DNA of 64,000 bases, from assembly GCF_044324875.1 (NCBI RefSeq), contig NZ_CP172185.1, one strand, 5' to 3'. Shown here piece by piece: positions 1-64,000 of the stretch. The notes beneath the pieces are model-generated. The model did no database searches. It saw only the letters and a list, made by a program, of their open reading frames with translations, and was not told where the DNA came from. The translations under genes were made by a program, and so were the position numbers. Numbering within the stretch: the first letter of the stretch is position 1; each line of letters begins with the position of its first letter. The DNA comes from Escherichia coli (GTDB taxonomy: Bacteria > Pseudomonadota > Gammaproteobacteria > Enterobacterales > Enterobacteriaceae).

Positions 1-370
1 CAGATTTACCCATTTCCTGCTGTTCGTAAGTCGAACGCGGAAGTTCTAAGCCAAATTGCTCACGGAATGTACGCTGTACGAAACCAGAACAATCGATACC
101 TTTTTTAGTGCTGCCGCCCAAACGATAGCGTACGCCTTTCCAGTCAGCATACTGATCCATAATTCGCGATTTTACGTCGACATTACGAACCAGGTTTTCA
201 AATTCATCCTGAGAAGCTTGCAGTGATGATGTTTCACTACCCACTGCACGTGTCTCAGGATGCATATTCTTTGCGGTGTTATTTGCACTACATGCAGAAA
301 GCAGAACCGCTACTGCAATCGCGGGAATCCCGCGCAAGATATATCTCAAAATCGGTTGAGATTTGACCAT
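1..370 (-). CDS. mepS: Peptidoglycan endopeptidase lipoprotein MepS/Spr, 5' part only (3' end lies beyond window start)
   Basis: Minus-strand ATG at 368-370; translation [27 protein letters not shown]... with lipobox, continues to NlpC/P60-type sequence; runs off the window edge. Confidence 0.88.
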
Positions 371-781
371 GTTGTTTGTTTTCCCTTGAAGTCCTTAACG
401 ACAAATATCGTTATAAAAAAATGCCAAGCGACACGAGACTAATTACCTGGGCATGTTGAAACAATTCCTTAAGGCCAAATCTGTGGACTAACGCACAAAA
501 TTATATGCTGTGAGGATAATCTACCGCCGAGGCAAAACGAGTTCGAGATTACCCGATTGGTGCGGTCTTGGCGAGCGGTTTTACATGATTTTTTATAAGA
601 AAAAGTGATACAGAAAGTTAATAAACGGGATTGGTCAATTAAAGTACGATTGAGTGAAACGCATGCAATCCATTCATTTACTTAGAGAATGATTTTTGCG
701 CGCGATGGATGAAAGCACGGTGCGCATCATCAGGATTATCCTCACTATAAAAATAACCCTGATGATGTTAATTACTGTGAG

Positions 782-1495
782 TTATTTGTTTTGGAAATGT
801 TTGTTTTTTCCCGGTAGTGATTTGTCAAAAAAGGTGATTAATCGATCACTTAATGGCGTCAGCAACACCCAGGGCAAACCGATCAATATCACGGTCATCG
901 AACCGACAATGATGTCAGTAAACCAGTGTGCGCCAATCATTACTCTGGGAAACGCAAAAACCACAAAAATAATAAGGGCGATAAGGCCTGCAACTTTGCC
1001 GAAATAACGCCACATGAATGCCGAAAAAATAAGCAGCATCATACCGTGATCGCCGGGAAAGCTATCTCGTGAGGCATCTTTAGTGGGAACAGAGAGCAGT
1101 TCGCTGACGCGGTTAATATCGGTAAAAGTCAATGTTGGGCTGGCCCGTTTTACAGGAATTAATGCCTGACCCAGCTGGTTTAATACCACTGCAGTTAATA
1201 GCATGACCAGACCAATAATCACGATACGTCGTCTGCCTGGGGCGTTTTCTTTCAGCCAGAAACTCAGCATCAACATTCCCATCGCCAGCAGTGAAAAACC
1301 GTCGAAAGCGCGATTGTTGGTCAATGCAACCAGCCACAAAAAGGCCTTACTTTCGACCAGTTTCTGATTAAAGAAATAAAAAATATCCGCATCAATCGGC
1401 AACCAGAATCCATGATTAACGGGTATATACCAGGAAAGAAACAGCGCGAGGCCGACAATATTCAACAACACTATTTGCGGCAAATTTTTAATCAT
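782..1495 (-). CDS. lpxT: Lipid A 1-diphosphate synthase / undecaprenyl-PP phosphotransferase (PAP2 family)
   Basis: Track ORF 782-1531; start set at internal ATG (1493-1495) giving 237 aa MIKNLPQIVLL..., multi-TM PAP2-like. Confidence 0.85.
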   Translation of the reverse strand: MIKNLPQIVLLNIVGLALFLSWYIPVNHGFWLPIDADIFYFFNQKLVESKAFLWLVALTNNRAFDGFSLLAMGMLMLSFWLKENAPGRRRIVIIGLVMLLTAVVLNQLGQALIPVKRASPTLTFTDINRVSELLSVPTKDASRDSFPGDHGMMLLIFSAFMWRYFGKVAGLIALIIFVVFAFPRVMIGAHWFTDIIVGSMTVILIGLPWVLLTPLSDRLITFFDKSLPGKNKHFQNK

Positions 1496-1533
1496 ATTTT
1501 CTCTAATTATCTTACTGAAAAACGCAGGCAACC

Positions 1534-2520
1534 TTACGCGGTAGTCGCTAAACGAAGCTTCAACAGCGCGCTCTGCAAGGCATTCCAGTCAGCTTCGCTG
1601 CTGGAAATCAGCTCAATACGACTGTCCGGTGGCGCAACGTTTTGCGTTTCAATGTGCAGGTCATCGCCCTGACGGTTGATTCGCACCAGCCCTTCGGGAA
1701 TACGCATCACGCCTTTGACGCGTTCCACCGGTGCAAGTCGCGCCCATTCCAGAATGCCAATGGTGTCGAATACCGTATCAGCGTCGAATATCCAGCCACA
1801 GGCCTGATGCCCTTGTCCGCTGTTCAGACTGCGACGCCAGCGTTGATGCTCTGGCAGGCTTAACGCTGCTAACCCTTTTTTCACGACATGCTGATGAGAA
1901 TGCGCGGCGCTGGCGGGCAACTCGGCTAAATTGCGACGCGGCAAATCCAGAAGATGACCGTCAACTTTCCCATGCTCACTGTGAATTAATTGCCGATCGC
2001 CACCATTTTGCTGCCACCAGCGCTGTAGCGCTTGCTCACTTTCGGGCGTCGCACGGTCGGATTTATTGGCGACAATAATGTCTGCGGCAGCCAGCTGGTC
2101 ACGGAAGTTTTCATTGCTGGCGCTTTTTTCGTCCAGCAGCAGGCGTGGATCGAGAATGCACAACGTGGCGCGTAGATCTATCCACGGTTCATAGACTGGT
2201 GCGGTTAAGAGATCTAGGATCTGTTTCGGATGCCCCAGTCCGGTCGGCTCTATCAACAAGCGGTCTGGTTTTCCCTGACGCAGTAAGGTATTCAATCCTA
2301 CCTGCATGGGTAAACCATTAACGCAGCACATGCAGCCGCCGGGGATCTCTTTCAACAATGCGCCGCTATCGGCGAGCAAAGCACCATCAATTCCGACTTC
2401 CCCAAATTCATTAACCAGTACCGCCCATTTTTCGTTGGGATCTTTATGGGCTAACAGATGAAGAATCGACGTGGTTTTCCCGCTGCCGAGAAAACCGGTG
2501 ATGAGGTTGGTCCTGGTCAC
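1534..2520 (-). CDS. yeiR: COG0523-family zinc-binding GTPase
   Basis: 328 aa, GTG start, P-loop GFLGSGKTT near N-terminus, CxCC motif. Confidence 0.88.
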   Translation of the reverse strand: MTRTNLITGFLGSGKTTSILHLLAHKDPNEKWAVLVNEFGEVGIDGALLADSGALLKEIPGGCMCCVNGLPMQVGLNTLLRQGKPDRLLIEPTGLGHPKQILDLLTAPVYEPWIDLRATLCILDPRLLLDEKSASNENFRDQLAAADIIVANKSDRATPESEQALQRWWQQNGGDRQLIHSEHGKVDGHLLDLPRRNLAELPASAAHSHQHVVKKGLAALSLPEHQRWRRSLNSGQGHQACGWIFDADTVFDTIGILEWARLAPVERVKGVMRIPEGLVRINRQGDDLHIETQNVAPPDSRIELISSSEADWNALQSALLKLRLATTA

Positions 2521-2637
2521 AACGGCTCCGCAATACTCTTAAAAGTTAACTGAGCGTTAATCCTGGCTAAAAACGGCAGAAAAGAGAAGGGGAGAGCGGA
2601 CGAAGGCGAGCTTCATCCGCTTTAACCGCAGAAATCG

Positions 2638-4104
2638 TTAAATTTTGAGGGTGTTTAATAGCGCCTGATGCGCGCCGAATTGTGCGATTTGTTGCCAGGC
2701 TTGTTCGATGGTCTGCACAAAATGCGGGTTATCTGGCAGATCATCACCGAAAACTTCACGCAGGGAAAGCAGGGCGGTGACGCGTTGTTCACTGCTGCTG
2801 CCCGCAACAAGTTCGCGAATTTTATCGCTAAGCGGATCGCGAACATCAATGGCATTTCCGGCATCATCAACGCCGCTGACGTAACGCATCCAGCCTGCAA
2901 CGCCTAATGCCAGCATCGACCAGTCCGTTTCGCGCCCCAGATGTATGCGAATACCTGCCAGCATGCGTTGCGGTAATTTCTGGCTACCATCCATTGCGAT
3001 TTGCCAGGTCTTATGTTTCAGCGCCGGATTAGCAAAACGTGCAATTAACTTATCCGCATATTGTGTTAAATCGACATCTTTAATTCGCAGTGTTGGCGCT
3101 TGCTCATCCAGCATTAATGTTCTGGCGGCATGGCGAAATGCGCGATCCTGCATGCAATCACTGATATGGGCGAATCCTGAGAGGTAACCCAGATAAGCGA
3201 GAAAAGAGTGGCTGCCATTAAGCATACGCAGTTTCATCTCTTCCCATGGCAGGACATCATTCACCATTTGTACACCTGCGACTTCCCAGGCAGGACGCCC
3301 AGCGACGAAGTTATCTTCCACCACCCACTGGATAAACGGTTCGCAGCTAATCGCGCAGGGATCATTCACCCCCAGATGCTGGCTGATTTCCGCTAGTGAT
3401 TCGTCGGTTGCAGCCGGAACAATGCGGTCGACCATAGTTCCCGGAAAACTGACGTGTTCTTTTATCCACCCGGCGAGTTCTGGCGAACGTTTTTCTGCCA
3501 TTCCCAGCACCGCGTTTTTCACCACATGGCCATTGTCGGGAATATTGTCGCAGGAGAGCACGGTAAACGGTGTAAGGCCGCGCTCACGGCGGCGTTTCAG
3601 TGCTTCGACGAGAATTCCCGGTGCGGAGTGAGGTTCTTCAGGATTTTGAAGATCGTGAATAATCCGCGGATTGCTGGTGTCGAGTGCACCGGTGGCTGGG
3701 TCAATACAATAGCCTTTTTCGGTAATCGTCAGGGAAACAATTGCCACCTGTGGCTCGCAAAATTTCTCAATAATTGCCGCTAAGGAATCCAGTTTTGCAT
3801 TCAGGCATTCGTGAACGGCACCGACAATTATCGCCTGATTGCCGTCCGCACCTTTCTCCAGCACGGTATATAAATGGTTCTGTGCGCGGAGCTGGCTCAT
3901 CAGTTGATCGCCGCTGAACAAGCTGATCTCACAGATTCCCCAGTCGCCGCCCTGGGCATTCAGCACACGATCGGTCAGTAACGCCTGATGTGCGCGGTGA
4001 AAGGCTCCGAAGCCAAAATGAACGATACGTGATTGCAACTGCTGGCGATCGTAGCGTGGAGCGTGTACATGATGCGGGAGCGTAGCGGAGGCGATTGTAT
4101 TCAT
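2638..4104 (-). CDS. yeiQ: Mannitol dehydrogenase-family oxidoreductase
   Basis: Track ORF 491 aa; start moved to MNTIASA (488 aa); long-chain mannitol DH-like sequence. Confidence 0.8.
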   Translation of the reverse strand: MNTIASATLPHHVHAPRYDRQQLQSRIVHFGFGAFHRAHQALLTDRVLNAQGGDWGICEISLFSGDQLMSQLRAQNHLYTVLEKGADGNQAIIVGAVHECLNAKLDSLAAIIEKFCEPQVAIVSLTITEKGYCIDPATGALDTSNPRIIHDLQNPEEPHSAPGILVEALKRRRERGLTPFTVLSCDNIPDNGHVVKNAVLGMAEKRSPELAGWIKEHVSFPGTMVDRIVPAATDESLAEISQHLGVNDPCAISCEPFIQWVVEDNFVAGRPAWEVAGVQMVNDVLPWEEMKLRMLNGSHSFLAYLGYLSGFAHISDCMQDRAFRHAARTLMLDEQAPTLRIKDVDLTQYADKLIARFANPALKHKTWQIAMDGSQKLPQRMLAGIRIHLGRETDWSMLALGVAGWMRYVSGVDDAGNAIDVRDPLSDKIRELVAGSSSEQRVTALLSLREVFGDDLPDNPHFVQTIEQAWQQIAQFGAHQALLNTLKI

Positions 4105-4284
4105 AGGAGTCACGTCTTAGTAACGATTAATTAACAATGACAGTGTAAAGTTATATGACAGCAATTGAAATTGGTCTGGATTGTTAATGCGATGAAGTGT
4201 GAGGGCGATCAATCAACGAGTGAAAATTGAGGACGTAAGGTGTTCAGGAAGCGCAAAATAGAAGATTGGTATAATAAATTAAAA

Positions 4285-4307
4285 AAGGGACAGCCTGAGC
4301 TATCCCT
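4285..4307 (-). terminator. Hairpin with flanking A/T runs just downstream of yeiP
   Basis: Imperfect stem agggatagc/gctgtccct (minus strand) followed by T-run. Confidence 0.45.
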
Positions 4308-4326
4308 TTTCTGCATGCGGCTGAAA

Positions 4327-4899
4327 TTAGTCAGCACGACCCATATAACGGCGTTCTTCGATATGGATACGAATTTTTTCGCCCGGGCTTAAGTATTCTG
4401 GTACCTGAATCACCAGACCAGTGCTCAATGTCGCCGGTTTGTTACGGGCGCTGGCAGATGCCCCTTTGATGCCTGGTGCGGTTTCAACGATTTCCAGATC
4501 AACGGTCTGCGGCAGCTCAAGCGCCAGCAGTTGACCGTCCCAGGTCAGCACCTGCATGTCCGGCATGCCGCCCTCTGGCATAAACAGCAACTCTTCTTCA
4601 ATCTGATCTTTGGTGAAGGTATACGGGGTATAGTCTTCTTTATCCATAAAGACATATTCGTTACCATCGACATAGGAGAAGTCAACGTAACGGCGGGTCA
4701 GCGTCACGGTGTCAACGATATCATCTCCTTTGAAACGCTCTTCTACTTTCAGCCCGGTACGGACATCAGAAAAACGCATTTTGTACAGCGTAGCGGCACC
4801 GCGGGCAGTGGGCGACTGAATATCAATGTCCTTAACCAGCAGCAGTTTGCCGTTGTAATTCAGTACCATACCTTTTTTAATTTCGTTCGCTCTTGGCAT
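4327..4899 (-). CDS. yeiP: Elongation factor P-like protein
   Basis: Track ORF 275 aa; start at internal M ([22 protein letters not shown]...) gives 190 aa EF-P paralog. Confidence 0.88.
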
Positions 4900-5053
4900 C
4901 GAAAAATTCCTGTAGTCGAAAATGTCAAAAATATCGCGACAAAGTACTCGCGACGGGCCTTTCGGGCAAGTGGTATTCGCACTTTTGCTGGTGCAAAAAA
5001 GGTGGTACTGTGCGCGCTCATCAATCCGGTGGTTAACCTTAAGAGAACAACGT

Positions 5054-5308
5054 ATGGAATGCCGTCCGGGTTGCGGGGCGTGTTGCACTGCCCCTTCAAT
5101 TTCCAGCCCTATTCCCGGTATGCCAGATGGCAAGCCCGCCAATACGCCCTGCATTCAGCTTGATGAACAGCAACGCTGTAAAATTTTCACCTCGCCACTG
5201 CGACCGAAAGTTTGTGCGGGCTTACAAGCCAGCGCTGAAATGTGCGGTAACTCGCGTCAGCAGGCAATGACCTGGCTTATCGATCTGGAAATGCTGACCG
5301 CGCCTTAA
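5054..5308 (+). CDS. yeiW: Small cysteine-cluster protein (UPF0153 family)
   Basis: 84 aa [33 protein letters not shown]...; stop overlaps 3' end of setB convergently. Confidence 0.75.
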
Positions 5309-6486
5309 ACATCTTTAATCCGCAGTAAGCAAAACAGAGTGGCGATAATCATCACCATCGCAAACCAGAACACAGCGTGATAATTCCAGATCTCGGCGAC
5401 GATGCCCGCCACTGATCCTGCGATGATCCAGCCCACGCGCGACGTGTTGGTATAGAGCGTGGTGGCTGAACCTGCCTGACCGGGCATCAAATCCTGAAAA
5501 TAGAGCATCCCGATGCCACCCAGAATGCCAATAAAAATAGCATTTAGCAGCTGCAAGCCCAACAGAATGGCAGGTGAATGCGCCATCAGCATTCCTGCGT
5601 AAAAACAGACGCCACCCACGGCAGCAACGCGCATTAAGAAGCGCTTACCCAGACGTTTGGCGAAATATCCGGCAATCAACATGGTCGGGATTTCCAGCCC
5701 GGCGGCGGTCCCCATCATCACACCGGCCAGTTTCTCGGGAAGATGCAGTTCGTTGATAATAAATAGCGGCATGTTGATGATGTACAGGCTGTTCGAGCCC
5801 CACATCAATGTACAAATGACAAACAGCAGCAGCGTATCGCGACGGTTACGGCGCGGCGCTTCAACCGTGCCGGTCGCCAGCGGAAGTTCTTTTTGCATTG
5901 ACGGTAAAAACAGCCACACCATCACGCCGCAAACAATAAACGCTACCGCTGCGCTCAGATACATTACCGTAAAGCTGAAACCCATCGCTAAGGCATAAGC
6001 CAGCGGCGGGCCAATGACCCATGCCAGTGAAACCTGAGCACGTAAAAAAGAGCTGAACATCACCGCTTCACGTCCGGTTTTGTCAGCATGTTCACGGGCA
6101 AGGGCAAACATTTGCGGGTTAGCGGTCGAGCCAAAGCTGCTAAGAAAGACGCCAACGAATAGCAAAACAAAGTAGTTGCGATTCCAGGCAAAAAGGGTGC
6201 AGGCCAGCACGCCTAACAGGCAGCAAAAGACAATCAGCGATTTGCGATCGCCGCGCTTATCAGAGCGCCCGGCGAGAAACTGACTGACCAGAATCCCAAT
6301 GACAGCGCTGCCGGTAAAGAAGAATCCCACCATCGCTGGACGGGCATGTACTTCATCGGTAAGAAAAATGCTGAGTGTCGGGGTTTGCAGAGCGCCCGCA
6401 ATACCGGTGAGAAAGGCAACGATTAAAAACGCCGTCGAGGTCAGATCAAACGATTTCGCGCTGGAGACTGCGGGGGAGTTATGCAT
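5305..6486 (-). CDS. setB: MFS sugar efflux transporter
   Basis: 393 aa, 12-TM MFS-like, [28 protein letters not shown]... Confidence 0.88.
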
Positions 6487-6752
6487 GCTGGTCGATCACT
6501 GGAAGAGGAAGACGCGGAGTTTACGCTGCTTGTCAGAAAATAAACAGACAGCGAAATCAAAAGCGCCACGAATAATCAAAATGCCATTTCACTGTTGCTG
6601 ATTGGCTGCTGACGCTGCTGAAATGAAATTGCTGATAACGGATTTTCCCATCAGCAATTAGGAAAAATGACAAAAAATTGTGCAGCACATCAAACTTTTG
6701 CTCATAACTTTACGGCTTTCCTTGCGTGCTGAAATAGAAGTATTATGCTTTC

Positions 6753-6767
6753 TTGAAACGTTTCAGC
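6753..6767. promoter_or_regulatory. Cra (FruR) operator O1 of fruBKA promoter
   Basis: Palindrome TTGAAACGTTTCAGC upstream of fruB. Confidence 0.7.
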
Positions 6768-6818
6768 GCGATCTTGTCTTTAACCCTAAGCCAGGTTGGC
6801 GCTTTTTTTCTCATAGAA

Positions 6819-6839
6819 GCTGAATCGTTTCAATTCAGC
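6819..6839. promoter_or_regulatory. Cra (FruR) operator O2 of fruBKA leader
   Basis: GCTGAATCGTTTCAATTCAGC palindrome 15 bp before fruB ATG. Confidence 0.7.
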
Positions 6840-6853
6840 AAGAGAGGAGAACT

Positions 6854-7984
6854 ATGTTCCAGTTATCCGTACAGGACATCCATCCGGGCGAAAAGGCCGG
6901 AGACAAAGAAGAGGCGATTCGCCAGGTCGCTGCGGCGCTGGTGCAGGCCGGTAATGTAGCTGAAGGCTACGTCAATGGCATGCTGGCGCGCGAACAGCAA
7001 ACCTCTACGTTCCTCGGCAATGGTATTGCTATTCCACACGGCACTACCGACACCCGCGATCAGGTGCTGAAAACCGGCGTTCAGGTATTTCAGTTCCCGG
7101 AAGGCGTCACCTGGGGTGACGGCCAGGTAGCGTACGTGGCGATCGGTATTGCTGCCAGCTCGGATGAACATTTGGGCCTGCTACGCCAGCTGACCCACGT
7201 ACTGAGCGATGATTCCGTTGCTGAACAACTGAAGTCAGCAACAACAGCAGAAGAACTTCGCGCATTGCTGATGGGCGAAAAGCAGAGTGAGCAGCTGAAG
7301 CTCGACAACGAAATGCTGACGCTGGATATCGTCGCCAGCGATCTGCTGACTCTTCAGGCGCTGAACGCTGCACGTCTGAAAGAAGCGGGGGCAGTTGACG
7401 CCACTTTCGTCACCAAAGCCATCAATGAACAACCGCTGAACCTCGGACAGGGCATCTGGCTGAGCGATAGCGCCGAAGGCAATCTGCGTAGCGCGATTGC
7501 GGTAAGCCGTGCGGCAAATGCTTTTGATGTGGACGGCGAAACGGCAGCCATGCTGGTGAGTGTGGCGATGAATGACGATCAGCCCATTGCGGTTCTTAAG
7601 CGTCTCGCTGATTTGTTACTCGACAATAAAGCTGACCGCTTGCTGAAAGCGGATGCGGCAACGTTGCTGGCGCTGCTGACCAGCGATGATGCGCTGACCG
7701 ACGACGTGTTAAGCGCGGAGTTTGTGGTGCGCAATGAACACGGCCTGCATGCTCGTCCAGGTACCATGCTGGTCAATACCATTAAACAATTTAACAGTGA
7801 TATTACCGTGACAAACCTTGATGGCACCGGCAAACCGGCAAACGGACGTAGTCTGATGAAAGTTGTGGCACTTGGCGTTAAGAAAGGTCATCGCCTACGC
7901 TTTACCGCCCAGGGTGCAGATGCTGAACAGGCGCTGAAAGCCATTGGCGACGCTATCGCTGCTGGTCTTGGGGAGGGCGCATAA
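6854..7984 (+). CDS. fruB: PTS fructose-specific IIA/FPr multiphosphoryl transfer protein
   Basis: 376 aa, [24 protein letters not shown]..., C-terminal HPr-like domain. Confidence 0.93.
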
Positions 7985-8922
7985 TGAGCAGACGTGTTGC
8001 TACTATCACCCTTAATCCGGCTTATGACCTTGTTGGTTTCTGCCCGGAAATTGAACGCGGCGAAGTGAACCTGGTGAAAACCACCGGTCTGCATGCGGCG
8101 GGTAAAGGCATCAACGTGGCCAAAGTATTAAAAGACCTGGGAATTGATGTCACCGTTGGCGGCTTCCTCGGTAAAGACAATCAGGATGGTTTTCAGCAAC
8201 TGTTCAGCGAGCTGGGCATTGCCAACCGTTTCCAGGTTGTACAGGGGCGCACCCGAATTAACGTTAAGCTGACGGAAAAAGACGGCGAAGTGACCGACTT
8301 CAACTTCTCGGGTTTTGAAGTCACTCCCGCCGACTGGGAACGCTTTGTGACTGATTCTCTGAGCTGGCTCGGTCAGTTCGATATGGTCTGTGTCAGCGGA
8401 AGCTTACCGTCAGGCGTCAGCCCGGAAGCGTTCACCGACTGGATGACTCGCCTGCGTAGTCAGTGTCCTTGCATTATCTTTGATAGTAGCCGTGAAGCGT
8501 TAGTAGCAGGTTTGAAAGCGGCACCGTGGCTGGTGAAACCTAACCGCCGCGAGCTGGAAATCTGGGCAGGCCGTAAACTGCCTGAAATGAAAGATGTGAT
8601 TGAAGCTGCGCATGCGCTGCGTGAACAAGGTATCGCGCATGTCGTTATTTCACTGGGTGCCGAAGGCGCGCTTTGGGTTAATGCCTCCGGCGAATGGATC
8701 GCCAAACCACCGTCAGTCGATGTCGTAAGCACCGTTGGCGCAGGGGATTCTATGGTTGGTGGCCTGATTTATGGCTTGCTGATGCGTGAATCCAGTGAAC
8801 ACACACTGCGTCTGGCGACAGCTGTTGCAGCCCTGGCGGTAAGTCAAAGCAATGTGGGTATTACCGATCGTCCGCAGTTGGCCGCAATGATGGCGCGCGT
8901 CGACTTACAACCTTTTAACTGA
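7984..8922 (+). CDS. fruK: 1-phosphofructokinase
   Basis: 312 aa pfkB-family kinase; start overlaps fruB stop (ATAATG). Confidence 0.93.
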   Translation: MSRRVATITLNPAYDLVGFCPEIERGEVNLVKTTGLHAAGKGINVAKVLKDLGIDVTVGGFLGKDNQDGFQQLFSELGIANRFQVVQGRTRINVKLTEKDGEVTDFNFSGFEVTPADWERFVTDSLSWLGQFDMVCVSGSLPSGVSPEAFTDWMTRLRSQCPCIIFDSSREALVAGLKAAPWLVKPNRRELEIWAGRKLPEMKDVIEAAHALREQGIAHVVISLGAEGALWVNASGEWIAKPPSVDVVSTVGAGDSMVGGLIYGLLMRESSEHTLRLATAVAALAVSQSNVGITDRPQLAAMMARVDLQPFN

Positions 8923-8938
8923 CAGCAGGAGAGGCATA

Positions 8939-10630
8939 ATGAAAACGCTGCTGATTATTGACGCTAATCTCGGTCAGGCACGCGCCTATATGGCGAAGAC
9001 CCTGCTGGGCGCGGCGGCGCGAAAAGCAAAACTGGAAATCATCGACAATCCGAACGACGCTGAAATGGCGATTGTTCTCGGTGATTCCATCCCGAACGAC
9101 AGCGCGCTGAACGGTAAAAATGTCTGGCTGGGCGATATTTCCCGGGCAGTTGCGCACCCTGAGCTGTTCCTGAGTGAAGCCAAAGGCCATGCGAAACCTT
9201 ACACTGCGCCGGTCGCTGCGACAGCACCGGTTGCCGCCAGCGGTCCGAAACGCGTAGTTGCGGTGACTGCTTGCCCGACTGGCGTAGCACACACCTTTAT
9301 GGCGGCTGAAGCCATTGAAACCGAAGCGAAAAAACGTGGCTGGTGGGTGAAAGTTGAAACCCGTGGTTCTGTTGGCGCGGGTAATGCAATCACTCCCGAA
9401 GAAGTCGCAGCAGCGGATCTGGTGATTGTGGCGGCAGATATCGAAGTGGATCTGGCGAAATTTGCTGGTAAACCGATGTATCGCACCTCTACCGGTCTGG
9501 CGCTGAAGAAAACCGCGCAGGAACTGGATAAAGCGGTTGCTGAAGCAACGCCGTATGAACCGGCGGGCAAAACTCAAACAGCGACCACTGAAGGTAAGAA
9601 AGAGAGTGCAGGCGCTTATCGTCACTTGCTGACGGGCGTCTCTTACATGCTGCCGATGGTCGTTGCAGGTGGTCTGTGTATCGCGCTTTCTTTTGCTTTT
9701 GGTATCGAAGCGTTTAAAGAGCCGGGTACGTTGGCAGCGGCGCTGATGCAGATTGGTGGTGGTTCAGCCTTTGCGCTGATGGTGCCGGTACTGGCAGGTT
9801 ATATTGCCTTCTCCATTGCCGATCGTCCGGGCCTCACGCCGGGTCTGATTGGCGGTATGCTGGCGGTCAGCACTGGTTCTGGCTTCATTGGCGGTATTAT
9901 TGCGGGCTTCCTGGCTGGTTACATTGCGAAGTTAATCAGTACGCAATTGAAACTGCCACAGAGTATGGAGGCGCTGAAACCGATTCTGATCATTCCGCTA
10001 ATTTCCAGTCTGGTGGTCGGTCTGGCGATGATCTACCTGATCGGTAAACCGGTTGCTGGCATTCTCGAAGGGTTGACTCACTGGCTGCAGACCATGGGGA
10101 CTGCGAATGCGGTTCTGCTGGGGGCGATCCTCGGTGGCATGATGTGTGCTGACATGGGCGGTCCGGTAAACAAAGCAGCGTACGCATTCGGTGTGGGTCT
10201 GCTGAGTACTCAAACCTATGGCCCGATGGCGGCGATTATGGCGGCAGGTATGGTGCCACCGCTGGCAATGGGCCTGGCAACAATGGTGGCGCGTCGCAAA
10301 TTCGACAAAGCGCAGCAGGAAGGGGGCAAAGCCGCTCTGGTACTGGGACTGTGCTTTATTTCGGAAGGTGCAATTCCGTTTGCTGCTCGTGATCCGATGC
10401 GTGTGCTGCCGTGCTGTATCGTGGGTGGGGCGCTGACTGGCGCAATCTCAATGGCGATTGGTGCGAAACTGATGGCACCGCACGGTGGTCTGTTTGTTCT
10501 GCTGATCCCTGGCGCGATTACGCCGGTATTGGGTTACCTGGTAGCCATTATTGCCGGTACGCTGGTGGCGGGTCTGGCCTATGCCTTCCTGAAACGTCCG
10601 GAAGTGGACGCAGTAGCGAAAGCAGCGTAA
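8939..10630 (+). CDS. fruA: PTS fructose-specific IIB'BC component
   Basis: 563 aa, N-terminal IIB domains then multi-TM IIC. Confidence 0.93.
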   Translation: MKTLLIIDANLGQARAYMAKTLLGAAARKAKLEIIDNPNDAEMAIVLGDSIPNDSALNGKNVWLGDISRAVAHPELFLSEAKGHAKPYTAPVAATAPVAASGPKRVVAVTACPTGVAHTFMAAEAIETEAKKRGWWVKVETRGSVGAGNAITPEEVAAADLVIVAADIEVDLAKFAGKPMYRTSTGLALKKTAQELDKAVAEATPYEPAGKTQTATTEGKKESAGAYRHLLTGVSYMLPMVVAGGLCIALSFAFGIEAFKEPGTLAAALMQIGGGSAFALMVPVLAGYIAFSIADRPGLTPGLIGGMLAVSTGSGFIGGIIAGFLAGYIAKLISTQLKLPQSMEALKPILIIPLISSLVVGLAMIYLIGKPVAGILEGLTHWLQTMGTANAVLLGAILGGMMCADMGGPVNKAAYAFGVGLLSTQTYGPMAAIMAAGMVPPLAMGLATMVARRKFDKAQQEGGKAALVLGLCFISEGAIPFAARDPMRVLPCCIVGGALTGAISMAIGAKLMAPHGGLFVLLIPGAITPVLGYLVAIIAGTLVAGLAYAFLKRPEVDAVAKAA

Positions 10631-10640
10631 TAAAAGGTGT

Positions 10641-10671
10641 GTTACAGGGCAGAAATTTCCTGCCCTGTAAC
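10641..10671 (+). terminator. Perfect 12-bp-stem hairpin immediately after fruA stop
   Basis: gttacagggcag-aaatttc-ctgccctgtaac. Confidence 0.5.
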
Positions 10672-10787
10672 ATTTGATGCGCGCAAAGAGAATGACCGGT
10701 TTGTGAATGTAATTTTATGAATTTAAATGGTTTTATCTTTTAGTAGAAACCTGAAACCTTCATCAAACACTAAGGTTATTTCCTCAA

Positions 10788-10814
10788 GGGCAGATTAATT
10801 TCTGCCCTTTTTTA
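10788..10814 (+). terminator. Rho-independent terminator-like hairpin plus T-tract
   Basis: gggcagattaatttctgccc followed by ttttttatt. Confidence 0.6.
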
Positions 10815-11053
10815 TTGTTCCTGTTCTGTGCATCCCGTCACAAATTCCCCGTTTTTATAATTCAGGCATTTAATCGCGTTTTGTGAGCCTGCTCAAATCT
10901 GCCCATTTTGCCTCTCTGGCGGTAATTTACTTTACGTAAAACATGCATACTATGAGCACATGTTTAAATATGAACACATGTTTAAACCGTCTTTGCAGTA
11001 TCTATATTCTTGTGGATTGACAGGGTGGGTAATTTTTTACCAGAGGACGTGCT

Positions 11054-11995
11054 ATGCGCGAAAAGGATTATGTCGTAATTATAGGTTCGGCGAATATTGA
11101 TATCGCCGGATATTCACATGAATCATTAAATTATGCGGATTCAAATCCAGGTAAAATAAAATTTACGCCTGGTGGAGTCGGGCGAAATATTGCACAAAAC
11201 CTGGCGTTGCTGGGTAACAAAGCCTGGCTACTGAGCGCAGTAGGCAGTGATTTTTATGGTCAATCGCTGCTAACGCAAACCAATCAATCTGGCGTTTATG
11301 TCGATAAATGCCTGATTGTGCCGGGAGAAAATACGTCGAGCTATTTATCATTACTCGATAATACCGGTGAAATGCTGGTTGCTATAAATGACATGAATAT
11401 TAGCAACGCTATTACAGCTGAATATCTCGCACAGCACCGTGAATTTATTCAAAGGGCAAAGGTCATTGTCGCGGACTGTAATATCAGTGAAGAGACACTG
11501 GCATGGATTCTGGATAATGCCGCCAATGTACCTGTATTTGTCGATCCGGTTTCGGCATGGAAATGTGTCAAAGTGCGTGACCGTCTAAATCAGATCCACA
11601 CCCTGAAGCCAAACCGCCTTGAAGCGGAAACCTTGAGTGGGATTGCTTTGTCAGGGCGTGAAGATGTGGCAAAAGTTGCTGCCTGGTTCCATCAACATGG
11701 CCTGAACCGACTGGTAATGAGCATGGGCGGCGACGGCGTTTATTACAGTGATATCAGCGGTGAAAGTGGTTGGTCTGCGCCGATCAAAACCAATGTCATT
11801 AATGTTACCGGAGCGGGCGATGCCATGATGGCGGGACTTGCTTCGTGTTGGGTAGACGGAATGCCGTTTGCCGAATCTGTTCGTTTCGCACAGGGATGTT
11901 CGTCAATGGCGCTCTCCTGTGAATACACCAATAACCCCGATTTATCGATTGCCAACGTTATATCGTTAGTGGAGAACGCAGAATGTCTGAATTAA
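11054..11995 (+). CDS. psuK: Pseudouridine kinase (pfkB family)
   Basis: 313 aa MREKDYVVIIGSANIDIAG... Confidence 0.88.
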   Translation: MREKDYVVIIGSANIDIAGYSHESLNYADSNPGKIKFTPGGVGRNIAQNLALLGNKAWLLSAVGSDFYGQSLLTQTNQSGVYVDKCLIVPGENTSSYLSLLDNTGEMLVAINDMNISNAITAEYLAQHREFIQRAKVIVADCNISEETLAWILDNAANVPVFVDPVSAWKCVKVRDRLNQIHTLKPNRLEAETLSGIALSGREDVAKVAAWFHQHGLNRLVMSMGGDGVYYSDISGESGWSAPIKTNVINVTGAGDAMMAGLASCWVDGMPFAESVRFAQGCSSMALSCEYTNNPDLSIANVISLVENAECLN

Positions 11996-12921
11996 AAATT
12001 TCCCCTGAATTATTACAAATTTCCCCGGAAGTGCAGGACGCTTTAAAAAACAAAAAACCGGTTGTGGCGCTGGAATCGACCATTATTTCTCACGGGATGC
12101 CGTTCCCACAAAATGCCCAGACCGCAATTGAAGTTGAAGAAACTATTCGTAAACAGGGCGCTGTACCTGCCACTATCGCCATTATTGGCGGCGTGATGAA
12201 AGTGGGTTTAAGCAAAGAAGAAATTGAATTGCTGGGTCGTGAAGGGCATAACGTGACCAAAGTTAGTCGTCGCGATTTACCTTTTGTTGTTGCCGCCGGA
12301 AAAAATGGCGCAACTACCGTTGCTTCAACGATGATTATTGCGGCGCTTGCCGGAATTAAAGTATTTGCCACTGGGGGAATTGGTGGTGTGCATCGCGGGG
12401 CGGAACATACCTTCGATATTTCTGCCGATTTGCAAGAACTGGCGCACACCAATGTCACCGTCGTTTGTGCCGGGGCGAAATCTATTCTCGATTTAGGCTT
12501 AACTACCGAATATTTAGAAACTTTCGGTGTACCGCTAATTGGCTATCAGACCAAAGCGCTGCCTGCGTTTTTCTGCCGCACCAGCCCGTTTGAAGTCAGT
12601 ATTCGCCTTGATAGTGCCACGGAAATCGCTCGTGCAATGGCGGTGAAATGGCAAAGCGGTCTGAACGGTGGCCTGGTGGTGGCGAATCCGATCCCGGAAC
12701 AGTTTGCGATGCCGGAGGAATCTATCAATGCAGCCATAGATCAAGCCGTCGCCGAAGCCGAAGAGCAGGGCGTTATTGGTAAAGAAAGTACGCCATTCCT
12801 GCTGGCGCGCGTTGCTGAGCTGACCGGCGGTGACAGCCTGAAATCCAACATCCAGCTGGTGTTCAACAACGCCATTCTGGCGAGCGAAATTGCCAAAGAA
12901 TATCAGCGTCTCGCGGGTTAA
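11983..12921 (+). CDS. psuG: Pseudouridine-5'-phosphate glycosidase
   Basis: 312 aa MSELKISPELLQISPEVQDALKNKKPVVALESTIISHGMP...; overlaps psuK by 13 nt. Confidence 0.88.
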   Translation: MSELKISPELLQISPEVQDALKNKKPVVALESTIISHGMPFPQNAQTAIEVEETIRKQGAVPATIAIIGGVMKVGLSKEEIELLGREGHNVTKVSRRDLPFVVAAGKNGATTVASTMIIAALAGIKVFATGGIGGVHRGAEHTFDISADLQELAHTNVTVVCAGAKSILDLGLTTEYLETFGVPLIGYQTKALPAFFCRTSPFEVSIRLDSATEIARAMAVKWQSGLNGGLVVANPIPEQFAMPEESINAAIDQAVAEAEEQGVIGKESTPFLLARVAELTGGDSLKSNIQLVFNNAILASEIAKEYQRLAG

Positions 12922-13014
12922 TTTCTGACGGGCAGAAAGCCGTCGCCCGTACTCATCAAGCATACCAAAACCTGGCGCTGACGCCGGGTTTACTGGCATG
13001 AAGGGAAAATCATT

Positions 13015-14265
13015 ATGGATATAATGAGAAGTGTTGTGGGGATGGTGGTGTTACTGGCAATAGCATTTCTGTTGTCAGTGAATAAAAAGGGCATCAGTTT
13101 GCGCACGGTTGGAGCCGCACTGCTGCTGCAAATCGCTATTGGTGGCATCATGCTCTACTTCCCACCGGGAAAATGGGCAGTAGAACAGGCGGCATTAGGC
13201 GTTCATAAAGTGATGTCTTACAGTGATGCCGGTAGCGCCTTTATTTTTGGTTCATTGGTCGGGCCGAAAATGGATGTCCTGTTTGATGGCGCGGGCTTTA
13301 TCTTCGCCTTTCGCGTACTCCCGGCGATTATCTTCGTCACTGCGCTCATCAGCCTGCTGTACTACATTGGCGTGATGGGACTGCTGATTCGCATTCTTGG
13401 CAGCATTTTCCAGAAAGCTCTCAACATCAGCAAAATCGAATCTTTTGTTGCGGTTACCACTATTTTCCTCGGGCAAAATGAGATCCCGGCGATCGTTAAA
13501 CCGTTTATCGATCGCATGAATCGCAACGAGTTGTTTACCGCAATTTGTAGCGGGATGGCGTCCATTGCTGGTTCGATGATGATTGGTTATGCCGGAATGG
13601 GCGTACCAATTGACTACCTGTTAGCGGCATCGCTGATGGCGATCCCTGGCGGGATTTTGTTTGCACGTATTCTTAGCCCGGCAACCGAGCCTTCGCAGGT
13701 CACATTTGAAAATCTGTCGTTCAGCGAAACACCGCCAAAAAGCTTTATCGAAGCAGCGGCGAGCGGTGCGATGACCGGGTTGAAAATCGCCGCTGGTGTG
13801 GCGACGGTGGTAATGGCGTTTGTCGCAATTATTGCGCTGATTAATGGCATTATCGGCGGAATTGGCGGCTGGTTTGGTTTTACCAATGCTTCTCTGGAAA
13901 GTATTTTTGGCTATGTGCTGGCACCGCTGGCGTGGATCATGGGTGTGGACTGGAGTGATGCCAATCTTGCGGGTAGCCTGATTGGGCAGAAACTGGCGAT
14001 TAACGAATTCGTCGCTTACCTGAGTTTCTCCCCATACCTGCAAACGGGCGGCACGCTGGAAGTGAAAACCATTGCGATTATCTCCTTTGCGCTTTGTGGT
14101 TTTGCTAACTTTGGTTCTATCGGTGTTGTCGTTGGCGCATTTTCGGCTATTTCGCCTAAACGCGCACCGGAAATCGCCCTGCTTGGTTTACGGGCGCTGG
14201 CAGCAGCAACGCTTTCCAACCTGATGAGCGCGACCATTGCCGGGTTCTTTATTGGTTTAGCTTGA
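13015..14265 (+). CDS. psuT: NupC-family nucleoside transporter
   Basis: 416 aa multi-TM; close paralog of nupX in this window. Confidence 0.88.
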   Translation: MDIMRSVVGMVVLLAIAFLLSVNKKGISLRTVGAALLLQIAIGGIMLYFPPGKWAVEQAALGVHKVMSYSDAGSAFIFGSLVGPKMDVLFDGAGFIFAFRVLPAIIFVTALISLLYYIGVMGLLIRILGSIFQKALNISKIESFVAVTTIFLGQNEIPAIVKPFIDRMNRNELFTAICSGMASIAGSMMIGYAGMGVPIDYLLAASLMAIPGGILFARILSPATEPSQVTFENLSFSETPPKSFIEAAASGAMTGLKIAAGVATVVMAFVAIIALINGIIGGIGGWFGFTNASLESIFGYVLAPLAWIMGVDWSDANLAGSLIGQKLAINEFVAYLSFSPYLQTGGTLEVKTIAIISFALCGFANFGSIGVVVGAFSAISPKRAPEIALLGLRALAAATLSNLMSATIAGFFIGLA

Positions 14266-14272
14266 GTTTCAT

Positions 14273-14311
14273 TGCCGGATGTACGCGCTTATTTAGCGTC
14301 ACATCCGGCAA
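14273..14311. repeat. REP-like palindromic element between convergent psuT and yeiL
   Basis: gccggatgt...acatccggca palindrome. Confidence 0.5.
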
Positions 14312-14332
14312 TCGCTCTATTGCAAATAATTT

Positions 14333-14992
14333 TTACTGCATCATCCCTGAGAATTTATTTTCCGGGTCCATCTCCAGTGCCAGTCCTGACAACTGCTTTC
14401 TGTTTTTAATTAGATACCCTTTCTTGCTTTTAATTAATAAACCGTCGTGAATGAATTGCGCTAGAACATATAAAAGATGTCGATAAGAAACGCCTAAATA
14501 CTCTGCCGCTTGCGTATGCTTTTCGTGATAAAGATCACCTTCCTGCGAGAGTAATATAAAAGCTGCCAGGCGATTCACTAACGGAAATGATTGATTCTGA
14601 GTTAAAGAAACAATATTGCGATAATTTTTATGGCTTAAAGTAACGCAGAGTTTTCGTAAAAATAGCGTGTCGTTTAATAACAGCGGACGGTAATGTTTCA
14701 TAGGGAGCGCAAGGCACCAACACTCTTCAATAGCCTGTACCGCACGCGGTTCATGGTCTTTGTCGATTAACTCAATCTCGCCAATAAAACAGGGAGCGGC
14801 AAAGAAATCGATCAGCGACACGCGACCATTAGCTAGCGTGGCGTAAAGCCTGGCGCGGCCTCGCGTCAGGTAAAACAGCCAGGACGGCTGTTGCCCTTCC
14901 TGCACAATGTAGTCACGCGCTAAAAAATGAAACAGCCGCGTATCGGCTGAAACATCCGTTGAAAAGCAATCCTTAAACGCGGATTCACTCAT
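14333..14992 (-). CDS. yeiL: Crp/Fnr-family transcriptional regulator
   Basis: Track ORF 232 aa; start at MSESAFKD gives 219 aa with cNMP-binding-like domain and C-terminal HTH. Confidence 0.8.
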
Positions 14993-15160
14993 CAATTGCT
15001 GCTTAAGGTCATTATTGTGGATTTCTTTCACGATGTTTATCCGCTATGAGATTTCTCATATTTAGCATACTTACGCTGTTGTTAAGATTCAATCATCGGC
15101 CCGGTCGAATTTTCTTTGCTGTAGAAAAAATAACGCAACTGGAAACAGAGGAAATAAACA

Positions 15161-16102
15161 ATGGAAAAGAGAAAAATTATTCTGGATTGTGATCCGGGTC
15201 ATGATGATGCTATTGCCATAATGATGGCAGCGAAACATCCGGCAATAGATTTATTAGGCATCACCATTGTGGCGGGTAATCAGACGCTTGATAAAACATT
15301 AATTAATGGCCTGAATGTTTGCCAGAAACTGGAGATTAATGTTCCGGTTTATGCGGGGATGCCACAGCCCATTATGCGTCAACAAATCGTTGCCGACAAT
15401 ATTCATGGTGAAACAGGACTGGATGGCCCGGTATTCGAGCCGCTGACCCGCCAGGCAGAAAGTACCCATGCGGTGAAATACATCATTGATACCCTGATGG
15501 CAAGCGATGGCGATATCACTCTGGTGCCGGTTGGCCCACTTTCAAACATCGCGGTGGCAATGCGTATGCAACCCGCGATCCTGCCGAAAATCCGTGAAAT
15601 TGTGCTGATGGGCGGCGCTTACGGTACTGGCAACTTTACGCCATCCGCCGAGTTCAACATCTTTGCTGACCCGGAAGCCGCACGCGTGGTGTTCACCTCC
15701 GGCGTTCCGTTGGTGATGATGGGCCTCGATCTCACCAACCAGACCGTTTGCACCCCGGACGTGATTGCCCGGATGGAAAGGGCAGGCGGCCCTGCCGGAG
15801 AGCTGTTCAGCGACATCATGAACTTCACTCTCAAAACCCAGTTCGAAAACTATGGCCTGGCTGGCGGCCCGGTGCACGACGCCACCTGCATCGGTTATCT
15901 GATCAACCCTGATGGCATTAAAACCCAGGATATGTACGTCGAAGTGGATGTTAACAGTGGCCCTTGCTATGGGCGTACCGTCTGCGACGAGCTGGGCGTT
16001 CTTGGCAAGCCAGCCAATACCAAAGTCGGCATCACTATTGATACCGACTGGTTCTGGGGCTTAGTCGAAGAGTGCGTGCGCGGCTACATCAAAACCCATT
16101 AA
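15161..16102 (+). CDS. rihB: Pyrimidine-specific ribonucleoside hydrolase
   Basis: 313 aa, N-terminal DCDPGHDDA nucleoside hydrolase motif. Confidence 0.9.
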
Positions 16103-16201
16103 GTGTTGATAACAAGCCGGGCCGGTATCGCAAGATGCAGGCCCGGCTATTTCTGATGGGCAGAAAGCCGTCGCCCAAAATGACATGAAGAGATAATAAC
16201 T

Positions 16202-17452
16202 ATGGATGTCATGAGAAGTGTTCTGGGAATGGTTGTATTGCTGGCAATTGCGTTTTTGCTGTCAGTAAACAAGAAGAAGATCAGCCTGCGTACCGTTGGC
16301 GCGGCGTTAGTGTTACAGGTCGTGATTGGCGGCATTATGCTTTGGTTACCACCAGGGCGTTGGGTCGCTGAAAAAGTCGCTTTTGGAGTCCATAAAGTGA
16401 TGGCCTACAGCGACGCGGGTAGCGCATTTATCTTTGGTTCTCTGGTCGGACCGAAAATGGATACCTTATTTGATGGCGCAGGATTTATCTTTGGTTTCAG
16501 GGTATTACCGGCAATTATCTTCGTTACAGCACTGGTGAGTATTCTCTACTACATCGGTGTGATGGGGATCTTAATTCGCATTCTCGGCGGTATATTCCAG
16601 AAAGCATTGAATATCAGCAAGATTGAGTCATTCGTCGCGGTCACTACCATTTTCCTCGGGCAAAACGAAATTCCGGCAATCGTCAAACCCTTTATCGATC
16701 GTCTGAATCGCAATGAATTATTTACGGCTATTTGTAGTGGCATGGCCTCGATTGCTGGTTCGACAATGATTGGTTACGCCGCACTGGGCGTGCCTGTGGA
16801 ATATCTGCTAGCGGCATCGTTAATGGCGATCCCCGGCGGGATCTTGTTTGCCCGCCTGTTAAGCCCGGCTACCGAATCTTCGCAGGTTTCCTTTAATAAC
16901 CTCTCTTTCACCGAAACACCGCCAAAAAGCATTATTGAAGCCGCCGCTACAGGGGCTATGACCGGACTGAAAATCGCCGCAGGTGTGGCGACAGTGGTGA
17001 TGGCATTTGTTGCAATAATTGCGTTGATTAACGGTATTATCGGCGGCGTTGGCGGCTGGTTTGGTTTTGAACATGCCTCGCTGGAGTCCATTTTAGGTTA
17101 CCTGCTGGCCCCGCTGGCGTGGGTGATGGGGGTTGACTGGAGTGATGCGAATCTTGCCGGGAGTTTGATTGGACAGAAACTGGCGATTAATGAATTTGTC
17201 GCTTACCTCAATTTCTCACCTTATCTGCAAACAGCTGGCACTCTGGATGCTAAAACCGTGGCGATTATTTCCTTCGCGTTGTGCGGTTTCGCTAACTTTG
17301 GTTCTATCGGGGTGGTGGTGGGGGCGTTTTCTGCGGTTGCGCCACACCGTGCACCGGAAATCGCCCAGCTTGGTTTACGCGCGCTGGCGGCGGCGACACT
17401 TTCTAACCTGATGAGTGCCACCATTGCAGGATTCTTTATTGGCTTAGCGTAG
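16202..17452 (+). CDS. nupX: NupC-family nucleoside permease
   Basis: 416 aa, highly similar to psuT (13015-14265). Confidence 0.88.
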   Translation: MDVMRSVLGMVVLLAIAFLLSVNKKKISLRTVGAALVLQVVIGGIMLWLPPGRWVAEKVAFGVHKVMAYSDAGSAFIFGSLVGPKMDTLFDGAGFIFGFRVLPAIIFVTALVSILYYIGVMGILIRILGGIFQKALNISKIESFVAVTTIFLGQNEIPAIVKPFIDRLNRNELFTAICSGMASIAGSTMIGYAALGVPVEYLLAASLMAIPGGILFARLLSPATESSQVSFNNLSFTETPPKSIIEAAATGAMTGLKIAAGVATVVMAFVAIIALINGIIGGVGGWFGFEHASLESILGYLLAPLAWVMGVDWSDANLAGSLIGQKLAINEFVAYLNFSPYLQTAGTLDAKTVAIISFALCGFANFGSIGVVVGAFSAVAPHRAPEIAQLGLRALAAATLSNLMSATIAGFFIGLA

Positions 17453-17507
17453 TGCGCGAGTTATGAGCCGGATAAGACGCGGTCAAGCGTCGAATCCGGC
17501 AACATTG

Positions 17508-18596
17508 TTACACCATCGGCACTAATGAAAGCGCGTTATCGGCAGACAGGGTAGGGTTGTTTAAGCTGCCGCTGGCGCGTGAAATTGCCGCGCAGGCCAT
17601 CGCAAAACGGGCGCTGTCACGGAAATTGTTTCCCTCCAGAAAGCTATATACCAGGCCCGCCATAAAACCATCGTCAGCACCAAAACTGTCTACTGTCGTA
17701 TGCGCTGGCGCTGTCAGCAAAAATTGCTCTCCATCCTTTTCGCTGCAATAAACTGACTCATCGGGCAAATAAACAAACAGTTGCTGAACGCCTTGCTGAT
17801 GCAACGCATTCACTGCGGCATTACGGTCAGCATCGCTGGTGATCGCCTGTCCCCATAAAATTTCCAGCTCCGGTAAAGTGGGTTTCAGGGTGTGAATATG
17901 CGCCAGCCAGTGTTTGATTTTGCCCGCTTTGAATTCTGAAACGGTATCGACAAACACCGGGATTTCATCAGCGAGGGTAAAGACCCACTCCAGCGCCTCG
18001 GCTGTCAGGTTGCAATCAGCCAGTACCACGCCCGCATGACGAAGTAAATCGCGCGACCCGTTCAGTAGTTGCGGTGTCAACTGATCCAGCAGATGGGTAT
18101 CGTTAATCGCCAGCACGATTTGATCGTCTCGATCGGCAATTGCCAGATACGTCGATGTGCTTTGGCCATGTAAACGAACGCAGCCGGAGACATTCACGCC
18201 GGCGCGGCGCGTTTCTTCCAGGAGCATTTCGCCATAAAAGTCATCGCCAATCACTGAAAGCAAATGGACGTCGCGGCCTAACAGCGCCAGATTGTGGGCG
18301 ATATTGCGTCCAACGCCGCCTGCCGAGCAATGAATGGTACCGGGATGAGAAGCCGCTTGCGGGTAACGGATATCCGCCATCCCGCGAATATCCATATTGA
18401 TTGTCCCCACCACTACGCAGTATTCCTGCTCGGTGAGAATGTAACCTTTGCCTTTAATCCGACCTTTGCGCATTAAATCCATAATATGCGCCGCAACGCG
18501 CGAACGGCTGATTTGCAGCATATCAGCAATTTCGTTCTGCTGAATCAGCGGGTTACGCCGTAAAATTGCAAGGATCTCCTTCTCCCGGTTGTTCAT
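17508..18596 (-). CDS. yeiI: Putative sugar/nucleoside kinase with N-terminal HTH (pfkB family)
   Basis: 362 aa; kinase domain paralogous to psuK. Confidence 0.82.
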   Translation of the reverse strand: MNNREKEILAILRRNPLIQQNEIADMLQISRSRVAAHIMDLMRKGRIKGKGYILTEQEYCVVVGTINMDIRGMADIRYPQAASHPGTIHCSAGGVGRNIAHNLALLGRDVHLLSVIGDDFYGEMLLEETRRAGVNVSGCVRLHGQSTSTYLAIADRDDQIVLAINDTHLLDQLTPQLLNGSRDLLRHAGVVLADCNLTAEALEWVFTLADEIPVFVDTVSEFKAGKIKHWLAHIHTLKPTLPELEILWGQAITSDADRNAAVNALHQQGVQQLFVYLPDESVYCSEKDGEQFLLTAPAHTTVDSFGADDGFMAGLVYSFLEGNNFRDSARFAMACAAISRASGSLNNPTLSADNALSLVPMV

Positions 18597-18598
18597 CT

Positions 18599-19456
18599 TC
18601 AGGCTACCGCTTTTTCAGTTTGTTGCGCTTTCAGCCAGGCGATCTCTTCTGCCCAGATATCCGGGTTGATGGTTTCAAGGATCAGCGGAATGCCGTCGAA
18701 ACGGTCGTCCTGCATGATCCAGCGGAACGCATCATGACCGATATTGCCTTCACCGAGGCTATGATGGCGGTCAACGCGGCTGCCAAAGGTGCTTTTCGCA
18801 TCGTTAAGGTGCATCCCGCGCAGATACTTAAAGCCGACAATACGGGCAAAATCCGCGAACGTTTTCTCGCATTCGGCTGGAGTACGCAAATCATACCCGG
18901 CAGCAAAAGCATGGCAGGTATCAATGCAGACGCCGACGCGGGATTTATCTTCAACGCCGTCGATAATCGCCGCGAGATGTTCGAATTTAAACCCTAAGTT
19001 ACTGCCCTGACCGGCGGTGTTTTCAATCACCGCTGTCACACCATGAGTTTTATCCAGCGCAATGTTGATGGATTCGGCAATACGCGCAAGGCAATCCTCT
19101 TCTGAAATCTGCATCAGATGGCTGCCAGGGTGGAAGTTGAGCAAAGAAAGCCCCAGCTGTTCGCAACGCTGCATTTCATCTATAAACGCATCGCGCGATT
19201 TTTCCAGAGCTTCAGCGACCGGATGTCCGAGGTTAATCAGATAACTGTCGTGGGGAAGAATTTGCGCCGATGTGTAGTGATATTTTTCACAGGCGGCTTT
19301 GAATTCATCGATGGTTTGCGTCGTGAGCGGTGCGGCACGCCACTGACGTTGGTTTTTGGTGAACAAGGCAAACGCGGTTGCGTCGATTTCGGCGGCGCGA
19401 ATTGCGGCATTTGCCAGACCGCCAGCAGCACTAACGTGCGCTCCAATGTATTTCAT
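18599..19456 (-). CDS. nfo: Endonuclease IV (AP endonuclease)
   Basis: 285 aa [39 protein letters not shown]... Confidence 0.93.
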
Positions 19457-19529
19457 GCGAGGACTCCTGTTAAACCCGCTGGAGGAAAACGGTAATGATA
19501 GCGGGTTAACAGGAGCAAGATGTAGTGGT

Positions 19530-20579
19530 TTATGCGATGACGCTTTGAATCACATAGTTAATCGCACCACCACCAACAATCAGCCAGGCAAACAGTACCA
19601 GTGCCATCAGCAGAGGTTTCGCCCCGGCTTTTTTCAGTGCGCTGACGTGAGTGGTCAGACCCAGCGCCGCCATCGCCATTGCCAGCAGGAAGGTATCCAG
19701 CGTTACCAGCATGTTCACCACGCTCTGCGGTAACAGGTGGAACGAGTTAAAGATGGCAACTACGATGAACAAGATGGCAAACCACGGAATAGTGATTTTG
19801 CTTTTCTCGCCGCTGTTCGCCCCAGACAGCTGTTTAACACGCGCCGCCAGCAGGATGAGGAACGGAGCCAGCATCATCACGCGCAGCATTTTGGAAATAA
19901 CTGCTGCGTTTTCCGCATCCGGGCTGATGGCATGACCTGCCGCCACCACCTGCGCCACTTCGTGCACAGTAGAACCAATGTAGATACCGAAAGTTTCCGG
20001 ACTAAACCATTGAGACATCAGCGGATATATCGCCGGGTAGAGGAAAATCGCGACGGTCCCGAAGATAACAACGGTTGCAACAGCCACGGTTACTTTACTG
20101 GCTTCCGCTTTCACTACCGGCTCAGTCGCCAGTACCGCGGCAGCACCACAAATACTGCTACCGGCACCGATCAACCAGCTGGTGTGCTTATCCAGACCAA
20201 ACACTTTCTGCCCCAGGAAGCAAGCCAGCAGGAAGGTACTGGACAGCGTCAACACGTCAATGATGATCCCACTGATACCGACATCGGCAATTTGCGAGAA
20301 CGTCAGACGGAAGCCATAAAGAATGATACCCAGACGTAATAAATATTGCTTGGCAAACAGCACACCACCGTCACAGCTTTTCCAGATGTGCGGATAGATG
20401 GTGTTGCCTAAAACCATCCCCAACAAGATTGCGAGGGTGAGGGCACTAAACCCGGCACCCGCAACCGCGGGAATGGAACCACCCCACAGGGCGACCCCGG
20501 TGATAACTGCACTCAGGGCTAACCCCGGAATAAAATGCCACAGTGTACGATGTTGTTTCTGTAAGGTGATATTCGTCAT
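19530..20579 (-). CDS. yeiH: UPF0324-family inner membrane protein
   Basis: 349 aa multi-TM. Confidence 0.85.
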
Positions 20580-20677
20580 AACCCTCTCCTTTAACCGGGC
20601 ATAAGGTTACGACTAACTGGTTTAAAAATAAAATTGATTATATATTTATAATTAATCTTTATAAGTGGTAAGCGACT

Positions 20678-21559
20678 ATGCACATCACCCTCCGGCAGTT
20701 GGAAGTTTTTGCAGAAGTATTGAAAAGTGGATCAACCACCCAGGCGTCGGTGATGCTGGCGTTGTCGCAATCAGCAGTGAGCGCAGCCTTGACCGACCTG
20801 GAAGGGCAGCTTGGCGTGCAACTGTTTGATCGCGTGGGGAAAAGACTGGTAGTTAATGAACACGGGCGACTGCTCTATCCGCGTGCGTTGGCACTGCTTG
20901 AACAGGCGATCGAAATCGAACAACTGTTTCGCGAAGACAACGGTGCGATTCGTATCTATGCCAGTAGTACCATCGGTAACTACATTCTGCCTGCAGTCAT
21001 TGCCCGTTATCGCCATGATTATCCGCAGTTGCCGATTGAACTTAGCGTTGGGAACAGCCAGGACGTGATGCAAGCGGTGCTGGATTTCCGCGTTGATATT
21101 GGCTTTATTGAAGGACCGTGCCACAGCACTGAAATCATTTCTGAACCGTGGCTGGAAGACGAGCTGGTGGTTTTCGCCGCGCCGACTTCGCCATTGGCTC
21201 GTGGTCCGGTCACCTTAGAACAGCTGGCCGCTGCGCCGTGGATCCTGCGTGAACGCGGCTCCGGCACGCGGGAGATTGTCGATTATCTGTTGCTGTCACA
21301 TTTACCGAAGTTTGAGATGGCGATGGAATTAGGTAACTCCGAGGCAATCAAACATGCGGTGCGTCATGGGTTGGGAATTAGTTGCCTGTCGCGGCGGGTG
21401 ATTGAAGATCAATTGCAGGCAGGCACATTAAGTGAAGTTGCGGTCCCTCTGCCGCGCCTGATGCGTACGTTGTGGCGTATACATCATCGGCAAAAACACC
21501 TTTCCAACGCGCTACGGCGCTTTCTGGACTATTGCGATCCCGCGAATGTACCGCGTTAA
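20678..21559 (+). CDS. yeiE: LysR-type transcriptional regulator
   Basis: 293 aa, N-terminal HTH; divergent from yeiH. Confidence 0.88.
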
Positions 21560-21763
21560 GTTGCTGTACAAGAACATGCTGGTGCTGTGTCGATTTCGTG
21601 ACGCAGCGCCCTCAGCATGCATTCGCCAGAAAAGAGATTGGCTGCTTTACTTATAATCCCTGGGCGATCATGAAGGTGTCTTATAACCGTGTATTTCTGC
21701 CGGAAGGATTGCCAATCGTCTGCTACAATCGCGCCTCATTTTTAAGATGGATAGCATTTTTGT

Positions 21764-23233
21764 ATGGGTTCCGAAACTAAAACTACAGAAGCGCCGGGCT
21801 TACGCCGTGAATTAAAGGCGCGTCACCTGACGATGATTGCCATTGGCGGTTCCATCGGTACAGGTCTTTTTGTTGCCTCTGGCGCAACGATTTCTCAGGC
21901 AGGTCCGGGCGGGGCATTGCTCTCGTATATGTTGATTGGCCTGATGGTTTACTTCCTGATGACCAGTCTCGGTGAACTGGCTGCATATATGCCGGTTTCC
22001 GGTTCGTTTGCCACTTATGGTCAGAACTATGTTGAAGAAGGCTTTGGCTTCGCGCTGGGCTGGAACTACTGGTACAACTGGGCGGTGACTATCGCCGTTG
22101 ACCTGGTTGCAGCTCAGCTGGTCATGAGCTGGTGGTTCCCGGATACACCGGGCTGGATCTGGAGTGCGCTGTTCCTCGGCGTTATCTTCCTGCTGAACTA
22201 CATCTCAGTTCGTGGCTTTGGTGAAGCGGAATACTGGTTCTCACTGATCAAAGTCACGACAGTTATTGTCTTTATCATCGTTGGCGTGCTGATGATTATC
22301 GGTATCTTCAAAGGCGCGCAGCCTGCGGGCTGGAGCAACTGGACAATCGGCGAAGCGCCGTTTGCTGGTGGTTTTGCGGCGATGATCGGCGTAGCTATGA
22401 TTGTCGGCTTCTCTTTCCAGGGAACCGAGCTGATCGGTATTGCTGCAGGCGAGTCCGAAGATCCGGCGAAAAACATTCCACGCGCGGTACGTCAGGTGTT
22501 CTGGCGAATCCTGTTGTTCTATGTGTTCGCGATCCTGATTATCAGCCTGATTATTCCGTACACCGATCCGAGCCTGCTGCGTAACGATGTTAAAGACATC
22601 AGCGTTAGTCCGTTCACCCTGGTGTTCCAGCACGCGGGTCTGCTCTCTGCGGCGGCGGTGATGAACGCAGTTATTCTGACGGCGGTGCTGTCAGCGGGTA
22701 ACTCCGGTATGTATGCGTCTACTCGTATGCTGTACACCCTGGCGTGTGACGGTAAAGCGCCGCGCATTTTCGCTAAACTGTCGCGTGGTGGCGTGCCGCG
22801 TAATGCGCTGTATGCGACGACGGTGATTGCCGGTCTGTGCTTCCTGACCTCCATGTTTGGCAACCAGACGGTATACCTGTGGCTGCTGAACACCTCCGGG
22901 ATGACCGGTTTTATCGCCTGGCTGGGGATTGCCATTAGCCACTATCGCTTCCGTCGCGGTTACGTATTGCAGGGACACGACATTAACGATCTGCCGTACC
23001 GTTCAGGTTTCTTCCCACTGGGGCCGATCTTCGCATTCATTCTGTGTCTGATTATCACTTTGGGCCAGAACTACGAAGCGTTCCTGAAAGATACCATTGA
23101 CTGGGGCGGCGTAGCGGCAACGTATATTGGTATCCCGCTGTTCCTGATTATTTGGTTCGGCTACAAGCTGATTAAAGGAACTCACTTCGTACGCTACAGC
23201 GAAATGAAGTTCCCGCAGAACGATAAGAAATAA
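21764..23233 (+). CDS. lysP: Lysine-specific permease (APC family)
   Basis: 489 aa multi-TM amino acid permease. Confidence 0.93.
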   Translation: MGSETKTTEAPGLRRELKARHLTMIAIGGSIGTGLFVASGATISQAGPGGALLSYMLIGLMVYFLMTSLGELAAYMPVSGSFATYGQNYVEEGFGFALGWNYWYNWAVTIAVDLVAAQLVMSWWFPDTPGWIWSALFLGVIFLLNYISVRGFGEAEYWFSLIKVTTVIVFIIVGVLMIIGIFKGAQPAGWSNWTIGEAPFAGGFAAMIGVAMIVGFSFQGTELIGIAAGESEDPAKNIPRAVRQVFWRILLFYVFAILIISLIIPYTDPSLLRNDVKDISVSPFTLVFQHAGLLSAAAVMNAVILTAVLSAGNSGMYASTRMLYTLACDGKAPRIFAKLSRGGVPRNALYATTVIAGLCFLTSMFGNQTVYLWLLNTSGMTGFIAWLGIAISHYRFRRGYVLQGHDINDLPYRSGFFPLGPIFAFILCLIITLGQNYEAFLKDTIDWGGVAATYIGIPLFLIIWFGYKLIKGTHFVRYSEMKFPQNDKK

Positions 23234-23254
23234 GTTTCCTCCCTTCCTTGCTAA

Positions 23255-23279
23255 GCCCTCTCAACCGAGAGGGCTTTTT
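23255..23279 (+). terminator. Rho-independent terminator of lysP
   Basis: gccctctc-aacc-gagagggc followed by ttttt. Confidence 0.7.
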
Positions 23280-23330
23280 CAATTCCATTTCCCTGACAAA
23301 TCATGCGGATATAAAATTTAACATTTGGAT

Positions 23331-23360
23331 TGATAATTGTTATCGTTTGCATTATCGTTA
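23331..23360. promoter_or_regulatory. Fur box(es) in cirA promoter
   Basis: tgataattgttatcgtttgcattatcgtta resembles GATAATGATAATCATTATC. Confidence 0.6.
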
Positions 23361-23524
23361 CGCCGCAATCAAAAAAGGCTGACAAATCAGAGGCTGTTCC
23401 GGCTTTCTGGGATGATCACCTGCATACAAATAAGTCCACCGCGATGCTGCCGTACGCAAGGGGACGTAAAGAAGATGTGAGCGATACCCATTTTATTTTC
23501 GTAGTTACCTCATGGAGATATGGA

Positions 23525-25504
23525 ATGTTTAGGTTGAACCCTTTCGTACGGGTCGGGCTGTGTTTGTCCGCTATTTCTTGTGCATGGCCTGTGTTAGCGG
23601 TCGATGATGATAGCGAAACGATGGTTGTCACTGCATCTTCCGTTGAACAAAACCTTAAAGATGCACCTGCCAGTATCAGCGTCATTACCCAGGAAGACCT
23701 GCAGCGAAAACCGGTACAGAATCTGAAGGATGTCCTCAAAGAAGTGCCTGGCGTACAACTGACGAACGAAGGGGATAACCGTAAGGGCGTTAGTATTCGT
23801 GGTCTGGACAGCAGCTACACCCTGATTCTCGTCGACGGTAAACGCGTTAACTCCCGCAATGCCGTCTTCCGCCACAATGATTTCGATCTGAACTGGATCC
23901 CGGTCGATTCCATCGAACGTATTGAAGTGGTTCGTGGCCCGATGTCGTCGCTGTACGGCTCCGATGCGCTCGGCGGTGTAGTGAATATCATCACCAAAAA
24001 AATCGGTCAGAAATGGTCGGGTACCGTTACCGTCGATACCACCATTCAGGAACATCGCGATCGCGGTGATACCTATAACGGTCAGTTCTTTACCAGTGGA
24101 CCATTAATTGATGGTGTGCTGGGAATGAAAGCTTACGGCAGCCTGGCAAAACGTGAAAAGGATGACCCGCAAAACTCAACGACCACCGATACCGGAGAAA
24201 CGCCGCGTATTGAAGGATTCTCCAGCCGCGACGGCAATGTCGAATTTGCCTGGACACCGAATCAAAATCACGATTTTACTGCCGGATACGGTTTCGACCG
24301 TCAGGATCGTGATTCCGACTCGCTGGACAAAAACCGTCTGGAACGCCAGAACTACTCCGTCAGCCATAATGGGCGTTGGGATTACGGCACCAGCGAACTG
24401 AAATACTACGGTGAGAAAGTCGAGAACAAAAACCCTGGCAACAGCAGCCCGATAACTTCCGAAAGCAATACGGTCGACGGTAAATACACGTTGCCGCTGA
24501 CGGCGATTAATCAGTTTCTCACGGTTGGCGGTGAATGGCGTCACGACAAACTTAGTGATGCGGTGAACCTGACCGGGGGAACCAGCTCCAAAACGTCTGC
24601 CAGCCAGTACGCGCTATTTGTGGAAGATGAATGGCGGATCTTCGAGCCGCTGGCGCTGACGACCGGCGTACGTATGGACGATCATGAAACCTACGGTGAA
24701 CACTGGAGTCCGCGTGCCTACCTGGTTTATAACGCCACCGACACCGTAACGGTAAAAGGGGGCTGGGCGACGGCATTTAAAGCACCTTCTCTGTTGCAAC
24801 TTAGCCCTGACTGGACGAGCAATTCTTGCCGTGGCGCATGTAAGATTGTGGGTAGCCCGGATCTGAAACCAGAAACCAGCGAAAGTTGGGAACTGGGGCT
24901 TTACTACATGGGCGAAGACGGCTGGCTGGAAGGGGTGGAGTCCAGCGTTACCGTTTTTCGTAACGATGTGAAAGATCGTATCAGCATCAGCCGTACGTCT
25001 GACGTCAACGCTGCACCGGGCTACCAAAACTTTGTTGGTTTTACAGCGAACGGTGTGCCGGTATTCAGCTACTACAACGTTAACAAAGCACGTATTCAGG
25101 GCGTGGAAACCGAGCTGAAAATTCCGTTCAACGATGAATGGAAACTGTCACTCAACTACACCTACAACGATGGTCGTGATGTCAGCAACGGCGAAAATAA
25201 ACCTTTATCCGATCTGCCGTTCCATACCGCTAACGGTACGCTGGACTGGAAACCGCTGGCGCTGGAAGACTGGTCATTCTATGTTTCTGGTCACTATACC
25301 GGGCAGAAACGCGCCGACAGCGCGACGGCTAAAACACCGGGCGGTTATACCATCTGGAATACCGGTGCGGCCTGGCAGGTGACTAAAGACGTCAAACTGC
25401 GCGCAGGCGTGCTGAACCTTGGCGACAAGGATCTCAGTCGTGACGATTACAGCTATAACGAAGACGGACGTCGTTACTTTATGGCAGTGGATTATCGCTT
25501 CTGA
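23525..25504 (+). CDS. cirA: TonB-dependent colicin I / catecholate siderophore receptor
   Basis: Start at [25 protein letters not shown] (signal peptide), TonB box ETMVVTAS, C-terminal ...YRF; 659 aa as deduced here. Confidence 0.88.
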
Positions 25505-25534
25505 TGAGAAGATGCCCGGCGAACCGGGCAGACT

Positions 25535-26404
<870 letters not shown>

Positions 26405-26628
26405 TCATCATACCGTTTATTCAATGTGCTGTGAGTAACTTTCACTTCCGTATTTGCATAACGATGTTTTAACATCTGCTGATGAAAGGCAGCGGCAATT
26501 ACAATAATTATCGCTGTGAATACTGGATTATGTGCGCCGCCTCACGCACAATAATCAGGCTGTAAATCAGCTTAATAACTTTGCCCCCACGCAGGGCGGA
26601 GGCGTCACACCTGCAGGAGAAATCATAA

Positions 26629-27297
26629 ATGCCATCACTCAGTAAAGAAGCGGCCCTGGTTCATGAAGCGTTAGTTGCGCGAGGACTGGAAACACCGCTG
26701 CGCCCGCCCGTGCATGAAATGGATAACGAAACGCGCAAAAGCCTTATTGCTGGTCATATGACCGAAATCATGCAGCTGCTGAATCTCGACCTGGCTGATG
26801 ACAGTTTGATGGAAACGCCGCATCGCATCGCTAAAATGTATGTCGATGAAATTTTCTCCGGTCTGGATTACGCCAATTTCCCGAAAATCACCCTCATTGA
26901 AAACAAAATGAAGGTCGATGAAATGGTCACCGTGCGCGATATCACCCTGACCAGCACCTGTGAACACCATTTTGTTACCATTGATGGCAAAGCGACGGTG
27001 GCTTATATCCCGAAAGATTCGGTGATCGGTCTGTCAAAAATTAACCGCATCGTGCAGTTCTTTGCCCAGCGTCCGCAGGTGCAGGAACGTCTGACCCAGC
27101 AAATTCTCATTGCGCTACAAACGCTGCTGGGCACCAATAACGTGGCTGTCTCTATCGACGCGGTGCATTACTGCGTGAAAGCGCGTGGCATCCGCGACGC
27201 AACCAGTGCCACAACAACGACCTCTCTTGGTGGATTGTTCAAATCCAGTCAGAATACGCGCCACGAATTTCTGCGCGCTGTGCGTCATCACAACTGA
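26629..27297 (+). CDS. folE: GTP cyclohydrolase I
   Basis: 222 aa [24 protein letters not shown]... Confidence 0.93.
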
Positions 27298-27313
27298 TTA
27301 AAAGGCAGGAACC

Positions 27314-28471
27314 ATGGAGCGCAACGTCACGCTCGATTTTGTTCGCGGCGTCGCCATTCTGGGGATCCTGCTATTAAACATCAGCGCCTTTGGGCTACCA
27401 AAGGCGGCTTATCTCAATCCCGCCTGGTACGGCGCTATTACGCCGCAGGATGCATGGACCTGGGCATTTCTCGATCTCATCGGCCAGGTGAAATTCCTCA
27501 CGCTTTTTGCGCTGCTGTTTGGTGCTGGCCTGCAAATGTTGCTGCCCCGTGGCAGACGCTGGATCCAGTCGCGGTTAACGCTGTTAGTCTTGCTGGGCTT
27601 TATTCACGGTTTATTGTTCTGGGACGGCGATATTCTGCTGGCTTACGGGCTGGTGGGCTTAATCTGCTGGCGGCTGGTGCGCGATGCGCCATCGGTAAAA
27701 AGCCTGTTTAATACAGGCGTCATGCTTTATCTGGTGGGGCTTGGCGTTTTGCTGTTATTGGGGCTGATTTCCGACAGCCAGACCAGCCGCGCCTGGACGC
27801 CGGATGCATCGGCTATTTTGTATGAAAAATACTGGAAGCTTCACGGCGGCGTTGAAGCGATCGGTAATCGTGCCGATGGTGTTGGAAACAGTTTACTGGC
27901 ACTGGGCGCACAGTATGGCTGGCAACTGGCAGGGATGATGCTCATTGGTGCGGCGCTGATGCGCAGCGGCTGGCTGAAAGGGCAGTTCAGCTTACGTCAC
28001 TATCGTCGTACTGGTTTTGTGCTGGTGGCGATTGGGGTGATCATTAACCTTCCTGCCATCGCCCTGCAATGGCAGCTGGACTGGGCGTATCGCTGGTGTG
28101 CCTTCTTACTTCAAATGCCGCGGGAACTGAGTGCGCCGTTTCAGGCGATTGGCTATGCGTCGCTGTTTTATGGCTTCTGGCCGCAATTAAGCCGCTTTAA
28201 GCTGGTGCTTGCGATCGCCTGCGTCGGACGGATGGCGCTGACCAACTATCTATTGCAAACGCTGATTTGTACCACGCTTTTTTACCACCTCGGTTTGTTT
28301 ATGCATTTTGACCGCCTGGAGCTGCTGGCGTTTGTTATTCCGGTATGGCTGGCGAATATCCTCTTCTCTGTTATCTGGCTGCGTTACTTCCGCCAGGGGC
28401 CGGTGGAATGGCTCTGGCGTCAGTTAACTTTGCGTGCTGCCGGACCGGCAATATCTAAAACATCAAGATAA
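27314..28471 (+). CDS. yeiB: DUF418-family inner membrane protein
   Basis: 385 aa multi-TM. Confidence 0.82.
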   Translation: MERNVTLDFVRGVAILGILLLNISAFGLPKAAYLNPAWYGAITPQDAWTWAFLDLIGQVKFLTLFALLFGAGLQMLLPRGRRWIQSRLTLLVLLGFIHGLLFWDGDILLAYGLVGLICWRLVRDAPSVKSLFNTGVMLYLVGLGVLLLLGLISDSQTSRAWTPDASAILYEKYWKLHGGVEAIGNRADGVGNSLLALGAQYGWQLAGMMLIGAALMRSGWLKGQFSLRHYRRTGFVLVAIGVIINLPAIALQWQLDWAYRWCAFLLQMPRELSAPFQAIGYASLFYGFWPQLSRFKLVLAIACVGRMALTNYLLQTLICTTLFYHLGLFMHFDRLELLAFVIPVWLANILFSVIWLRYFRQGPVEWLWRQLTLRAAGPAISKTSR

Positions 28472-28501
28472 CGATCTGGATCACATTCGTTAACAAAACG
28501 G

Positions 28502-28539
28502 CTGTAACCGTTTCCATTGCTGTGACTCGATTCACGAAG
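28502..28539. promoter_or_regulatory. Candidate GalR/GalS operator pair upstream of galS
   Basis: ctgtaaccgtttccat and tgtgactcgattcacg resemble GTGnAAnCGnTTnCAC. Confidence 0.4.
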
Positions 28540-28612
28540 TCCTGTATTCAGTGCTGACAAAATAGCCGCCAGCAAGCAGTCATTTACTGCAATCTCATAA
28601 CAGGTAGTGAAT

Positions 28613-29653
28613 ATGATCACCATTCGTGATGTAGCGCGTCAGGCTGGCGTCTCTGTGGCAACGGTTTCCCGGGTGCTCAATAACAGCACGCTGGTCAGTG
28701 CCGACACGCGTGAAGCAGTAATGAAAGCCGTGAGTGAGCTGGATTATCGGCCAAACGCCAATGCCCAGGCGCTGGCAACTCAGGTTAGCGATACCATTGG
28801 CGTGGTGGTGATGGACGTTTCTGATGCGTTTTTCGGCGCGCTGGTAAAAGCGGTGGATCTGGTCGCCCAGCAGCATCAGAAATACGTGCTAATCGGCAAT
28901 AGCTATCATGAAGCGGAAAAAGAGCGTCACGCCATTGAGGTGTTAATTCGCCAGCGTTGTAATGCATTGATTGTTCACTCAAAAGCATTGAGTGACGATG
29001 AGCTGGCACAATTTATGGATAACATTCCCGGTATGGTATTAATCAACCGCGTTGTGCCGGGGTACGCCCATCGTTGCGTTTGCCTGGATAATCTCAGCGG
29101 TGCCCGAATGGCGACGCGCATGTTGCTGAATAACGGTCATCAACGTATTGGTTATCTTTCTTCCAGTCACGGCATTGAAGATGACGCCATGCGTAAAGCA
29201 GGCTGGATGAGTGCGTTGACAGAGCAGGATATTATTCCGCCGGAAAGCTGGATTGGCACTGGCACGCCGGACATGCCGGGTGGTGAGGCGGCGATGGTTG
29301 AACTGCTGGGGCGCAATCTACAACTTACCGCTGTATTTGCTTATAACGACAATATGGCCGCTGGCGCACTGACAGCATTAAAAGATAATGGCATTGCGAT
29401 TCCGTTACATCTCTCAATCATCGGTTTCGATGATATTCCCATCGCCCGTTACACCGACCCGCAATTAACGACTGTGCGTTATCCCATTGCTTCAATGGCG
29501 AAATTAGCCACCGAACTGGCCTTGCAGGGGGCAGCAGGCAATATTGATCCGCGTGCCAGCCACTGTTTTATGCCGACGTTAGTGCGTCGCCATTCTGTCG
29601 CAACGCGCCAGAATGCGGCGGCGATCACTAACTCAACAAATCAGGCGATGTAA
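28613..29653 (+). CDS. galS: LacI/GalR-family repressor of the mgl operon
   Basis: Start at [23 protein letters not shown] (346 aa). Confidence 0.88.
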
Positions 29654-29684
29654 CCGCTTTCAATCTGTGAGTGATTTCACAGTA
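29648..29684. promoter_or_regulatory. mgl promoter: Gal operator followed by CRP site
   Basis: atgtaaccgctttcaat then perfect CRP-type palindrome ctgtgagtgatttcacag (TGTGA-N6-TCACA). Confidence 0.6.
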
Positions 29685-29932
29685 TCTTAACAATGTGATA
29701 GCTATGATTGCACCGTTTTAACGTTGTAACCCGTATGTAACAGTGAATAATCACTTTCACCGAGGTAATAGCGTCATAACAACAATTAAAGCCGTTTTCT
29801 GGAGCGTTACCGGGCATGGAAGAACGAATTTTAAAAAGTGAGCTTCGGCGTTCAGTAACACTTCATTAACTCTACTGCCCCGCCGAGCATTTATCTCAAG
29901 CACTACCCTGCATAAGAAAAACCGGAGATACC

Positions 29933-30931
29933 ATGAATAAGAAGGTGTTAACCCTGTCTGCTGTGATGGCCAGCATGTTATTCGGTGCCGCTGCACACGC
30001 TGCTGATACTCGCATTGGTGTAACAATCTATAAGTACGACGATAACTTTATGTCTGTAGTGCGCAAGGCTATTGAGCAAGATGCGAAAGCCGCGCCAGAT
30101 GTTCAGCTGCTGATGAATGATTCTCAGAATGACCAGTCCAAGCAGAACGATCAGATCGACGTATTGCTGGCGAAAGGGGTGAAGGCACTGGCAATCAACC
30201 TGGTTGACCCGGCAGCTGCGGGTACGGTGATTGAGAAAGCGCGTGGGCAAAATGTGCCGGTGGTTTTCTTCAACAAAGAACCGTCTCGTAAGGCGCTGGA
30301 TAGCTACGACAAAGCCTACTACGTTGGCACTGACTCCAAAGAGTCCGGCATTATTCAGGGCGATTTGATTGCTAAACACTGGGCGGCGAATCAGGGTTGG
30401 GATCTGAACAAAGACGGTCAGATTCAGTTCGTACTGCTGAAAGGTGAGCCGGGCCATCCGGATGCAGAAGCACGTACCACTTACGTGATTAAAGAATTAA
30501 ACGACAAAGGCATCAAAACTGAACAGTTACAGTTAGATACCGCTATGTGGGATACCGCTCAGGCGAAAGATAAGATGGACGCCTGGCTGTCTGGCCCGAA
30601 CGCCAACAAAATCGAAGTGGTTATCGCCAACAACGATGCGATGGCAATGGGCGCGGTAGAAGCACTGAAAGCACACAACAAGTCCAGCATTCCGGTGTTT
30701 GGCGTCGATGCGCTGCCAGAAGCGCTGGCGCTGGTGAAATCCGGTGCACTGGCGGGCACCGTACTGAACGATGCTAACAACCAGGCGAAAGCGACCTTTG
30801 ATTTGGCGAAAAACCTGGCCGATGGCAAAGGTGCGGCTGATGGCACCAACTGGAAAATCGACAACAAAGTGGTCCGCGTACCTTATGTTGGCGTAGATAA
30901 AGACAACCTGGCTGAATTCAGCAAGAAATAA
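29933..30931 (+). CDS. mglB: Periplasmic galactose/glucose-binding protein
   Basis: 332 aa with signal peptide. Confidence 0.93.
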
Positions 30932-30991
30932 GACTGATTGGGCGCAGTCGTTTACTGCGCCCTTATTGTATGGCCAACAAGGTAAAATTAT

Positions 30992-32512
30992 ATGGTCAGC
31001 TCAACGACTCCGTCTTCCGGGGAATACTTGTTGGAAATGAGCGGTATCAACAAGTCTTTTCCTGGTGTTAAGGCACTTGATAACGTTAATTTAAAAGTCC
31101 GGCCACATTCTATCCATGCATTAATGGGGGAAAACGGCGCAGGAAAATCAACATTATTAAAATGCCTGTTTGGTATTTATCAAAAAGACTCCGGCACCAT
31201 TTTATTCCAGGGTAAAGAGATCGATTTCCATTCTGCAAAAGAAGCGCTGGAAAATGGTATTTCGATGGTACACCAGGAGTTAAACCTGGTATTACAACGT
31301 TCGGTGATGGATAACATGTGGCTGGGGCGATATCCCACCAAAGGCATGTTTGTCGATCAGGACAAAATGTACCGCGAAACCAAAGCGATTTTTGATGAAC
31401 TGGATATTGATATCGATCCGCGTGCGCGCGTCGGCACATTATCCGTTTCGCAAATGCAGATGATCGAAATCGCCAAAGCGTTTTCCTATAACGCGAAAAT
31501 TGTGATTATGGATGAACCGACTTCTTCGTTAACCGAAAAAGAGGTCAATCATCTGTTCACTATTATTCGTAAATTAAAAGAGCGCGGCTGCGGTATTGTT
31601 TATATCTCACATAAAATGGAAGAAATCTTCCAGTTATGTGATGAAGTTACCATATTGCGCGACGGTCAGTGGATCGCCACTGAACCGCTGGCAGGACTGA
31701 CGATGGACAAGATCATCGCCATGATGGTTGGGCGTTCTCTTAACCAGCGTTTCCCTGACAAAGAAAACAAGCCGGGCGAAGTGATTCTTGAAGTGCGTAA
31801 CCTGACGTCGCTGCGCCAGCCATCGATTCGCGATGTGTCGTTTGACCTGCATAAAGGGGAGATCCTCGGTATTGCCGGTCTGGTGGGGGCGAAACGTACC
31901 GATATTGTTGAGACGTTATTTGGTATTCGCGAGAAATCGGCTGGCACCATTACGTTGCACGGCAAAAAGATCAATAACCATAATGCCAACGAAGCCATAA
32001 ACCACGGATTTGCACTGGTAACTGAAGAGCGCCGCTCAACGGGAATTTATGCCTATCTGGATATCGGTTTTAACTCGTTAATTTCCAATATTCGCAACTA
32101 CAAAAATAAAGTTGGTTTACTGGATAACTCGCGGATGAAAAGCGATACCCAGTGGGTGATTGATTCGATGCGGGTAAAAACACCGGGGCATCGGACGCAA
32201 ATTGGTTCGCTCTCCGGCGGTAATCAGCAAAAGGTGATTATTGGTCGCTGGCTACTAACGCAACCAGAAATATTAATGCTCGATGAACCGACGCGCGGTA
32301 TTGATGTCGGAGCGAAGTTTGAAATTTATCAGTTAATTGCCGAGCTGGCGAAGAAAGGCAAGGGGATTATTATTATCTCCTCCGAAATGCCAGAGCTGTT
32401 AGGGATAACAGACCGTATTCTGGTCATGAGCAATGGTCTCGTTTCTGGAATTGTCGATACAAAAACAACAACGCAAAACGAAATTCTGCGTCTTGCGTCT
32501 TTGCACCTTTAA
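30992..32512 (+). CDS. mglA: Galactose/methyl-galactoside ABC transporter ATPase (duplicated ABC domains)
   Basis: 506 aa, two Walker A motifs. Confidence 0.93.
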
Positions 32513-32527
32513 GATTAGGGGCTTCCC

Positions 32528-33538
32528 ATGAGTGCGTTAAATAAGAAAAGTTTTCTTACTTACCTGAAAGAGGGCGGTATTTACGTCGTTCTTTTAGTTT
32601 TGCTGGCGATTATTATTTTCCAGGACCCAACATTTTTAAGTCTGTTGAACTTAAGTAATATTCTCACCCAGTCATCGGTGCGTATTATTATCGCGCTCGG
32701 TGTGGCAGGGTTAATTGTCACCCAGGGGACCGACCTTTCTGCGGGGCGTCAGGTAGGGCTGGCGGCAGTGGTGGCAGCGACATTATTGCAGTCCATGGAT
32801 AACGCCAACAAAGTGTTCCCGGAAATGGCGACGATGCCGATTGCGCTGGTTATTCTGATTGTCTGTGCCATTGGTGCGGTGATCGGTTTGATTAACGGCC
32901 TGATTATCGCTTATCTCAACGTGACGCCATTCATTACCACGCTCGGTACGATGATCATCGTCTATGGCATCAACTCGCTCTATTACGACTTTGTCGGGGC
33001 GTCGCCGATTTCTGGTTTCGACAGTGGCTTCTCTACCTTTGCTCAGGGCTTTGTCGCGCTGGGGAGTTTCCGTCTCTCTTACATCACCTTCTACGCGTTG
33101 ATTGCGGTGGCGTTCGTCTGGGTGTTGTGGAACAAAACCCGCTTCGGTAAGAACATTTTTGCCATTGGCGGTAACCCGGAAGCGGCAAAAGTATCTGGTG
33201 TCAACGTCGGCCTGAACCTGCTGATGATCTACGCGTTGTCTGGCGTGTTCTATGCCTTTGGCGGGATGTTAGAAGCCGGACGTATCGGCTCTGCCACCAA
33301 CAACCTCGGCTTTATGTATGAGCTGGATGCTATCGCGGCGTGCGTGGTAGGCGGCGTATCGTTCAGCGGCGGTGTAGGGACGGTGATTGGCGTGGTGACC
33401 GGGGTGATTATTTTTACCGTCATCAACTATGGCCTGACGTACATCGGCGTAAACCCATACTGGCAGTACATCATCAAAGGGGCGATTATTATCTTCGCTG
33501 TAGCGCTGGATTCACTGAAATACGCACGTAAGAAGTGA
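32528..33538 (+). CDS. mglC: Galactose ABC transporter permease
   Basis: 336 aa multi-TM. Confidence 0.93.
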   Translation: MSALNKKSFLTYLKEGGIYVVLLVLLAIIIFQDPTFLSLLNLSNILTQSSVRIIIALGVAGLIVTQGTDLSAGRQVGLAAVVAATLLQSMDNANKVFPEMATMPIALVILIVCAIGAVIGLINGLIIAYLNVTPFITTLGTMIIVYGINSLYYDFVGASPISGFDSGFSTFAQGFVALGSFRLSYITFYALIAVAFVWVLWNKTRFGKNIFAIGGNPEAAKVSGVNVGLNLLMIYALSGVFYAFGGMLEAGRIGSATNNLGFMYELDAIAACVVGGVSFSGGVGTVIGVVTGVIIFTVINYGLTYIGVNPYWQYIIKGAIIIFAVALDSLKYARKK

Positions 33539-33547
33539 TGTGATTGT

Positions 33548-33796
33548 GGGTATTGCCGGATGCGCTGCATCCGGCAATCGGTGCCAAATGCCGGATGCAA
33601 CGCTGGCGCGTTTTATCCGGCCTACAATGAGCGCAACATACTGATCTATATGGTTTTATATGCCGGATGCAACGCTGGCGCGTTTTATCCGGCCTACAAT
33701 GAGAACAACATATTGATTTATATGGTTTTGTAGGCCGGATAAGGCGTTCACGCCGCATCCGGCGACAGGAGCCAAATGCCGGATGCAACGCTGGTT
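33548..33796. repeat. REP/BIME cluster with tandemly repeated units
   Basis: Palindrome ttgccggatgcgctgcatccggcaa, then repeated gccaaatgccggatgcaacgctggcgcgttttatccggcctacaatgag units and taggccggataaggcgttcacgccgcatccggc. Confidence 0.75.
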
Positions 33797-35032
33797 TTAC
33801 AACGTTACCGGGTGTTCTTTCTCTCCCTTCTTAAACTTCACTTCTCCGAGATCAATACAACCCACCGGGCAGACGTGACCACAAAGCAGGCAACCAACAC
33901 ATTTCTCGGTATTACAATGCGGTGTACGGGTTTTCTCGCTCCATTCCATCGCCTGGTGACCGCCGTCGTAACAGGAAATATAACAGCGTCCACAGCCAAC
34001 ACATTTATCGAGGTTGATGTTGGGATAGACAATATAACTGCGGTCTAAATCTTCCGCCGGAACAATATTGTGATTCGCCAGACCTACCATATCCTGCAAC
34101 GAATCAAATCCCTGATCGGCGAGATAATGCGACAACCCGCTCGCCATATCTTCTACGATGCGATAGCCGTACTGCATAATGCCGGTGGTCACCTGCAACG
34201 TCGCTGCACCGAGCAATAAAAACTCTGCCGCATCTTCCCAGGTTTCGATACCGCCGATACCGCTGATCGGGAAATCGCGCAGCTCTGGATGGGTGCGCAT
34301 TTGCTGAATAAAGCGCAGGGCGATCGGTTTTACCGCTTTACCGGAATATCCGGAAATACTCGATTTACCGTTAACGATCGGCATACCGATTTTCTGATTA
34401 AGATCGATATTGGTGATGGATTTAACGGTGTTAATCGCCGCAATGCCATCTGCGCCGCCGCGCTTCGCCGCCAGCGCCACTTCGCACATATCACCGATAT
34501 TCGGCGTCATCTTCGCCAGCATCGGCAGCGTAGAACCGCGTTTCACTGCCCGACAATATTTTTCGACCAGCTCCGGGCTTTGCCCGACATCGCTACCCAT
34601 CGCATGAGAAGTCATTTGCGGACAGGAGAAGTTACACTCGATCATATCCGCGCCAGCTTCTTGCACCAGGCGCGCCAGCTCCTCCCATTGCTGCTCATTT
34701 TCCCCCATGATCGAAGCGATCAATACTTTGTCCGGGTAATCTTCCTTCAGCCGACGCAGGGCGGCCAGATTCTCTTCCAACGGATGTTCAGCAATCTGCT
34801 CCATATTTTTGAAGCCGATAAAACCGGTATCTTCTTTCACCAGATGATCAAAACGCGGCGAGACTTCGTTGGCGATAAAAAAGCCGATCGTTTTAAACAC
34901 CACGCCGCCCCAACCTGTGTCGTAGGCTTTGGCACACATCTCATAGCAGTTGCCTACAGGCGAAGAAGAGAGGCAGAACGGATTGGGAAACTTCACGCCG
35001 CAAAAAGTAATCGAAAGATCTTTCGTTAACAT
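33797..35032 (-). CDS. preA: NAD-dependent dihydropyrimidine dehydrogenase subunit (DHOD-like, C-terminal 4Fe-4S)
   Basis: Start at [12 protein letters not shown] (411 aa). Confidence 0.88.
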
Positions 35033-36264
35033 GAGCAAGCTCCCTCTAAATAGTGATGAATCGCCTCGGCGGCTTCTTTCCCGGTTTTCACGGCATAGAC
35101 CACGGTTTTGTCACCCTCAACAATATCGCCAGCAGCAAAGACTTGCGGATCGCGGGTCTGGTAATTTTGTGTATTGATGGTGTTACGCTGCGGCTCTAAC
35201 TCCGCAAAGGCATCCAGTCTGGCATGCTGACCGACGGCGAGAATAATTTTATCTGCCGTCATCGTCAGTTCGCCCGGTAACCGTACATGCTTAAACGTGA
35301 CTTTATTGCCTTCCACGGCTACTGGCGTAAATCCATCGATGATCGAAACGCCCAGCTCCCGGGCGCTGGCAAACTCTTTTTCGCTTGCCGGAAACTCATC
35401 TAACTCTTCACGCGCTACGCAAGTTACCGCCTGACAACCGAGAACTTTCAGCGTGCTGGCTACGTCCATCGCGACATCACCGCCGCCGATAATTAATGCG
35501 CTTTGTGGAATGCTGATATCGCCTTGCGCCTGTCGTGCACGTTGCAAGAAGTCGACGGCAATCTCAACGTCGCTATGCTCAAACAGTGGTAGCCCGGAAC
35601 CGCTAGATAACCCCACGGTGACCAGTACCGCGCGGTTTTCCGCTTTCAGCTGCTCCAGGGTGAGTGTTTTACCGATTTCGTTATTGCACTTAATGGTCAC
35701 GCCCATTTTTTCAATACGGGCGATTTCTGCATCCAGTACTGATTGCGGTAACCGGAATTGCGGAATGCCGTTACGCAACCAGCCACCGGGTTGTGCTTCT
35801 TTCTCATAGATCGTGACGTCATAACCCTGGTTTGTCAGCGTCACACTGGCCTGCAATCCGGCAGGACCTGCGCCAATAATGGCGACTTTGCCGAGCGTTT
35901 TAGTACCGGGCTGATAAATTTCCATCCCAGTTTGTTGTTCAAAATCAGTAACAAAACGCTGTAAGCGGCCGATATCAATGGGAGTATCAACACCGGCACG
36001 GGTACAACCGCTTTGGCATAATTTCTCCGTCGGGCACACTCTGGCACAAACGGCACCGAGGGCATTATTTTCACGAATTGTCTCGGCAGCGCCTTTAAAA
36101 TTACGAAAGTAGATTGAGCGAATAAATTTCCCCGGATCGGTCTGTGCCGGGCAAGCCTGACTACAGGGAGCGTCGTGACATAATAAGCAGCGAGAGGCTT
36201 CTTTAATCGCCAGTAACGGTGTAAAAGCCGGAGTGAGTTCATCCAGATAATTTTGTTGCGGCAT
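35026..36264 (-). CDS. preT: Dihydropyrimidine dehydrogenase subunit (FAD/NAD oxidoreductase)
   Basis: 412 aa, GAGPAG dinucleotide-binding motif. Confidence 0.88.
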
Positions 36265-36308
36265 GTGATCTTCCTTAATGCTATGAGTAATTAAGGCGAA
36301 CGCTAAAT

Positions 36309-36511
36309 ATACTCGTCATACTTCAAGTTGCATGTGCTGCGTCTGCGGGTTATTCGGCCCATCCATGGGCCTCACCCCTTATGGGGCCGCTGCAGGCAGC
36401 GTTCAAATCCGCTCCATGCGGATTTGTCGCTCACCCCAGTCACTTACTTATGTAAGCTCCTGGGGACTCACTCACTTGTCGCCTTCCTGCAACTTGAATT
36501 ATTTAGAGTAT
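36309..36511. repeat. ERIC/IRU element, long variant with terminal inverted repeats
   Basis: Ends atactcgtcatacttcaagttgca and tgcaacttgaattatttagagtat are inverted repeats; internal gctcaccccagtcacttacttatgtaagctcctgggga matches the ERIC core. Confidence 0.7.
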
Positions 36512-36660
36512 AAATATTGCGTGCTGATATTAAGGCTATGCGCGTGGGGAAATTTAAACTGTGAAAGGATTCACAAATAGCTGCGGTTCAGAATGTTATA
36601 TCCGCAGCTTATTGAGTGAAGTAATAATTATTCTCAATAATTAACAGAAAAGAGAAAATA

Positions 36661-38656
<1,996 letters not shown>

Positions 38657-38785
38657 GGCGTTGCCTCATAATCATGTAATGGGATAACAGTTTACGAACC
38701 CGTTATGGCTTTATATGTGATCTGAATCTCATTAATTATGCAACGCGTGAAACTTACATCAAAAATGCGCGACGCATCGCAAATT

Positions 38786-39912
<1,127 letters not shown>

Positions 39913-40018
39913 TTAATTCGTAAAACGTGCTACCGATCACATTAAGAAATCAGCGCTTATTTTTTCGCTCCCGGGCATTAAGCAATGAGCAGCGAACTCA
40001 GGCATACATCAAGCATAG

Positions 40019-40102
40019 AGAGGGATTGCAGTTTGCAGCAATCCCTCTTTGCAGACCTTTAATCCGCTGACCATAGGCGCTAACATAGCGCCTCATTTTT
40101 TT
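40019..40102 (+). promoter_or_regulatory. Two stem-loops in the dusC leader, the second terminator-like
   Basis: agagggattgc-agtttgca-gcaatccctct (11-bp stem) and aggcgct-aacat-agcgcct followed by cattttttt, ending 12 nt before the dusC ATG. Confidence 0.4.
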
Positions 40103-40114
40103 GCGGGTGATGAT

Positions 40115-41062
40115 ATGCGTGTGTTACTGGCACCGATGGAGGGTGTACTCGACTCTCTGGTGCGTGAATTGCTGACCGAAGTTAACGACTACGATCTGTG
40201 CATCACCGAGTTTGTCCGCGTGGTGGATCAACTGCTGCCAATAAAAGTCTTTCATCGCATTTGCCCTGAGCTACAAAATGCCAGCCGGACACCTTCCGGT
40301 ACGCTGGTGCGCGTGCAGTTGTTAGGTCAGTTCCCACAATGGCTGGCAGAGAATGCCGCCCGTGCGGTCGAGTTAGGTTCCTGGGGCGTGGATCTCAATT
40401 GCGGCTGCCCGTCGAAAACGGTTAACGGTAGCGGCGGTGGGGCGACGTTACTCAAAGATCCCGAACTCATCTACCAGGGTGCAAAAGCGATGCGTGAAGC
40501 TGTACCGGCGCATTTGCCCGTCAGCGTGAAAGTGCGTCTGGGATGGGACAGCGGTGAGAAGAAATTTGAAATCGCCGATGCGGTTCAACAGGCTGGTGCT
40601 ACAGAGCTGGTGGTGCATGGGCGGACGAAAGAGCAGGGTTACCGCGCGGAGCATATTGACTGGCAGGCGATTGGCGAGATTCGCCAGCGGCTGAATATTC
40701 CGGTGATTGCCAACGGTGAAATCTGGGACTGGCAGAGTGCGCAACAATGCATGACGATCAGCGGATGCGACGCAGTGATGATTGGTCGCGGGGCGCTCAA
40801 TATTCCCAACCTGAGCCGGGTGGTAAAATATAACGAACCGCGAATGCCGTGGCCGGAGGTAGTTGCTTTGCTGCAAAAATATACCCGTCTGGAAAAGCAG
40901 GGCGATACCGGGTTATATCACGTTGCGCGGATTAAACAGTGGTTGAGTTATTTGCGTAAAGAATACGATGAAGCAACGGAATTATTTCAGCATGTTCGGG
41001 TGTTGAATAATTCCCCTGATATTACAAGGGCTATTCAGGCAATTGATATCGAGAAACTCTAA
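40115..41062 (+). CDS. dusC: tRNA-dihydrouridine synthase C
   Basis: Start at [13 protein letters not shown] (315 aa). Confidence 0.88.
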
Positions 41063-41103
41063 AAAACCATAGTGATGTTTTTTGACAATGTGTTAGCTCT
41101 TTA

Positions 41104-41364
41104 TCAATAGGCCGCACGGTTGTTTGGTGGCGTCAAAATCGCCGAGGCGTTCCCCGAAGGCCGGGGCAGCCCACATGGATGTGGGCTGAGGGCGCGTTTT
41201 ACAGGGATGTTACCTCGCGCCCGACCCGGTAGCCGTAAGGGATAAGCCGAGGGCACCGCGCAGCGGCGATTTTGTTCGCCAGAGCCCGGGGGTGCAGGGG
41301 GCGGCGGCGATTGGTCGCCCCCTGCGCGCTCCTTGCGCCAGTGATTATATGAAGCAATGCACAT
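41104..41364. repeat. GC-rich intergenic element with nested inverted repeats (unclassified)
   Basis: Hairpins cagcccaca-tgga-tgtgggctg and cagggggcg-N12-cgccccctg, flanked by long-range inverted repeat gcgtcaaaatcgccg / cggcgattttgttcgc. Confidence 0.4.
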
Positions 41365-41434
41365 GACAGGAGCGCAACAGGATGAGAGACTGAAATATTC
41401 TCGTTATTTTCGGATCTGATGACATTAATTAATT

Positions 41435-41518
41435 TTAAAATATCATCTTAAATACACCAGTCACCACCAGTAGCCCAATCAGGAAAATAATCAATACGGC
41501 CCAGAGTATAATTTTCAT
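41435..41518 (-). CDS. yohP: Small membrane protein YohP (27 aa)
   Basis: Minus-strand ORF MKIILWAVLIIFLIGLLVVTGVFKMIF; below the ORF-track length cutoff. Confidence 0.75.
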   Translation of the reverse strand: MKIILWAVLIIFLIGLLVVTGVFKMIF

Positions 41519-41741
41519 TGGCGTTCCTTTATTTGTGAGTGCTGAATAAGTATAGGAAAAAACGAAGCCCTTTGCCGTTATCCATAAACTATTAAGATAA
41601 ATCAGAAGATATCATTCACTTAGTGTATATTTTTCTGGATATGTCGTTTTATTGCCACTGATGTATTGCCACGCGAAACTAAAAAATATATCGCAACACA
41701 CGGTAATCTCCGCGCACCTTTTCTTACCTGATTATTCCCCC

Positions 41742-43178
41742 ATGAATCGTGATTCTTTTTATCCAGCCATCGCCTGTTTTCCGCTGTTACTGATGCTGGC
41801 CGGGTGTGCGCCTATGCATGAAACCCGCCAGGCGTTAAGCCAGCAAACGCCCGCTTCACAAGTTGACACCGCATTACCCACGGCGCTGAAAAATGGTTGG
41901 CCAGACAGCCAATGGTGGCTGGAGTATCACGATAATCAACTCACTTCATTAATTAACAATGCACTACAGAACGCACCGGATATGCAGGTGGCTGAACAGC
42001 GCATTCAGCTGGCTGAAGCCCAGGCGAAGGCAGTTGCCACTCAGGATGGTCCGCAGATCGACTTTTCTGCGGATATGGAGCGGCAAAAAATGTCGGCAGA
42101 AGGGTTAATGGGGCCGTTTGCTCTGAACGATCCGGCCGCAGGTACGACCGGTCCGTGGTACACCAACGGTACTTTTGGCTTAACGGCGGGCTGGCATCTC
42201 GATATCTGGGGAAAGAATCGGGCGGAGGTAACTGCTCGCCTGGGTACGGTTAAAGCACGAGCGGCGGAACGCGAGCAAACCCGCCAATTGCTGGCTTGCA
42301 GCGTAGCCCGCCTGTACTGGGAGTGGCAAACCCAGGCGGCGTTAAACACTGTCTTACAGCAAATCGAAAAAGAGCAGAACACCATTATCGCCACCGATCG
42401 CCAGCTATATCAGAACGGGATTACTTCTTCAGTTGAAGGTGTGGAAACCGATATTAATGCCAGCAAAACCCGGCAGCAGCTCAACGATGTCGCGGGGAAA
42501 ATGAAAATTATTGAGGCACGGTTAAATGCACTCACAAATCACCAGACAAAGTCATTGAAGCTTAAATCGGTCGCATTGCCGAAAGTGGCAAGCCAGCTTC
42601 CTGATGAACTGGGGTACTCCTTACTGGCGCGGCGGGCAGATTTGCAGGCGGCGCACTGGTACGTTGAGTCATCGCTAAGCACCATTGATGCGGCAAAAGC
42701 GGCATTTTATCCTGACATCAACCTGATGGCCTTCCTGCAACAGGATGCGTTGCACTTAAGCGATCTGTTCCGTCATTCCGCGCAGCAAATGGGCGTTACG
42801 GCAGGCCTGACGCTACCCATTTTCGATAGTGGTCGTCTTAACGCCAACCTCGATATCGCAAAAGCCGAAAGCAACTTGTCTATCGCCAGCTACAACAAAG
42901 CGGTGGTTGAAGCGGTGAATGACGTGGCGCGGGCAGCCAGTCAGGTTCAGACACTGGCGGAGAAAAACCAGCATCAGGCGCAAATTGAGCGCGATGCCTT
43001 GCGTGTAGTAGGTCTTGCGCAGGCGCGCTTTAACGCGGGCATCATTGCCGGTTCCCGCGTCAGCGAAGCCAGAATCCCGGCGCTTCGCGAGCGGGCCAAT
43101 GGCCTGTTATTGCAAGGGCAGTGGCTGGATGCCTCCATTCAACTCACCGGTGCGCTGGGCGGGGGTTACAAACGCTGA
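41742..43178 (+). CDS. mdtQ: Outer membrane efflux lipoprotein (NodT/OMF family), intact reading frame
   Basis: Start at MNRDSFYPAIACFPLLLMLAGC (lipobox); 478 aa uninterrupted. Confidence 0.8.
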   Translation: MNRDSFYPAIACFPLLLMLAGCAPMHETRQALSQQTPASQVDTALPTALKNGWPDSQWWLEYHDNQLTSLINNALQNAPDMQVAEQRIQLAEAQAKAVATQDGPQIDFSADMERQKMSAEGLMGPFALNDPAAGTTGPWYTNGTFGLTAGWHLDIWGKNRAEVTARLGTVKARAAEREQTRQLLACSVARLYWEWQTQAALNTVLQQIEKEQNTIIATDRQLYQNGITSSVEGVETDINASKTRQQLNDVAGKMKIIEARLNALTNHQTKSLKLKSVALPKVASQLPDELGYSLLARRADLQAAHWYVESSLSTIDAAKAAFYPDINLMAFLQQDALHLSDLFRHSAQQMGVTAGLTLPIFDSGRLNANLDIAKAESNLSIASYNKAVVEAVNDVARAASQVQTLAEKNQHQAQIERDALRVVGLAQARFNAGIIAGSRVSEARIPALRERANGLLLQGQWLDASIQLTGALGGGYKR

Positions 43179-43230
43179 TGATATACGCGTCCTATACTTA
43201 ACGTTTATTCAGCGTTAAGTGGAGAACTCG

Positions 43231-43992
43231 ATGGCACAGGTCGCGATTATTACCGCCTCCGATTCGGGGATCGGCAAAGAGTGCGCGTTATTACTGGCGC
43301 AGCAGGGGTTTGATATTGGTATTACCTGGCACTCTGATGAAGAAGGGGCAAAAGATACCGCGCGTGAGGTGGTTAGCCACGGCGTAAGTGCGGAGATCGT
43401 GCAGCTGGATCTCGGCAATCTACCAGAAGGGGCACTGGCGCTGGAGAAACTCATTCAACGGCTGGGGCGTATTGATGTGCTGGTGAATAATGCGGGCGCA
43501 ATGACCAAAGCGCCGTTTCTTGATATGGCTTTCGATGAGTGGCGCAAGATTTTTACCGTTGATGTCGATGGTGCATTTTTATGCTCGCAAATTGCTGCCC
43601 GCCAGATGGTGAAACAAGGGCAGGGCGGTCGCATCATCAACATTACGTCGGTGCATGAACATACGCCGCTGCCGGATGCCAGCGCCTACACAGCCGCTAA
43701 ACATGCGCTCGGTGGGTTAACCAAAACGATGGCGCTGGAGCTGGTCAGGCATAAGATTTTGGTGAACGCAGTCGCACCTGGGGCGATCGCCACGCCAATG
43801 AATGGCATGGATGACGGGGATGTGAAGCCCGATGCGGAGCCTTCGATTCCCTTGCGGCGTTTTGGCGCAACGCATGAGATTGCCAGCCTGGTGGTGTGGC
43901 TTTGTTCGGAGGGCGCAAATTACACCACTGGGCAGTCGTTGATAGTGGATGGCGGCTTTATGCTGGCGAATCCGCAGTTCAACCCAGAATAG
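43231..43992 (+). CDS. yohF: Short-chain dehydrogenase/reductase
   Basis: Start at MAQVAIITASDSGIGK (253 aa), SDR Rossmann motif. Confidence 0.85.
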   Translation: MAQVAIITASDSGIGKECALLLAQQGFDIGITWHSDEEGAKDTAREVVSHGVSAEIVQLDLGNLPEGALALEKLIQRLGRIDVLVNNAGAMTKAPFLDMAFDEWRKIFTVDVDGAFLCSQIAARQMVKQGQGGRIINITSVHEHTPLPDASAYTAAKHALGGLTKTMALELVRHKILVNAVAPGAIATPMNGMDDGDVKPDAEPSIPLRRFGATHEIASLVVWLCSEGANYTTGQSLIVDGGFMLANPQFNPE

Positions 43993-44108
43993 CGCAGTGA
44001 GGTGCGTGGATATTTCAATGGGTTAGGCCAGATAAGACACCAGCGTCGCATCAGGCATGGAACACCCGGTGCCGGATGTGGCGTGAATGCTTATCTGTGG
44101 CAACTGCT

Positions 44109-44687
44109 TTACGCCTGATTATCCGGCTTTTTCTTCCCGCGTCGTTTCAGCCACCAGCGCACGCCTACCACCAGAACCACGACCAGAATCAACCAGACCC
44201 AGTGTTTCAAATGCTGGTCGAGATTGTGCAACCACGGCGCAATCACCTGACCACCAGCGTAACCGATAGTTGTAAAAATCAACGCCCAGGCAAATGCGCC
44301 AAGGATATTCAGTGGCAGAAAGATTTTCGGCGGCAGCTGGCTGGCACCAATCAGCGTCGGGCCAATCACCCGAAAGCCATACATAAAACGCGTACCAATG
44401 ACAAACAGATACGGATGGCGTTGGATAAGTTTCTGCGCCCGCTCAATTTTATCCTGATGTTTCGAGAAACGGCGTAATAGCTTGCCGCCAAAGCGCCGCC
44501 CGCACAGATAAAGCACCTGGTCGCCAATCATGCCGCCAAGCGCCACAGAAAGTACCACCAGCGGGAACTTTAATAGCCCCTGATGTGCCGCAACGCCTCC
44601 CAGCAAAGTCACGGTTTCACCTTCCGCCAGGCTACCGATCACCAGCGCGGCATAACCATATTGTGAGATGAGTGTATTGAGATCCAT
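44109..44687 (-). CDS. yohD: DedA-family inner membrane protein
   Basis: 192 aa multi-TM. Confidence 0.88.
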   Translation of the reverse strand: MDLNTLISQYGYAALVIGSLAEGETVTLLGGVAAHQGLLKFPLVVLSVALGGMIGDQVLYLCGRRFGGKLLRRFSKHQDKIERAQKLIQRHPYLFVIGTRFMYGFRVIGPTLIGASQLPPKIFLPLNILGAFAWALIFTTIGYAGGQVIAPWLHNLDQHLKHWVWLILVVVLVVGVRWWLKRRGKKKPDNQA

Positions 44688-44856
44688 AGGCCAGTCTGTC
44701 TCCCTTTAGTTGCCTGTAAGCATACACCCTGTGAATAGTTCACGCTGAAAAAGGACGTACATCAGACGGTGCAAATTACATGAGCGAACAAAAAATAATC
44801 ACAAGCTGACTTATACTTGAACTGTCAGGTTCATGAACTCACAACAAGGGGGCGGT

Positions 44857-45444
44857 ATGAGCCATGTCTGGGGACTGTTTTCCCATCCCGATCGTGAAAT
44901 GCAGGTGATTAATCGCGAAAACGAAACGATTTCTCACCATTACACCCACCACGTTTTGCTGATGGCGGCGATTCCGGTGATTTGCGCCTTCATTGGCACC
45001 ACACAAATTGGCTGGAATTTTGGCGATGGCACTATCCTGAAGTTATCCTGGTTTACCGGACTGGCGCTGGCTGTCTTGTTTTATGGCGTTATGCTGGCTG
45101 GGGTCGCGGTGATGGGGCGGGTCATCTGGTGGATGGCGCGCAATTATCCGCAGCGTCCGTCACTTGCGCACTGCATGGTCTTCGCGGGCTACGTTGCAAC
45201 TCCGCTGTTTTTAAGCGGTCTGGTGGCGCTTTATCCGCTGGTCTGGTTGTGTGCGCTGGTCGGCACGGTGGCACTGTTTTACACCGGTTACCTGCTTTAT
45301 CTCGGTATTCCGAGCTTCCTGAATATCAACAAAGAGGAAGGCCTTAGCTTCTCCAGTTCGACGCTGGCGATAGGCGTGCTGGTGCTGGAAGTGCTGCTCG
45401 CCCTTACCGTTATACTATGGGGTTACGGTTATCGTTTGTTCTAG
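44857..45444 (+). CDS. yohC: Yip1-family inner membrane protein
   Basis: Start at MSHVWGLFSHPDRE (195 aa). Confidence 0.8.
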   Translation: MSHVWGLFSHPDREMQVINRENETISHHYTHHVLLMAAIPVICAFIGTTQIGWNFGDGTILKLSWFTGLALAVLFYGVMLAGVAVMGRVIWWMARNYPQRPSLAHCMVFAGYVATPLFLSGLVALYPLVWLCALVGTVALFYTGYLLYLGIPSFLNINKEEGLSFSSSTLAIGVLVLEVLLALTVILWGYGYRLF

Positions 45445-45617
45445 AAAGTTCTTTTGTGTTGCATTGCTGGCGTAAATGTCAGCAATGCAGCATTTCCTCA
45501 CGATTCTCCTTTGACGATCGCACTTTTTGCTCGTTATGATGGCGTCGCTAGCCTCAGTAAATCCTTACTCCGGCGGTGCGCAACCCGTGCGCGTGAACCA
45601 CTATCTGAATGCTCATC

Positions 45618-46550
45618 ATGCCGAAATTTCGAGTTTCTTTATTTAGCCTGGCCCTGATGCTGGCTGTGCCTTTTGCACCGCAGGCCGTTGCGAAAACGGC
45701 AGCCGCTACCACCGCGTCACAGCCGGAAATTGCCTCCGGTAGCGCGATGATTGTTGATCTGAATACCAACAAAGTGATCTATTCGAACCACCCGGATCTG
45801 GTGCGTCCGATTGCGTCTATCAGCAAATTAATGACCGCGATGGTTGTGCTGGATGCACGACTGCCGCTGGATGAAAAACTAAAAGTGGATATCAGCCAGA
45901 CGCCGGAGATGAAAGGGGTCTATTCGCGCGTACGACTGAACAGCGAAATCAGCCGTAAAGATATGCTGTTGCTGGCGCTGATGTCTTCAGAAAACCGTGC
46001 GGCGGCAAGCCTTGCGCACCATTATCCCGGTGGTTACAAAGCCTTTATTAAGGCGATGAATGCGAAAGCGAAATCGCTCGGAATGAACAACACGCGCTTT
46101 GTTGAACCAACAGGATTGTCGGTGCATAACGTTTCAACTGCCCGTGACTTAACCAAACTGCTCATTGCCAGCAAACAATATCCGTTGATCGGTCAGTTAA
46201 GTACTACCAGGGAAGATATGGCAACCTTCTCTAACCCGACGTATACGCTGCCGTTCCGCAATACTAACCATCTGGTGTATCGCGATAACTGGAATATTCA
46301 GTTAACCAAAACCGGTTTTACCAATGCGGCGGGCCATTGTCTGGTGATGCGTACGGTTATCAATAATAAACCGGTGGCGCTGGTAGTGATGGACGCGTTT
46401 GGCAAATATACCCATTTTGCTGATGCCAGCCGCCTGCGTACCTGGATTGAGACCGGTAAAGTGATGCCTGTTCCGGCAGCAGCGTTAAGCTATAAAAAAC
46501 AAAAAGCCGCCCAAATGGCGGCGGCGGGGCAGACGGCACAGAACGATTAA
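45618..46550 (+). CDS. pbpG: D-alanyl-D-alanine endopeptidase (PBP7)
   Basis: Start at [25 protein letters not shown] (310 aa); SxxK motif SISK. Confidence 0.88.
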
Positions 46551-46557
46551 TTGAATG

Positions 46558-46590
46558 ACGGATGGCGATACTCTGCCATCCGTAATTTTT
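46558..46590. terminator. Bidirectional terminator hairpin between convergent pbpG and dld
   Basis: acggatggc-gatactct-gccatccgt followed by aattttta. Confidence 0.6.
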
Positions 46591-48304
46591 ACTCCACTTC
46601 CTGCCAGTTTTTCCGCTTACTGGTTTTACCGATCCCCGGATTCATACTGTTGGTCGGATCGTTCTCGCGATAAAACTTCTGCAACGTCTCCGGTGCTTTA
46701 TACAAATGACCGACGTTATGTTCGGCAGGGTATTGCGCGCCGCGCTGCTGTAGCAGCTCCAGCATCTGTTCTTTCAACGCATGCACATCCACGCCTTTTT
46801 TAACGATGTAATCCTGATGGAAGACATAGCACATAAAATGGCCGTAATAGAGCTTGTGCACCAGCTGGCTGTCGATCTCCGGCGGTAAATGCTCATACCA
46901 CTCGGTGTCGTTACGCCGCAGAGCGATATCCAGCGCCAGAATGTCTTCGACTTCATCGGAATGCACCGCCTGATAACGAATTGCTGCGCCCGCAGCGGCG
47001 AAACGGTGTAAAAACGCTTTGCTACCTTCCTCCGGCGTACAGACAAAGAAATCGCCTTCGGCCTGTTTGAAATAATCCACCAGCCACGATTTGGCTTCAC
47101 CGACGCCATCGCCCGCCATTTTTAACAGCAGATGATGTTCATATTTATCGCGCCAGTTTTTCATGCGCGGCGGTAAATGGCTGGGGAACAGGTGACCGAA
47201 TTTTTGCATCGCACGGTCGGTAAAATGCGGACGGAAGAATTTCACTTTCTCCAGCATCGCATCGGTGCGCCCCTTGAGATTAAAGAAGAACGGCATCTTG
47301 TCGGTGCCTAACTTATCAATCATCAGGAAGGTGTCTTTGCCGTATTTTTCCGCAATATCGTAGATATCCCGGTGCATATATTCCCCGGCAACCGGTAGAT
47401 TTTCGAAATTAGCCAGAATATGACGGCGGATTTCGGTCAGTACTTCCGGCTGGTTGGTGCCGATATAAAACACCTGCTGATTTTTTTCCGCTTCGAAGGT
47501 ATCAAGACGTACCGCAAAGACGGCCAGCTTCCCGGCGCAACCAGAAGATTCAAATAACCGATCCGGATCGGCGTTATAACGTGCGGGCGTGTCGGCTTCA
47601 ATATCACGAACGCGGTGGACATAGTCATAATCGTGGGCGTGACGACCATCGTGGCGCACATCGTCATCTTTGATGCGATCGTCATCCAGCTTGCTAAGGA
47701 TCTGTTCCGGCGTTTCGCCCAGATCAATCCCCAGATGGTTAACCAGCGTCAGCTTGCCATCTTCATTTATACGCGCGAATAACGACATTTCGGTATACGC
47801 CGGGCCACGTTGCACCAGCGAGCCGCCGGAGTTGTTACAAATACCGCCGATGACCGATGCGCCTATACACGATGATCCAATCACCGAGTGCGGTTCGCGT
47901 CCCAGCGGTTTGAGGGCTTTTTCCAGCGAATAAAGCGTGGTGCCCGGATAGGCCAGCACCTGTTCGCCCTTGCCAAGAACGTGCAGCTTGTCGAGACGCA
48001 GGGTGCTGATGATCACTATATCGCGATCATAGTCGTTACCGTTTGGCGTCGAGCCTTCGGTCAGACCTGTATTGGCAGCCTGCATCAGAATAATTTTGTC
48101 GGCGGTGACGCAGGCTTTCAGCACCCGCCACAATTCCAGTAGTGAGCCAGGGAAAACGACAGCCAGTGCGTCGCCCTGACCAGAACGGAAGCCCTTGCGA
48201 TAGCGGGCCGTTTTTGCGGGATCGGTGAGCAGGTGTGAAGAACCCACCAGTCGGGCAAGTTCATTCAAAAAGGCTTTATTATCAGTTGTTGTCATGGAAG
48301 ACAT
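46589..48304 (-). CDS. dld: FAD-dependent D-lactate dehydrogenase
   Basis: Start at MSSMTTTDNKAFLNELARLVG (571 aa). Confidence 0.93.
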   Translation of the reverse strand: MSSMTTTDNKAFLNELARLVGSSHLLTDPAKTARYRKGFRSGQGDALAVVFPGSLLELWRVLKACVTADKIILMQAANTGLTEGSTPNGNDYDRDIVIISTLRLDKLHVLGKGEQVLAYPGTTLYSLEKALKPLGREPHSVIGSSCIGASVIGGICNNSGGSLVQRGPAYTEMSLFARINEDGKLTLVNHLGIDLGETPEQILSKLDDDRIKDDDVRHDGRHAHDYDYVHRVRDIEADTPARYNADPDRLFESSGCAGKLAVFAVRLDTFEAEKNQQVFYIGTNQPEVLTEIRRHILANFENLPVAGEYMHRDIYDIAEKYGKDTFLMIDKLGTDKMPFFFNLKGRTDAMLEKVKFFRPHFTDRAMQKFGHLFPSHLPPRMKNWRDKYEHHLLLKMAGDGVGEAKSWLVDYFKQAEGDFFVCTPEEGSKAFLHRFAAAGAAIRYQAVHSDEVEDILALDIALRRNDTEWYEHLPPEIDSQLVHKLYYGHFMCYVFHQDYIVKKGVDVHALKEQMLELLQQRGAQYPAEHNVGHLYKAPETLQKFYRENDPTNSMNPGIGKTSKRKNWQEVE

Positions 48305-48499
48305 TTTCCACTCCTTGTGGTGGCGAAAAAATATCACAAACTAGAATAGCGCCTTGTATGACAATTCAGCGAGTGAATATTTTGAAAATTCAGACAATAA
48401 ACTGAGCATTCTTTTTCTCTCTCTATCATGCTTATGGCAAACTACGGTTTTTGCACCATTTTCGCTGCCTCGTCGGGCAACAGAGGAAGAAAAATCCAT

Positions 48500-50797
48500 A
48501 TGAAATGGCTATGTTCAGTAGGAATCGCGGTGAGTCTGGCCCTGCAGCCAGCACTGGCGGATGATTTATTCGGCAACCATCCATTAACGCCCGAAGCGCG
48601 GGATGCGTTCGTCACCGAACTGCTTAAGAAAATGACAGTTGATGAGAAAATTGGTCAGCTGCGCTTAATCAGCGTCGGCCCGGATAATCCGAAAGAGGCG
48701 ATCCGCGAGATGATCAAAGACGGGCAGGTTGGGGCGATTTTCAACACCGTAACCCGTCAGGATATCCGCGCCATGCAGGATCAGGTGATGGAATTAAGCC
48801 GCCTGAAAATTCCTCTTTTCTTTGCTTACGACGTGCTGCACGGTCAGCGCACGGTGTTCCCGATTAGCCTCGGTCTGGCCTCGTCTTTTAACCTCGATGC
48901 GGTGAAAACGGTCGGACGTGTCTCTGCTTATGAAGCGGCAGATGATGGCCTGAATATGACCTGGGCACCAATGGTCGATGTTTCGCGCGATCCGCGCTGG
49001 GGACGTGCTTCCGAAGGTTTTGGCGAAGATACGTATCTCACCTCAATAATGGGTAAAACCATGGTGGAAGCGATGCAGGGTAAAAGTCCGGCAGATCGCT
49101 ACTCGGTGATGACCAGCGTCAAACACTTTGCCGCTTACGGCGCGGTAGAAGGCGGTAAAGAGTACAACACCGTCGATATGAGTCCGCAGCGCCTGTTTAA
49201 TGATTATATGCCGCCGTACAAAGCGGGGCTGGACGCAGGCAGCGGCGCGGTGATGGTGGCGCTGAACTCGCTGAACGGCACGCCAGCCACCTCCGATTCA
49301 TGGCTGCTGAAAGATGTTCTGCGCGACCAGTGGGGCTTTAAAGGCATCACCGTTTCCGATCACGGCGCAATCAAAGAGCTGATTAAACATGGCACGGCGG
49401 CAGACCCGGAAGATGCGGTGCGCGTGGCGCTGAAATCCGGCATCAACATGAGTATGAGCGACGAGTACTACTCGAAGTATCTGCCTGGGTTGATCAAATC
49501 CGGCAAAGTGACCATGGAAGAGCTGGACGATGCAGCCCGCCACGTATTGAACGTTAAATATGATATGGGGTTGTTTAACGACCCATACAGCCATTTGGGG
49601 CCGAAAGAGTCTGACCCGGTTGACACCAATGCCGAAAGCCGCTTGCACCGCAAAGAAGCGCGTGAAGTGGCGCGCGAAAGCCTGGTGTTGCTGAAAAACC
49701 GTCTCGAAACGTTACCGCTGAAAAAATCCGCAACCATTGCGGTGGTTGGCCCGCTGGCAGACAGCAAGCGTGACGTGATGGGAAGCTGGTCGGCGGCAGG
49801 TGTTGCCGATCAATCCGTGACCGTGCTGACCGGGATTAAAAATGCCGTCGGTGAAAACGGTAAAGTGCTGTATGCCAAAGGGGCGAACGTTACCAGTGAC
49901 AAAGGCATTATCGACTTCCTGAATCAGTATGAAGAAGCGGTAAAAGTCGATCCGCGCTCGCCGCAAGAGATGATTGATGAAGCGGTGCAAACCGCGAAAC
50001 AATCTGATGTGGTGGTGGCTGTGGTCGGTGAAGCACAGGGGATGGCGCACGAGGCTTCCAGCCGTACCGATATCACTATTCCGCAAAGCCAACGTGACTT
50101 GATTGCGGCGCTGAAAGCCACCGGTAAACCGCTGGTGCTGGTGCTGATGAATGGGCGTCCGCTGGCGCTGGTGAAAGAAGATCAGCAGGCTGATGCGATT
50201 CTGGAAACCTGGTTTGCGGGGACTGAAGGCGGTAATGCAATTGCCGATGTATTGTTTGGCGATTACAACCCGTCCGGCAAGCTGCCGATGTCCTTCCCGC
50301 GTTCTGTCGGGCAGATCCCGGTGTACTACAGCCATCTGAACACCGGGCGTCCGTATAACGCCGATAAGCCGAACAAATACACGTCGCGTTATTTTGATGA
50401 AGCTAACGGGGCGCTTTATCCGTTCGGCTATGGTCTGAGCTACACCACTTTCACCGTCTCTGATGTGAAACTTTCCGCGCCGACCATGAAGCGTGACGGC
50501 AAAGTAACTGCCAGCGTGCAGGTGACGAACACCGGTAAGCGCGAAGGGGCGACGGTAGTGCAGATGTACTTGCAGGATGTGACGGCTTCCATGAGTCGTC
50601 CGGTGAAGCAGCTGAAAGGCTTTGAGAAAATCACCCTGAAACCGGGCGAAACCCAGACCGTCAGCTTCCCGATTGATATCGAGGCGCTGAAGTTCTGGAA
50701 TCAACAGATGAAATATGACGCCGAGCCTGGCAAGTTCAATGTCTTTATCGGCACTGATTCCGCACGCGTTAAGAAAGGCGAGTTTGAGTTGCTGTAA
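48500..50797 (+). CDS. bglX: Periplasmic beta-glucosidase (GH3)
   Basis: Start at MKWLCSVGIAVSLALQPALA signal peptide (765 aa). Confidence 0.93.
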   Translation: MKWLCSVGIAVSLALQPALADDLFGNHPLTPEARDAFVTELLKKMTVDEKIGQLRLISVGPDNPKEAIREMIKDGQVGAIFNTVTRQDIRAMQDQVMELSRLKIPLFFAYDVLHGQRTVFPISLGLASSFNLDAVKTVGRVSAYEAADDGLNMTWAPMVDVSRDPRWGRASEGFGEDTYLTSIMGKTMVEAMQGKSPADRYSVMTSVKHFAAYGAVEGGKEYNTVDMSPQRLFNDYMPPYKAGLDAGSGAVMVALNSLNGTPATSDSWLLKDVLRDQWGFKGITVSDHGAIKELIKHGTAADPEDAVRVALKSGINMSMSDEYYSKYLPGLIKSGKVTMEELDDAARHVLNVKYDMGLFNDPYSHLGPKESDPVDTNAESRLHRKEAREVARESLVLLKNRLETLPLKKSATIAVVGPLADSKRDVMGSWSAAGVADQSVTVLTGIKNAVGENGKVLYAKGANVTSDKGIIDFLNQYEEAVKVDPRSPQEMIDEAVQTAKQSDVVVAVVGEAQGMAHEASSRTDITIPQSQRDLIAALKATGKPLVLVLMNGRPLALVKEDQQADAILETWFAGTEGGNAIADVLFGDYNPSGKLPMSFPRSVGQIPVYYSHLNTGRPYNADKPNKYTSRYFDEANGALYPFGYGLSYTTFTVSDVKLSAPTMKRDGKVTASVQVTNTGKREGATVVQMYLQDVTASMSRPVKQLKGFEKITLKPGETQTVSFPIDIEALKFWNQQMKYDAEPGKFNVFIGTDSARVKKGEFELL

Positions 50798-50807
50798 TGC
50801 TTTAGCA

Positions 50808-50833
50808 AGGGCGCGACGTTTGCGCCCTTTGCC
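50808..50833 (+). terminator. bglX terminator hairpin
   Basis: agggcgc-gacgtt-tgcgccct followed by ttgcc. Confidence 0.55.
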
Positions 50834-50871
50834 TGATGTTCATATCTTAACTTGCTGAATTTTCGCCCTTT

Positions 50872-50906
50872 GTAGGCCGGATAAGGCGCTCGCGCCGCAT
50901 CCGGCA
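50872..50906. repeat. REP element
   Basis: gtaggccggataaggcgctcgcgccgcatccggca. Confidence 0.55.
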
Positions 50907-51048
50907 GGAAACGCCGGACCGAATATGCCTCTTAAGTATTTATCTGATTCTGCAACTGAATCCGTCCGCTCAGGCTAACTCTGTCATTATCAACTATGCT
51001 TTTCTCTTAATTCGCTGAAAACAACAGTAAAAGAATGAGGAAAGCATC

Positions 51049-51966
51049 ATGCCACTCTTAAAACTCTGGGCAGGTTCACTGGTTATGTTGGCAGCCGTGA
51101 GCCTGCCGCTACAGGCGGCTTCCCCCGTTAAGGTCGGTTCAAAAATTGATACCGAAGGCGCGTTGCTCGGCAACATCATCTTGCAGGTACTCGAAAGCCA
51201 CAGCGTACCGACGGTGAATAAAGTGCAACTCGGAACGACTCCTGTGGTGCGCGGGGCGATTACTTCCGGTGAACTGGATATCTATCCGGAATATACCGGC
51301 AATGGCGCGTTTTTCTTTAAAGATGAAAACGATGCGGCATGGAAAAATGCCGGGCAAGGCTACGAGAAAGTCAAAAAACTCGATGCAGAGCAAAACAAGT
51401 TAATCTGGCTGACGCCCGCGCCTGCAAATAACACCTGGACTATCGCCGTGCGTCAGGATGTGGCAGAGAAAAACAAACTCACTTCGCTTGCCGACCTGAG
51501 TCGTTATCTGAAAGAGGGCGGCGCCTTCAAACTGGCGGCCTCGGCAGAATTTATTGAACGCGCCGATGCGTTACCCGCGTTTGAAAAAGCCTATGGCTTT
51601 AAGCTCGGTCAGGATCAGTTGCTGTCACTGGCTGGTGGCGACACGGCGGTGACGATCAAAGCCGCTGCCCAGCAAACCTCTGGCGTTAATGCGGCGATGG
51701 CTTACGGCACTGACGGCCCGGTCGCGGCGCTGGGGCTGCAAACCTTAAGCGATCCGCAAGGCGTGCAACCTATCTACGCGCCTGCACCAGTGGTGCGTGA
51801 GTCGGTGTTGAAAGAGTATCCACAAATGGCACAGTGGCTACAGCCAGTCTTCGCCAGCCTCGATGAAAAAACATTGCAGCAACTGAATGCCAGCATTGCT
51901 GTGGAAGGACTGGATGCCAAAAAAGTGGCTGCCGACTACCTGAAACAAAAAGGGTGGACGAAGTAA
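51049..51966 (+). CDS. osmF: Glycine betaine-binding periplasmic protein
   Basis: 305 aa with signal peptide; first gene of a four-gene ABC operon. Confidence 0.88.
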   Translation: MPLLKLWAGSLVMLAAVSLPLQAASPVKVGSKIDTEGALLGNIILQVLESHSVPTVNKVQLGTTPVVRGAITSGELDIYPEYTGNGAFFFKDENDAAWKNAGQGYEKVKKLDAEQNKLIWLTPAPANNTWTIAVRQDVAEKNKLTSLADLSRYLKEGGAFKLAASAEFIERADALPAFEKAYGFKLGQDQLLSLAGGDTAVTIKAAAQQTSGVNAAMAYGTDGPVAALGLQTLSDPQGVQPIYAPAPVVRESVLKEYPQMAQWLQPVFASLDEKTLQQLNASIAVEGLDAKKVAADYLKQKGWTK

Positions 51967-51972
51967 TTTCCC

Positions 51973-53130
51973 GTGACTTATTTCCGTATTAATCCTGTTC
52001 TGGCGCTGCTGCTGTTGCTGACGGCAATCGCAGCGGCGCTGCCGTTTATCAGTTACGCGCCTAATCGTTTAGTTTCGGGTGAGGGGCGTCATCTCTGGCA
52101 GCTGTGGCCGCAAACGATCTGGATGCTGGTGGGCGTTGGTTGCGCCTGGATGACAGCCTGTTTTATTCCCGCTAAAAAAGGCAGCATTTTTGCACTCATT
52201 CTGGCGCAATTCGTCTTCGTATTGCTGGTGTGGGGAGCAGGAAAGGCGGCGACACAACTGGCACAAAATGGCAGTGCGCTGGCGCGTACCAGCCTCGGCA
52301 GTGGTTTCTGGCTGGCTGCGGCGCTGGCATTGCTGGCCTGTAGCGATGCCATCCGCCGAATCTCCACGCATCTGCTGTGGCGCTGGTTGTTGCATATGCA
52401 GATTGCCATTATTCCGCTGTGGTTGCTGTACTCCGGCACGCTTAACGATCTCTCGCTAATGAAAGAATACGCCAACCGTCAGGATGTGTTTGACGACGCG
52501 CTGGCACAACATCTGACGTTGCTGTTTGGTGCGGTGCTGCCTGCGTTAGTGATTGGTGTGCCGTTGGGCGTCTGGTGCTACTTTTCCACTGCGCGGCAGG
52601 GGGCGATTTTTTCGCTACTCAATGTCATTCAGACCGTGCCTTCGGTGGCGCTCTTTGGCCTGTTGATTGCGCCGCTTGCCGCGCTGGTTACGGCCTTTCC
52701 GTGGCTGGGTAAGCTCGGCATAGCAGGAACCGGAATGACACCCGCACTGATTGCGCTGGTGCTCTATGCCTTGCTGCCGCTGGTGCGCGGCGTGGTAGTC
52801 GGCTTGAACCAGATCCCGCGCGATGTGCTGGAGAGCGCCAGAGCGATGGGCATGAGCGGGGCGCAGCGATTCCTGCATGTTCAGTTACCGCTGGCGTTAC
52901 CGGTATTTCTGCGTAGCCTGCGGGTGGTGATGGTGCAAACCGTCGGCATGGCGGTGATTGCGGCGTTAATCGGCGCAGGCGGTTTTGGTGCGCTGGTTTT
53001 CCAGGGGCTGCTAAGCAGTGCCATTGATTTAGTGTTGCTGGGGGTGATCCCGGTAATTGTTCTGGCGGTGCTGATCGATGCGCTGTTCGATTTGCTTATC
53101 GCACTGCTGAAGGTGAAACGTAATGATTGA
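51973..53130 (+). CDS. yehY: ABC transporter permease
   Basis: 385 aa multi-TM. Confidence 0.88.
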
Positions 53131-54049
53131 ATTTAGCCATGTCAGCAAACTGTTCGGCGCACAAAAAGCCGTTAACGATCTCAATCTCAATTTTCAGGAA
53201 GGGAGTTTTTCGGTGCTGATTGGTACATCAGGCTCCGGCAAATCCACCACCCTGAAAATGATCAACCGCCTGGTGGAGCATGACAGCGGCGTGATCCGCT
53301 TTGCCGGAGAAGAAATTCGCTCGCTGCCAGTACTGGAGTTGCGCCGCCGGATGGGCTACGCCATTCAATCTATTGGCCTGTTCCCCCACTGGAGCGTGGC
53401 GCAAAACATCGCTACCGTGCCGCAATTACAAAAATGGTCGCGGGCGCGGATTGACGATCGTATCGACGAATTAATGGCGCTACTGGGGCTGGAGCCAAAT
53501 TTGCGTGAGCGTTATCCGCATCAGCTTTCTGGCGGTCAGCAGCAACGTGTGGGAGTGGCGCGCGCACTGGCTGCCGATCCGCAAGTCTTACTGATGGATG
53601 AACCTTTTGGCGCACTGGACCCGGTAACGCGCGGCGCGTTGCAACAAGAGATGACGCGCATTCACCGTTTGCTGGGGCGCACTATTGTGCTGGTCACTCA
53701 TGATATTGATGAGGCGCTACGGCTGGCAGAACATCTGGTATTGATGGATCACGGTGAAGTGGTGCAGCAGGGCAATCCGCTGACGATGCTGACTCGTCCG
53801 GCGAATGATTTTGTCCGCCAGTTTTTTGGGCATAGTGAACTGGGTGTCCGCCTGCTTTCGTTACGTAGCGTGGCGGATTACGTGCGTCGCGAAGAACGGG
53901 CAGAAGGTGAGGCGCTGGCAGAAGAGATGACGCTACGCGATGCGCTCTCCCTGTTTGTCGCGCGGAGATGTGAAGTGCTGCCGGTGGTGAACACGCAGGG
54001 CGAGCCTTGCGGCACGCTGCATTTTCAGGATCTGCTGGTGGAGGCGTAA
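53123..54049 (+). CDS. yehX: ABC transporter ATP-binding protein
   Basis: 308 aa, Walker [10 protein letters not shown], signature LSGGQQQR; overlaps yehY by 8 nt. Confidence 0.9.
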
Positions 54050-54053
54050 GCGT

Positions 54054-54785
54054 ATGAAGATGTTGCGCGATCCGCTGTTCTGGCTCATTGCTCTGTTTGT
54101 GGCGCTGATTTTCTGGCTGCCTTACAGCCAGCCGCTGTTTGCCGCCTTGTTCCCACAACTGCCACGACCCGTTTATCAGCAAGAAAGTTTTGCAGTTCTG
54201 GCACTGGCTCATTTCTGGCTGGTGGGAATTTCGAGTTTGTTTGCGGTGATCATTGGTACTGGTGCCGGAATTGCTGTCACTCGCCCTTGGGGCGCGGAAT
54301 TTCGCCCACTGGTGGAAACTATTGCCGCCGTTGGACAGACTTTTCCGCCCGTCGCGGTGCTGGCGATTGCCGTTCCGGTGATCGGCTTTGGTCTGCAACC
54401 CGCGATTATCGCCTTGATCCTTTACGGCGTGCTGCCCGTCCTGCAGGCAACACTTGCCGGGCTGGGAGCGATTGATGCCAGCGTGACAGAAGTTGCGAAA
54501 GGTATGGGAATGAGCCGTGGTCAGCGACTGCGTAAGGTCGAGCTACCGCTGGCGGCTCCGGTGATTCTGGCGGGCGTGCGAACTTCGGTGATTATCAACA
54601 TTGGTACGGCGACGATCGCCTCAACGGTAGGGGCCAGCACGCTGGGTACGCCGATCATCATCGGGCTTAGCGGATTTAATACCGCGTATGTGATCCAGGG
54701 GGCGTTACTGGTGGCACTGGCGGCGATCATTGCAGACCGCCTGTTTGAAAGGCTGGTGCAGGCGCTTAGCCAGCACGCAAAATAA
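54054..54785 (+). CDS. yehW: ABC transporter permease
   Basis: 243 aa multi-TM. Confidence 0.88.
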
Positions 54786-54873
54786 AGGTATAACCTGCGA
54801 GCATGACGCCACCAATTCCGCCTAACGCCATAAACAGGAACAGGGCGATGACCCCAATTTTAGCTATGCGCAT
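54766..54873 (-). CDS. yohO: Small membrane protein YohO (35 aa)
   Basis: Minus-strand [38 protein letters not shown]; 3' end overlaps yehW 3' end antisense; below ORF-track cutoff. Confidence 0.65.
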
Positions 54874-54932
54874 AATGCACTCCTTATGTTAACGAAAGGA
54901 TTGTACAGTAAAGCGCATTTGTTAACGAATCA

Positions 54933-55616
54933 TTAAATGCCGAGTGGGAAAATATCATGGCCTTGTTCCTGCCAACTGGTAAGTTGCTGCTGTTGGGCGG
55001 AGGTTCGATTTTCACCGCACCACACCAGCAATGTACGGCCTTCGAACAGTTCAGGGCGTAGTTGATTGAGCGAGTGGGCGAGGACATCAATGCGCCATCC
55101 TTGTTGACTGGCAATCCAGCCCTCCAGCCATAGACGGGTGGTATCGTGAATATTCCAGCCAACCACCAGCGCATCTTTACCCTGTTTTTTACGTGCCGAA
55201 GCCAGGCAAATGGCGATGTAGTTGATCAGTACGCCGTCAAGGATCGCCAGCAGCGCCTGGAGGGTCGGTTGTTGGCACTGAAGTCGTCGGCGCAGAGGAA
55301 TAAACAGATGCGTGGTGAGTGTCTGGGCAGGGTAATCCTGACCGCGCTCTTTGATCCACGTTCGCAGGCTATGCAGATTGCCGCTTTGCAGGTAAGTCAG
55401 TAATGTTTCTTGCTGATCGCGCCAGCCGTTCTGCACATCAACATTTTCATTACTGAGCAGCATTTTAACTTTGCTGACCTGCACGCCGTTGTCGATCCAG
55501 CGTTTGATCTCGCGGATCCGGTCAATATCGGCATCGTTGAACAGCCGATGGCCGCCGTCTGTCCGTTGCGGTTTCAGCAATCCGTAACGCCTCTGCCACG
55601 CGCGTAACGTGACAGG
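54933..55616 (-). pseudogene. mlrA: MerR-family regulator MlrA (YehV) lacking its 5' end, interrupted by prophage insertion
   Basis: Reading frame matches MlrA from ...PVTLRAWQRRYGLLKPQRTDGGHRLF to C-terminus FPLGI; upstream in frame the expected N-terminus (MALYTIGEVALLCDIN) is absent and a stop lies at 55650-55652; no ATG start. Confidence 0.8.
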
Positions 55617-55654
55617 GATTAAGGGTAAACTAACTGATTTTACAAGTTTTTATT

Positions 55655-56941
55655 TTACCCCACTTTCTTATGGGGCATACATGGGACACTTTCAGATAGT
55701 CTTTTGTTAAGGAGTTCTATCTGTTCGTGATTGTTGTCTTTCATCCATGCTCCGTAAACATTGAATACCATTTGTGCGTTTGTGTGGCCCATCTGGCTTG
55801 CGATAAAACTAGGATTAGCTCCAGCGGCAAGTGACCAGCATGCATAAGTATGCCTGGATTGGTACGATTTTCTGTGTCTCAGACCTGCGCGTTTTAAGAT
55901 ACTTGTCCATGACTCCCTGATGGAGTCAACCTTATAGTGCGGTCCGGAAAACTGCCGCTGTTTTATTACCTGAGGACTAAAAACAAAAGTGCATTTATGC
56001 ACAGTACTTCTCCCATATTCCCTCTGCTTTACCTCTACAGAATGTTGCTTTCCAAGCATGGTCATTTCCGCCTGACTTTTAAGAGCATCAATAGCTGGTT
56101 GAACCAGATGAATTGTCCTTCCGGTGCCAGCATCGGTTTTTGGTGGAGTGAATTCGCCAAGTTTTGTATAATTCCTACGGATGGTTATAGTCCTTGCTTT
56201 AAGGTCTATATCTTCCCATGCCAGCGATACCAACTCCCCGTGACGAATACCCGTGTATACAGCGAGAATCCACAGGTTTTTTGTTTGTTGATGACGGCAA
56301 GCCTCAATAAAACGAATAAATTCGTCACGGGTGAGAGGATCTGGTTTTACCTTGGACTTTTTTAAGGGAGCCAGACCGTTAAATGGGTTTCCTGAGGTAT
56401 AACCATTATCTGTTGCAAATTGAAACATTCCAGCTATGGTTGTCATATAGTAGTTTACCGTGACCACTGAGCGCCCTTTTATGGAAGAAGTCTTTCCATT
56501 AGAAAGCTTTTGGTAACCGGTCAACAAATCTCTCCTTACGAAAAGTAAATCCTCTTTTGTTATGGATGAAACCAGTTTTTTTTCACCTAACATTGGTAAC
56601 ATGTTTTTAATTACTGACTGGTAACGGTTAAGTGCATTCGCACAAATCTCAATTTTCTTAAGGTCCAACCATTTTTCCGAAAGTGCCTTAACGGTTATCT
56701 CTCTTTTTCCCAGACCAAAGTGTTTCAGGTTAGGGGAATTAGGGAACTGCGCGGCGTAGTCGAAACTCCCCATTCTGATTGCAAAACAAACGGAAGTGCG
56801 AAGTTCACCTGCGATCTTCCGGTTTTTGGCGGTGTCAGGAACACCGAGGTTTTCTCTGACACGTTTGCCATTATAGTGAAACCATATACGGAGTGATCCT
56901 CCATGGTTTTCAACGCCTGTCGGGTATGATACGTTACTCAT
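55655..56941 (-). CDS. int: Phage tyrosine integrase
   Basis: 428 aa; conserved boxes TGIRHGELVSL and HRKSYQSRHTYACW ... VYGAW; SD gggagg; 3' end faces the att junction. Confidence 0.88.
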   Translation of the reverse strand: MSNVSYPTGVENHGGSLRIWFHYNGKRVRENLGVPDTAKNRKIAGELRTSVCFAIRMGSFDYAAQFPNSPNLKHFGLGKREITVKALSEKWLDLKKIEICANALNRYQSVIKNMLPMLGEKKLVSSITKEDLLFVRRDLLTGYQKLSNGKTSSIKGRSVVTVNYYMTTIAGMFQFATDNGYTSGNPFNGLAPLKKSKVKPDPLTRDEFIRFIEACRHQQTKNLWILAVYTGIRHGELVSLAWEDIDLKARTITIRRNYTKLGEFTPPKTDAGTGRTIHLVQPAIDALKSQAEMTMLGKQHSVEVKQREYGRSTVHKCTFVFSPQVIKQRQFSGPHYKVDSIRESWTSILKRAGLRHRKSYQSRHTYACWSLAAGANPSFIASQMGHTNAQMVFNVYGAWMKDNNHEQIELLNKRLSESVPCMPHKKVG

Positions 56942-56974
56942 TAAACCTCCCAGACGTCCAGGAGCATTAACAGG

Positions 56975-57229
56975 TTAACCGGAACTTGCATTTTTGGCAC
57001 CTGGTTGTTTCTGGTTTTCGATCCATCGCATAATTTCTTCGATGTTGTACAGGCATTCACTGTAGTGCCCCGGATCACCTTCTACAGCGTAATGGCGGTA
57101 TTCTTTTCCCTGCATCCATGACTTTCTTCTTGCCCGCTCAATGGTGCCAGGCTTTAGCCCTGTTGATGCAATGAGGACTCTCTCCGTACACCATTTGCTG
57201 GGGGTTATCTGATAGATGATTGTCTGCAT
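56975..57229 (-). CDS. Putative excisionase / small DNA-binding protein
   Basis: 84 aa immediately upstream of int in the same operon, basic, SD gagg; function inferred from position only. Confidence 0.45.
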   Translation of the reverse strand: MQTIIYQITPSKWCTERVLIASTGLKPGTIERARRKSWMQGKEYRHYAVEGDPGHYSECLYNIEEIMRWIENQKQPGAKNASSG

Positions 57230-57247
57230 GCCAACCTCATAAAATTT

Positions 57248-57382
57248 TCATCCACGGCAGTGGCACCACACATCAAACATTCGCTTCACAACTTCACGAC
57301 AGTAGAAGCCGTCAACATCTCGCGTCAGGTCATAGCGATTGCCATAACGCTGGCGCACCCATAGTTCAAATGCTTTATTCAT
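57248..57382 (-). CDS. Candidate small Cys/His-containing protein (45 aa)
   Basis: MNKAFELWVRQRYGNRYDLTRDVDGFYCREVVKRMFDVWCHCRG; starts 3 nt after the stop of the upstream gene; not in ORF track. Confidence 0.3.
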   Translation of the reverse strand: MNKAFELWVRQRYGNRYDLTRDVDGFYCREVVKRMFDVWCHCRG

Positions 57383-57385
57383 TCT

Positions 57386-57628
57386 TTACTTCCTTTTCAT
57401 GGCCCGTAATTTTTTCAGATGAGCTTCCTGCTCTGTTTCTGCCAGAATTTGTCGGTATTCCTGGTGATCGAGCCGTTCAAACAGTTCATTAAAATCGTTT
57501 ATTTTTACCGACTGTGTTCTCCCATCCATTCTTCTGTACAACACAGTGTTGTTTATGCAGCGAATAATTTTTACCGGGTAGCCAGCACTATCGGTGTATA
57601 TCTGACCACGTTGAATCAGAGCGAACAT
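57386..57628 (-). CDS. Hypothetical phage protein (80 aa)
   Basis: Track ORF, same orientation as the operon. Confidence 0.5.
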   Translation of the reverse strand: MFALIQRGQIYTDSAGYPVKIIRCINNTVLYRRMDGRTQSVKINDFNELFERLDHQEYRQILAETEQEAHLKKLRAMKRK

Positions 57629-57715
57629 TCCTTTATCCCCAGCGGAAAAGCGAATACAGAATAAATGCCACCGCTATTGCAACTCCTACTGCGGTGAATG
57701 CTTCAGGCCAATTCA

Positions 57716-58345
57716 TCATTTCACCTCCACGCCGATCCCGGCAATAACACAATCCCGTTTGATAGCTTCTTTCACCCAGCGTTTATAGGTTTCCGGATGG
57801 AATTTTGCGTTTTTTCCGGTACCGCTCCAGAATGCCTTTGATGTGATATCGGGCAGGGTGATGGTCAGGCCTTTCTTCTTGCTGCCTTCAGAACTTTTGC
57901 AAAAAGTTAATGCGTCGCGTAGTTCTTTAACACACGCATAGTTTTCTGCTTTCTCTGGGTCGCCGGTACGGTGTTCAGCTTCTTGTCTGCACCATTTGAT
58001 GACTTTCTCTGCGGCTGCGTGGAGACGCTGACGTTGCCAGTCGTATGTGTCGACCAGCCCATATGCGTGATTCTTTGCTTTGCTTAATTCAGCGACGAGG
58101 CATTCGGAATCAATCAAATTATTTTCCGCAGCGGACAGCGCTTGTTTAAGTCGCTCGATTTCTTGAGCCATGTAGTAGCCGGTTTTACTCCAGGTATCGA
58201 CATCATCGTCACTCATATCCAGTTCCATCGACGCCATCAGAACGGCGTCGTGATAGTTCTGGCTACCGCAGGTGATTGCAACGACGTAGGAGTCACTATT
58301 TTCTCGTTTATGGATAAGTACAACTGGGTTTTTGATCTTGCTCAT
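57716..58345 (-). CDS. Hypothetical phage protein (209 aa)
   Basis: Track ORF; no recognisable motif. Confidence 0.55.
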   Translation of the reverse strand: MSKIKNPVVLIHKRENSDSYVVAITCGSQNYHDAVLMASMELDMSDDDVDTWSKTGYYMAQEIERLKQALSAAENNLIDSECLVAELSKAKNHAYGLVDTYDWQRQRLHAAAEKVIKWCRQEAEHRTGDPEKAENYACVKELRDALTFCKSSEGSKKKGLTITLPDITSKAFWSGTGKNAKFHPETYKRWVKEAIKRDCVIAGIGVEVK

Positions 58346-58353
58346 TCCGCACC

Positions 58354-58449
58354 TCAGTAATTCATTAAAAATTTATATTCAATCAGCGCACCGAAAACGA
58401 CGGACGCCAGCAGCAGACCAAACAGCATGGACAGGAGGAATGACTTCAT
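58354..58449 (-). CDS. Candidate small hydrophobic protein (31 aa)
   Basis: MKSFLLSMLFGLLLASVVFGALIEYKFLMNY; ATGA start/stop overlap with the upstream 74-aa gene; not in ORF track. Confidence 0.3.
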   Translation of the reverse strand: MKSFLLSMLFGLLLASVVFGALIEYKFLMNY

Positions 58450-58670
58450 CGCTTTGCCTCCCGCTGTACGATTTTGTAGGCGCGCAGGATGTCGCGTGTT
58501 TTTCCTGACAACGATGACTTAACCCAGAAAAAGCCGCTGCGGTTTTCATAGATCCCCTGTACATTAAACAGCACCGCATCAACAACGCGGTTATGCTTTT
58601 GCAATGTCAGGCAGGAACTGGTGATCACGATGTTCGCTACGGCGCCATAGTCCTTGTATTGGATTTTCAT
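58446..58670 (-). CDS. Hypothetical phage protein (74 aa)
   Basis: Track ORF; start abuts the stop of the 112-aa gene. Confidence 0.5.
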   Translation of the reverse strand: MKIQYKDYGAVANIVITSSCLTLQKHNRVVDAVLFNVQGIYENRSGFFWVKSSLSGKTRDILRAYKIVQREAKR

Positions 58671-59009
58671 TTACATGTTCCCCATAACGGTATCGCTCAT
58701 GTCGTTAACCATGCTCTGCCAGATTTCTTTGCCGCTTTGCGTCAGCTCGTTTCCACGAACGCATTTGCTTAACAGCTGAATACCAACGGCTTCCCATTGG
58801 GGGTAATTTTCTTTGATAGCCTTCAGAGCATAACCATCGATTAAATCCCTGATACCTTTAACCCCACCGATGATGTTTACTCGTATGGATTGCCCATTGA
58901 CATTAATCATGAAATGATCTCCGTTGGTGGCGGATATGTGGTTGTGCAGTGCAGCCGCATACTGATTTGCCAGCGCATTGAGGCGGAAATTTTGTGTAAT
59001 GAGTGGCAT
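58671..59009 (-). CDS. Hypothetical phage protein (112 aa)
   Basis: Track ORF; TAATG overlap with the upstream ORF6N gene. Confidence 0.5.
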   Translation of the reverse strand: MPLITQNFRLNALANQYAAALHNHISATNGDHFMINVNGQSIRVNIIGGVKGIRDLIDGYALKAIKENYPQWEAVGIQLLSKCVRGNELTQSGKEIWQSMVNDMSDTVMGNM

Positions 59010-59755
59010 TATTTACCCTCCCAACCAATCACCTGAAACAGCCCCATTTTCGGGTGATACCAGCGGGTACCGCGTGGCTCTGCCTCTGACATCATCTGAT
59101 GAAATGCTTTCATGAACGGCTCAAGCTCCACGATAGCCCGGCGAGAAAGAAGACCATCTGGCGTCATAAATTCGTGCGTATCGGTTGGGATGCTGTAGGC
59201 ATTGACCAGATTGCGGCACTTGGCATCAGTCATTCCGCTTTTGGCGACCACCTGGCGATAACCGACATATCCGGCGCGCATATTTCCGCGTTTGATGTTC
59301 TCCACAGCTTTGGTGACCGTTTCGATCTTCTCTTCAACATGACTCAGGCGCTTCTGCTGGCGAACGGCATCGGCGGCCATTGCAGCGATCATCTCCATTT
59401 CCGTCAGCGGCGCGTGAGTTCGGAAATAGCTGTTAACCAGTTCGCGCTGAACCTGCCATGCAAGAGTATCGTTAAAAGGCTTCGTCAACATCAGGTAACC
59501 AGACTCGAAAAGAATGATCCCTTTGGCAGTTCGCGCGGCAAAGGCATCAGAAAGTGACTCCGTACGTATTACGTCCGCAGTCATTTCAAGAAAATCCACC
59601 CCTTCGATAAAGTGAGAACGGTTGCGGTTAAACGCAGCACGGGCGGTACCTTCCGGGCGCTGGTGGACGTCATCAATCATTGCAAATGTCACAACACGCT
59701 GACCGCGATATTCGATTACCGGAAACTGTTTGTTGTTGATGGTTACAGTATTCAT
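59009..59755 (-). CDS. ORF6N/KilA-N domain protein (antirepressor-like)
   Basis: Start at MNTVTINNKQFPVIEYRGQRVVTF..IDDVHQRPEGTA (SD ggag 7 nt upstream); N-terminal pattern typical of ORF6N/KilA-N DNA-binding domain. Confidence 0.6.
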   Translation of the reverse strand: MNTVTINNKQFPVIEYRGQRVVTFAMIDDVHQRPEGTARAAFNRNRSHFIEGVDFLEMTADVIRTESLSDAFAARTAKGIILFESGYLMLTKPFNDTLAWQVQRELVNSYFRTHAPLTEMEMIAAMAADAVRQQKRLSHVEEKIETVTKAVENIKRGNMRAGYVGYRQVVAKSGMTDAKCRNLVNAYSIPTDTHEFMTPDGLLSRRAIVELEPFMKAFHQMMSEAEPRGTRWYHPKMGLFQVIGWEGK

Positions 59756-59798
59756 TTTTATCTCCAGACAGCCCGGCGTGTAATACCGGGCATATGTA

Positions 59799-60626
59799 TT
59801 ACTTAACCTGAATAAATGGTGTGTTGGCACCGCTGGTCATGTATTGCGGCAGTGTACCGTTCCACTTGTTGATGGCTTCCAGCTCCATAACGTTTGGGTT
59901 CTGGCGCAGAGCTTCACCGCGTAAACGAATAGCATCGGCTTCGGCCTGGGCTTTTGTGCGAATCGCATCTGCCTGTCCGGCAGCTTCCGCGCGCAACATG
60001 TTGGCTTCCGCTTCGCGCTGTTTTACTTCCTGCTCGCGTTGCAGGGTTTTCTGGTTGGCCGTGACTTTGGCATTAATGCTGTCGATAACAGTAGGCGGGT
60101 ACTCCGGCTTACCCACATATGAGAGGCTCATTACCTGAATACCGATGGGCGTCATTTCTTCCTGAATGTCTTTAAGAGCTGCATCCAGCAGCTCAGACTT
60201 GCCGCCGTCGATAAATTTGTCGGTGGTCATTTTGCTGGCCAGTCGGTTGAGTGCGTCGGCTATCTTCTGGCGCAGGTCGGTGTCGGTAATGTCGTCCACG
60301 CCTTTGCGGTAGGTCTGAAAGACTGTGGTAACTTTGGATGGATCAACTTTGTAGGCCACGCCGATGTGATAGCCGATGGTTGTACCGTCACTCATCTGGA
60401 AACTGAATGGATCATCGTAGGTCTTCATCTGCTTAAAGGTCGGGAAGATGTAAACCTCAGTGTTCCATCCCGTCCAGTAGCGCCCAACACCGACCACTTC
60501 ACCGACGCCTTTATCGTCGCCCAGTTTGTTTACTTTGATGCCCACATTACCAGGCTCAACGCGATCGCAACCGACAAGGCCAATGGTCGGCAGAACAATG
60601 GCTAAAGCAAAAAGTAATTTTTTCAT
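59799..60626 (-). CDS. SPFH/band-7 (prohibitin/HflKC-like) lipoprotein
   Basis: 275 aa; signal peptide with lipobox LVGC; SPFH-type core and C-terminal coiled-coil QREQEVKQREAEANMLRAEAAGQADAIRTKAQAEADAIR. Confidence 0.7.
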   Translation of the reverse strand: MKKLLFALAIVLPTIGLVGCDRVEPGNVGIKVNKLGDDKGVGEVVGVGRYWTGWNTEVYIFPTFKQMKTYDDPFSFQMSDGTTIGYHIGVAYKVDPSKVTTVFQTYRKGVDDITDTDLRQKIADALNRLASKMTTDKFIDGGKSELLDAALKDIQEEMTPIGIQVMSLSYVGKPEYPPTVIDSINAKVTANQKTLQREQEVKQREAEANMLRAEAAGQADAIRTKAQAEADAIRLRGEALRQNPNVMELEAINKWNGTLPQYMTSGANTPFIQVK

Positions 60627-60811
60627 CTTTTATCCTTAGAAAAAGAAAGACCCTTATAAATGGCATAAATGCAGGGCGGGGTCAGACACGCCAGAGCAAA
60701 GCCAGAAATCACTGCTATCGTATCCTTCATGGATATAAGGAACGGAACGAGTAATCCGTAAATGCATGCGATAATTGCCAGTAAAATTACTATTGTGAAA
60801 TACAGTCTCAT
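60623..60811 (-). CDS. Small two-TM membrane protein coupled to the SPFH gene
   Basis: 62 aa MRLYFTIVILLAIIACIYGLLVPFLISMKDTIAVISGFALACL...; 4-nt start/stop overlap with the SPFH gene. Confidence 0.55.
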   Translation of the reverse strand: MRLYFTIVILLAIIACIYGLLVPFLISMKDTIAVISGFALACLTPPCIYAIYKGLSFSKDKR

Positions 60812-60987
60812 TGGTCTGTGGTATCCCGATATTTTTAACCGACTGACAGCGCAATAAAGAGAATAATGATTTCTGTTAGTGTCAGCACTGTGGCAAGGAT
60901 TAAAATCAGTTTTACTCTGTTTAATTCACGGTTGCTTTTCATATAAACGGTTAGTAAAAAACGGAAGAATTATTTTCTTCTTAATAT

Positions 60988-61569
60988 TTAATGTGTCACT
61001 GGCGCTTCTGGCATACCATGAGTATTCAGGTCGTGAATCATTTCATCCAGAAGGAGTTCAAGCCCTTCGCGCCCCATAGCAGAGAGAATGAAACCATTAT
61101 CAGGATCTGCGATGAGCATTTTTTGATAGAGAAACAGAACTCGCCCCATGCCTTCAGTTTCGCCATATTTTTCAATAAATCCCCATTCGACATGGTTTTG
61201 CAGGGCAATGCGAAGTGGTCCTGGGTATATACTTATGCAACCATGTTTCCCCTTGTAAATAACTGCGCGATCTGTCGTCCCGTTATCGTTAGGGATATCA
61301 ATAGTGCCGTTCTTGTCTTCCTCTTCACTGATAAACTTCATCACATACAGCCAGCGCCACTGAGCAACCTTCAGATCGACTGAAAATCTTCCCAGCAATC
61401 CGGCATCATCAGCTTCGGCAAGACATTGCATGATTCTTAAACCGTGCCAGTATGGATTATCGAATTCGCCATCATTAAGCCGCTGTACGGCCTGAATATA
61501 ATTAATGGTTGTATTACCAATTTTTATGCCATGTGGCGTTACTTCTGGTCGGAACTCTGAATGATTCAT
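60988..61569 (-). CDS. Hypothetical phage protein (193 aa from MNHSEF; track ORF extends to 61626)
   Basis: ATGA overlap with the upstream 67-aa gene if it starts at 61569. Confidence 0.5.
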   Translation of the reverse strand: MNHSEFRPEVTPHGIKIGNTTINYIQAVQRLNDGEFDNPYWHGLRIMQCLAEADDAGLLGRFSVDLKVAQWRWLYVMKFISEEEDKNGTIDIPNDNGTTDRAVIYKGKHGCISIYPGPLRIALQNHVEWGFIEKYGETEGMGRVLFLYQKMLIADPDNGFILSAMGREGLELLLDEMIHDLNTHGMPEAPVTH

Positions 61570-61769
61570 AATATTTGCTCCTTTGCTGGTGGAATAATCG
61601 TGTAGCCAGCTCTTTTTGCCATCCACAGAAATGTATCCATGCAGCCAACGAATTCATTATCCAGCAGATGTTTTGAGTAAATTACTTCACCATTTTCAAT
61701 GGTTAGCAACACTCTTACTTTTTTATGTGTTATGTTTTGTTGTTTTTCTTCCATTGACTTATCTCCCAT
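61566..61769 (-). CDS. Hypothetical phage protein (67 aa)
   Basis: Track ORF; alternative start MEEKQQ at 61754. Confidence 0.45.
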   Translation of the reverse strand: MGDKSMEEKQQNITHKKVRVLLTIENGEVIYSKHLLDNEFVGCMDTFLWMAKRAGYTIIPPAKEQIL

Positions 61770-61950
61770 ATGCTTTGCGCAAATACAGGTTGGCTATATG
61801 AAGATAAGAATCTCCATGTTGTGCAATGAGGCAGGCAGTTTTATACGATGCCTTATGTTTCAGGAAAGTCATAACATAATCTCCTGCGAATAAAGGTTGC
61901 AACAATCCCCGGCGATAAAACCGTAATAAACATTCAGGGAATATTTATTG

Positions 61951-62316
61951 TTATTGCGCTAATTCTTTTTCGGCAGCAGATTTTGCATATTCACATGCAA
62001 AATTCAGAATTTCGCTGCCAAGTGTTTTTGTTTCGTGATTACTGGACATATGTAATACCTGTGTTGCATGCAATAAATGATAAACATTTACCGCAAATGA
62101 GTCCGGCTCCAGACAAATGCCTTCATAATCATCTTGTTGTGAGGTTGTTTCTGTCATTGCTCCTGAAGTGCATGCGAGCCTGTTTTTGACAATTCTCTTT
62201 CCTCTAATCACTATATCGGCAACATCTATTGCCTTTACAACCTCCGGGAGAAGTTCCGGGTTTGTATAATCAAAGTCATCAACATGGAGAACAGTTATGT
62301 TTTCGAACTTTTTCAT
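61951..62316 (-). CDS. Hypothetical phage protein (121 aa)
   Basis: Track ORF with SD gaggaag upstream. Confidence 0.5.
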   Translation of the reverse strand: MKKFENITVLHVDDFDYTNPELLPEVVKAIDVADIVIRGKRIVKNRLACTSGAMTETTSQQDDYEGICLEPDSFAVNVYHLLHATQVLHMSSNHETKTLGSEILNFACEYAKSAAEKELAQ

Positions 62317-62444
62317 GGCTTCCTCAGCTGACTTATATGTTCTGCTATATAGCGAGTCTCAGAAGTGTTTTCATATTGAGACTGTTTCCGCAATGATTGA
62401 TAAAAATGTTCGCATGTACCTTGAGGGGCGAAGCGGCGATTATG

Positions 62445-62903
62445 TCACCATTGGTATTGGTTCTTCCGTAGAAGAGCTTCGCGAGATAAGGAGCAAACTT
62501 GTTGAGATGCGTCATGGTGTTGCTGCTCCTCACTTTTTGGTTGCTCCGGAGGAGTAACCTCGCCAGTTAACAGCCACATCGGATCACAGCCAAGAACATT
62601 AGCCAGAGGGATAATCTGGCTTGCCAGAGGCTCCCTCTTGCCACTTTCCCACTGGATGATAATTTCTTCATCGAGATTGAGCAGCCTGGCGAGTTCGGCG
62701 GTTGTTAAGCCGCAGGCTTCGCGTTGGGTGTCAATAGAGCGATATTTTTTGTTTCCAGAAGGTAACAGAACACGTTTTATCTGTTGGATTTTTTCTATTG
62801 CAACTTCAATGAGTATGTTGCGGTTTCTTTCTGATGCAGACTCCATGCTTTCATGAAGTAGTGATTCTGCTTGTTCGATAAGAATCAGTTGTAAAGAAGA
62901 CAT
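62445..62903 (-). CDS. HTH (XRE/Cro-type) domain protein immediately downstream of cI
   Basis: 152 aa; central segment LTTAELARLLNLDEEIIIQWESGKREPLASQIIPLANVLGCDPMWLLTG is a typical XRE helix-turn-helix; SD gagg. Confidence 0.6.
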   Translation of the reverse strand: MSSLQLILIEQAESLLHESMESASERNRNILIEVAIEKIQQIKRVLLPSGNKKYRSIDTQREACGLTTAELARLLNLDEEIIIQWESGKREPLASQIIPLANVLGCDPMWLLTGEVTPPEQPKSEEQQHHDASQQVCSLSREALLRKNQYQW

Positions 62904-62911
62904 AAGAAAAC

Positions 62912-62946
62912 CTCGTAACCAACATTTCGAAATCTAGGTTACGAGT
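62912..62946. promoter_or_regulatory. Palindrome between cI and the downstream HTH gene; candidate operator or terminator
   Basis: ctcgtaacc-N17-ggttacgag (9-bp arms); spacer contains gaaatctaggtt, which recurs in the cI-cro intergenic region. Confidence 0.4.
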
Positions 62947-62988
62947 GAGTAATGTAGGTGTCAAGTGTAATTGATAATTTTTTGTTGA

Positions 62989-63648
62989 TTAAATTTGCAT
63001 ACGCATCTCAACGACAACACCAAGAATTTCACAATCGCCATTGATAGGGATCAGTGGATAGCGTGGGTTTAGTGGTTTTAAGAAACATTGTCCTGCGTCT
63101 TCAATGTACTGTTTGAGGGTTGCTTCACCGGAATTTTTGAGTCTAGCGACAACATATTTTCCTGAAAAAACTTCTTTGTCAGGGTTTACAAGAATGTTCA
63201 TGCCTTCAAAGATTGAGAACTCCCCATTCTGTGACGTCATTGAGTCACCTTTTACCTCCAGCCAGAATCCGTTATCTCCTGCATATATATCGCTACCGAT
63301 CCAATCTTCTGGATAAGGTATGTAATCTTCGCAGTTCCAAGGGCCGGCGCTCACCCATGTTAATTTTGGGTATCTGTAACGCGTTGGAGAAGCTGGTTTG
63401 GGGTTTCGAACGTTTTGAATACTATCTGTAGGTGAAGGTTCGCTACCATCAAGGAGCCATTTAGGTGAGCATTTTAATGCATCTGCGATCCTGAATAGGT
63501 TTGACGATCTTGTGTCTTGTGAGTCTCCTAACTCTATTTTGCTGATTGTTACACGTGAGACACCCGTCAATTTTGCCAGGTCATCTTGTGACATGCCTAG
63601 CTGAACTCTACGCATTAACAATCTCTGTCCAAAACTATCGTGTTCCAT
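62989..63648 (-). CDS. cI: CI-type phage repressor (HTH plus LexA-like S24 peptidase domain)
   Basis: 219 aa; N-terminal HTH MSQDDLAKLTGVSRVTISKIELG; C-terminal domain with GDSM serine motif and downstream lysine. Confidence 0.8.
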   Translation of the reverse strand: MEHDSFGQRLLMRRVQLGMSQDDLAKLTGVSRVTISKIELGDSQDTRSSNLFRIADALKCSPKWLLDGSEPSPTDSIQNVRNPKPASPTRYRYPKLTWVSAGPWNCEDYIPYPEDWIGSDIYAGDNGFWLEVKGDSMTSQNGEFSIFEGMNILVNPDKEVFSGKYVVARLKNSGEATLKQYIEDAGQCFLKPLNPRYPLIPINGDCEILGVVVEMRMQI

Positions 63649-63661
63649 CTTTTCTCTCCGT

Positions 63662-63746
63662 TGTCGAAATGATTTTTTCGAAACAAATATATCAAAAAAT
63701 ATTGAAATCTAGGTTTCGCAAAACTAAGATTGTTCGAAACAAACGT
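63662..63746. promoter_or_regulatory. Divergent cI/cro promoter-operator region with repeated TTCGAAAC-type sites
   Basis: tgtcgaaat, ttttcgaaacaaa, gaaatctaggtttcgcaaaac, tgttcgaaacaaacg between the divergent starts. Confidence 0.5.
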
Positions 63747-63758
63747 GTCGAGGTCGAT

Positions 63759-63968
63759 ATGGATTTGTATGAAATTCTAAAAAACATATTTGGTTCGAAT
63801 GTTGAGATCGGTCGCCATTTTCCCCGAAAGGGAAGGGCTAGAACTGGACAGGCTGTAGGAAAGTGGAAAAAACAAGGGGTACCGGAGGATGTAGCGATTC
63901 TTTGCCATCTGGATCCCGCAATTCCTTATCAGCATCCGCCTCTCACGAACGGTAGTAATGGCGTATGA
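63759..63968 (+). CDS. cro: Cro-like small DNA-binding regulator
   Basis: 69 aa MDLYEILKNIFGSNVEIGRHFPRKGRARTGQAVGKWKK...; divergent from cI, SD gagg; start chosen at internal ATG of a longer track ORF. Confidence 0.55.
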   Translation: MDLYEILKNIFGSNVEIGRHFPRKGRARTGQAVGKWKKQGVPEDVAILCHLDPAIPYQHPPLTNGSNGV

Positions 63969-64000
63969 AATCTCTCCGGAGGGCTGTATGTCCCAGAGTT

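Follow-up and report, generated by a model that had tools for sequence, protein, structure and literature searches.

The window, which is the whole stretch of 64,000 nucleotides (64 kb) of Escherichia coli chromosomal DNA analysed here, carries the genes yeiR, yeiQ, yeiP, yeiW, setB, the divergent fruB, fruK, fruA and psuK in this order, as annotated in K-12 and in a 99.9% identical strain. The products FruB, FruK and FruA gave NCBIfam equivalog matches with E values of 1e-195 or better. The spacer between setB and fruB contains the features listed below together with the flanking genes.

5305..6486, minus strand: setB, encoding a sugar efflux transporter and divergent from fruB (match to NF011587, an NCBIfam equivalog, with E 2.5e-264; RefSeq annotation)
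6679..6694, no strand assigned: CRP-like box TGTGC-N6-TCAAA (TGTGCAGCACATCAAA), common to the fruB and setB promoters (conservation; published CRP target)
6722..6749, plus strand: putative fruB promoter, with -35 TTGCGT (6722-6727), a 16-bp spacer and -10 TATGCT (6744-6749)
6754-6765, plus strand: Cra operator O1 (fruBproximal), TGAAACGTTTCA (exact consensus match; published operator)
6765..6803, plus strand: stem-loop of the leader terminator, an RNA hairpin that takes up the O1-O2 spacer (fold and covariation)
6803..6810, plus strand: U7 tract (6803-6809) and mapped RNA 3' end at C6810 (T-run 80-95% conserved; Term-seq)
6819..6839, plus strand: inverted repeat GCTGAAT-N7-ATTCAGC enclosing O2, candidate second leader hairpin (minimum free energy, MFE, fold)
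6821-6832, plus strand: Cra operator O2 (fruBdistal), TGAATCGTTTCA (exact consensus match; published operator)
6842..6856, plus strand: Shine-Dalgarno region (GGAG at 6846-6849) and fruB start codon at 6854 (sequence reading; conserved)
6854-7984, 7984-8922 and 8939-10630, plus strand: fruB, fruK and fruA, respectively (ORFs; NCBIfam NF008319, NF007068 and NF007984; annotation)

The region 6300-7100 was matched by 5,411 of the 5,426 complete E. coli genomes with 95-100% identity, always between setB and fruB. Its 87-bp stretch 6753-6839, which contains the two operators, was found as a single copy per genome at 95% identity or more in 5,410 of the 5,426, and 2,218 of these 5,410 were identical to the window over that stretch. 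Along the 367-bp spacer, the window and K-12 differ at four positions, none of them in the 12-bp operator cores. One is an A/G polymorphism at 6818 (A here, G in K-12), located one base outside the 16-bp form of O2.

Upstream of the operators, the CRP-like box agrees with TGTGA-N6-TCACA at 8 of 10 positions and lies at about -70 from a transcription start that is itself a predicted position, to be set against the -61.5 or -71.5 typical of class I CRP sites. Its TGTGC and TC.AA elements were at least 95% conserved in the upstream regions of the 69 listed Enterobacterales loci described below. In published SELEX work CRP selected the fruBKA-setB spacer, which holds a single site for it, and a crp mutation lowers the activity of both promoters (PMC3105977; PMC8088597); the 6679-6694 box fits this published single CRP site of the divergent promoters. 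The pentamer CTTGC (6721-6725), at the upstream edge of the putative -35 hexamer, was also conserved in at least 95% of the sequences. In other genera, hexamers of the AAGACT type fall at the position of the -10. As read from these elements, transcription would start at A6756-A6758. Counting from there, O1 would occupy about -3 to +9 and the hairpin +9 to +47, the RNA 3' end would fall at +54, and O2 (+65 to +76) and the ATG (+98) would follow. A consensus scan of positions 6400-6900 detected neither a promoter nor a terminator; this was not taken as absence of these elements because the promoter is weak and presumably CRP-dependent and the hairpin is non-canonical. The conserved box and the published promoter assay in the crp mutant both point to CRP dependence of the weak fruB promoter.

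Operator pair in the fruBKA control region

The initial annotation had placed two palindromes matching the Cra (FruR) consensus in the fruB promoter and leader. Both are present and they are the sole exact matches to TGAAWCGWTTCA in the window, where 0.02 would be expected from dinucleotide-preserving shuffles; none of 100 shuffles held two matches. In its 16-bp form O1 reads CTTGAAACGTTTCAGC (6752-6767) and overlaps the predicted transcription start, while O2 reads GCTGAATCGTTTCAAT (6819-6834) and is located in the leader, about 70 nt after that start. The longer reads of the two sites are cttGAAACGTTTCAgcg (6752-6768) and gcTGAATCGTTTCAattcagc (6819-6839). O1 is a perfect palindrome and O2 is symmetric at 5 of 6 positions. 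On the reverse strand O1 reads GCTGAAACGTTTCAAG, which agrees with the O-cra consensus GCTGAAACGTTTCA at 14 of 14 positions; O2, as GCTGAATCGTTTCAAT, agrees at 13 of 14. Their centres are 67 bp apart, with 55 nt of intervening spacer, and both sites lie in the setB-fruB spacer, O1 100 nt and O2 33 nt upstream of the fruB ATG at 6854. The range originally assigned to the pair, 6753-6839, spans both sites plus an additional TTCAGC arm on the 3' side of O2.

When one mismatch to TGAAWCGWTTCA was allowed, three further matches were obtained (at 28523, 36562 and 61034) against 0.65 expected. None was retained as a Cra site: those at 36562 and 61034 were taken as chance matches, being probably inside sanA and yehW by collinear mapping onto the annotated strain, and that at 28523 corresponds to a GalR/GalS-type operator upstream of galS. 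In that region, 28503-28536, two LacI-family palindromes (TGTAACCGTTTCCA and GTGACTCGATTCAC) are found about 75-100 nt upstream of galS (GTG at 28607). They look like GalR/GalS-type operators, the second of them being the one-mismatch match at 28523.

The two fruB sites have been characterized experimentally. Table 1 of PMC11157272, which cites the footprints of Ramseier 1993, gives fruBproximal as TTCTTGAAACGTTTCAGC and fruBdistal as GAGGCTGAATCGTTTCAA. The window is identical to the former and to the 16-bp part of the latter, the sole difference being the flanking base 6818 (A instead of G), so that the comparison with published Cra footprints advised in the initial annotation bears out its assignment as far as the operators of that table are concerned. 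Cra binds both operators and is released from them by fructose-1-phosphate. Atomic force microscopy of a 331-bp fruBKA promoter fragment detected separate Cra homodimers on the two sites (PMC11157272). In enteric bacteria, FruR operators of the form GCTGAAnC/GnTTCAGC are located downstream of the start site (PMC7897506), and the placement of the pair in promoter and leader fits both this literature and the promoter proposed above. The regulatory architecture is likewise the one anticipated for this operon; the sites lie in the control region of fruB, fruK and fruA and these genes were independently identified. The pair itself was already known and constitutes an ordinary finding.

The motif alone is less informative than its location. 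Tandem pairs of the TGAAACGTTTCA type, with spacers of 41-66 nt, were also found beside genes of LacI-family regulators in Firmicutes, Actinobacteria and Rhizobia, among the listed loci with no FruB homologue (e.g. L036, L058 and L085). On this sequence comparison the core TGAAACGTTTCA is generic for LacI-family operators and not specific to Cra, and because of this the Cra assignment rests on the genomic context together with the published binding data. The window does not contain the cra gene.

Conservation of the pair was studied by scanning one genome per species for two cores 40-70 nt apart, which gave at least 120 loci. In 69 of those listed, the gene directly downstream encodes a FruB homologue with 64-98% identity, and every one of these with a named source belonged to Enterobacterales. 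These 69 loci were chosen for carrying both operators and the invariance of the cores is therefore partly built in, so that the independent evidence comes only from spacing, flanks and gene linkage. The spacer measured 54-56 nt in all 69 listed loci (66-68 bp between centres), the distance from the end of O2 to the ATG was 19-25 nt, and O1 was always TGAAACGTTTCA bearing a GCG flank that was not part of the search requirement. At O2, the same 69 loci carried TGAAACGATTCA (56), TGAATCGTTTCA (11) or TGAATCGATTCA (2), all of which retain the operator form GCTGAAnCGnTTCA, and the perfect palindrome was found in none. The variant TGAATCGTTTCA occurs in E. coli and Citrobacter, and its mirror image TGAAACGATTCA in most other genera. 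This imperfect O2 beside a perfect O1 suggests that selection either favours an O2 that is weaker or asymmetric or disfavours a perfect repeat of O1 and O2. Besides the CRP-like box and CTTGC, the profile of the 69 upstream regions displayed conserved blocks at O1, at the T-run (6803-6812) and over O2, TTCAGC and the Shine-Dalgarno sequence.

Leader hairpin and RNA 3' end between the operators

The initial annotation overlooked the spacer between the two operators, a functional element in its own right. Between O1 and the T-run the sequence is variable, yet its two ends remain complementary. In E. coli they form a hairpin (AGCGC...GCGCU) with an RNA minimum free energy of -14.2 kcal/mol and a z-score of -2.57. 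When the spacers of 68 species were folded individually, the mean energy was -15.1 kcal/mol and the mean z-score -2.78, with 75% of them below -2. Between O1 and the start of the hairpin there is 0-1 nt in 61 of the 68, and between its end and the O2 flank 15-17 nt in 59; at least five U are found within the 8 nt following the stem in 54.

The helix is supported by compensatory changes, both sides having changed in 7 of its 11 pairs. One position is paired in the 68 sequences through five different combinations (UA in 28, UG in 20, CG in 13, AU in 5 and GC in 2). In an alignment that was not fitted to the structure, the covariation score was 0.320, compared with at most 0.177 for slid registers, and none of 500 shuffles scored as high. 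The frequent G.U pairs indicate that the conserved element is RNA on the fruB strand rather than a DNA palindrome. The E. coli hairpin departs from the canonical terminator geometry (a short uninterrupted GC-rich stem with a loop of 3-8 nt), its stem being 39 nt long with mismatches, and it must consequently be regarded as an atypical member of the intrinsic terminators; in many orthologues 9-13 stem pairs are uninterrupted.

Published Term-seq data place an RNA 3' end just behind this hairpin and its U-tract. The end, at K-12 position 2263539(-) and 44 nt ahead of the fruB ATG, corresponds to window position 6810 (Adams et al., 2021; PMC7815308 supplements). Listed in all three growth conditions of that work, none of which included fructose, it collected 218,310 reads in LB at OD 0.4 and 431,335 in a second condition (PMC7815308). 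No Rho termination region is assigned to it (Rho score 0.26), and it has an intrinsic terminator score of 9.61, values above 3 suggesting an intrinsic terminator (PMC7815308). The K-12 sequence is identical to that of the window in the region of the hairpin and the 3' end, C6810 is the first base after the U7 run, and the read count is very high with respect to those of neighbouring 3' ends. Term-seq 3' ends may also arise by exonuclease trimming to a stable hairpin or from stalled polymerase. Taken together, the covariation, which establishes the structure, and the mapped 3' end indicate that the fruB leader contains a conserved intrinsic terminator, which ends 9 nt before O2. The abundant leader RNA that it produces has its 3' end at 6810 and, counted from the predicted start, would be about 54 nt long.

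The entry for 2263539 appears solely in a supplementary table and without the label of characterized element, and fruB is absent from the main text of that article (PMC7815308). In the literature searched, the enterobacterial fruB leader is nowhere described as having a terminator, stem-loop, attenuator, sRNA or roadblock, and the leader terminator seems never to have been studied. An Rfam search of the leader at a permissive threshold gave only noise (E > 2) and no family.

Other structures of the leader were also considered. A classical attenuator or riboswitch was discarded, as the leader has no antiterminator, leader peptide or aptamer and only about 8 nt precede the hairpin; the only leader ORF is a 68-aa TTG frame running into fruB, and the sequence of the hairpin loop is not conserved. 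A pairing between the U-run (6804-6812) and the Shine-Dalgarno purines (6842-6850), present in the MFE fold, was rejected because it was paired in 84.7% of cells, no better than slid or shuffled controls, and is probably a composition effect. Similarly, RNAalifold on the 68-sequence alignment proposed a long-range O1:O2 duplex with zero covariation, which was rejected because palindromes as alike as these two can always pair with each other and because only part of O1 is transcribed. The inverted repeat at 6819-6839 has 7 bp and lies just before the Shine-Dalgarno sequence, with 96.5% of cells paired and 7 U.G wobbles, and its 3' arm TTCAGC is 80-95% conserved though outside the operator. Since its 5' arm is fixed by the operator, little covariation is possible, and an RNA hairpin and a DNA palindrome are here inseparable.

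More distant loci were gathered through FruB representatives at 43-52% identity, with no preselection for the motif, which provided ten usable upstream regions. Six of the ten carry a Cra-like site no further than 110 nt from the ATG. In five of these six (L126, L129, L131, L132 and L135) a T-run ended 8-12 nt before GCTGAA, and in three of the five a significant hairpin preceded it (z-scores of -3.6, -2.6 and -5.0). L126 has the module of hairpin, T-run and operator without any O1-like site. Within this small sample, the distant loci are consistent with a conserved terminator-operator module. In Vibrio cholerae, the operator centres precede the ATG by 258.5, 236.5 and 109.5 bp, with transcription starting at 239-241. 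A 107-nt transcript, IGR4, begins at that start, which puts its end about 20 nt short of the O3 centre, and mutation of O3 raises expression on glucose.

Proposed role of the second operator and alternative explanations

As an overall explanation, we consider it almost certain that the palindromes are the known Cra operators and that the spacer between them encodes a terminator, to which we add a Cra roadblock as a step that we infer. In cells lacking fructose-1-phosphate, as is established, Cra occupies O1 and O2, and its presence on O1 blocks initiation from the weak promoter. According to our proposal, polymerases that nevertheless initiate would meet the hairpin and the U7 tract, where transcription would terminate at 6810 independently of Rho. 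Counted from the point of release, the O2 flank is 9 nt and the O2 centre 16.5 bp further downstream, and the footprint of RNA polymerase reaches about 15-20 bp ahead; a polymerase at the U-tract would therefore abut Cra bound at O2. Such a Cra molecule could act as a roadblock that stalls the polymerase and makes termination efficient, thus providing a second checkpoint after initiation. The release of Cra by fructose-1-phosphate is likewise established knowledge. Stalling of polymerase at the terminator would also explain why a second operator exists about 70 nt downstream of the start.

The conserved geometry, the out-of-phase spacing of 66-68 bp, the detection of Cra as dimers and the abundance of the short RNA favour the roadblock, and the looping FruR tetramer of the older literature stands against it. 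The abundant leader RNA in fructose-free media implies that O1 does not stop all initiation, which is awkward for simple occlusion. A more extended version of the proposal can be formulated, in which a leaky terminator is made efficient by Cra at O2, this operator being a roadblock relieved by fructose-1-phosphate and not an auxiliary looping site. The RNA of about 54 nt may then be a small RNA, and the module (hairpin, U-run, 8-12 nt, operator) would extend beyond Enterobacterales to Vibrio-type loci and explain IGR4 and the O3 phenotype. We regard this complete version as tentative and somewhat unlikely to hold in all its parts.

The alternative that survives best is DNA looping, in which O1 and O2 would be held together either by tetrameric Cra or by Cra dimers with FruK as a bridge, and the spacer would merely set the length of the loop. 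PMC7897506, citing older work, describes E. coli FruR as a tetramer able to loop tandem sites; FruK-bridged Cra dimers able to loop the operators have been proposed and higher-order complexes observed (PMC11157272). The tight conservation of the O1-O2 spacing also agrees with a loop. However, the separate homodimers imaged on the two operators speak against it (PMC11157272), and looping accounts neither for the compensatory RNA base-pair changes with G.U wobbles nor for the 3' end at 6810. In addition, the distance of 66-68 bp represents about 6.4 helical turns, which, from the phasing of Lac loops, puts the sites on different faces of the helix for so short a loop. We judge looping in place of the terminator unlikely; both are compatible and not mutually exclusive.

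It is quite improbable that the hairpin is a 5'-proximal stabiliser or a processing stop of the fruB mRNA, with the 6810 end as a decay intermediate and O2 acting independently. Such a function could be imagined for a hairpin that starts only about 8-10 nt from the predicted 5' end, given that stable hairpins block 3' exonucleases and that the interrupted E. coli stem is atypical of a terminator. It leaves aside, however, the conserved U-rich tail directly after the stem in most species (54 of 68) and the properties of the 3' end itself, which falls on the first base after U7, with a high intrinsic score, no Rho dependence and very high reads.

Retention of the sites, or at least of O2, for a reason other than Cra was considered very improbable. 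Another LacI-family protein could recognize the generic core, and the window does carry GalR/GalS-type operators upstream of galS; alternatively, 6819-6839 could serve as a hairpin arm controlling translation, to which the conservation of the TTCAGC arm outside the operator would correspond. Against this, Cra has been reported to bind exactly these sequences, O2 retains GCTGAAnCGnTTCA in the 69 listed species where pairing alone would tolerate change, and the anti-Shine-Dalgarno pairing shows no covariation beyond composition. Finally, that the palindromes are functionless chance matches has a negligible probability, since the sole point in its favour is that 12-mers can recur, and two matches against the 0.02 expected, 67 bp apart in one spacer where they were predicted and conserved in 69 listed species and 5,410 E. 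coli genomes, already refute it.

All that the operator pair contributes is confirmation of the textbook regulation and of which operon this is; the terminator matters more. The fru operon, the founding target of Cra, commonly serves in assays of Cra, fructose-1-phosphate and FruK effects, and the existing models of its regulation are of plain promoter occlusion. The new element is an uncharacterised, conserved leader terminator between the operators, visible in Term-seq data, whose 3' end under non-inducing conditions ranks with the more abundant of the neighbouring entries in those data. If the terminator is genuine, the occlusion picture changes: reporter fusions and operator-spacing experiments on the fru promoter also alter an RNA element, and the long-unexplained downstream operator gains a concrete and testable role.

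Comparison with known regulatory systems

The O1/O2 pair of fruBKA in E. coli and Salmonella is the very system described here, with the same locus, sequences and positions relative to fruB, the polymorphism at 6818 aside. With lac O1/O2/O3 and other multi-operator systems of the LacI/GalR family it shares a primary operator at the start site, an auxiliary one in transcribed DNA and release by an inducer. The auxiliary lac operators act by tetramer looping at in-phase distances, whereas the fru pair has a spacing of about 6.4 turns, Cra was imaged on it as dimers and a terminator is encoded between the two sites.

Repressor roadblocks are known for PurR at purB and for CcpA and CodY at sites downstream of promoters. 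These cases resemble the proposal made for O2 in that the repressor site lies well downstream of the start and acts only on elongating polymerase. To our knowledge, none of them has an intrinsic terminator just upstream of the site; the proposed roadblock coupled to a terminator originates in the present work.

Like the leader terminators and short RNAs derived from 5' UTRs that were obtained by Term-seq (Adams et al., 2021), the fruB leader has a hairpin with a U-tract in the 5' UTR and an abundant, Rho-independent premature 3' end. It differs from those elements in having no alternative antiterminator, leader peptide or riboswitch aptamer.

The fruB leader of V. cholerae departs from that of E. 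coli in several aspects: FruR acts there as an activator, its site lying between the -35 and the -10, the fruR gene is a divergent neighbour, the leader exceeds that of E. coli in length, and IGR4 has been interpreted as a possible processing product. Even so, both leaders have multiple FruR sites, one of them far downstream, and in both a short leader transcript ends before that site.

Follow-up and report, generated by a model that had tools for sequence, protein, structure and literature searches.

Where does the fruBKA transcript of Escherichia coli end, and what is the DNA that lies between the two strong hairpins found downstream of fruA? The window, i.e., the whole stretch of 64,000 nucleotides that was analyzed, is part of the E. 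coli chromosome and carries on its plus strand, in order, fruK (7984-8922), fruA (8939-10630), psuK (11054-11995), and psuG. In the window, the intergenic region between fruA and psuK (b2167 and b2166 in K-12) is 423 bp long. The K-12 RefSeq annotation places nothing between these two genes and, as the original prediction had stated, no plus-strand gene between the hairpins. That prediction regarded the second hairpin as an apparently orphan terminator, and proposed that the interval could produce a small RNA or small peptide, or that the two hairpins could form a dual terminator insulating psuK. The first hairpin is referred to here as HP1, the second as HP2, and the interval between them as the spacer (Table 1).

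Table 1. Positions of the features between fruA and psuK in the 64,000-nucleotide window.
Feature	Position	Strand	Basis
Tandem stop codons of fruA (TAATAA)	10628-10633	+	FruA ORF 8939-10630, with a second in-frame TAA directly after it
HP1, probable copy of the fruA terminator stem-loop, lacking a U-tract	10639-10673	+	Fold energy; core match to the outgroup terminator
Spacer (112 nt, 33% G+C, Escherichia-specific), probable part of the fruBKA 3'UTR	10674-10785	+	Single copy; no promoter-like site; fold z -0.24
HP2, probable intrinsic terminator of fruBKA (stem-loop 10786-10809, U6 10808-10813, RNA 3' end 10813)	10786-10813	+	Terminator scan; fold; Term-seq; orthology
Inferred psuK promoter (-35 TTTACT, 10926-10931; 16-nt spacer; -10 TACTAT, 10948-10953)	10926-10953	+	Adaptive SNP; coordinate mapping

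Both hairpins are real and do not reflect chance. The core GGGCAG-N4-10-CTGCCC occurs exactly twice in the 64-kb window, once in HP1 and once in HP2, compared with an expectation of 0.03 occurrences. The perfect 12-bp stem that had been described after the fruA stop (GTTACAGGGCAG/CTGCCCTGTAAC, 10641-10671) was confirmed; it begins 8 nt past the double stop and is part of a 14-bp stem (arms 10639-10652 and 10660-10673) closed by the 7-nt loop AAATTTC. The folding energy of HP1 is -24.0 kcal/mol, against -10.1 +/- 2.4 kcal/mol for shuffled sequences (z -5.8), and none of 200 shuffles was equally stable. Downstream of the stem there is only UUUGAUG. HP1 has no U-tract directly after the stem (the tail, UUUGAUGCG or UUGAUGCG, has a U-tract score of 2.0-2.7, compared with 4.2-5.1 for HP2), and it was not called by the plus-strand terminator scan. 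The scan did call HP1 on the minus strand; a bidirectional terminator was considered and rejected (U-tract score 0.49, with no minus-strand 3' end listed). HP2 was reported by the same scan as the classic terminator that had been noticed in the sequence. It consists of AAGGGCAGA-TTAATT-TCTGCCCTT, with arms at 10786-10794 and 10801-10809 that pair in a 9-bp stem (five G-C pairs) around a 6-nt loop, followed by T6. Its fold has an energy of -15.5 kcal/mol (z -5.8).

Published RNA data place a transcript end in HP2. The curated Term-seq list of Adams et al. 2021 (PMC7815308, Supplementary file 1) contains a 3' end at NC_000913.3 2259536 on the minus strand, with a score of 28730.8. The flanking sequence puts this end on the last U of HP2 at window 10813. 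The predicted T-tract is present, as T6, and ends one position before the 10814 first given for it. The label "orphan" was assigned to this end by the Term-seq pipeline because of its distance from the fruA stop; the class means only that an end lies >50 nt from an annotated gene end (PMC7815308). The end appears once in the file, and its position there assigns it to the tab for M63 glucose; in the LB tabs, the entry next to 2263539 is 22447xx or 22393xx. A 3' end confined to M63 would be that of full-length fruBKA mRNA and not that of a small RNA made constitutively. At HP1 (K-12 22596xx-22597xx), the curated lists for the three conditions contain no 3' end, although weak ends below the threshold are possible. 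The bicyclomycin table of the same study lists 2259533 with a Rho score of 3.5; reads in the 800-nt windows change from 44 to 43 upstream and from 28 to 97 downstream. Because downstream reads rise with bicyclomycin, some Rho-dependent event occurs near or after HP2, and this signal could reflect Rho acting on read-through or psuK-leader transcripts. A full-text search found no paper naming the fruA 3'UTR or the fruA terminator, and the SMRT-Cappable-seq and TERMITe supplements contain no fruA entry.

A second 3' end in this operon, a very strong one, lies in the fruB 5' leader (window 6754-6810). Term-seq places it at K-12 2263539 on the minus strand (window 6810), 44 nt before the fruB ATG. 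The sequence ahead of it is GGCGC-T7, and the end is found in all three growth conditions, with scores of 9.6 for an intrinsic terminator and 0.26 for Rho. These features suggest that transcription stops early in the fruBKA 5'UTR, or that a short leader RNA is made there. The end lies between two palindromes that we take to be Cra-operator-like.

The nature of HP2 becomes clearer when fruA is compared across genera. Eighty genome loci were fetched with the C-terminal half of FruA, 75 of them from outside Escherichia. A single terminator, GGGCAGAG-loop-CTCTGCCC-T6-8, is found 15-28 nt after the fruA stop in 34 of the 75 non-Escherichia loci (Citrobacter, Enterobacter, the Klebsiella oxytoca group, Leclercia, Silvania, Pluralibacter, Atlantibacter, and Pseudescherichia), whether or not psuK is the downstream gene. 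In outgroups that do have psuK downstream, the intergenic region measures 277-327 bp; in Escherichia loci of the window type, the window included, it measures 410-423 bp. From the terminator to psuK, the outgroup sequence and the E. coli sequence that follows HP2 are collinear. The 5' flank of HP2 (ATTTCCTCAA) is identical to the corresponding flank in C. sedlakii. Over 10 Escherichia sequences, the HP2 stems are 98-100% identical and 100% paired, and the loop varies. HP2 therefore has three properties of an intrinsic terminator: a stem-loop with a U-tract, an in vivo 3' end within that U-tract, and conservation at the same operon end across the Enterobacteriaceae. It is probably the Rho-independent terminator of fruBKA, ending a 3'UTR of 183 nt. 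The orphan status proposed for HP2 did not hold up, as the comparison of loci identifies it with the ordinary conserved fruA terminator.

The same comparison points to an event specific to Escherichia. Here, two copies of a unit made up of 5' flank and stem-loop border a lineage-specific spacer, and only the second copy has kept the U-tract. HP1 occupies the ancestral position, 16 nt after the fruA stop. When we aligned its core (GGGCAGAAATTTC-CTGCCC) with the outgroup terminator (GGGCAGAGATTTCTCTGCCC), 18 of 20 positions agreed and one gap was needed. The 5' flank of HP1 agrees with Citrobacter flanks at 12-14 of 18 positions. On these alignments, HP1 appears to be a second, paralogous copy of the operon's own terminator stem-loop inside the fruBKA 3'UTR. 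HP2 would have been moved about 150 bases from fruA by an Escherichia-specific insertion that carried a stem-loop copy without a U-tract. The inner 8-9 bp of HP1 are invariant in 10 Escherichia sequences except for a G-U wobble in K-12 and a U-G pair in E. whittamii. One compensatory change (A-U to C-G) is seen within E. coli, and the outer 5 bp decay in the other Escherichia species. The conserved inner core and the compensatory pair faintly hint at a constraint that a pure relic would not need, yet the pattern could also arise without selection, through template-switch correction of quasi-palindromes.

The spacer occurs in two unrelated forms. The window-type spacer is present in 4218 of 5426 complete E. 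coli genomes, in single copy per genome, as well as in E. whittamii and Escherichia sp. E1V33; its average pairwise identity over 10 Escherichia sequences is 83%. A second type is found in 1194 of the 5426 E. coli genomes (22%; e.g., the ST131 strain ZH193) and in E. albertii. This second haplotype keeps both hairpins, and its spacer of about 148 nt is mostly a dispersed repeat, which we take, from the E. coli REP consensus, to be a REP-L-REP (BIME) element. The second haplotype is deeply diverged from the last ~30 nt of fruA to psuK (positions 3072-3290 of locus L003 and 3233-3450 of locus L008), a divergence that would represent either trans-specific polymorphism or introgression.

Several possible sources of the window-type spacer were considered and rejected. 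A degenerate REP/BIME homologous to the B2/E. albertii spacer is plausible by eye, but the alignment equals that of shuffles (z 0.3-0.7). The window-type spacer is also not a REP/BIME element in its own right, being single copy and no more similar to that repeat-bearing spacer than shuffles are. An origin by decay of a tandem fruA 3' end was likewise rejected, as the DNA local alignment is no better than for shuffles; a tblastn comparison of the FruA C-termini of all fetched loci with the spacer returned nothing meaningful, and a CCTGAAAC match noticed by eye as a trace of the fruA 3' end is due to chance. Alignment likewise rejected a copy of the downstream intergenic region, and the outgroup loci showed no significant similarity to the spacer. 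Mobile DNA was dismissed as a source: the spacer is single copy in E. coli and has no plasmid or phage match (five hits carry the label "plasmid", but the records measure 0.37-4.9 Mb, and three are as large as a chromosome).

Individual genomes add further observations on this interval. The spacer tolerates disruption, with an IS1 at about window 10696 in E. coli 203740. In Escherichia sp. MOD1-EC7003, a deletion extends from the spacer into psuG, and both HP2 and psuK are lost. Some genomes carry a RefSeq annotation of a 49-aa hypothetical protein (WP_001300063.1) on the minus strand across HP2 (window 10723-10869). The corresponding ORF has two in-frame stops in the window, and the protein is probably spurious, an annotation artefact.

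The spacer is explained neither by tandem duplication of the 3' end of fruA nor by a degenerate REP. Candidate mechanisms for the stem-loop duplication are homology-facilitated illegitimate recombination between two fruA-terminator alleles and template switching at the palindrome. That one pair of GGGCAG stem-loops encloses two unrelated inserts (112 nt and about 148 nt) raises the possibility that DNA has integrated at the fruA terminator repeatedly, and not through one ancient accident. The two stem-loop copies would then be scars of hairpin-targeted, target-duplicating insertion or recombination. This reading, which relies on an analogy with att-like palindromic cores or with template switching at quasi-palindromes, is an outside chance. 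In eight loci from Enterobacter, Lelliottia, and Huaxiibacter, a hairpin (GTCGGGTGGCG...CCCGAC), presumably REP-like, follows fruA and is itself followed by a different terminator (AAAAAAGCCGGG...CCCGGCTTTTTTT). Since these genera reached a hairpin and a terminator by other routes, the "hairpin plus terminator" arrangement after fruA arose more than once.

Downstream of HP2 lies the inferred psuK promoter. Mouse-gut and 1,200-day stationary-phase evolution experiments yielded a recurrent adaptive SNP (A to C at 2257444) whose site is described as the promoter region of psuK (psuKp). With a conversion between K-12 reference versions that we infer, the SNP maps to window 10928, where it changes TTTACT to TTGACT; the mapped K-12 base is A, as required. 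The psuK promoter accordingly appears to lie about 115 nt downstream of HP2, and HP2 would therefore separate the two transcription units. Two direct 17-nt repeats, ATGA(G/A)CACATGTTTAAA, are found at 10952-10987, overlapping the -10 element and the likely start site. These repeats are conserved in Citrobacter, Enterobacter, Klebsiella, and Leclercia, and are probably an operator for a regulator.

The explanation that we favor, with good confidence, combines these elements: HP2 as the terminator, a duplicated stem-loop, and a 3'UTR of 183 nt. A rearrangement in the Escherichia lineage would have copied the stem-loop and about 10-18 nt of the 5' flank next to it, leaving the two copies separated by unrelated DNA of roughly 110-150 nt. 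It is this insertion between the copies that would cause the fruBKA mRNA to end 183 nt after the stop. RNA polymerase would read through HP1, whose U-tract for release was lost or never present, and on through the AU-rich spacer, before terminating at the U6 of HP2, just upstream of a separate psuK promoter. HP1 would be a stable stem-loop of the 3'UTR and, at most, a block to 3'-to-5' exonucleases after cleavage in the spacer. In this limited sense HP1 may stabilize the mRNA.

Among the other explanations, the one that survives best is a 3'UTR-derived small RNA, although it is unlikely. Here RNase E would cut the AU-rich spacer, and a fragment consisting of part of the spacer, HP2, and the U-tract would bind Hfq and act as a regulator or sponge. 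The U6 tail and U-rich 5' flank of HP2 do resemble an Hfq-binding module, and the Term-seq peak (28730) is fairly strong. One chimera in the Hfq CLASH data (PMC7213987) involves the spacer (K-12 2259586-2259651 on the minus strand) under the label fruA 3'UTR, a label that also agrees with the favored explanation. The RIL-seq data of Bar et al. 2021 (PMC8175672) contain 42 chimeras of "fruA.psuK.IGR" (window 10631-11053), found in stationary phase only and with RprA as the one partner. In these chimeras, however, fruA.psuK.IGR is always first, which together with the single partner is target-like; its SIC score is -1, and its sRNA score is 0.00103, compared with a candidate threshold of 0.1. 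The RIL-seq fragment may instead be the psuK 5'UTR, as the best RprA pairing in a crude duplex scan, a weak one, adjoins the psuK ribosome-binding site (around 11010-11060) and is not in the spacer. This hints that RprA may target psuK. The spacer itself argues against a small RNA on two further counts: it has no stable or conserved fold (z -0.24, with essentially no covariation term in the alignment fold), and it has no conserved seed or sequence, given its mean identity of 83% and its replacement by unrelated sequence in 22% of E. coli genomes.

A tandem dual terminator, in which HP1 would stop some transcripts and HP2 the rest to give tight insulation of psuK, is less likely still. Two strong hairpins do stand in series, the first (-24 kcal/mol) followed by UUU, and the psuK promoter is just downstream. 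The half of this proposal that concerns HP2 was upheld, since HP2 is a working terminator upstream of the inferred psuK promoter and separates fruBKA from psuK. The half that concerns HP1 is doubtful: only UUU follows its stem, its U-tract score is well below that of HP2, no curated 3' end is listed there in any condition, and one terminator suffices in the outgroups.

An independent small gene, encoding either a small RNA or a 23-aa peptide (10727-10798) from its own promoter in the spacer and with HP2 as its terminator, has very little probability. An ATG-initiated ORF does span 10727-10798 and end within HP2, and the published table classes the 3' end as orphan. Against this, a promoter scan found no sigma-70-like site between the hairpins on either strand, and no Shine-Dalgarno sequence precedes the ATG. 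The 23-codon ORF is not conserved: K-12 lacks its stop, E. coli SCPM-O-B-8794 lacks its ATG, and both E. whittamii and Escherichia sp. E1V33 carry a frameshift in it. An Rfam search of 10000-11600 with permissive filters, a check that had been proposed at the outset, gave chance-level matches only, all with E above 1. The LB lists do not contain the 3' end, which is confined to the condition in which full-length fruBKA mRNA would be expected.

Least probable of all, to the point of being hardly credible, is an attenuator in which HP2 would be a regulated terminator within a psuK 5' leader and the arms of HP1 and HP2 would pair alternatively: the 3' arm of HP1 is complementary to the 5' arm of HP2 (duplex -14.3 kcal/mol, formally allowing a 1:2 / 2:3 / 3:4 layout) and bicyclomycin raises psuK-side reads, but the terminator stays with fruA in genera without psuK downstream, the adaptive mutation in the psuK promoter is 115 nt past HP2, the fruBKA promoter is the sole promoter upstream of HP2 in the scan, and the predicted fold keeps HP2 even with the 5' arm of HP1 blocked, with no antiterminator alternative predicted. 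A leader-peptide version of psuK attenuation was also rejected (no promoter-like site, a leader ORF that is not conserved, and persistence of HP2 in constrained folds).

With HP2 as the fruBKA terminator, a false lead is removed: an E. coli Term-seq table in wide use classes as "orphan" a 3' end that would simply belong to the fruBKA terminator. For annotators, this 3' end becomes assignable to fruBKA, with a 3'UTR of 183 nt. The intergenic region between psuK and fruA, which is repeatedly selected in gut-colonization and long-term stationary-phase evolution, would consist of two separate parts: an upstream part with the fruBKA 3'UTR and terminator, and a downstream part with the psuK promoter and likely operator, which is the site of adaptive mutation. 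The only unusual aspect of the locus is evolutionary, i.e., a duplicated terminator stem flanking haplotype-specific inserts. Although of minor interest, this arrangement would offer a small, clean example of bacterial 3'UTR growth.

In most respects, HP2 resembles the intrinsic terminators found at the ends of Enterobacteriaceae operons. It shares with them a G+C-rich stem of 9 bp, a 6-nt loop, a U6 tract with the RNA 3' end inside it, and conserved stems with a variable loop, and it appears orthologous to the fruA terminator of other genera. Unlike the usual operon-end terminator, HP2 is 183 nt rather than about 40 nt from the stop codon, a distance attributable to the Escherichia-specific insertion. 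The fruA 3'UTR can also be compared with CpxQ, SdhX, and MalH, which are Hfq-binding small RNAs derived from 3'UTRs. The likeness is that the candidate fragment ends at the mRNA's own intrinsic terminator, has a U-rich stretch before the hairpin, and shows some Hfq cross-linking. In contrast to these three small RNAs, the fruA candidate has no conserved seed, a very low RIL-seq sRNA score, a target-like orientation in chimeras, and a spacer that is dispensable in 22% of genomes. HP1 is closest to the 3'UTR stabilizers of the REP/BIME type, which are likewise very stable hairpins without a U-tract, situated right after a stop codon and upstream of the real terminator. A hairpin read as REP-like occupies the same place at fruA in Enterobacter and Lelliottia, and the spacer of the other E. 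coli haplotype contains the repeat read as REP-L-REP. Unlike a REP element, HP1 appears to be a single-copy paralogue of the operon's own terminator stem, with a putative role in stabilizing the fruBKA mRNA.

Follow-up and report, generated by a model that had tools for sequence, protein, structure and literature searches.

The window analyzed here, a 64-kb stretch of Escherichia coli DNA, carries psuKGT, the operon for pseudouridine catabolism, preceded by a promoter region that contains a sequence repeat. The product of psuK was identified with an NCBIfam equivalog model (713 bits), which confirms the gene name given in the first-pass annotation; the identities of fruA, the NupC-type psuT, and yeiL were likewise borne out. 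We found no published regulator, binding site, or measured start site for psuKGT in the literature. The features of the promoter region and operon are listed below; positions relative to the start refer to the predicted transcription start.

10879 to 10900 (core 10882 to 10897), no strand assigned: CRP-like site TGTGA-GCCTGC-TCAAA, centered at about -70.5, a class-I-like position
10926 to 10931, plus strand: -35 element TTTACT, invariant across genera in the alignment
10948 to 10953, plus strand: -10 element TACTAT, conserved, with a 16-nt spacer from the -35 element, abutting operator unit 1
10951 to 10986, no strand assigned: 18-bp head-to-tail tandem in two copies, 17/18 identical (TRF score of 65), containing both 12-mers
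10954 to 10965, no strand assigned: putative operator unit 1, GAGCA-CA-TGTTT, at about -6 to +6, from the 13-promoter alignment and matrix scans
10960, plus strand: predicted transcription start (A), placed 7 nt after the -10 element from the position of that element
10972 to 10983, no strand assigned: putative operator unit 2, GAACA-CA-TGTTT, at about +13 to +24, from the 13-promoter alignment and matrix scans
11027 to 11042, plus strand: stem-loop/palindrome (T/G)GGTAA-TTTT-TTACCA, conserved, just 5' of the Shine-Dalgarno sequence AGAGGA
11054 to 14265, plus strand: psuKGT operon (psuK, 11054 to 11995; psuG, 11983 to 12921; psuT, 13015 to 14265)

The repeat and its conservation

The 12-mer CACATGTTTAAA occurs exactly twice on the plus strand of the window, at 10957 to 10968 and 10975 to 10986. 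The two copies of a 12-nt motif that the annotation had placed about 20 bp apart are therefore present, at 18 nt start to start with a gap of 6 nt. The annotation was also right to put them roughly 70 bp upstream of psuK, as 68 nt separate the end of the repeat from the ATG at 11054. Both 12-mers lie within the longer tandem, the units of which are TATGAGCACATGTTTAAA (10951 to 10968) and TATGAACACATGTTTAAA (10969 to 10986). An exact 12-mer repeated within 4 to 40 nt is not rare and was seen in 15% of Markov-1 simulated 64-kb windows. An 18-mer repeat with at most one mismatch was found in 1 of 300 simulated windows; the real window holds exactly one, the tandem in the psuK promoter. Searches of the window with the 12-mer (up to two mismatches), TGTTY-N6-GAACA, and GARCA-NN-TGYTY yielded chance-level matches outside the psuK promoter. 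With 30-mer and paired 12-mer matrices, the psuK promoter was the sole strong match in the window and the remainder were at chance level; the next-best pair, at 20900, falls inside the coding region of yeiE, and just one of its units is good. For the function of the repeat, conservation is a stronger argument than these chance statistics.

Alignment of 13 psuK promoters revealed that the conserved element is comprised of two 12-bp palindromes, RAACA-NN-TGTTY, with centers 18 bp apart. The four half-sites are nearly invariant in these promoters (5 genera), with no variation in GAACA of unit 2, and the approximately 50 nt downstream do not align. Across Escherichia, Citrobacter, Buttiauxella, Raoultella, and Salmonella, this paired element is the best-conserved block of the promoter. 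The N6 spacer between the units varies, as does the central NN (CA, TG, CG, TA, AA, AG, GG, TT, or AT). In the betaproteobacteria Aquitalea and Paludibacterium, the spacer between the units is 7 nt instead of 6 nt and NN is still 2 nt, indicating that the 12-bp palindrome is the unit. Within Escherichia, the 36-bp repeat was identical in 8/8 aligned promoter sequences; the differences are confined to the flanks and also spare the -35 and -10 elements. A 46-bp core was 100% identical in 3632 of the 3932 matching E. coli genomes. The apparent lack of psuK in approximately 1200 E. coli genomes was an artifact of megablast sensitivity, the haplotype of these genomes being divergent. Only one Escherichia haplotype has the perfect direct repeat; in haplotype B E. 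coli, E. albertii, and the other genera, the second unit reads GAACA(YR)TGCTC/TGTTC.

The annotation had interpreted the repeat as the binding site of a dimeric regulator, a reading that called for conservation in orthologous promoters. The element is indeed conserved in the 13 promoters and behaves like a regulator site. The direct-repeat symmetry did not hold up. Each copy is itself a 12-bp palindrome, so that a pair of dyads bound by two dimers or a tetramer seems likelier than a direct repeat bound by one dimer, and the identity between the copies, although real in this window, is specific to one haplotype. No motif of a known regulator was matched. These sequence comparisons partly support the earlier interpretation, and we regard the element as a putative regulator-binding site for psuKGT.

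Promoter architecture

Unit 1 is directly preceded by a -10-like hexamer in E. coli (TACTAT), in Salmonella (TACAGT), and also in Affinibrenneria. In Aquitalea and Paludibacterium, the sole promoter-like site returned by the scan ends 0 to 2 nt before the operator. The site had been pictured as lying upstream of the promoter; instead, it starts right after the conserved -10 element and covers the predicted start. Because the sites begin at this point and span approximately -6 to +24, their position would be that of a repressor. The CRP-like site, seen as TTGTGA...TCAnATCT, is invariant in the 13 promoters and also is found in Salmonella and Affinibrenneria. psuK is not included in the main-text CRP table of one in vitro CRP footprinting preprint.

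The same single SNP in the psuK promoter arose repeatedly during evolution in the mouse gut and in long-term stationary phase (PMC7518454, PMC9509342, PMC7858067). Window positions 10900 to 11010 correspond to approximately 2259340 to 2259450 in K-12 (NC_000913.3). Coordinate mapping placed the SNP at 10928 (T to G on the window strand), where it changes the -35 element from TTTACT to TTGACT. As the change improves this element, it marks TTTACT/TACTAT as the working promoter.

YeiI and the HTH-PfkB proteins

The candidate regulator is encoded downstream of the operon.

17508 to 18596, minus strand: yeiI, encoding an HTH_24 winged helix (residues 1 to 48) and a PfkB kinase-like domain (residues 58 to 348); a paralogue of PsuK

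YeiI is listed as an uncharacterized sugar kinase or hypothetical transcription factor, and no paper that we found assigns it a function. A YeiI orthologue gene is convergent to psuT in six genera (in E. albertii, Citrobacter, Buttiauxella, Raoultella, Salmonella, and Affinibrenneria). Seven more distant taxa, among them Yersinia, Serratia, Pasteurella, Orbaceae, Aquitalea, and Paludibacterium, have an operon of the type (HTH-PfkB)-psuG(-transporter) that opens with an HTH_24-PfkB fusion gene; no other PfkB kinase gene was called within the approximately 9 to 13 kb around each of these operons. Members of the YeiI/HTH-PfkB family share a highly conserved HTH segment, ISRSxVAxHIM, in step with the conserved DNA motif. 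The fused proteins retain the PsuK-like motifs GAGD and DSNPG and are 49 to 59% identical to PsuK. In E. coli YeiI, these motifs read GADD and ASHPG and identity is only 38 to 39%, consistent with it being a sensor-only copy.

A 12-mer matrix was trained only on split-type (Escherichia/Citrobacter-type) promoters and used to score pairs 18 to 19 bp apart. At 6/7 fused-type loci, the top pair of the whole 9- to 13-kb locus lay at -32 to -34 from the start of the fused gene. Top pairs at the fused loci scored 11.7 to 30.2 bits, compared with 3.2 to 16.6 bits for the next-best pair elsewhere. The paired site also was the top matrix match in Salmonella and Affinibrenneria. No paired site was present at two psuG loci (approximately 11 kb each) without an HTH-PfkB neighbor, which are from distant taxa and are weak controls; these loci came from a representative search, as the PsuG homologue search returned near-identical proteins only.

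We consider it reasonably probable, from the comparisons above, that the element is a paired operator lying over the start of a weak, CRP-assisted psuKGT promoter and that YeiI is its most likely binder and repressor. The promoter would be a weak sigma-70 promoter, TTTACT-16-TACTAT, assisted by CRP, and the two operators would extend over the transcription start and approximately 24 transcribed bases at the beginning of psuKGT. YeiI would bind them as two dimers or as a tetramer, would block RNA polymerase, and would come off when pseudouridine or its 5'-phosphate occupies the kinase-like domain. Many other Proteobacteria carry the HTH on the kinase encoded by the operon itself, and this one protein probably serves as enzyme and autorepressor alike. 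In the Escherichia/Citrobacter/Salmonella group, the gene apparently was duplicated and split into PsuK (an enzyme with no HTH) and YeiI (an HTH plus a diverged kinase domain). A broader reading, which we advance tentatively, is that HTH-PfkB proteins may be an unrecognized family of pseudouridine-responsive "trigger-enzyme" regulators; the fused kinases of Yersinia, Serratia, Pasteurella, Orbaceae, and Chromobacteriaceae would each repress the operon that encodes them through two RAACA-NN-TGTTY palindromes over the start, and Escherichia, Citrobacter, and Salmonella would have separated PsuK from a pseudo-kinase sensor-repressor, YeiI.

Several observations count against YeiI. At 7 bp, the distance between the half-site centers within a unit is unusual for HTH dimers; the central pair TGTTT-N6-GAACA, with its centers at 11 bp, is better conserved, which leaves more than one binding register plausible. 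Xenorhabdus has the fused gene and no recognizable pair, and E. coli yeiI, which lies behind nfo, has no paired site upstream. In the gut and stationary-phase evolution papers that we read, the -35 SNP is the sole change reported in their text at the psuK/fruA locus, and for other operons the route to adaptation in these experiments was loss of a repressor (frlR, dgoR, srlR, and glpR). No yeiI mutations are reported in the text of these papers, and a full-text literature search for YeiI retrieved none of them; yeiI knockouts would be expected if loss of YeiI were enough for full derepression of psuKGT. Possible explanations are an intrinsically limiting promoter or an operon already under induction by pseudouridine present in the gut.

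The proposed arrangement resembles that of BirA and bioO, in which an enzyme carries an N-terminal winged HTH and the operator overlaps the promoter of the operon for that enzyme's own pathway. It differs in that BirA has a biotin ligase fold and the YeiI family a PfkB kinase, and in that the enzyme and regulator roles seem to be split between PsuK and YeiI in E. coli. The BirA operator is one long inverted repeat, unlike the two 12-bp palindromes 18 bp apart at psuK. The YeiI-family HTH profile matched the BirA N-terminal domains weakly (E = 0.012 for Staphylococcus aureus and 0.23 for E. coli), and the Pfam HTH_11 match was below its cutoff. NagC and Mlc (ROK family) and archaeal RbkR also combine a sugar or vitamin kinase fold with an N-terminal HTH and serve as ligand sensors of a local regulon, catabolic or biosynthetic. 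Unlike the YeiI family, with its PfkB/ribokinase fold, these have a ROK or a CTP-dependent riboflavin kinase fold, with no detectable sequence relationship outside the HTH; a riboflavin kinase with an HTH (3cta) was among the weak HTH profile matches (E = 0.18). Among solved structures, the nearest HTH was that of the Lrp/AsnC-family protein LrpA (E = 4e-6), and the YeiI C-terminal domain (residues 54 to 358) was most closely related to E. coli PsuK (7vkp and others; E = 3e-68), which is like YeiI in belonging to the same pathway but unlike it in having no DNA-binding domain and intact GAGD and DSNPG motifs. No HTH-PfkB fusion was among the solved structures matched by sequence. The lacO/LacI and deoO/DeoR systems and the CytR regulon, classical cases from nucleoside and sugar catabolism, share with the model proposed for psuKGT a weak CRP-assisted promoter, a dyad operator at or just past the start, and multiple operators, but their regulators belong to families different from that of YeiI.

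This analysis defines an operator motif, names a candidate regulator, and models the promoter as a CRP site followed by a weak -35 element, a -10 element, and a start inside the operator, all of which are testable. If the model is correct, it would provide a function for the E. coli y-gene yeiI and would explain why E. coli adapts to the gut repeatedly through one specific -35 mutation at the psuK promoter. Kinase-derived or kinase-active repressors of this type would add the PfkB fold to the enzyme-repressor fusions represented by BirA, NadR, RbkR, and the ROK repressors. A pseudouridine-responsive switch also could be of use in strains engineered for pseudouridine production.

Alternative readings of the element

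Conservation and promoter position imply a protein site without naming the protein, and the element could be a genuine operator of a factor other than YeiI, whether that factor acts locally or, like the TetR-type RutR, globally. The apparent lack of yeiI hits in adaptive evolution would fit such a factor. Uracil, a product of pseudouridine breakdown, is the ligand of RutR, and the RutR box, TTGACCA-NN-TGGTCAA, has the same 5-NN-5 layout and is matched by the psuK motif at approximately 11 of 14 specified positions. However, the positions that differ from this box (GACC versus GAAC) are invariant in the psuK operators. Furthermore, the paired site tracks the HTH-PfkB genes in Enterobacterales, Pasteurellaceae, Orbaceae, and Chromobacteriaceae, always next to their own operon, and no other regulator gene is common to these loci, so that a different factor appears unlikely. 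The motif contains no CTG/CAG and presumably does not fit LexA; it also is unlike the sites of the LacI family (central CG), DeoR, and CytR. The CRP/FNR-family protein YeiL is a further candidate, since yeiL adjoins psuT in E. coli. The central TGTTT-AAATAT-GAACA (10961 to 10976) has a formal, CRP-like 5-N6-5 geometry; this central pair, TGTTT-N6-GAACA, is the best-conserved part of the element, its 6-nt spacer is variable, and its half-site centers are 11 bp apart, as in CRP sites. We nevertheless regard a YeiL site as very unlikely. YeiL was detected only in the Escherichia loci L001 to L004 and in none of the loci L005 to L012, which retain the site; no homologue was detected at the loci of E. 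albertii, Citrobacter, Buttiauxella, and Raoultella, all of which have the site, and YeiL is missing from the gene lists of the fused-type loci. In addition, the 7-nt spacer of Aquitalea and Paludibacterium breaks the 5-N6-5 dyad, the outer half-sites are conserved too, and no DNA motif for YeiL was found in the literature searched. YeiI, rather than the adjacent YeiL, is the likely binder of the operator pair on these sequence grounds.

Other readings dispense with an operator over the start. The repeat could comprise activator sites for a downstream promoter-like element, TTTAAA-16-TATATT (10981 to 11008), which is closest to the picture given in the annotation; this element scored 9/12 in the consensus scan, compared with 8/12 for TTTACT/TACTAT, and it would place the repeat at approximately -30 to -65. 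It is, however, found in the direct-repeat haplotype only, where its -35 is the end of unit 2, and not in haplotype B or other genera. One isolate (labeled E. coli, SCPM-O-B-8794) has an 11-bp deletion in its spacer, its -10 varies in others, and the adaptive SNP improves the upstream -35 instead, all of which makes this reading highly improbable. There is a slim possibility that the palindrome acts in the mRNA, as a 5'-UTR hairpin controlling stability, termination, or translation. With a start near 10960, most of the element would be transcribed; the two copies can form an 11-bp AU-rich hairpin in the E. coli leader (-28.5 kcal/mol; z = -2.2), a consensus stem is predicted across genera, and psuK is among the listed targets of the sRNA RprA. 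Against this, the stem of the palindrome shows no compensatory changes, and any DNA palindrome yields such a stem. A 2x2 mismatch interrupts the conserved register in the direct-repeat haplotype of E. coli, where pairing shifts to another register, and the predicted start would cut the left arm short. The best Rfam matches in the intergenic region (E = 0.47 to 0.71) fell well short of gathering scores and lay outside the repeat. Finally, TGTTTA occurs twice in direct orientation, as might be the case in a response-regulator-type (for example, PhoP-like) direct repeat or in a neutral, functionless slippage duplication; the 18-bp units match over more than the functional 12-mers, as a copying event would produce. 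Direct-repeat sites of the PhoP/ArcA/OmpR type have a period of approximately 10 to 11 bp, whereas that at psuK is 18 bp; PhoP in particular presumably requires an 11-bp period and does not fit. The direct-repeat identity is not conserved but the dyads are, and the block is invariant in the 8 aligned Escherichia promoters while the flanks vary. Both variants are extremely improbable.

Outside the paired operator, the stem-loop immediately upstream of the Shine-Dalgarno sequence contains one compensatory pair (C-G in six sequences and U-A in two) and possibly is a second control point in the 5' UTR.

Conserved elements of the psuK promoter

The window is E. coli chromosome of a non-K-12 strain, with a fruA-psuK spacer 96.7% identical to that of K-12-type strains. 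The genes of interest are arranged as follows.

fruA: 8939-10630, + strand
psuK: 11054-11995, + strand
psuG, then psuT: 3' of psuK, + strand
yeiL: after psuT, - strand
rihB and nupX: between yeiL and yeiI
yeiI: 17508-18596, - strand, with nfo next in gene order

The first-pass annotation described a 12-nt motif duplicated about 70 bp before psuK, and this was confirmed: CACATGTTTAAA occurs at 10957-10968 and 10975-10986, with the psuK ATG 68 nt past the repeat end and no further copy in the 64-kb window. Exact 12-mers recurring within 40 nt appeared in 15% of simulated 64-kb windows; by itself, the exact repeat is unremarkable at this scale. The 12-mer is the core of an 18-bp head-to-tail unit (10951-10986, 17/18 identical), and an 18-mer repeat with one mismatch is rare by chance (1 of 300 simulated windows). 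The 18-bp period rules out a direct-repeat response-regulator site.

The upstream regions of 11 orthologous psuK loci (Escherichia clades, E. albertii, Citrobacter, Buttiauxella, and a Raoultella MAG) were aligned together with the window and K-12. This revealed four conserved blocks.

CRP-like block TTGTGA-N6-TCAnATCT: core 10882-10897
TTTACT, invariant: 10926-10931
TACTAT or a near variant, 16 nt past TTTACT: 10948-10953
Repeat region: directly adjoins the TACTAT block on its 3' side

Further inspection of the repeat region revealed four TGTTC-like half-sites of alternating orientation.

Half-site 1, GARCA: 10954-10958
Half-site 2, TGTTY: 10961-10965
Half-site 3, GAACA: 10972-10976
Half-site 4, TGYTY: 10979-10983

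A dinucleotide (NN) is centred between half-sites 1 and 2 (unit 1) and between half-sites 3 and 4 (unit 2), and an N6 spacer lies between half-sites 2 and 3; the NN and N6 bases are unconstrained among the aligned promoters. The central pair, TGTTT-N6-GAACA, is the best-conserved part of the putative operator. Citrobacter, Buttiauxella, and Raoultella share GAACATGTGCTC as unit 2 and E. albertii has GAACATATGTTC, and because of these differences the perfect direct repeat is lineage specific. Comparison of orthologues thus upheld the paired palindromes, which are kept across genera, but not the perfect repeat, and the alignment indicates that the conserved feature of the psuK promoter is the palindrome pair. 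The CRP-like TGTGA-N6-TCAAA (10879-10900), approximately 70 nt before the inferred start, is kept in every Enterobacterales psuK promoter compared; no CRP assignment for psuK was found in the published literature. In Affinibrenneria (L030, a comparison locus, 8350-8650, - strand), insertion of GC-rich repeat elements 3' of the operator pair has lengthened the psuK leader to approximately 280 nt; upstream of this expansion, both operator units, the -10, TTTACT, and the CRP-like site are all preserved.

Two deep haplotypes of the psuK region exist inside E. coli. Haplotype A (approximately 4220 of 5426 complete genomes) is K-12-like and carries the perfect repeat; haplotype B is E. albertii-like, with GAACATGTGTTTAAATCTGAACACGTGCTC. 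An apparent absence of psuK from some E. coli was rejected, as megablast had missed haplotype B. The unit identity in haplotype A runs past the half-sites, 5' to TAT and 3' to AAA, and the repeat may have arisen by a short copying or conversion event over an older site pair. Eight aligned Escherichia promoters, cryptic-clade isolates included, are free of differences in the -35, -10, and 36-bp repeat, and of the 3932 genomes that match a 46-bp core, 3632 carry it without any change.

Haplotype divergence extends from the psuK promoter to yeiI (loci L025, L026, and L027 against window 10631-18596), with yeiI DNA identity of either 97-100% or about 81%. In haplotype B the promoter resembles that of E. 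albertii, psuK is divergent, and nupX is reduced to a remnant; some strains are recombinant, such as O111:H11 88.0502 (A-type promoter, B-type yeiI). Two natural IS1 insertions were noted in the psuK promoter region. In strain VE-T9 (L024), IS1 lies exactly within the 6-nt inter-unit spacer, with TAAATATG as the target duplication, and leaves psuK undamaged; in isolate L1_E925 (L018), it lies just 5' of the -10 and the 5' portion of psuK is deleted.

The core promoter and an adaptive substitution

TTTACT-16-TACTAT matches the sigma-70 consensus at 8 of 12 positions, marginally below the threshold of our promoter scan, which reported TTTAAA-16-TATATT (10981-11008) instead. The latter was rejected as a conserved promoter: its -35 is merely the tail of unit 2 as found in haplotype A, its spacer carries an 11-bp deletion in isolate SCPM-O-B-8794 (labelled E. 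coli), its -10 is variable in others, and it is missing from haplotype B and other genera. The TTTACT and TACTAT hexamers are kept across genera.

We take the offset between MG1655 sequence versions at the psuK locus to be 1978 bp, in agreement with the change in total length. By this offset, position 2257444 of NC_000913.2 is 2259422 of NC_000913.3, an A on the K-12 + strand (position 5423 of comparison locus L001) located 126 nt 5' of the psuK ATG; as there is no indel between the two, it corresponds to window 10928. An A-to-C change at this position, read on the psuK strand, is T to G at the third base of the -35 (TTTACT to TTGACT). This psuK/fruA intergenic change is recurrent in mouse-colonising E. 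coli and alters growth (PMC7518454, PMC9509342), and a psuK promoter A-to-C arose in parallel in 3 of 4 long-term populations during 1200 days of stationary phase (PMC7858067). In their passages on this locus, these papers speak of a promoter-region mutation and offer no TTGACT reading. This single, highly specific, consensus-improving substitution marks TTTACT as the working -35.

Since the -10 occupies 10948-10953, transcription is expected to start near A10960. The CRP-like site would then be centred at approximately -70.5, a class-I-type position, with unit 1 at approximately -6 to +6, unit 2 at +13 to +24, and a psuK leader of approximately 94 nt.

HTH-PfkB proteins and paired sites at other loci

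In E. albertii, Citrobacter, Buttiauxella, and Raoultella, a PsuK paralogue (38-40% identity), orthologous to E. coli YeiI, is convergent to psuT, as is the yeiI orthologue of Salmonella and Affinibrenneria; in E. coli, nupX, rihB, and yeiL separate psuT from yeiI. YeiI is comprised of an HTH_24 winged helix (residues 1-48, E = 1e-10) and a PfkB kinase domain. This kinase fold, the candidate sensor, ranks as the nearest relative of pseudouridine kinase (structure search; PMC9061257). No paper giving YeiI a function was found in the literature searched.

A search for YeiI homologues found this architecture in Enterobacterales, Pasteurellaceae, Orbaceae, and Chromobacteriaceae. In seven taxa (Yersinia, Serratia, Xenorhabdus, Pasteurella, one Orbaceae genome, Aquitalea, and Paludibacterium), the HTH-PfkB gene takes the place of PsuK at the head of an [HTH-PfkB]-psuG(-nucleoside transporter) operon, here called fused type. 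The HTH segment ISRSxVAxHIM is strongly conserved across the HTH-PfkB family, which fits the conservation of the DNA motif. Fused proteins have the PsuK motifs GAGD and DSNPG and 49-59% identity to PsuK; in E. coli YeiI these motifs read GADD and ASHPG, and identity falls to 38-39%. Because the PsuK motifs are kept and no other PfkB kinase gene was called in the approximately 9-13 kb examined per operon, the fused proteins are probably both enzyme and autorepressor. The changed motifs and low identity of YeiI would fit a gene duplication after which PsuK and YeiI divided the work.

Fused-type upstream regions also contain this paired site, directly ahead of the start codon.

Yersinia: AGACA-CA-TGTTT-AAAAAC-AAACA-AG-TGTCC
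Pasteurella: AAACA-AA-AGTTG-AAAAAT-AAACA-GG-TGTTG
Orbaceae: AAACT-AA-TGTTG-AAAAAC-AAACA-GG-TGTTT
Aquitalea: AAACA-AA-TGTTT-TATGCGC-AAACA-TT-TGTTT
Paludibacterium: AAACA-AA-TGTTT-GAGTAGC-GGACA-AT-TGTTT

To avoid circularity, a 12-mer matrix was trained on Escherichia/Citrobacter-type promoters alone and used to scan whole loci for pairs 18 or 19 bp apart; a 30-mer version was likewise scanned. In 6 of the 7 fused-type loci, the best pair in 9-13 kb lay at -32 to -34 relative to the actual start codon, and the scan gave no recognisable pair at the Xenorhabdus locus. The top pair was that upstream of psuK in Salmonella (-103) and Affinibrenneria (-276). In the two betaproteobacteria, Aquitalea and Paludibacterium, the inter-unit spacer is 7 and NN is still 2, which argues that the binding unit is the 12-bp palindrome, present twice; the sole promoter-like site from the scan there ends 0-2 nt 5' of unit 1, matching the E. 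coli geometry. The paired site was missing from two psuG loci that have no HTH-PfkB gene nearby, a weak control given how distant the taxa are.

The Yersinia and Serratia HTH-PfkB genes (L013 6001-6029, L016 5001-5029) have a called ATG inside operator ACACATGTTTAAA, giving 372 aa; family alignment places the true start 28 nt further downstream (approximately 362 aa). The second-best paired-matrix match in the window, 20900-20929 inside the yeiE coding sequence, scored 14.5-17.2 bits versus approximately 33-34 for the psuK operator; only its unit 2, GAACAACTGTTT, is good, and roughly one 12-mer of that quality would turn up per window by chance.

Proposed regulation and neighbouring elements

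Extending from the -10 edge to approximately +24, the site lies where a repressor would keep polymerase from binding or from leaving the promoter. As the simplest model, we propose that YeiI would bind both palindromes, that pseudouridine or its 5'-phosphate would release it, and that CRP would activate an intrinsically weak promoter. In kind this is ordinary, a dyad operator on a CRP-assisted catabolic promoter; what stands out is the candidate regulator, an Lrp/AsnC-like winged helix with a PfkB kinase. The closest solved HTH to that of the YeiI family is LrpA (E = 4e-6), with weak matches to BirA and an archaeal HTH-riboflavin kinase, and a structure sequence search found no solved HTH-PfkB architecture. 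The closest analogues in logic are BirA, NadR, RbkR, and ROK repressors.

Three points weigh against repression by YeiI. One is the Xenorhabdus locus, where the matrix finds no recognisable pair ahead of the fused gene. Half-site centres 7 bp apart inside a unit are tight for an HTH dimer, and given the conservation of the central pair the protein may bind either in the register of the 12-bp units or in that of the central pair. In the evolution studies consulted, other catabolic operons were switched on via repressor knock-out, whereas one specific promoter SNP was the sole change reported at psuK/fruA; a search of article full texts for YeiI returned none of these studies. A SNP rather than repressor loss suggests that the promoter is limiting once derepressed, that inducer is present in the gut, or that YeiI is no simple repressor.

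Another transcription factor could possibly occupy the operator. The central dyad formally fits YeiL, a CRP/FNR family protein, but among the compared psuK loci YeiL is limited to Escherichia and does not co-occur with the paired site. A role of the repeat at the RNA level would suit an element whose majority would be transcribed; against it, there is no Rfam match and the stem lacks compensatory change. Activator sites serving the downstream promoter-like element (10981-11008) are contradicted by the lack of conservation of that element.

No LexA-like box was found in the psuK promoter. In recA mutants of several clinical E. coli isolates exposed to ciprofloxacin, PsuG and PsuK are among the most reduced proteins (log2 fold change to -6; PMC11039860); induction might be indirect, e.g., through pseudouridine from RNA breakdown. 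Directly 5' of the psuK Shine-Dalgarno lies a conserved stem-loop or palindrome, (T/G)GGTAA-TTTT-TTACCA (11027-11042), which is TGGCAA...TTGCCA in other genera (one compensatory pair). It may act as an RNA hairpin on translation or stability, or serve as a second protein site. RIL-seq and TRIC-seq list psuK among the targets of the sRNA RprA.

Two hairpins 3' of fruA (10640-10672 and 10786-10809) have common arms, AGGGCAGA and TCTGCCCT, with 12 nt perfectly complementary between 10646-10657 and 10797-10808. A + strand T-run is found at 10786-10809 only; 10640-10672 has a terminator score on the - strand, where there is no converging gene. The pair could form a long structured 3' UTR of fruA or bound a small transcript.

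Follow-up and report, generated by a model that had tools for sequence, protein, structure and literature searches.

Two paralogous gene pairs, probably from separate duplications, in the pseudouridine and pyrimidine nucleoside locus of Escherichia coli

Organization of the Locus

The window analyzed here, a stretch of 64,000 nucleotides, contains a locus of the E. coli chromosome with the gene order fruA, psuK-psuG-psuT, yeiL, rihB-nupX, yeiI, and nfo, and the open reading frames are located where they were originally predicted. The locus is carried by 5,425 of 5,426 complete genomes, and an identity of at least 99% to the window sequence is reached in only 16 of 5,431 matching records. RefSeq annotations under the match name psuK, psuG, psuT, rihB, nupX, and yeiI. 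Genes, order, and products are identical to those of the annotated E. coli K-12 locus, i.e., psuK(yeiC)-psuG(yeiN)-psuT(yeiM), yeiL, rihB(yeiK)-nupX(yeiJ), and yeiI, and no structural difference to it exists in the window.

The plus-strand gene psuK (11054..11995) encodes a pseudouridine kinase of the PfkB fold, which has no helix-turn-helix (HTH) domain, contains canonical NxxE and GAGD motifs and scores 713.5 bits on the NCBIfam equivalog model NF007355 (cut-off 540). It is followed on the same strand by psuG (11983..12921), encoding the pseudouridine-5'-phosphate glycosidase (Indigoidine_A fold, Pfam PF04227 at 1e-132), and by psuT (13015..14265), encoding the psu-linked copy of a CNT-family transporter ("T" clade). 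The CRP/FNR-family regulator gene yeiL (14333..15031, minus strand; Pfam cNMP_binding and HTH_Crp_2; NF007707) is the first gene of a cassette, which further contains rihB (15161..16102, plus strand) for a ribosylpyrimidine nucleosidase (IU_nuc_hydro fold, PF01156 at 3e-98; NF007417 at 727 bits) and nupX (16202..17452, plus strand) for the cassette-linked CNT-family transporter ("X" group). Finally, yeiI (17508..18596, minus strand) encodes a winged-HTH and PfkB-like protein that is anciently paralogous to PsuK and whose catalytic motifs are degenerate.

Several non-coding elements accompany these genes. In the psuK promoter region a candidate operator, GAGCACATGTTTAAATATGAACACATGTTTAAAC (10958..10991, plus strand), represents the E. 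coli version of the palindrome CACATGTTY-N6-RAACATGTG, which is conserved upstream of psuK in Enterobacteriaceae as compared by eye in the upstream regions of 30+ species; the motif AACAYRTGTT occurs a single time in the 64-kb window. The psuT leader (12922..13014, plus strand) is conserved across genera and homologous to the nupX leader (16149..16201, plus strand). Its hairpin 1 (12928-12950) has the form NN-GGGC-A-G...C-GCCC-N'N' with a conserved loop GCnGT and displays covariation, and its hairpin 2 (12968-12991; AAACCTGGCG-CTGA-CGCCGGGTTT) is present in the MFE fold and is followed by the SD sequence GAAGGGA. The nupX leader contains hairpin 1 (16157-16177) followed by SD sequence and ATG, and lacks hairpin 2 due to a 41-nt gap relative to the psuT leader. 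Matches to the leader-hairpin model were found only in psuT and nupX leaders and the outgroups do not share the hairpin, and Rfam covariance models gave no match at E < 1 in 12900-13020 or 16100-16210. A terminator-like GC-rich hairpin (16115..16148, plus strand) follows rihB directly before the nupX leader, the fold of 16100-16207 having a z of -3.98. Two REP-like spacers, without assigned strand, complete the inventory: spacer S' between psuT and yeiL (14266..14332), with the hairpin GCCGGATGT...ACATCCGGC, and spacer S between nupX and yeiI (17453..17507), where the REP-derived naRNA4 gives a weak match at 17466-17514 (E 0.78).

Paralogous Transporters and Kinases

The original prediction interpreted psuK-psuG-psuT and yeiI-rihB-nupX as adjacent modules of kinase, C-N hydrolase, and transporter, which had arisen by an ancient tandem duplication. 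At the level of the transporters the predicted near-identity is real, as 367 of 416 residues (88%) are common to PsuT and NupX in a gap-free alignment and the quoted N-termini are exact. The genes are 79% identical at the DNA level and 53% at third codon positions, with a dS of 1.31 and a dN of 0.078. DNA homology between the two halves of the locus is restricted to 12994-14261 versus 16181-17448 and a 28-nt box (12921-12948 versus 16149-16176), so that non-coding homology is confined to transporter plus leader (12921-14261 versus 16149-17448) and is found nowhere else between the halves. Both proteins contain the three-domain architecture (Pfam Nucleos_tra2_N, Gate, and Nucleos_tra2_C; TIGR00804) above curated cut-offs. 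The same three Pfam domains are found in CNTNW (5L26) and vcCNT (3TIJ), which have solved structures, unlike the E. coli proteins; NupX aligns with them end to end (E 1e-130 and 2e-125, respectively). NupX was reported to transport uridine and cytidine weakly, while uptake of uridine, cytidine, or xanthosine by PsuT was not detected, and a published tree already grouped both proteins (PMC11241209). The substrate of PsuT is inferred from its operon only.

The antisense open reading frames, which had been described as duplicated as well, form five matched same-frame pairs with 62-84% amino acid identity, although the longest two, of 140 aa and 105 aa, do not correspond to each other. These pairs are a trivial result of the gap-free 79% DNA identity.

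The alignment of PsuK with YeiI is likewise borne out, with 40% identity over 307 aa (E 2e-78) and exact GGVGRNIA motifs. Each protein scores about 262 bits on the NCBIfam model of the other, compared to 134 and 103 bits on ribokinase; the match of PsuK to FruK, encoded in the same window, spans only 80 aa. YeiI with 261 bits is below the cut-off of 540 on NF007355 and scores 810 bits on its own model NF007416 (cut-off 561). Hence, the similarity is not confined to generic family motifs, and the paralogy of two out of three gene pairs is genuine and specific. YeiI is uncharacterized and clusters with PsuK and AtPUKI in a published tree (PMC9061257).

Two Pairs of Different Age

The specific paralogy of two of three gene pairs within 7.5 kb is what can be said in favor of a single tandem duplication of a kinase-hydrolase-transporter block, which would have been followed by inversion of the kinase gene, replacement of the hydrolase by a non-homologous one, insertion of yeiL, and specialization. 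The remaining evidence makes this scenario highly improbable. PsuG and RihB are not homologous but have unrelated folds (BLASTP E 4.3), and the bond cleaved by PsuG is a C-C rather than a C-N bond. Colinearity is lacking in both the order and the orientation of the genes, with psuK, psuG, and psuT all on the plus strand as opposed to yeiL (minus), rihB and nupX (plus), and yeiI (minus); DNA homology is absent beyond transporter and leader, and the identities of the two pairs differ (88% versus 40%).

Synteny assigns yeiI to the other unit than was predicted. In a genome scan by two peptide patterns (W[VI]MGVDW and FLLSVNKK), in which close relatives are over-represented, yeiI sits with psuK-psuG-psuT in 33 of 33 evaluable loci of other species, located after psuT (usually directly) or after nupX where the cassette is present. 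It never accompanies the cassette alone, since none of the 13 yeiL-rihB-nupX loci without psuKGT contains a kinase gene or yeiI, whereas yeiL accompanies rihB-nupX in all 21 cassette-bearing loci of other genomes. The units are thus psuK-psuG-psuT-yeiI and a kinase-free yeiL-rihB-nupX.

The trees, which were calculated by neighbor-joining on Kimura distances and not by maximum likelihood, indicate the relative ages. In Affinibrenneria (Pectobacteriaceae), psuK-psuG-CNT and a convergent yeiI occupy an unrelated site of the chromosome, giving both kinase types but only one transporter, which falls outside PsuT and NupX; this gene content implies that the kinases split before the transporters did. 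Its PsuK joins PsuK (98% bootstrap) and its YeiI joins YeiI (100%), while the PsuT and NupX clade leaves out the Affinibrenneria CNT (92%) and the Yersinia and Serratia CNTs (100%). Paralogy by one event was therefore rejected, as the kinase split predates and the transporter split postdates the divergence of Affinibrenneria and Enterobacteriaceae. The transporter and kinase pairs stem from separate events of different age, and consequently no three-gene module was duplicated.

This order of events could be blurred by past gene conversion, which could lower the apparent age of the PsuT/NupX pair. If an old transporter pair were homogenized continuously, its duplication could match that of the kinases in age. 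Clear conversion tracts do exist in Citrobacter amalonaticus and Phytobacter, with third-position identities of 0.80-0.95 against a background of about 0.5 and intragenomic dS values of 0.47 and 0.73, compared to 1.3 in E. coli. However, the same third-position comparison revealed no tract in E. coli psuT/nupX, and the intragenomic identity of the E. coli copies equals the inter-genus background (z within about 1) with saturated dS. Moreover, psuT cannot convert cassette copies that reside at distant loci or belong to other families, and these copies fall within the PsuT and NupX clade all the same; yeiI would remain outside the cassette also under this model. Concerted evolution is accordingly an improbable, though not negligible, explanation of the high identity.

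We consider a composite locus likely, made up of two functional units and with its two paralog pairs derived from two separate duplications. The first would be the pseudouridine unit psuK-psuG-psuT with the convergent yeiI, descending from an ancestor of the type [wHTH-PsuK]-psuG(-CNT), which persists in Yersinia, Serratia, Pasteurella, and Shewanella. The second would be the yeiL-rihB-nupX cassette for uptake and hydrolysis of pyrimidine nucleosides, in which nupX with about 55-95 nt of leader would be a later duplicate from the psuT lineage. Since then, purifying selection (dN/dS about 0.06) would have acted on E. coli psuT and nupX during their independent divergence.

Origin of the Cassette

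The cassette is patchily distributed and its position varies among genomes. In E. coli it is flanked precisely by the psuT coding end on one side and by the ancestral psuT terminator on the other, a placement suggesting that homology of the transporter genes mediated its integration or, conversely, its deletion. Spacer S shares homology with the spacer that separates psuT and yeiI in E. albertii, whose psuT is T-like up to the last codons, and hence represents the ancestral psuT 3' flank; spacer S' does not, because the E. albertii flank matches 17453-17507 instead. Three lineages have the ancestral psuT-yeiI spacer downstream of nupX (E. coli compared to E. albertii, C. amalonaticus to Enterobacter and Kluyvera, and Phytobacter diazotrophicus to Kosakonia). 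It can be inferred that homologous recombination of one transporter gene with the other brought the cassette in or, in relatives, removed it, and insertion and deletion fit the pattern of the junction flanks equally well.

The direction of the transporter duplication is not fixed by the trees, since the monophyly of PsuT has a bootstrap of only 53-75% and NupX-type sequences are paraphyletic. Alternatively, psuT and its leader might have been duplicated in tandem in situ, with yeiL-rihB captured in between and the cassette spreading horizontally, so that the E. coli layout would be ancestral and relatives would have lost the cassette by psuT/nupX recombination. This would account for PsuT and NupX being mutual closest relatives with a leader hairpin absent from outgroups and for the identical insertion point in four lineages; direct repeats of 79% identity ease deletion, and deletions within the locus occur in E. 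coli strains. Against it, the cassette would have to be lost many times independently (Citrobacter, Enterobacter, Klebsiella, Kosakonia, Buttiauxella, Kluyvera, and E. albertii); in the trees the NupX-type genes do not branch from within PsuT, and if anything PsuT branches from within them; and Pantoea, Hafnia, Ewingella, and Superficieibacter harbor the cassette at unrelated loci. We therefore regard an origin in situ as unlikely, albeit the strongest competitor of the composite locus.

YeiI as Candidate Regulator

In Yersinia, Serratia, Pasteurella, and Shewanella the gene for an HTH-kinase opens the psu operon, and its overlap with psuG measures 4 nt in the first three genera and 7 nt in Shewanella. 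The kinase domains of these HTH-kinases are 58-59% identical to PsuK and 44-48% to YeiI, compared to 38.5% between PsuK and YeiI. In the tree they cluster with PsuK without YeiI (86% bootstrap) and PsuK and YeiI are never sisters (0%); however, long-branch attraction caused by the accelerated evolution of YeiI could place it outside all other kinases. In the composite locus, a fused kinase gene would have been duplicated before the divergence of Enterobacteriaceae and Affinibrenneria. The operon copy would have become PsuK by losing the HTH and keeping the catalytic motifs; the other copy would have become YeiI, keeping the HTH and the nucleoside-contact residues and losing the canonical NxxE, GAGD, and Gly-rich motifs.

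The alignment shows TLPE in place of NxxE, GADD in place of GAGD, and LPDES in place of MGGDG in YeiI; the same changes are found in Klebsiella and Affinibrenneria YeiI, while PsuK and all HTH-kinases retain the canonical motifs. The PfkB fold is retained (PF00294, 3e-67), and so are, from the EcPsuK nucleoside-contact residues listed in PMC9247573, N14, D16, G41, V42, N45, Y97, N143, V166, and D256, with M114 exchanged for T. Residues 1-48 form an HTH_24 domain (PF13412; 41.2 bits, cut-off 21.9) with 65-70% identity to the HTH of the Yersinia, Pasteurella, and Shewanella fusions.

Judged from these sequence features, YeiI probably does not act as a second pseudouridine kinase but as a transcription factor that senses a nucleoside and regulates the psu genes. 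It may originate from an ancestral bifunctional HTH-pseudouridine kinase and sense its ligand through the catalytically degenerate PfkB domain, and it possibly controls psu through the conserved palindrome 5' of psuK. In the leaders of psuT and nupX, the covarying hairpin and its conserved loop may constitute a cis-regulatory RNA not described so far and belonging to this clade of transporters. As a whole, the proposal of a pseudokinase-type transcription factor that controls psu in response to pseudouridine or a related nucleoside, and separately of a new regulatory RNA, is a tentative one, with the odds somewhat against it.

Significance and Comparison with Known Systems

The paralogy at gene level is already known, as the members of both pairs are annotated and group with each other in published trees. 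By itself it changes nothing, and the useful outcome is the corrected picture of the locus: yeiI, still listed as encoding an uncharacterized sugar kinase, belongs to the pseudouridine unit and probably encodes a regulator, so that it should not be annotated as pseudouridine kinase gene. The locus moreover illustrates how adjacent paralogs of 79% identity mediate gain or loss of a cassette as well as gene conversion in enterobacteria. If the proposed role is true, YeiI would be a clear case of subfunctionalization of an enzyme-regulator fusion.

The [wHTH-PfkB]-psuG-CNT operons of Yersinia, Serratia, Pasteurella, and Shewanella share psuG and the YeiI-type wHTH with E. coli, and the operon transporter of Yersinia and Serratia is of the same kind (73-76% identity). 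The difference is that HTH and canonical kinase motifs reside in one gene in the Yersinia-type fusions, whereas in E. coli they are split between YeiI, with the HTH and degenerate motifs, and PsuK, with intact motifs only. The ROK-family repressors NagC and Mlc combine an HTH with a kinase-like ligand-binding domain that has lost its catalytic features, and they may serve as a working analogy for YeiI, in which an HTH is likewise joined to a kinase-like domain lacking such features. The folds differ, as NagC and Mlc are ROK/ASKHA proteins while YeiI belongs to the PfkB/ribokinase fold, with putative DNA binding and a putative ligand.

Organization and Variability of the Locus

The region is an E. 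coli chromosomal locus, as seen in an ORF map of 9–21 kb and by megablast against 5,426 complete E. coli genomes, and it starts with fruA and ends with nfo. According to Pfam and NCBIfam assignments, the genes in between encode on the plus strand the PfkB kinase and pseudouridine kinase equivalog PsuK (11054–11995), PsuG (11983–12921; Indigoidine_A), RihB (15161–16102; IU_nuc_hydro) and two three-domain concentrative nucleoside transporters (CNT), PsuT (13015–14265) and NupX (16202–17452). The minus strand encodes the CRP/FNR-type regulator YeiL (14333–15031), between psuT and rihB, and YeiI (17508–18596), in which an N-terminal winged helix-turn-helix (HTH) is fused to a PfkB domain. Window 10631–18700 is unusually diverse within E. 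coli, being covered at ≥99% identity in only 16 of 5431 records and at 80–90% in 1166 of them. In E. coli A1.S1.18 (locus L002), PsuK and YeiI are 88% and 85% identical to the proteins of the window while the flanking Nfo is 100% identical, and nupX is gone save for a 66-bp remnant. Other structural variants are E. coli CUPS04 (L001), which misses the DNA from the psuK 3′ end through the yeiI 3′ end, and Escherichia sp. MOD1-EC7003 (L003), in which psuK and psuT were not detected. In the E. coli–E. albertii comparison, psuT has a dS of 0.79.

Two Paralogous Gene Pairs

The original prediction read psuK-psuG-psuT and yeiI-rihB-nupX as two modules derived from an ancient tandem duplication. At the level of single genes the similarity is real and specific. 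PsuT and NupX share 367 of 416 residues without a gap, and the PsuK–YeiI alignment has 40% identity across 307 residues (E 2e-78); the N-termini and motifs quoted in support are exact. The kinase similarity exceeds the generic PfkB level, as each protein scores approximately 262 bits on the other's NCBIfam model compared to 134 and 103 bits for ribokinase, and PsuK aligns with FruK of the same window over just 80 residues. The reported duplication of antisense ORFs is likewise found in pairwise comparison, with five matched same-frame pairs at 62–84% identity, the two longest antisense ORFs lying in different frames; it is a trivial by-product of the gap-free DNA identity. The third proposed pair, PsuG and RihB, is unrelated (E 4.3) and has different folds. 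PsuG cleaves a C–C bond and not a C–N bond. Gene order and orientation differ between the two halves, so that these are not colinear, and a BLASTN comparison of one half with the other returned only the transporter genes plus upstream sequence.

The Pseudouridine Unit and the Cassette in Other Genomes

A pattern-biased search with a PsuT/NupX alignment, covering a single genome of each species, yielded 59 loci, which were annotated by tblastn with the E. coli proteins. The commonest layout is fruA-psuK-psuG-psuT-yeiI(-)-nfo, found in Citrobacter, Enterobacter, Klebsiella, Kosakonia, Buttiauxella, Kluyvera, Pseudocitrobacter, and E. albertii; yeiI is present in all 33 evaluable psuK-psuG-psuT loci. 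In Affinibrenneria (Pectobacteriaceae), a convergent arrangement of psuK-psuG-CNT and yeiI occupies another position in the chromosome. The genes yeiL-rihB-nupX form a separate three-gene cassette, which separates psuT from yeiI in C. amalonaticus S646, Entomohabitans, Phytobacter diazotrophicus, and E. coli with its close relatives. It stands alone between fruA and nfo, without psuKGT or yeiI, in S. enterica arizonae, Citrobacter sp. 18056, Buttiauxella sp. B2, and Pluralibacter, and at unrelated sites in Superficieibacter, Klebsiella spallanzanii, Ewingella, Hafnia, Izhakiella, Pantoea, and Enterobacter sp. 10-1. A kinase is absent from all 13 loci that have the cassette but lack psuKGT. As yeiI always accompanies psuKGT and never the cassette alone, it is part of the pseudouridine unit, and there is no yeiI-rihB-nupX module among these loci. 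Klebsiella spallanzanii shows a third kind of arrangement, the cassette and psuK-psuG-psuT-yeiI (L014 and L044, same contig) being approximately 22 kb apart with fruA between them.

Divergence of the Kinases

YeiI-type HTH-PfkB proteins are widespread in Gammaproteobacteria, and in Yersinia, Serratia, Pasteurella testudinis, and Shewanella the psu operon itself starts with an HTH-PfkB gene. The overlap of this gene with psuG is 7 nt in Shewanella and 4 nt in the other three, in which a CNT transporter gene comes next in the operon. The kinase domain of these proteins is 58–59% identical to E. coli PsuK but only 44–48% to the kinase domain of YeiI, while their HTH is the part best conserved with YeiI (65–70%); for PsuK and YeiI the figure is 38.5%. 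In neighbor-joining trees of the kinase domain, PsuK clusters with the HTH-kinases and YeiI falls outside (86% bootstrap), a placement that may be affected by long-branch attraction, and a PsuK–YeiI sister pair was never recovered. Affinibrenneria PsuK groups with PsuK (98%) and its YeiI with YeiI (100%); all trees presented here are distance-based. An ancestral bifunctional HTH-kinase gene was probably duplicated, whereupon PsuK would have retained catalysis and lost the HTH, and YeiI would have kept the HTH and ligand binding and turned into a regulator.

The YeiI lineage carries TLPE or SxxE for NxxE, GADD or GADE for GAGD, and LPDES for MGGDG; of the ten residues listed as contacting pseudouridine in EcPsuK (PMC9247573), nine are retained. 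The closest solved relative of YeiI is PsuK itself, and the HTH is covered by no structure. We infer that YeiI acts as a regulator; what is said here about function is inferential throughout, for YeiI as for the transporter leader hairpin. No described psu regulator was found in the literature collection searched, and a recent review counts the machine prediction "pseudouridine kinase" for YeiI as incorrect (PMC12506659).

Upstream of psuK, a TTTACTTT box and a 24-bp palindrome, CACATGTTY-N6-RAACATGTG, are conserved in Enterobacteriaceae (L006–L050); in E. coli the element lies at 10958–10991 and its second half is a direct repeat. CAAACATATGTTTG is found in front of the Shewanella HTH-kinase gene (L065, approximately 35 nt upstream of HTH-psuK). 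The palindrome is a candidate psu operator. The fruA-psuK spacer contains two near-perfect hairpins (10640–10672 and 10786–10809, the second with a T-tail), both with GGGCAG/CTGCCC arms. These arms correspond to GGGCAGAAA, which is over-represented in the window with 8 exact copies, or 36 versus approximately 17 expected when one-mismatch copies are included. No connection could be made between GGGCAGAAA or these hairpins and the transporter leader hairpin described below.

Divergence of the Transporters

The genes psuT and nupX are 79% identical in DNA and 53% at third codon positions, with dS 1.31, dN 0.078, and dN/dS approximately 0.06, and therefore represent an old pair under purifying selection rather than a recent copy. 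Synonymous sites are saturated to the level of inter-genus orthologs (dS 1.1–1.7), which implies an equally long or longer independent history of the two E. coli copies. Since a first tree with outgroups at 32–43% identity was unreliably rooted, psu-linked transporters from Yersinia and Serratia (73–76% identity), Pasteurella (53%), and Affinibrenneria (80%) were used instead. With these outgroups, PsuT-context and NupX-context sequences fall into a single clade (100% versus Yersinia/Serratia, 92% versus Affinibrenneria). Because this clade excludes the Affinibrenneria CNT, the transporters split later than the kinases, with the caveat that ancestral gene conversion could make the transporter pair look too young; a single duplication event, as originally assumed, is at odds with this order. 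PsuT-context sequences are weakly monophyletic (53–75%) and NupX-context sequences form a paraphyletic grade, so that the split may have gone in either direction.

DNA homology extends upstream of both transporter start codons, including a 28-nt box with 27 of 28 positions identical. Within the E. coli box, a TTTCTG-N5-CAGAAA dyad and a GACGG/CCGTC stem, the latter corresponding to the minimum free energy fold, are not conserved in other genera, and a GGGC/GCCC stem with covarying flanks is therefore preferred. This hairpin 1, at 12928–12950 in the psuT leader and 16157–16177 in the nupX leader, has the conserved loop GCnGT and, across many enterobacterial genera, the core NN-GGGC-A-G-nnnGCnGT-C-GCCC-N′N′. 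Its stem pairs in 92% of cells versus 33–51% with partners slid, and the two outer pairs covary (C-G to U-A, A-U to G-C) to a degree reached by none of 500 shuffles. Across 673 kb of related loci, a covariance model placed it only in psuT and nupX leaders; the same model did not find it in the Yersinia, Serratia, Pasteurella, Shewanella, and Affinibrenneria loci, and Rfam gave no match. A second hairpin (12968–12991) precedes the ribosome-binding site in psuT leaders and in the nupX leader of K. spallanzanii; in E. coli nupX it is deleted. The leader element fits a duplicated segment comprising transporter gene and leader.

Cassette Junctions and Recombination

The E. coli spacer 3′ of nupX (17453–17507) shares homology with the spacer between psuT and yeiI in E. 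albertii, while the spacer 3′ of E. coli psuT has no homology to it. Two further lineages show this swap: C. amalonaticus S646 when compared to Enterobacter and Kluyvera, and Phytobacter diazotrophicus when compared to Kosakonia. E. albertii psuT stays psuT-like up to the last codons. From the swapped spacers and this psuT-like end, it follows that the extra DNA consists of a new 3′ flank, yeiL, rihB, the leader, and the nupX coding sequence, bounded by homologous ends of both transporter genes. Such a structure is what integration via homologous recombination between the transporter genes, or the reverse deletion, would be expected to leave. In some E. coli strains, nupX or the whole stretch from the psuK 3′ end to the yeiI 3′ end has been lost.

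Recombination between psuT and nupX copies demonstrably occurs, as conversion tracts in C. amalonaticus and Phytobacter reach a third-position identity of 0.80–0.95 against a background near 0.5. At both loci (L016, C. amalonaticus S646; L026, Phytobacter diazotrophicus), values up to 0.95 extend across the 3′ half, and the intragenomic dS is 0.47 and 0.73, respectively, versus 1.3 in E. coli. The E. coli pair shows no recent conversion or chimeric breakpoint, only a weak rise in the 3′ half (z approximately +1). REP-like palindromes (GCCGGAT...ATCCGGC) 3′ of both transporter genes (14273–14311 and 17467–17500, the latter overlapping a weak naRNA4 match, E 0.78) are dispersed repeats and no evidence of duplication.

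Comparison With Published Phylogenies

Reading the locus as a segmental duplication is wrong in its module definition, its third gene pair, and its assumption of a single event. The paralogy of the individual genes is already known: YeiI was grouped with PsuK and plant PUKI in a published tree (PMC9061257), and NupX and PsuT were placed together in a tree of proteobacterial CNT transporters (PMC11241209).

Follow-up and report, generated by a model that had tools for sequence, protein, structure and literature searches.

A conserved hairpin in the leaders of psuT and nupX across Enterobacterales, most likely a cis-acting RNA element

The window, that is, the whole 64,000-nucleotide stretch of Escherichia coli DNA analyzed here, carries the gene order fruBKA-psuKGT-yeiL-rihB-nupX-yeiI. 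Few nucleoside-salvage loci of E. coli are as poorly understood as psuKGT and rihB-nupX, and the substrate of PsuT has been assigned by inference only. NupX carries uridine and cytidine weakly (PMC11241209). Nothing on the regulation of psuT or nupX was found in the searched literature. Upstream of the two transporter genes, a 27-mer occurs on the + strand in two copies, TTTCTGACGGGCAGAAAGCCGTCGCCC at 12922–12948 (psuT copy, exact match) and TTTCTGATGGGCAGAAAGCCGTCGCCC at 16150–16176 (nupX copy, one mismatch); this 26/27 identity had no match in 100 dinucleotide shuffles. The repeat reported in the initial annotation is therefore real, apart from the placement of its psuT copy at 12923–12949. 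The psuT copy has the final base of the psuG stop codon as its first position, and 66 nt separate its end from the psuT ATG (13015); the nupX copy starts 47 nt past the rihB stop, with 25 nt between its end and the nupX ATG (16202). These distances make the earlier figure of 55–65 nt before each start codon imprecise. The flanks, described earlier as diverged, are so upstream, where they belong to different genes; downstream of the 27-mer the two leaders are still homologous (CATGAAGrGAwAAT..TATGGAT), apart from a 41-nt indel. This homology takes in the RBS regions on the + strand, with GAAGGGA at 13000–13006 before psuT (13000–13017 with the ATG) and GAAGAGA at 16187–16193 before nupX (16187–16204 with the ATG), each supported by sequence, ORF, and annotation.

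When the psuT and nupX coding sequences were compared, a 26/27 window was found once and exact runs of 19–20 nt three times, and the 27-mer match is unusual only against neutral sites (third codon positions 53% identical). Against C. amalonaticus, 61 concerted versus 24 orthology-supporting sites were counted, and concerted sites exceeded orthologous ones in every genome with both paralogues (61/24, 56/31, 43/23, and 80/26). Both E. coli copies have in common states that occur only in Escherichia, namely the 5′ flank TTTCTGA and the loop base C (loop AAAGCC), and the psuT and nupX copies of Phytobacter differ much more than those of E. coli. Because the paralogues exchange sequence by gene conversion and share Escherichia-specific states, part of the 26/27 identity is due to recent homogenisation. 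Conservation after duplication, put forward in the initial annotation as evidence for a regulatory element, is for the same reason invalid as an argument, and the concerted evolution of psuT and nupX matters for calling conserved non-coding elements from paralogue comparison.

The comparison set comprised 48 distinct leaders from approximately 20 genera and both gene contexts (psuG→psuT and rihB→nupX), across which a core of about 23 bases, NN-GGGC-A-G/NNNGCNGU/C-GCCC-NN, hereafter P1, was kept. Mean pairwise identities were 94% in the P1 stem and 93% at four loop bases, compared with 52% at third codon positions, 31–40% in the flanks, and 41% at the variable loop positions; the stem and the four loop bases are held as tightly as first and second codon positions. 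Between the two classes in different genomes, 14 positions are conserved and the core is 81% identical, versus 50% for third codon positions. The constraint on P1 is real despite gene conversion. The 27-mer itself is not the conserved unit, as its first 6–8 nt vary in other genera (flank identity 31%), only 12928–12948 of the psuT copy lie within the cross-genus element, and the helix runs 1–2 nt past its 3′ end.

The core was found in nearly all orthologous loci, standing upstream of the transporter gene in both contexts in Enterobacteriaceae, Erwiniaceae, Yersiniaceae, and Hafniaceae, and is also kept in genomes having only one of the two loci. The refuting condition named in the initial annotation, a motif missing at orthologous loci, accordingly does not apply to the core. 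Its orientation is always that of the transporter gene. In the psuT class P1 lies 7–12 nt past the psuG stop. The psuT and nupX classes differ in how far P1 is from the start codon and in where it stands with respect to terminator-like hairpins. The 27-mer occurs in a median of 2 and at most 3 copies per E. coli genome, and the covariance model R1 found no further P1 copies in the 64-kb window or in 59 loci (~650 kb), which rules out a REP/BIME element; between yeiL and rihB and ahead of psuK, no locus had an R1 match. P1 is likewise missing upstream of nupC, the third CNT gene of E. coli. P1 is dispensable in some lineages, because an unrelated 13–14 bp hairpin takes its place in the Entomohabitans psuT leader and it is degenerate in two other leaders (L020 and L037). 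A metagenome scan with YGGGCAGNNNGCNGTCGCCCR was swamped by chance matches in contigs of 60–75% G+C: among the 122 matches listed, 117 lay in long open frames, and a transporter stood downstream only in Escherichia-type contigs; the scan carries no information on other gene contexts. The PsuT homologues listed all had at least 87% identity and did not reach past the loci already compared.

P1 consists of a 6–7 bp stem (N-N-G-G-G-C, a bulged A, and G-C) and an 8-nt loop with a fixed G-C-N-G-U. The psuT copy at 12928–12950 (+; alignment columns 6–28) reads AC-GGGC, bulged A, G, loop AAAGCCGU, and C-GCCC-GU, with an energy of −9.8 kcal/mol and R1 scores of 38.1 bits on the + strand and 10.4 on the − strand. 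The nupX copy at 16157–16177 (+) reads T-GGGC, bulged A, G, the loop AAAGCCGU, and C-GCCC-A, has U-A as its outermost pair where psuT has C-G, scores 37.7 and 9.4 bits on the + and − strands, respectively, and lies within the minimum-energy fold of its 117-nt context. In the register (N)N-GGGC..GCCC-N(N), 91.9% of cells are paired and five of seven pairs change on both sides (C-G/U-A, A-U/G-C, G-C/U-A in L020, and G-C/A-U in L035), values reached in none of 500 shuffles, with slid controls at most 51% paired; the covariation represents few independent events, and the C-G/U-A switch partly tracks the paralogue split. Minimum-energy folding yields P1 in 43 of the 48 leaders, and RNAalifold recovers it unaided in both classes; its thermodynamic z-scores are modest (mean −1.5). 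Wobbles (G·U/U·G) in E. albertii and E. coli WP5-S18 keep the helix only in the sense RNA, and three C·A mismatches at one P1 pair would be wobbles on the antisense strand. In Citrobacter, Hafnia, and Izhakiella the stem is extended in lineage-specific ways.

The GACGG/CCGTC hairpin proposed in the initial annotation can form in E. coli (−8.6 kcal/mol for the 27-mer alone), but is not the conserved fold: across the 48 leaders only 67% of its cells pair, two of its five pairs are broken in two thirds of the sequences, and P1 is the better hairpin in 47, E. coli included. An H-type pseudoknot of both E. coli hairpins is ruled out by connecting loops of only 0–1 nt, and the palindrome TTTCTG-N5-CAGAAA is not conserved in the 48 leaders. 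A small ORF or stop-codon read-through across P1 was also rejected, since linker indels shift the frame from one genus to another and the pattern of covariation is unlike that of a coding sequence. The leaders have one covarying helix and four fixed loop bases; neither a further helix nor a junction or pseudoknot is conserved in both classes, and the inspected alignments showed no conserved complement of the P1 loop (GCNGU) or arms in the linker, P2, or RBS.

P1 is followed in psuT by a C/A-rich linker at 12951–12967 (+; ACTCATCAAGCATACCA in E. coli, consensus ATATCAGACATACCAAAA), predicted to be single-stranded and conserved in both gene classes and most genera, with losses in the E. coli nupX and the C. 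amalonaticus/sedlakii psuT leaders. Next comes the terminator-like hairpin P2, AAACCTGGCG-CTGA-CGCCGGGTTT, at 12968–12991 (+), for which RNAalifold gave a consensus helix of nine pairs in 20 psuT-type leaders; its sequence is nearly invariant, with only one-sided changes. P2 falls inside the 41-nt indel relative to nupX and is absent from nearly all rihB-class leaders. In the rihB-nupX intergenic region, a strong predicted hairpin (AGCCGGGCC..GGCCCGGCT) follows the rihB stop at 16115–16148 (+), and its T-rich tail TATTTCTG runs into the start of the 27-mer; unrelated hairpins occupy this position in other genera. None of P1, P2, and the rihB hairpin passes the intrinsic-terminator scan, and as a terminator P1 is excluded by the bases that come next (GUACUCAUC or AAAAUGAC), which form no U-run directly after the stem. 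A promoter scan found no sigma-70-like promoter next to either P1 copy or within P1 and the linker. AU-rich segments that, judged by sequence, resemble RNase E sites precede P1 in Escherichia and Citrobacter.

P1 is absent from Rfam and from the searched literature. E-value scans with Rfam 15 of window positions 10000–19500, six whole loci, and two short leaders gave nothing at gathering threshold over P1; the best overlap was RF01393 isrJ over 12918–12992, with 18.9 bits against a gathering score of 37. The leader resembles this Salmonella Hfq-binding sRNA in its layout of 5′ segment, linker, and terminator-like hairpin, but what aligns is AAUUUCUGA and the P2 stem, with P1 left out altogether, and the leader is not a member. 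Several other classes were rejected. In GGGCAG-N6-GTCGC, the GC lies two bases too far from the GG for a sigma-54 promoter (TGGCAC-N5-TTGC). A BglG/SacY-type RAT does not fit a P1 ending at 12950 with P2 starting at 12968, nor the rihB class, in which the terminator-like hairpins lie upstream of P1. A CsrA site is likewise excluded, as the loop consensus contains no GGA, which occurs only in the RBS. P1 does have the general marks of a cis-regulatory mRNA leader, that is, sense orientation, a single gene family downstream, and conservation with covariation across taxa. The searched literature contained no expression, transcript-end, or binding data on P1, and its MazF, sRNA, and SELEX leads were not informative for P1.

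What is observed of P1 is its sequence conservation, its covariation, its orientation, its restriction to these leaders, and its absence from Rfam. The suggestion of a cis-regulatory RNA or DNA element in the initial annotation holds insofar as a constrained element, most likely a cis-acting RNA, lies at both sites, while the three arguments given in its support fail. P1 would be the 5′ module of a leader that accompanies the psuT/nupX (CNT-family) cistron regardless of the enzyme gene upstream, and as a cis-acting RNA it should be transcribed within the operon mRNA, because there is no adjacent sigma-70-like promoter and its gene-sense orientation is constant. Because its stem and four loop bases are fixed beyond the needs of a generic hairpin, P1 may be a sequence-specific site for a trans-acting factor, most likely a protein. 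Such a factor would set transporter expression apart from that of the enzyme genes on the same transcript, through mRNA processing, mRNA stability, or the initiation of translation 12–60 nt downstream, and in psuT-type leaders attenuation could operate through the C/A-rich linker and the terminator-like P2. From the sequence comparisons, P1 probably controls transporter expression at the mRNA level, and we put the chances at about even that it is specifically a sense-strand leader hairpin recognized by a trans-acting factor controlling the transporter cistron.

An unlikely alternative is a generic intercistronic hairpin, which would need no specific factor and would uncouple transporter from enzyme mRNA either by stabilising the 5′ end that RNase E processing leaves or by blocking 3′-exonucleases. 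The position of P1 between cistrons, close behind the psuG stop, fits this explanation, as do the unrelated hairpin at its place in Entomohabitans, the lineage-specific stem extensions, and the putative RNase E-like segments. A generic hairpin, however, would let the stem drift by covariation and the loop vary, yet GGGC/GCCC and the four loop bases remain 93–94% identical in about 20 genera; moreover, P1 tracks the transporter and not the upstream gene, and the rihB class already has another hairpin after the stop codon.

It is doubtful that P1 is a DNA operator, with the GGGC-N11-GCCC duplex bound by YeiI (winged-helix plus PfkB kinase) or YeiL (CRP/FNR-type) as an internal operator or roadblock. 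Both proteins carry DNA-binding domains, nearly all psuKGT loci have yeiI beside them and all rihB-nupX loci have yeiL, the inverted repeat is conserved in sequence, and an RpoS-holoenzyme SELEX peak inside psuG (PMC5493296) was counted in its favor. Nevertheless, the symmetry is confined to GGGC/GCCC and does not extend to the inner halves (AG... versus ...GTC), which together with the covarying outer pairs speaks against a palindromic operator; such covariation is unneeded in an operator, and the wobble substitutions would be mismatched half-sites. P1-like sites are missing from the psuK and yeiL-rihB promoter regions, where a local regulator should bind, and P1 is kept in loci with yeiI but without yeiL, and the reverse, with no adjacent promoter. 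No published YeiL target motif was found.

It is very unlikely that the 27-mer as such has no function, its near-identity in E. coli being a gene-conversion tract whose 5′ end falls by chance at TTTCTG. The excess of concerted sites, the shared Escherichia-specific states, and the dissimilar Phytobacter copies agree with such a tract, which holds for the first 6–8 nt and would account for the flank and the variable loop positions, but would leave unexplained the 14 positions that the two classes share across different genomes; the cross-genus comparison, including genomes with one locus, refutes it for the core. Also very unlikely is a very small riboswitch in which P1 and the linker bind a metabolite (pseudouridine, a pyrimidine nucleoside, or a base) and switch P2 termination or RBS access, since the highly conserved unpaired nucleotides, the covarying stems, the exclusive link to one transporter family, and the psuT-class order of hairpin, single-stranded A-rich tail, terminator-like hairpin, and a CCUGGC repeat able to pair with the P2 3′ arm are set against a single 23-nt hairpin with no evident pocket, a linker missing from the E. 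coli nupX and some Citrobacter leaders, a P2 missing from almost the whole rihB class, no covariation or complementarity of the P1 loop with the linker or RBS on inspection, no conserved alternative pairing of P1 with P2 or the RBS, and no consistent expression platform.

Returning to P1 as the recognition site of a trans-acting factor, a bolder and improbable extension is that a new post-transcriptional control of pseudouridine/pyrimidine nucleoside uptake in Enterobacterales has P1, by itself or together with the C/A-rich linker, as its sensor; P1 would be an RNA-binding regulator's operator or an exceptionally small metabolite-binding RNA, through which the transporter cistron might be tuned apart from the catabolic enzymes. 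With a 14-nt signature conserved as strictly as protein-coding positions throughout a bacterial order, P1 offers a mutable handle on transporter regulation, including a possible RNA-binding factor or ligand.

Among known systems, the minimal preQ1-I and guanidine-II/mini-ykkC riboswitch hairpins resemble P1 in their small size, their conserved G-C stem pairs and loop bases, an A-rich 3′ tail (in most leaders), and a place upstream of a transporter; P1 differs in having no Rfam match and no second hairpin or pseudoknot partner found, and in a tail and P2 that many leaders dispense with. Intercistronic stabiliser and processing hairpins, such as the malE-malF REP hairpin and the ompA 5′ stem-loop, work through their stability, and REPs number in the hundreds. 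Like them, P1 lies between cistrons, directly after the upstream stop in the psuT class, and could set different enzyme and transporter levels, whereas it has two copies per genome and a conserved stem and loop sequence. Protein-recognized mRNA operator hairpins with a bulged purine and a sequence-specific loop include the MS2 coat-protein operator, the thrS operator, the BglG/SacY RAT, and the PyrR binding loop. P1 has no sequence resemblance to these, overlaps neither RBS nor terminator arm, and lies ~17 nt from P2, which the nupX class largely lacks; it shares with them a short stem, a single bulged A, fixed loop nucleotides, covarying outer pairs, and location in an mRNA leader.

The two E. 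coli copies of the 27-mer shared by the psuT (13015-14265) and nupX (16202-17452) leaders, which the window, a stretch of Escherichia coli chromosome, contains together with psuK (11054-11995), psuG (11983-12921) and rihB (15161-16102), differ by a single mismatch (26/27), as initially annotated; the second copy lies at 16150-16176, and the first was relocated by one base to 12922-12948. No match to the 27-mer arose in shuffled sequences, and among 5,426 complete E. coli genomes searched by blastn it occupies a median of two and a maximum of three places. The first copy starts with the final base of the psuG stop codon, leaving 66 nt to the psuT ATG; the second, located 3′ of a strong hairpin that follows the rihB stop, leaves 25 nt to the nupX ATG. 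The flanks, described as diverged, are so only in part: a 41-nt segment is specific to psuT, but past the motif the leaders retain homology around the ribosome binding site (RBS).

Among 59 loci obtained from one scan of species-representative genomes, the motif was also found in orthologous loci, as a core, NN-GGGCAG-NNN-GC-N-GTCGCCC-NN, kept upstream of the transporter gene in both of two arrangements widespread in Enterobacterales, psuK-psuG-transporter(-yeiI) and yeiL/rihB-transporter. Among 48 distinct leaders, identity averaged 94% at the ten stem positions and was 93% at four loop positions (G10, C11, G13 and U14), within the 90-96% range of codon positions 1 and 2, versus 41% at variable loop positions, 31-40% in the flanks and 52% at codon position 3. 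Comparing one gene class with the other across different genomes gave 81% identity in the core and 50% at third positions. Stem and loop identity so far above that of flanks and third positions indicates that the constraint is real and extends over some 14 defined nucleotides rather than the whole 27-mer, whose first 6-8 nt lack conservation beyond Escherichia. An unrelated 13-14 bp hairpin occupies the site in the Entomohabitans psuT leader, with the linker and a P2-like hairpin retained, and degenerate copies occur in Enterobacter sichuanensis and one Pluralibacter MAG; the element is thus replaceable in some lineages.

The core forms a hairpin, P1, in which GGGC pairs with GCCC, the dinucleotide preceding GGGC with the one following GCCC, and G6 with C15; A5 is bulged and the loop has 8 nt. 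In the cross-genus leader alignment (A4), 91.9% of P1 cells are standard pairs and both-sided changes were found at 5 of 7 pairs: C-G/U-A (30/11), A-U/G-C (16/11), a single G-C to U-A, in Enterobacter sichuanensis, and, in Hafnia, two G-C to A-U. The observed pairing and covariation values were equalled in none of 500 shuffles, sliding the partner strand lowered pairing to 33-51%, and RNAalifold recovered P1 unaided in both leader classes; P1 lies within the minimum-energy fold in 43 of the 48 leaders. The GACGG/CCGTC hairpin initially proposed is not the conserved fold, being 67% paired, and in two thirds of sequences two of its pairs are broken. It owes its existence solely to the C at a variable loop position in Escherichia, where it is still weaker (−8.5 kcal/mol) than P1 (−9.8 kcal/mol). 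A TTTCTG-N5-CAGAAA palindrome was rejected, with only 46% paired. Two E. coli strains carry natural deletions: one (L182, NZ_AP022171.1) retains just a 66-nt nupX remnant with P1 intact; in the other (L183, NZ_CP019259.1), an IS1-mediated deletion runs from psuG into the 5′ part of rihB, and the P1 stem carries a C-to-A change.

Of all leader modules, only P1 is shared throughout. In psuT-type leaders (psuG to psuT), it starts 7-12 nt after the psuG stop, and next come a C/A-rich linker with consensus ATATCAGACATACCAAAA, a second hairpin, P2 (AAACCUGGCG-loop-CGCCGGGUUU; 12968-12991), and then a second (C)CTGGC, RBS and ATG; P2 is nearly invariant in sequence and fell short of the terminator criterion. 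The psuT ATG itself sits in a predicted local hairpin (TCATTAT-GGAT-ATAATGA, 13010-13027). In rihB-type leaders (rihB to nupX), what comes after the rihB stop is, in most cases, a lineage-specific hairpin, and then P1, linker and RBS. Among them only Klebsiella spallanzanii has P2, and in E. coli K-12 nupX the linker has been lost as well. The E. coli hairpin directly after the rihB stop (16115-16148) is a strong, interrupted 14-bp stem with tail TATTTCTG, its T-rich tail formed by the TTTCTG of the 27-mer, terminator-like yet under the scan criterion. Those of other genera are unrelated, that of the Pluralibacter MAG (L037) being a canonical terminator. A predicted local hairpin, ATGACAT...ATGTCAT (16180-16212), encloses the nupX RBS and ATG. 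The 41-nt segment, comprising linker and P2 (12951-12991; absent from nupX at 16177/16178), is bracketed by direct CCTGGC repeats in other genera. Their E. coli counterparts are 12971-12976 and a CTGGC at 12993-12997, and slippage between the repeats is the suggested cause of the deletion or insertion.

We hold with middling confidence that P1 is a sense-strand RNA hairpin belonging to the leader of the transporter cistron. Since stem identity and loop bases are fixed beyond what complementarity requires, we favour a site that a trans-acting factor recognises by sequence and through which it would set transporter expression post-transcriptionally; a generic stabiliser or processing hairpin, for which complementarity would suffice, is accordingly unlikely. 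With regard to strand, E. albertii and the L182 lineage have A-to-G and C-to-U changes through which both outer pairs become wobbles (G.U and U.G), tolerated solely in sense-strand RNA, and G6-C15 has six further G.U pairs; one pair, however, shows three C.A mismatches that speak against the sense strand, which leaves the case for sense-strand RNA good though not conclusive. A DNA operator for YeiI or YeiL seems improbable, given the asymmetry and covariation of P1 and the lack of promoter sites. No sigma-70-like promoter lies beside either copy. YeiL (14333-15031, minus strand) is a CRP/FNR-type protein. YeiI (17508-18596, minus strand, 3′ of nupX and followed by nfo, also minus) belongs to the PfkB family of sugar kinases and carries a winged-helix DNA-binding domain at its N terminus (HTH_24, E = 2e-10), and its convergence with the transporter gene in nearly all psuKGT loci makes it a candidate local regulator. 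An RpoS-holoenzyme binding peak inside psuG (genomic SELEX, MG1655 coordinate 2255672 as printed; PMC5493296) could be an internal promoter for psuT. A 154-aa ATG ORF antisense to the psuG 3′ end and crossing P1 (12535-12999, minus strand) is without an equivalent at the second copy, by nupX, and probably spurious.

Conservation after duplication had been taken as evidence for a cis element, but paralogue identity by itself is insufficient here. PsuT and NupX, CNT-family nucleoside transporters, share 88% protein and 79% DNA identity, and psuT-nupX identity within one genome ranges from 79% (E. coli) to 88% (C. amalonaticus). Sites grouping paralogues outnumber those grouping orthologues in every genome with both genes (13015-14265 versus 16202-17452 in the window, and L013, L029 and L030): E. 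coli gives 61 versus 24 such sites with C. amalonaticus, 56 versus 31 with Phytobacter and 43 versus 23 with Entomohabitans, and the comparison of C. amalonaticus with Phytobacter gives 80 versus 26. This excess, mainly in the 3′ half of the CDS (mostly nt 600-1250), argues that the genes exchange sequence by gene conversion and evolve in concert. Together with states found only in Escherichia and common to both copies (flank TTTCTGA and the loop C of ...GCCGTC...), it indicates that the 26/27 identity is in part recent homogenisation. That identity is equalled by one coding stretch within the duplicated segment, and exact 19-20 nt runs are also shared inside the CDS. With only 53% of third codon positions identical between psuT and nupX, a neutral 27-mer should have decayed. 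Gene conversion as the whole explanation is very unlikely; it holds for the flank and fails for the core.

On the plus strand, the covariance model of P1 (R1) scored 38.1 bits at the psuT site of the window and 37.7 at the nupX site, against about 10 bits on the minus strand, with no other site above 12 bits in the 64 kb; in the 59 loci it matched leader sites only, with none in distant CNT loci (L048-L060), and the E. coli nupC leader has no P1. Two terminator-like hairpins downstream of fruA (8939-10630), at 10640-10672 (minus) and 10786-10809 (plus), each contain GGGCAG...TTTCTGCCC, one giving a weak R1 match (11.9 bits); both are probably ordinary terminators. Rfam 15 gave no convincing match to P1, the isrJ hit (18.9 of 37 bits) aligning with flank and P2 only. 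A weak naRNA4/CssrE match on both strands between nupX and yeiI (17466-17514), scoring 23.6 bits where the threshold is 59.5, may represent a REP-type palindrome. A minimal riboswitch is the least probable reading, slightly behind pure gene conversion. Full-text searches of largely open-access literature returned no account of a riboswitch, an sRNA site or any other leader element in these genes. The proposed cis-regulatory element is retained in altered form, neither as the 27-mer nor as GACGG/CCGTC: judged from comparative sequence, P1 appears to be a conserved cis-acting mRNA leader structure, previously undescribed but of a known kind.
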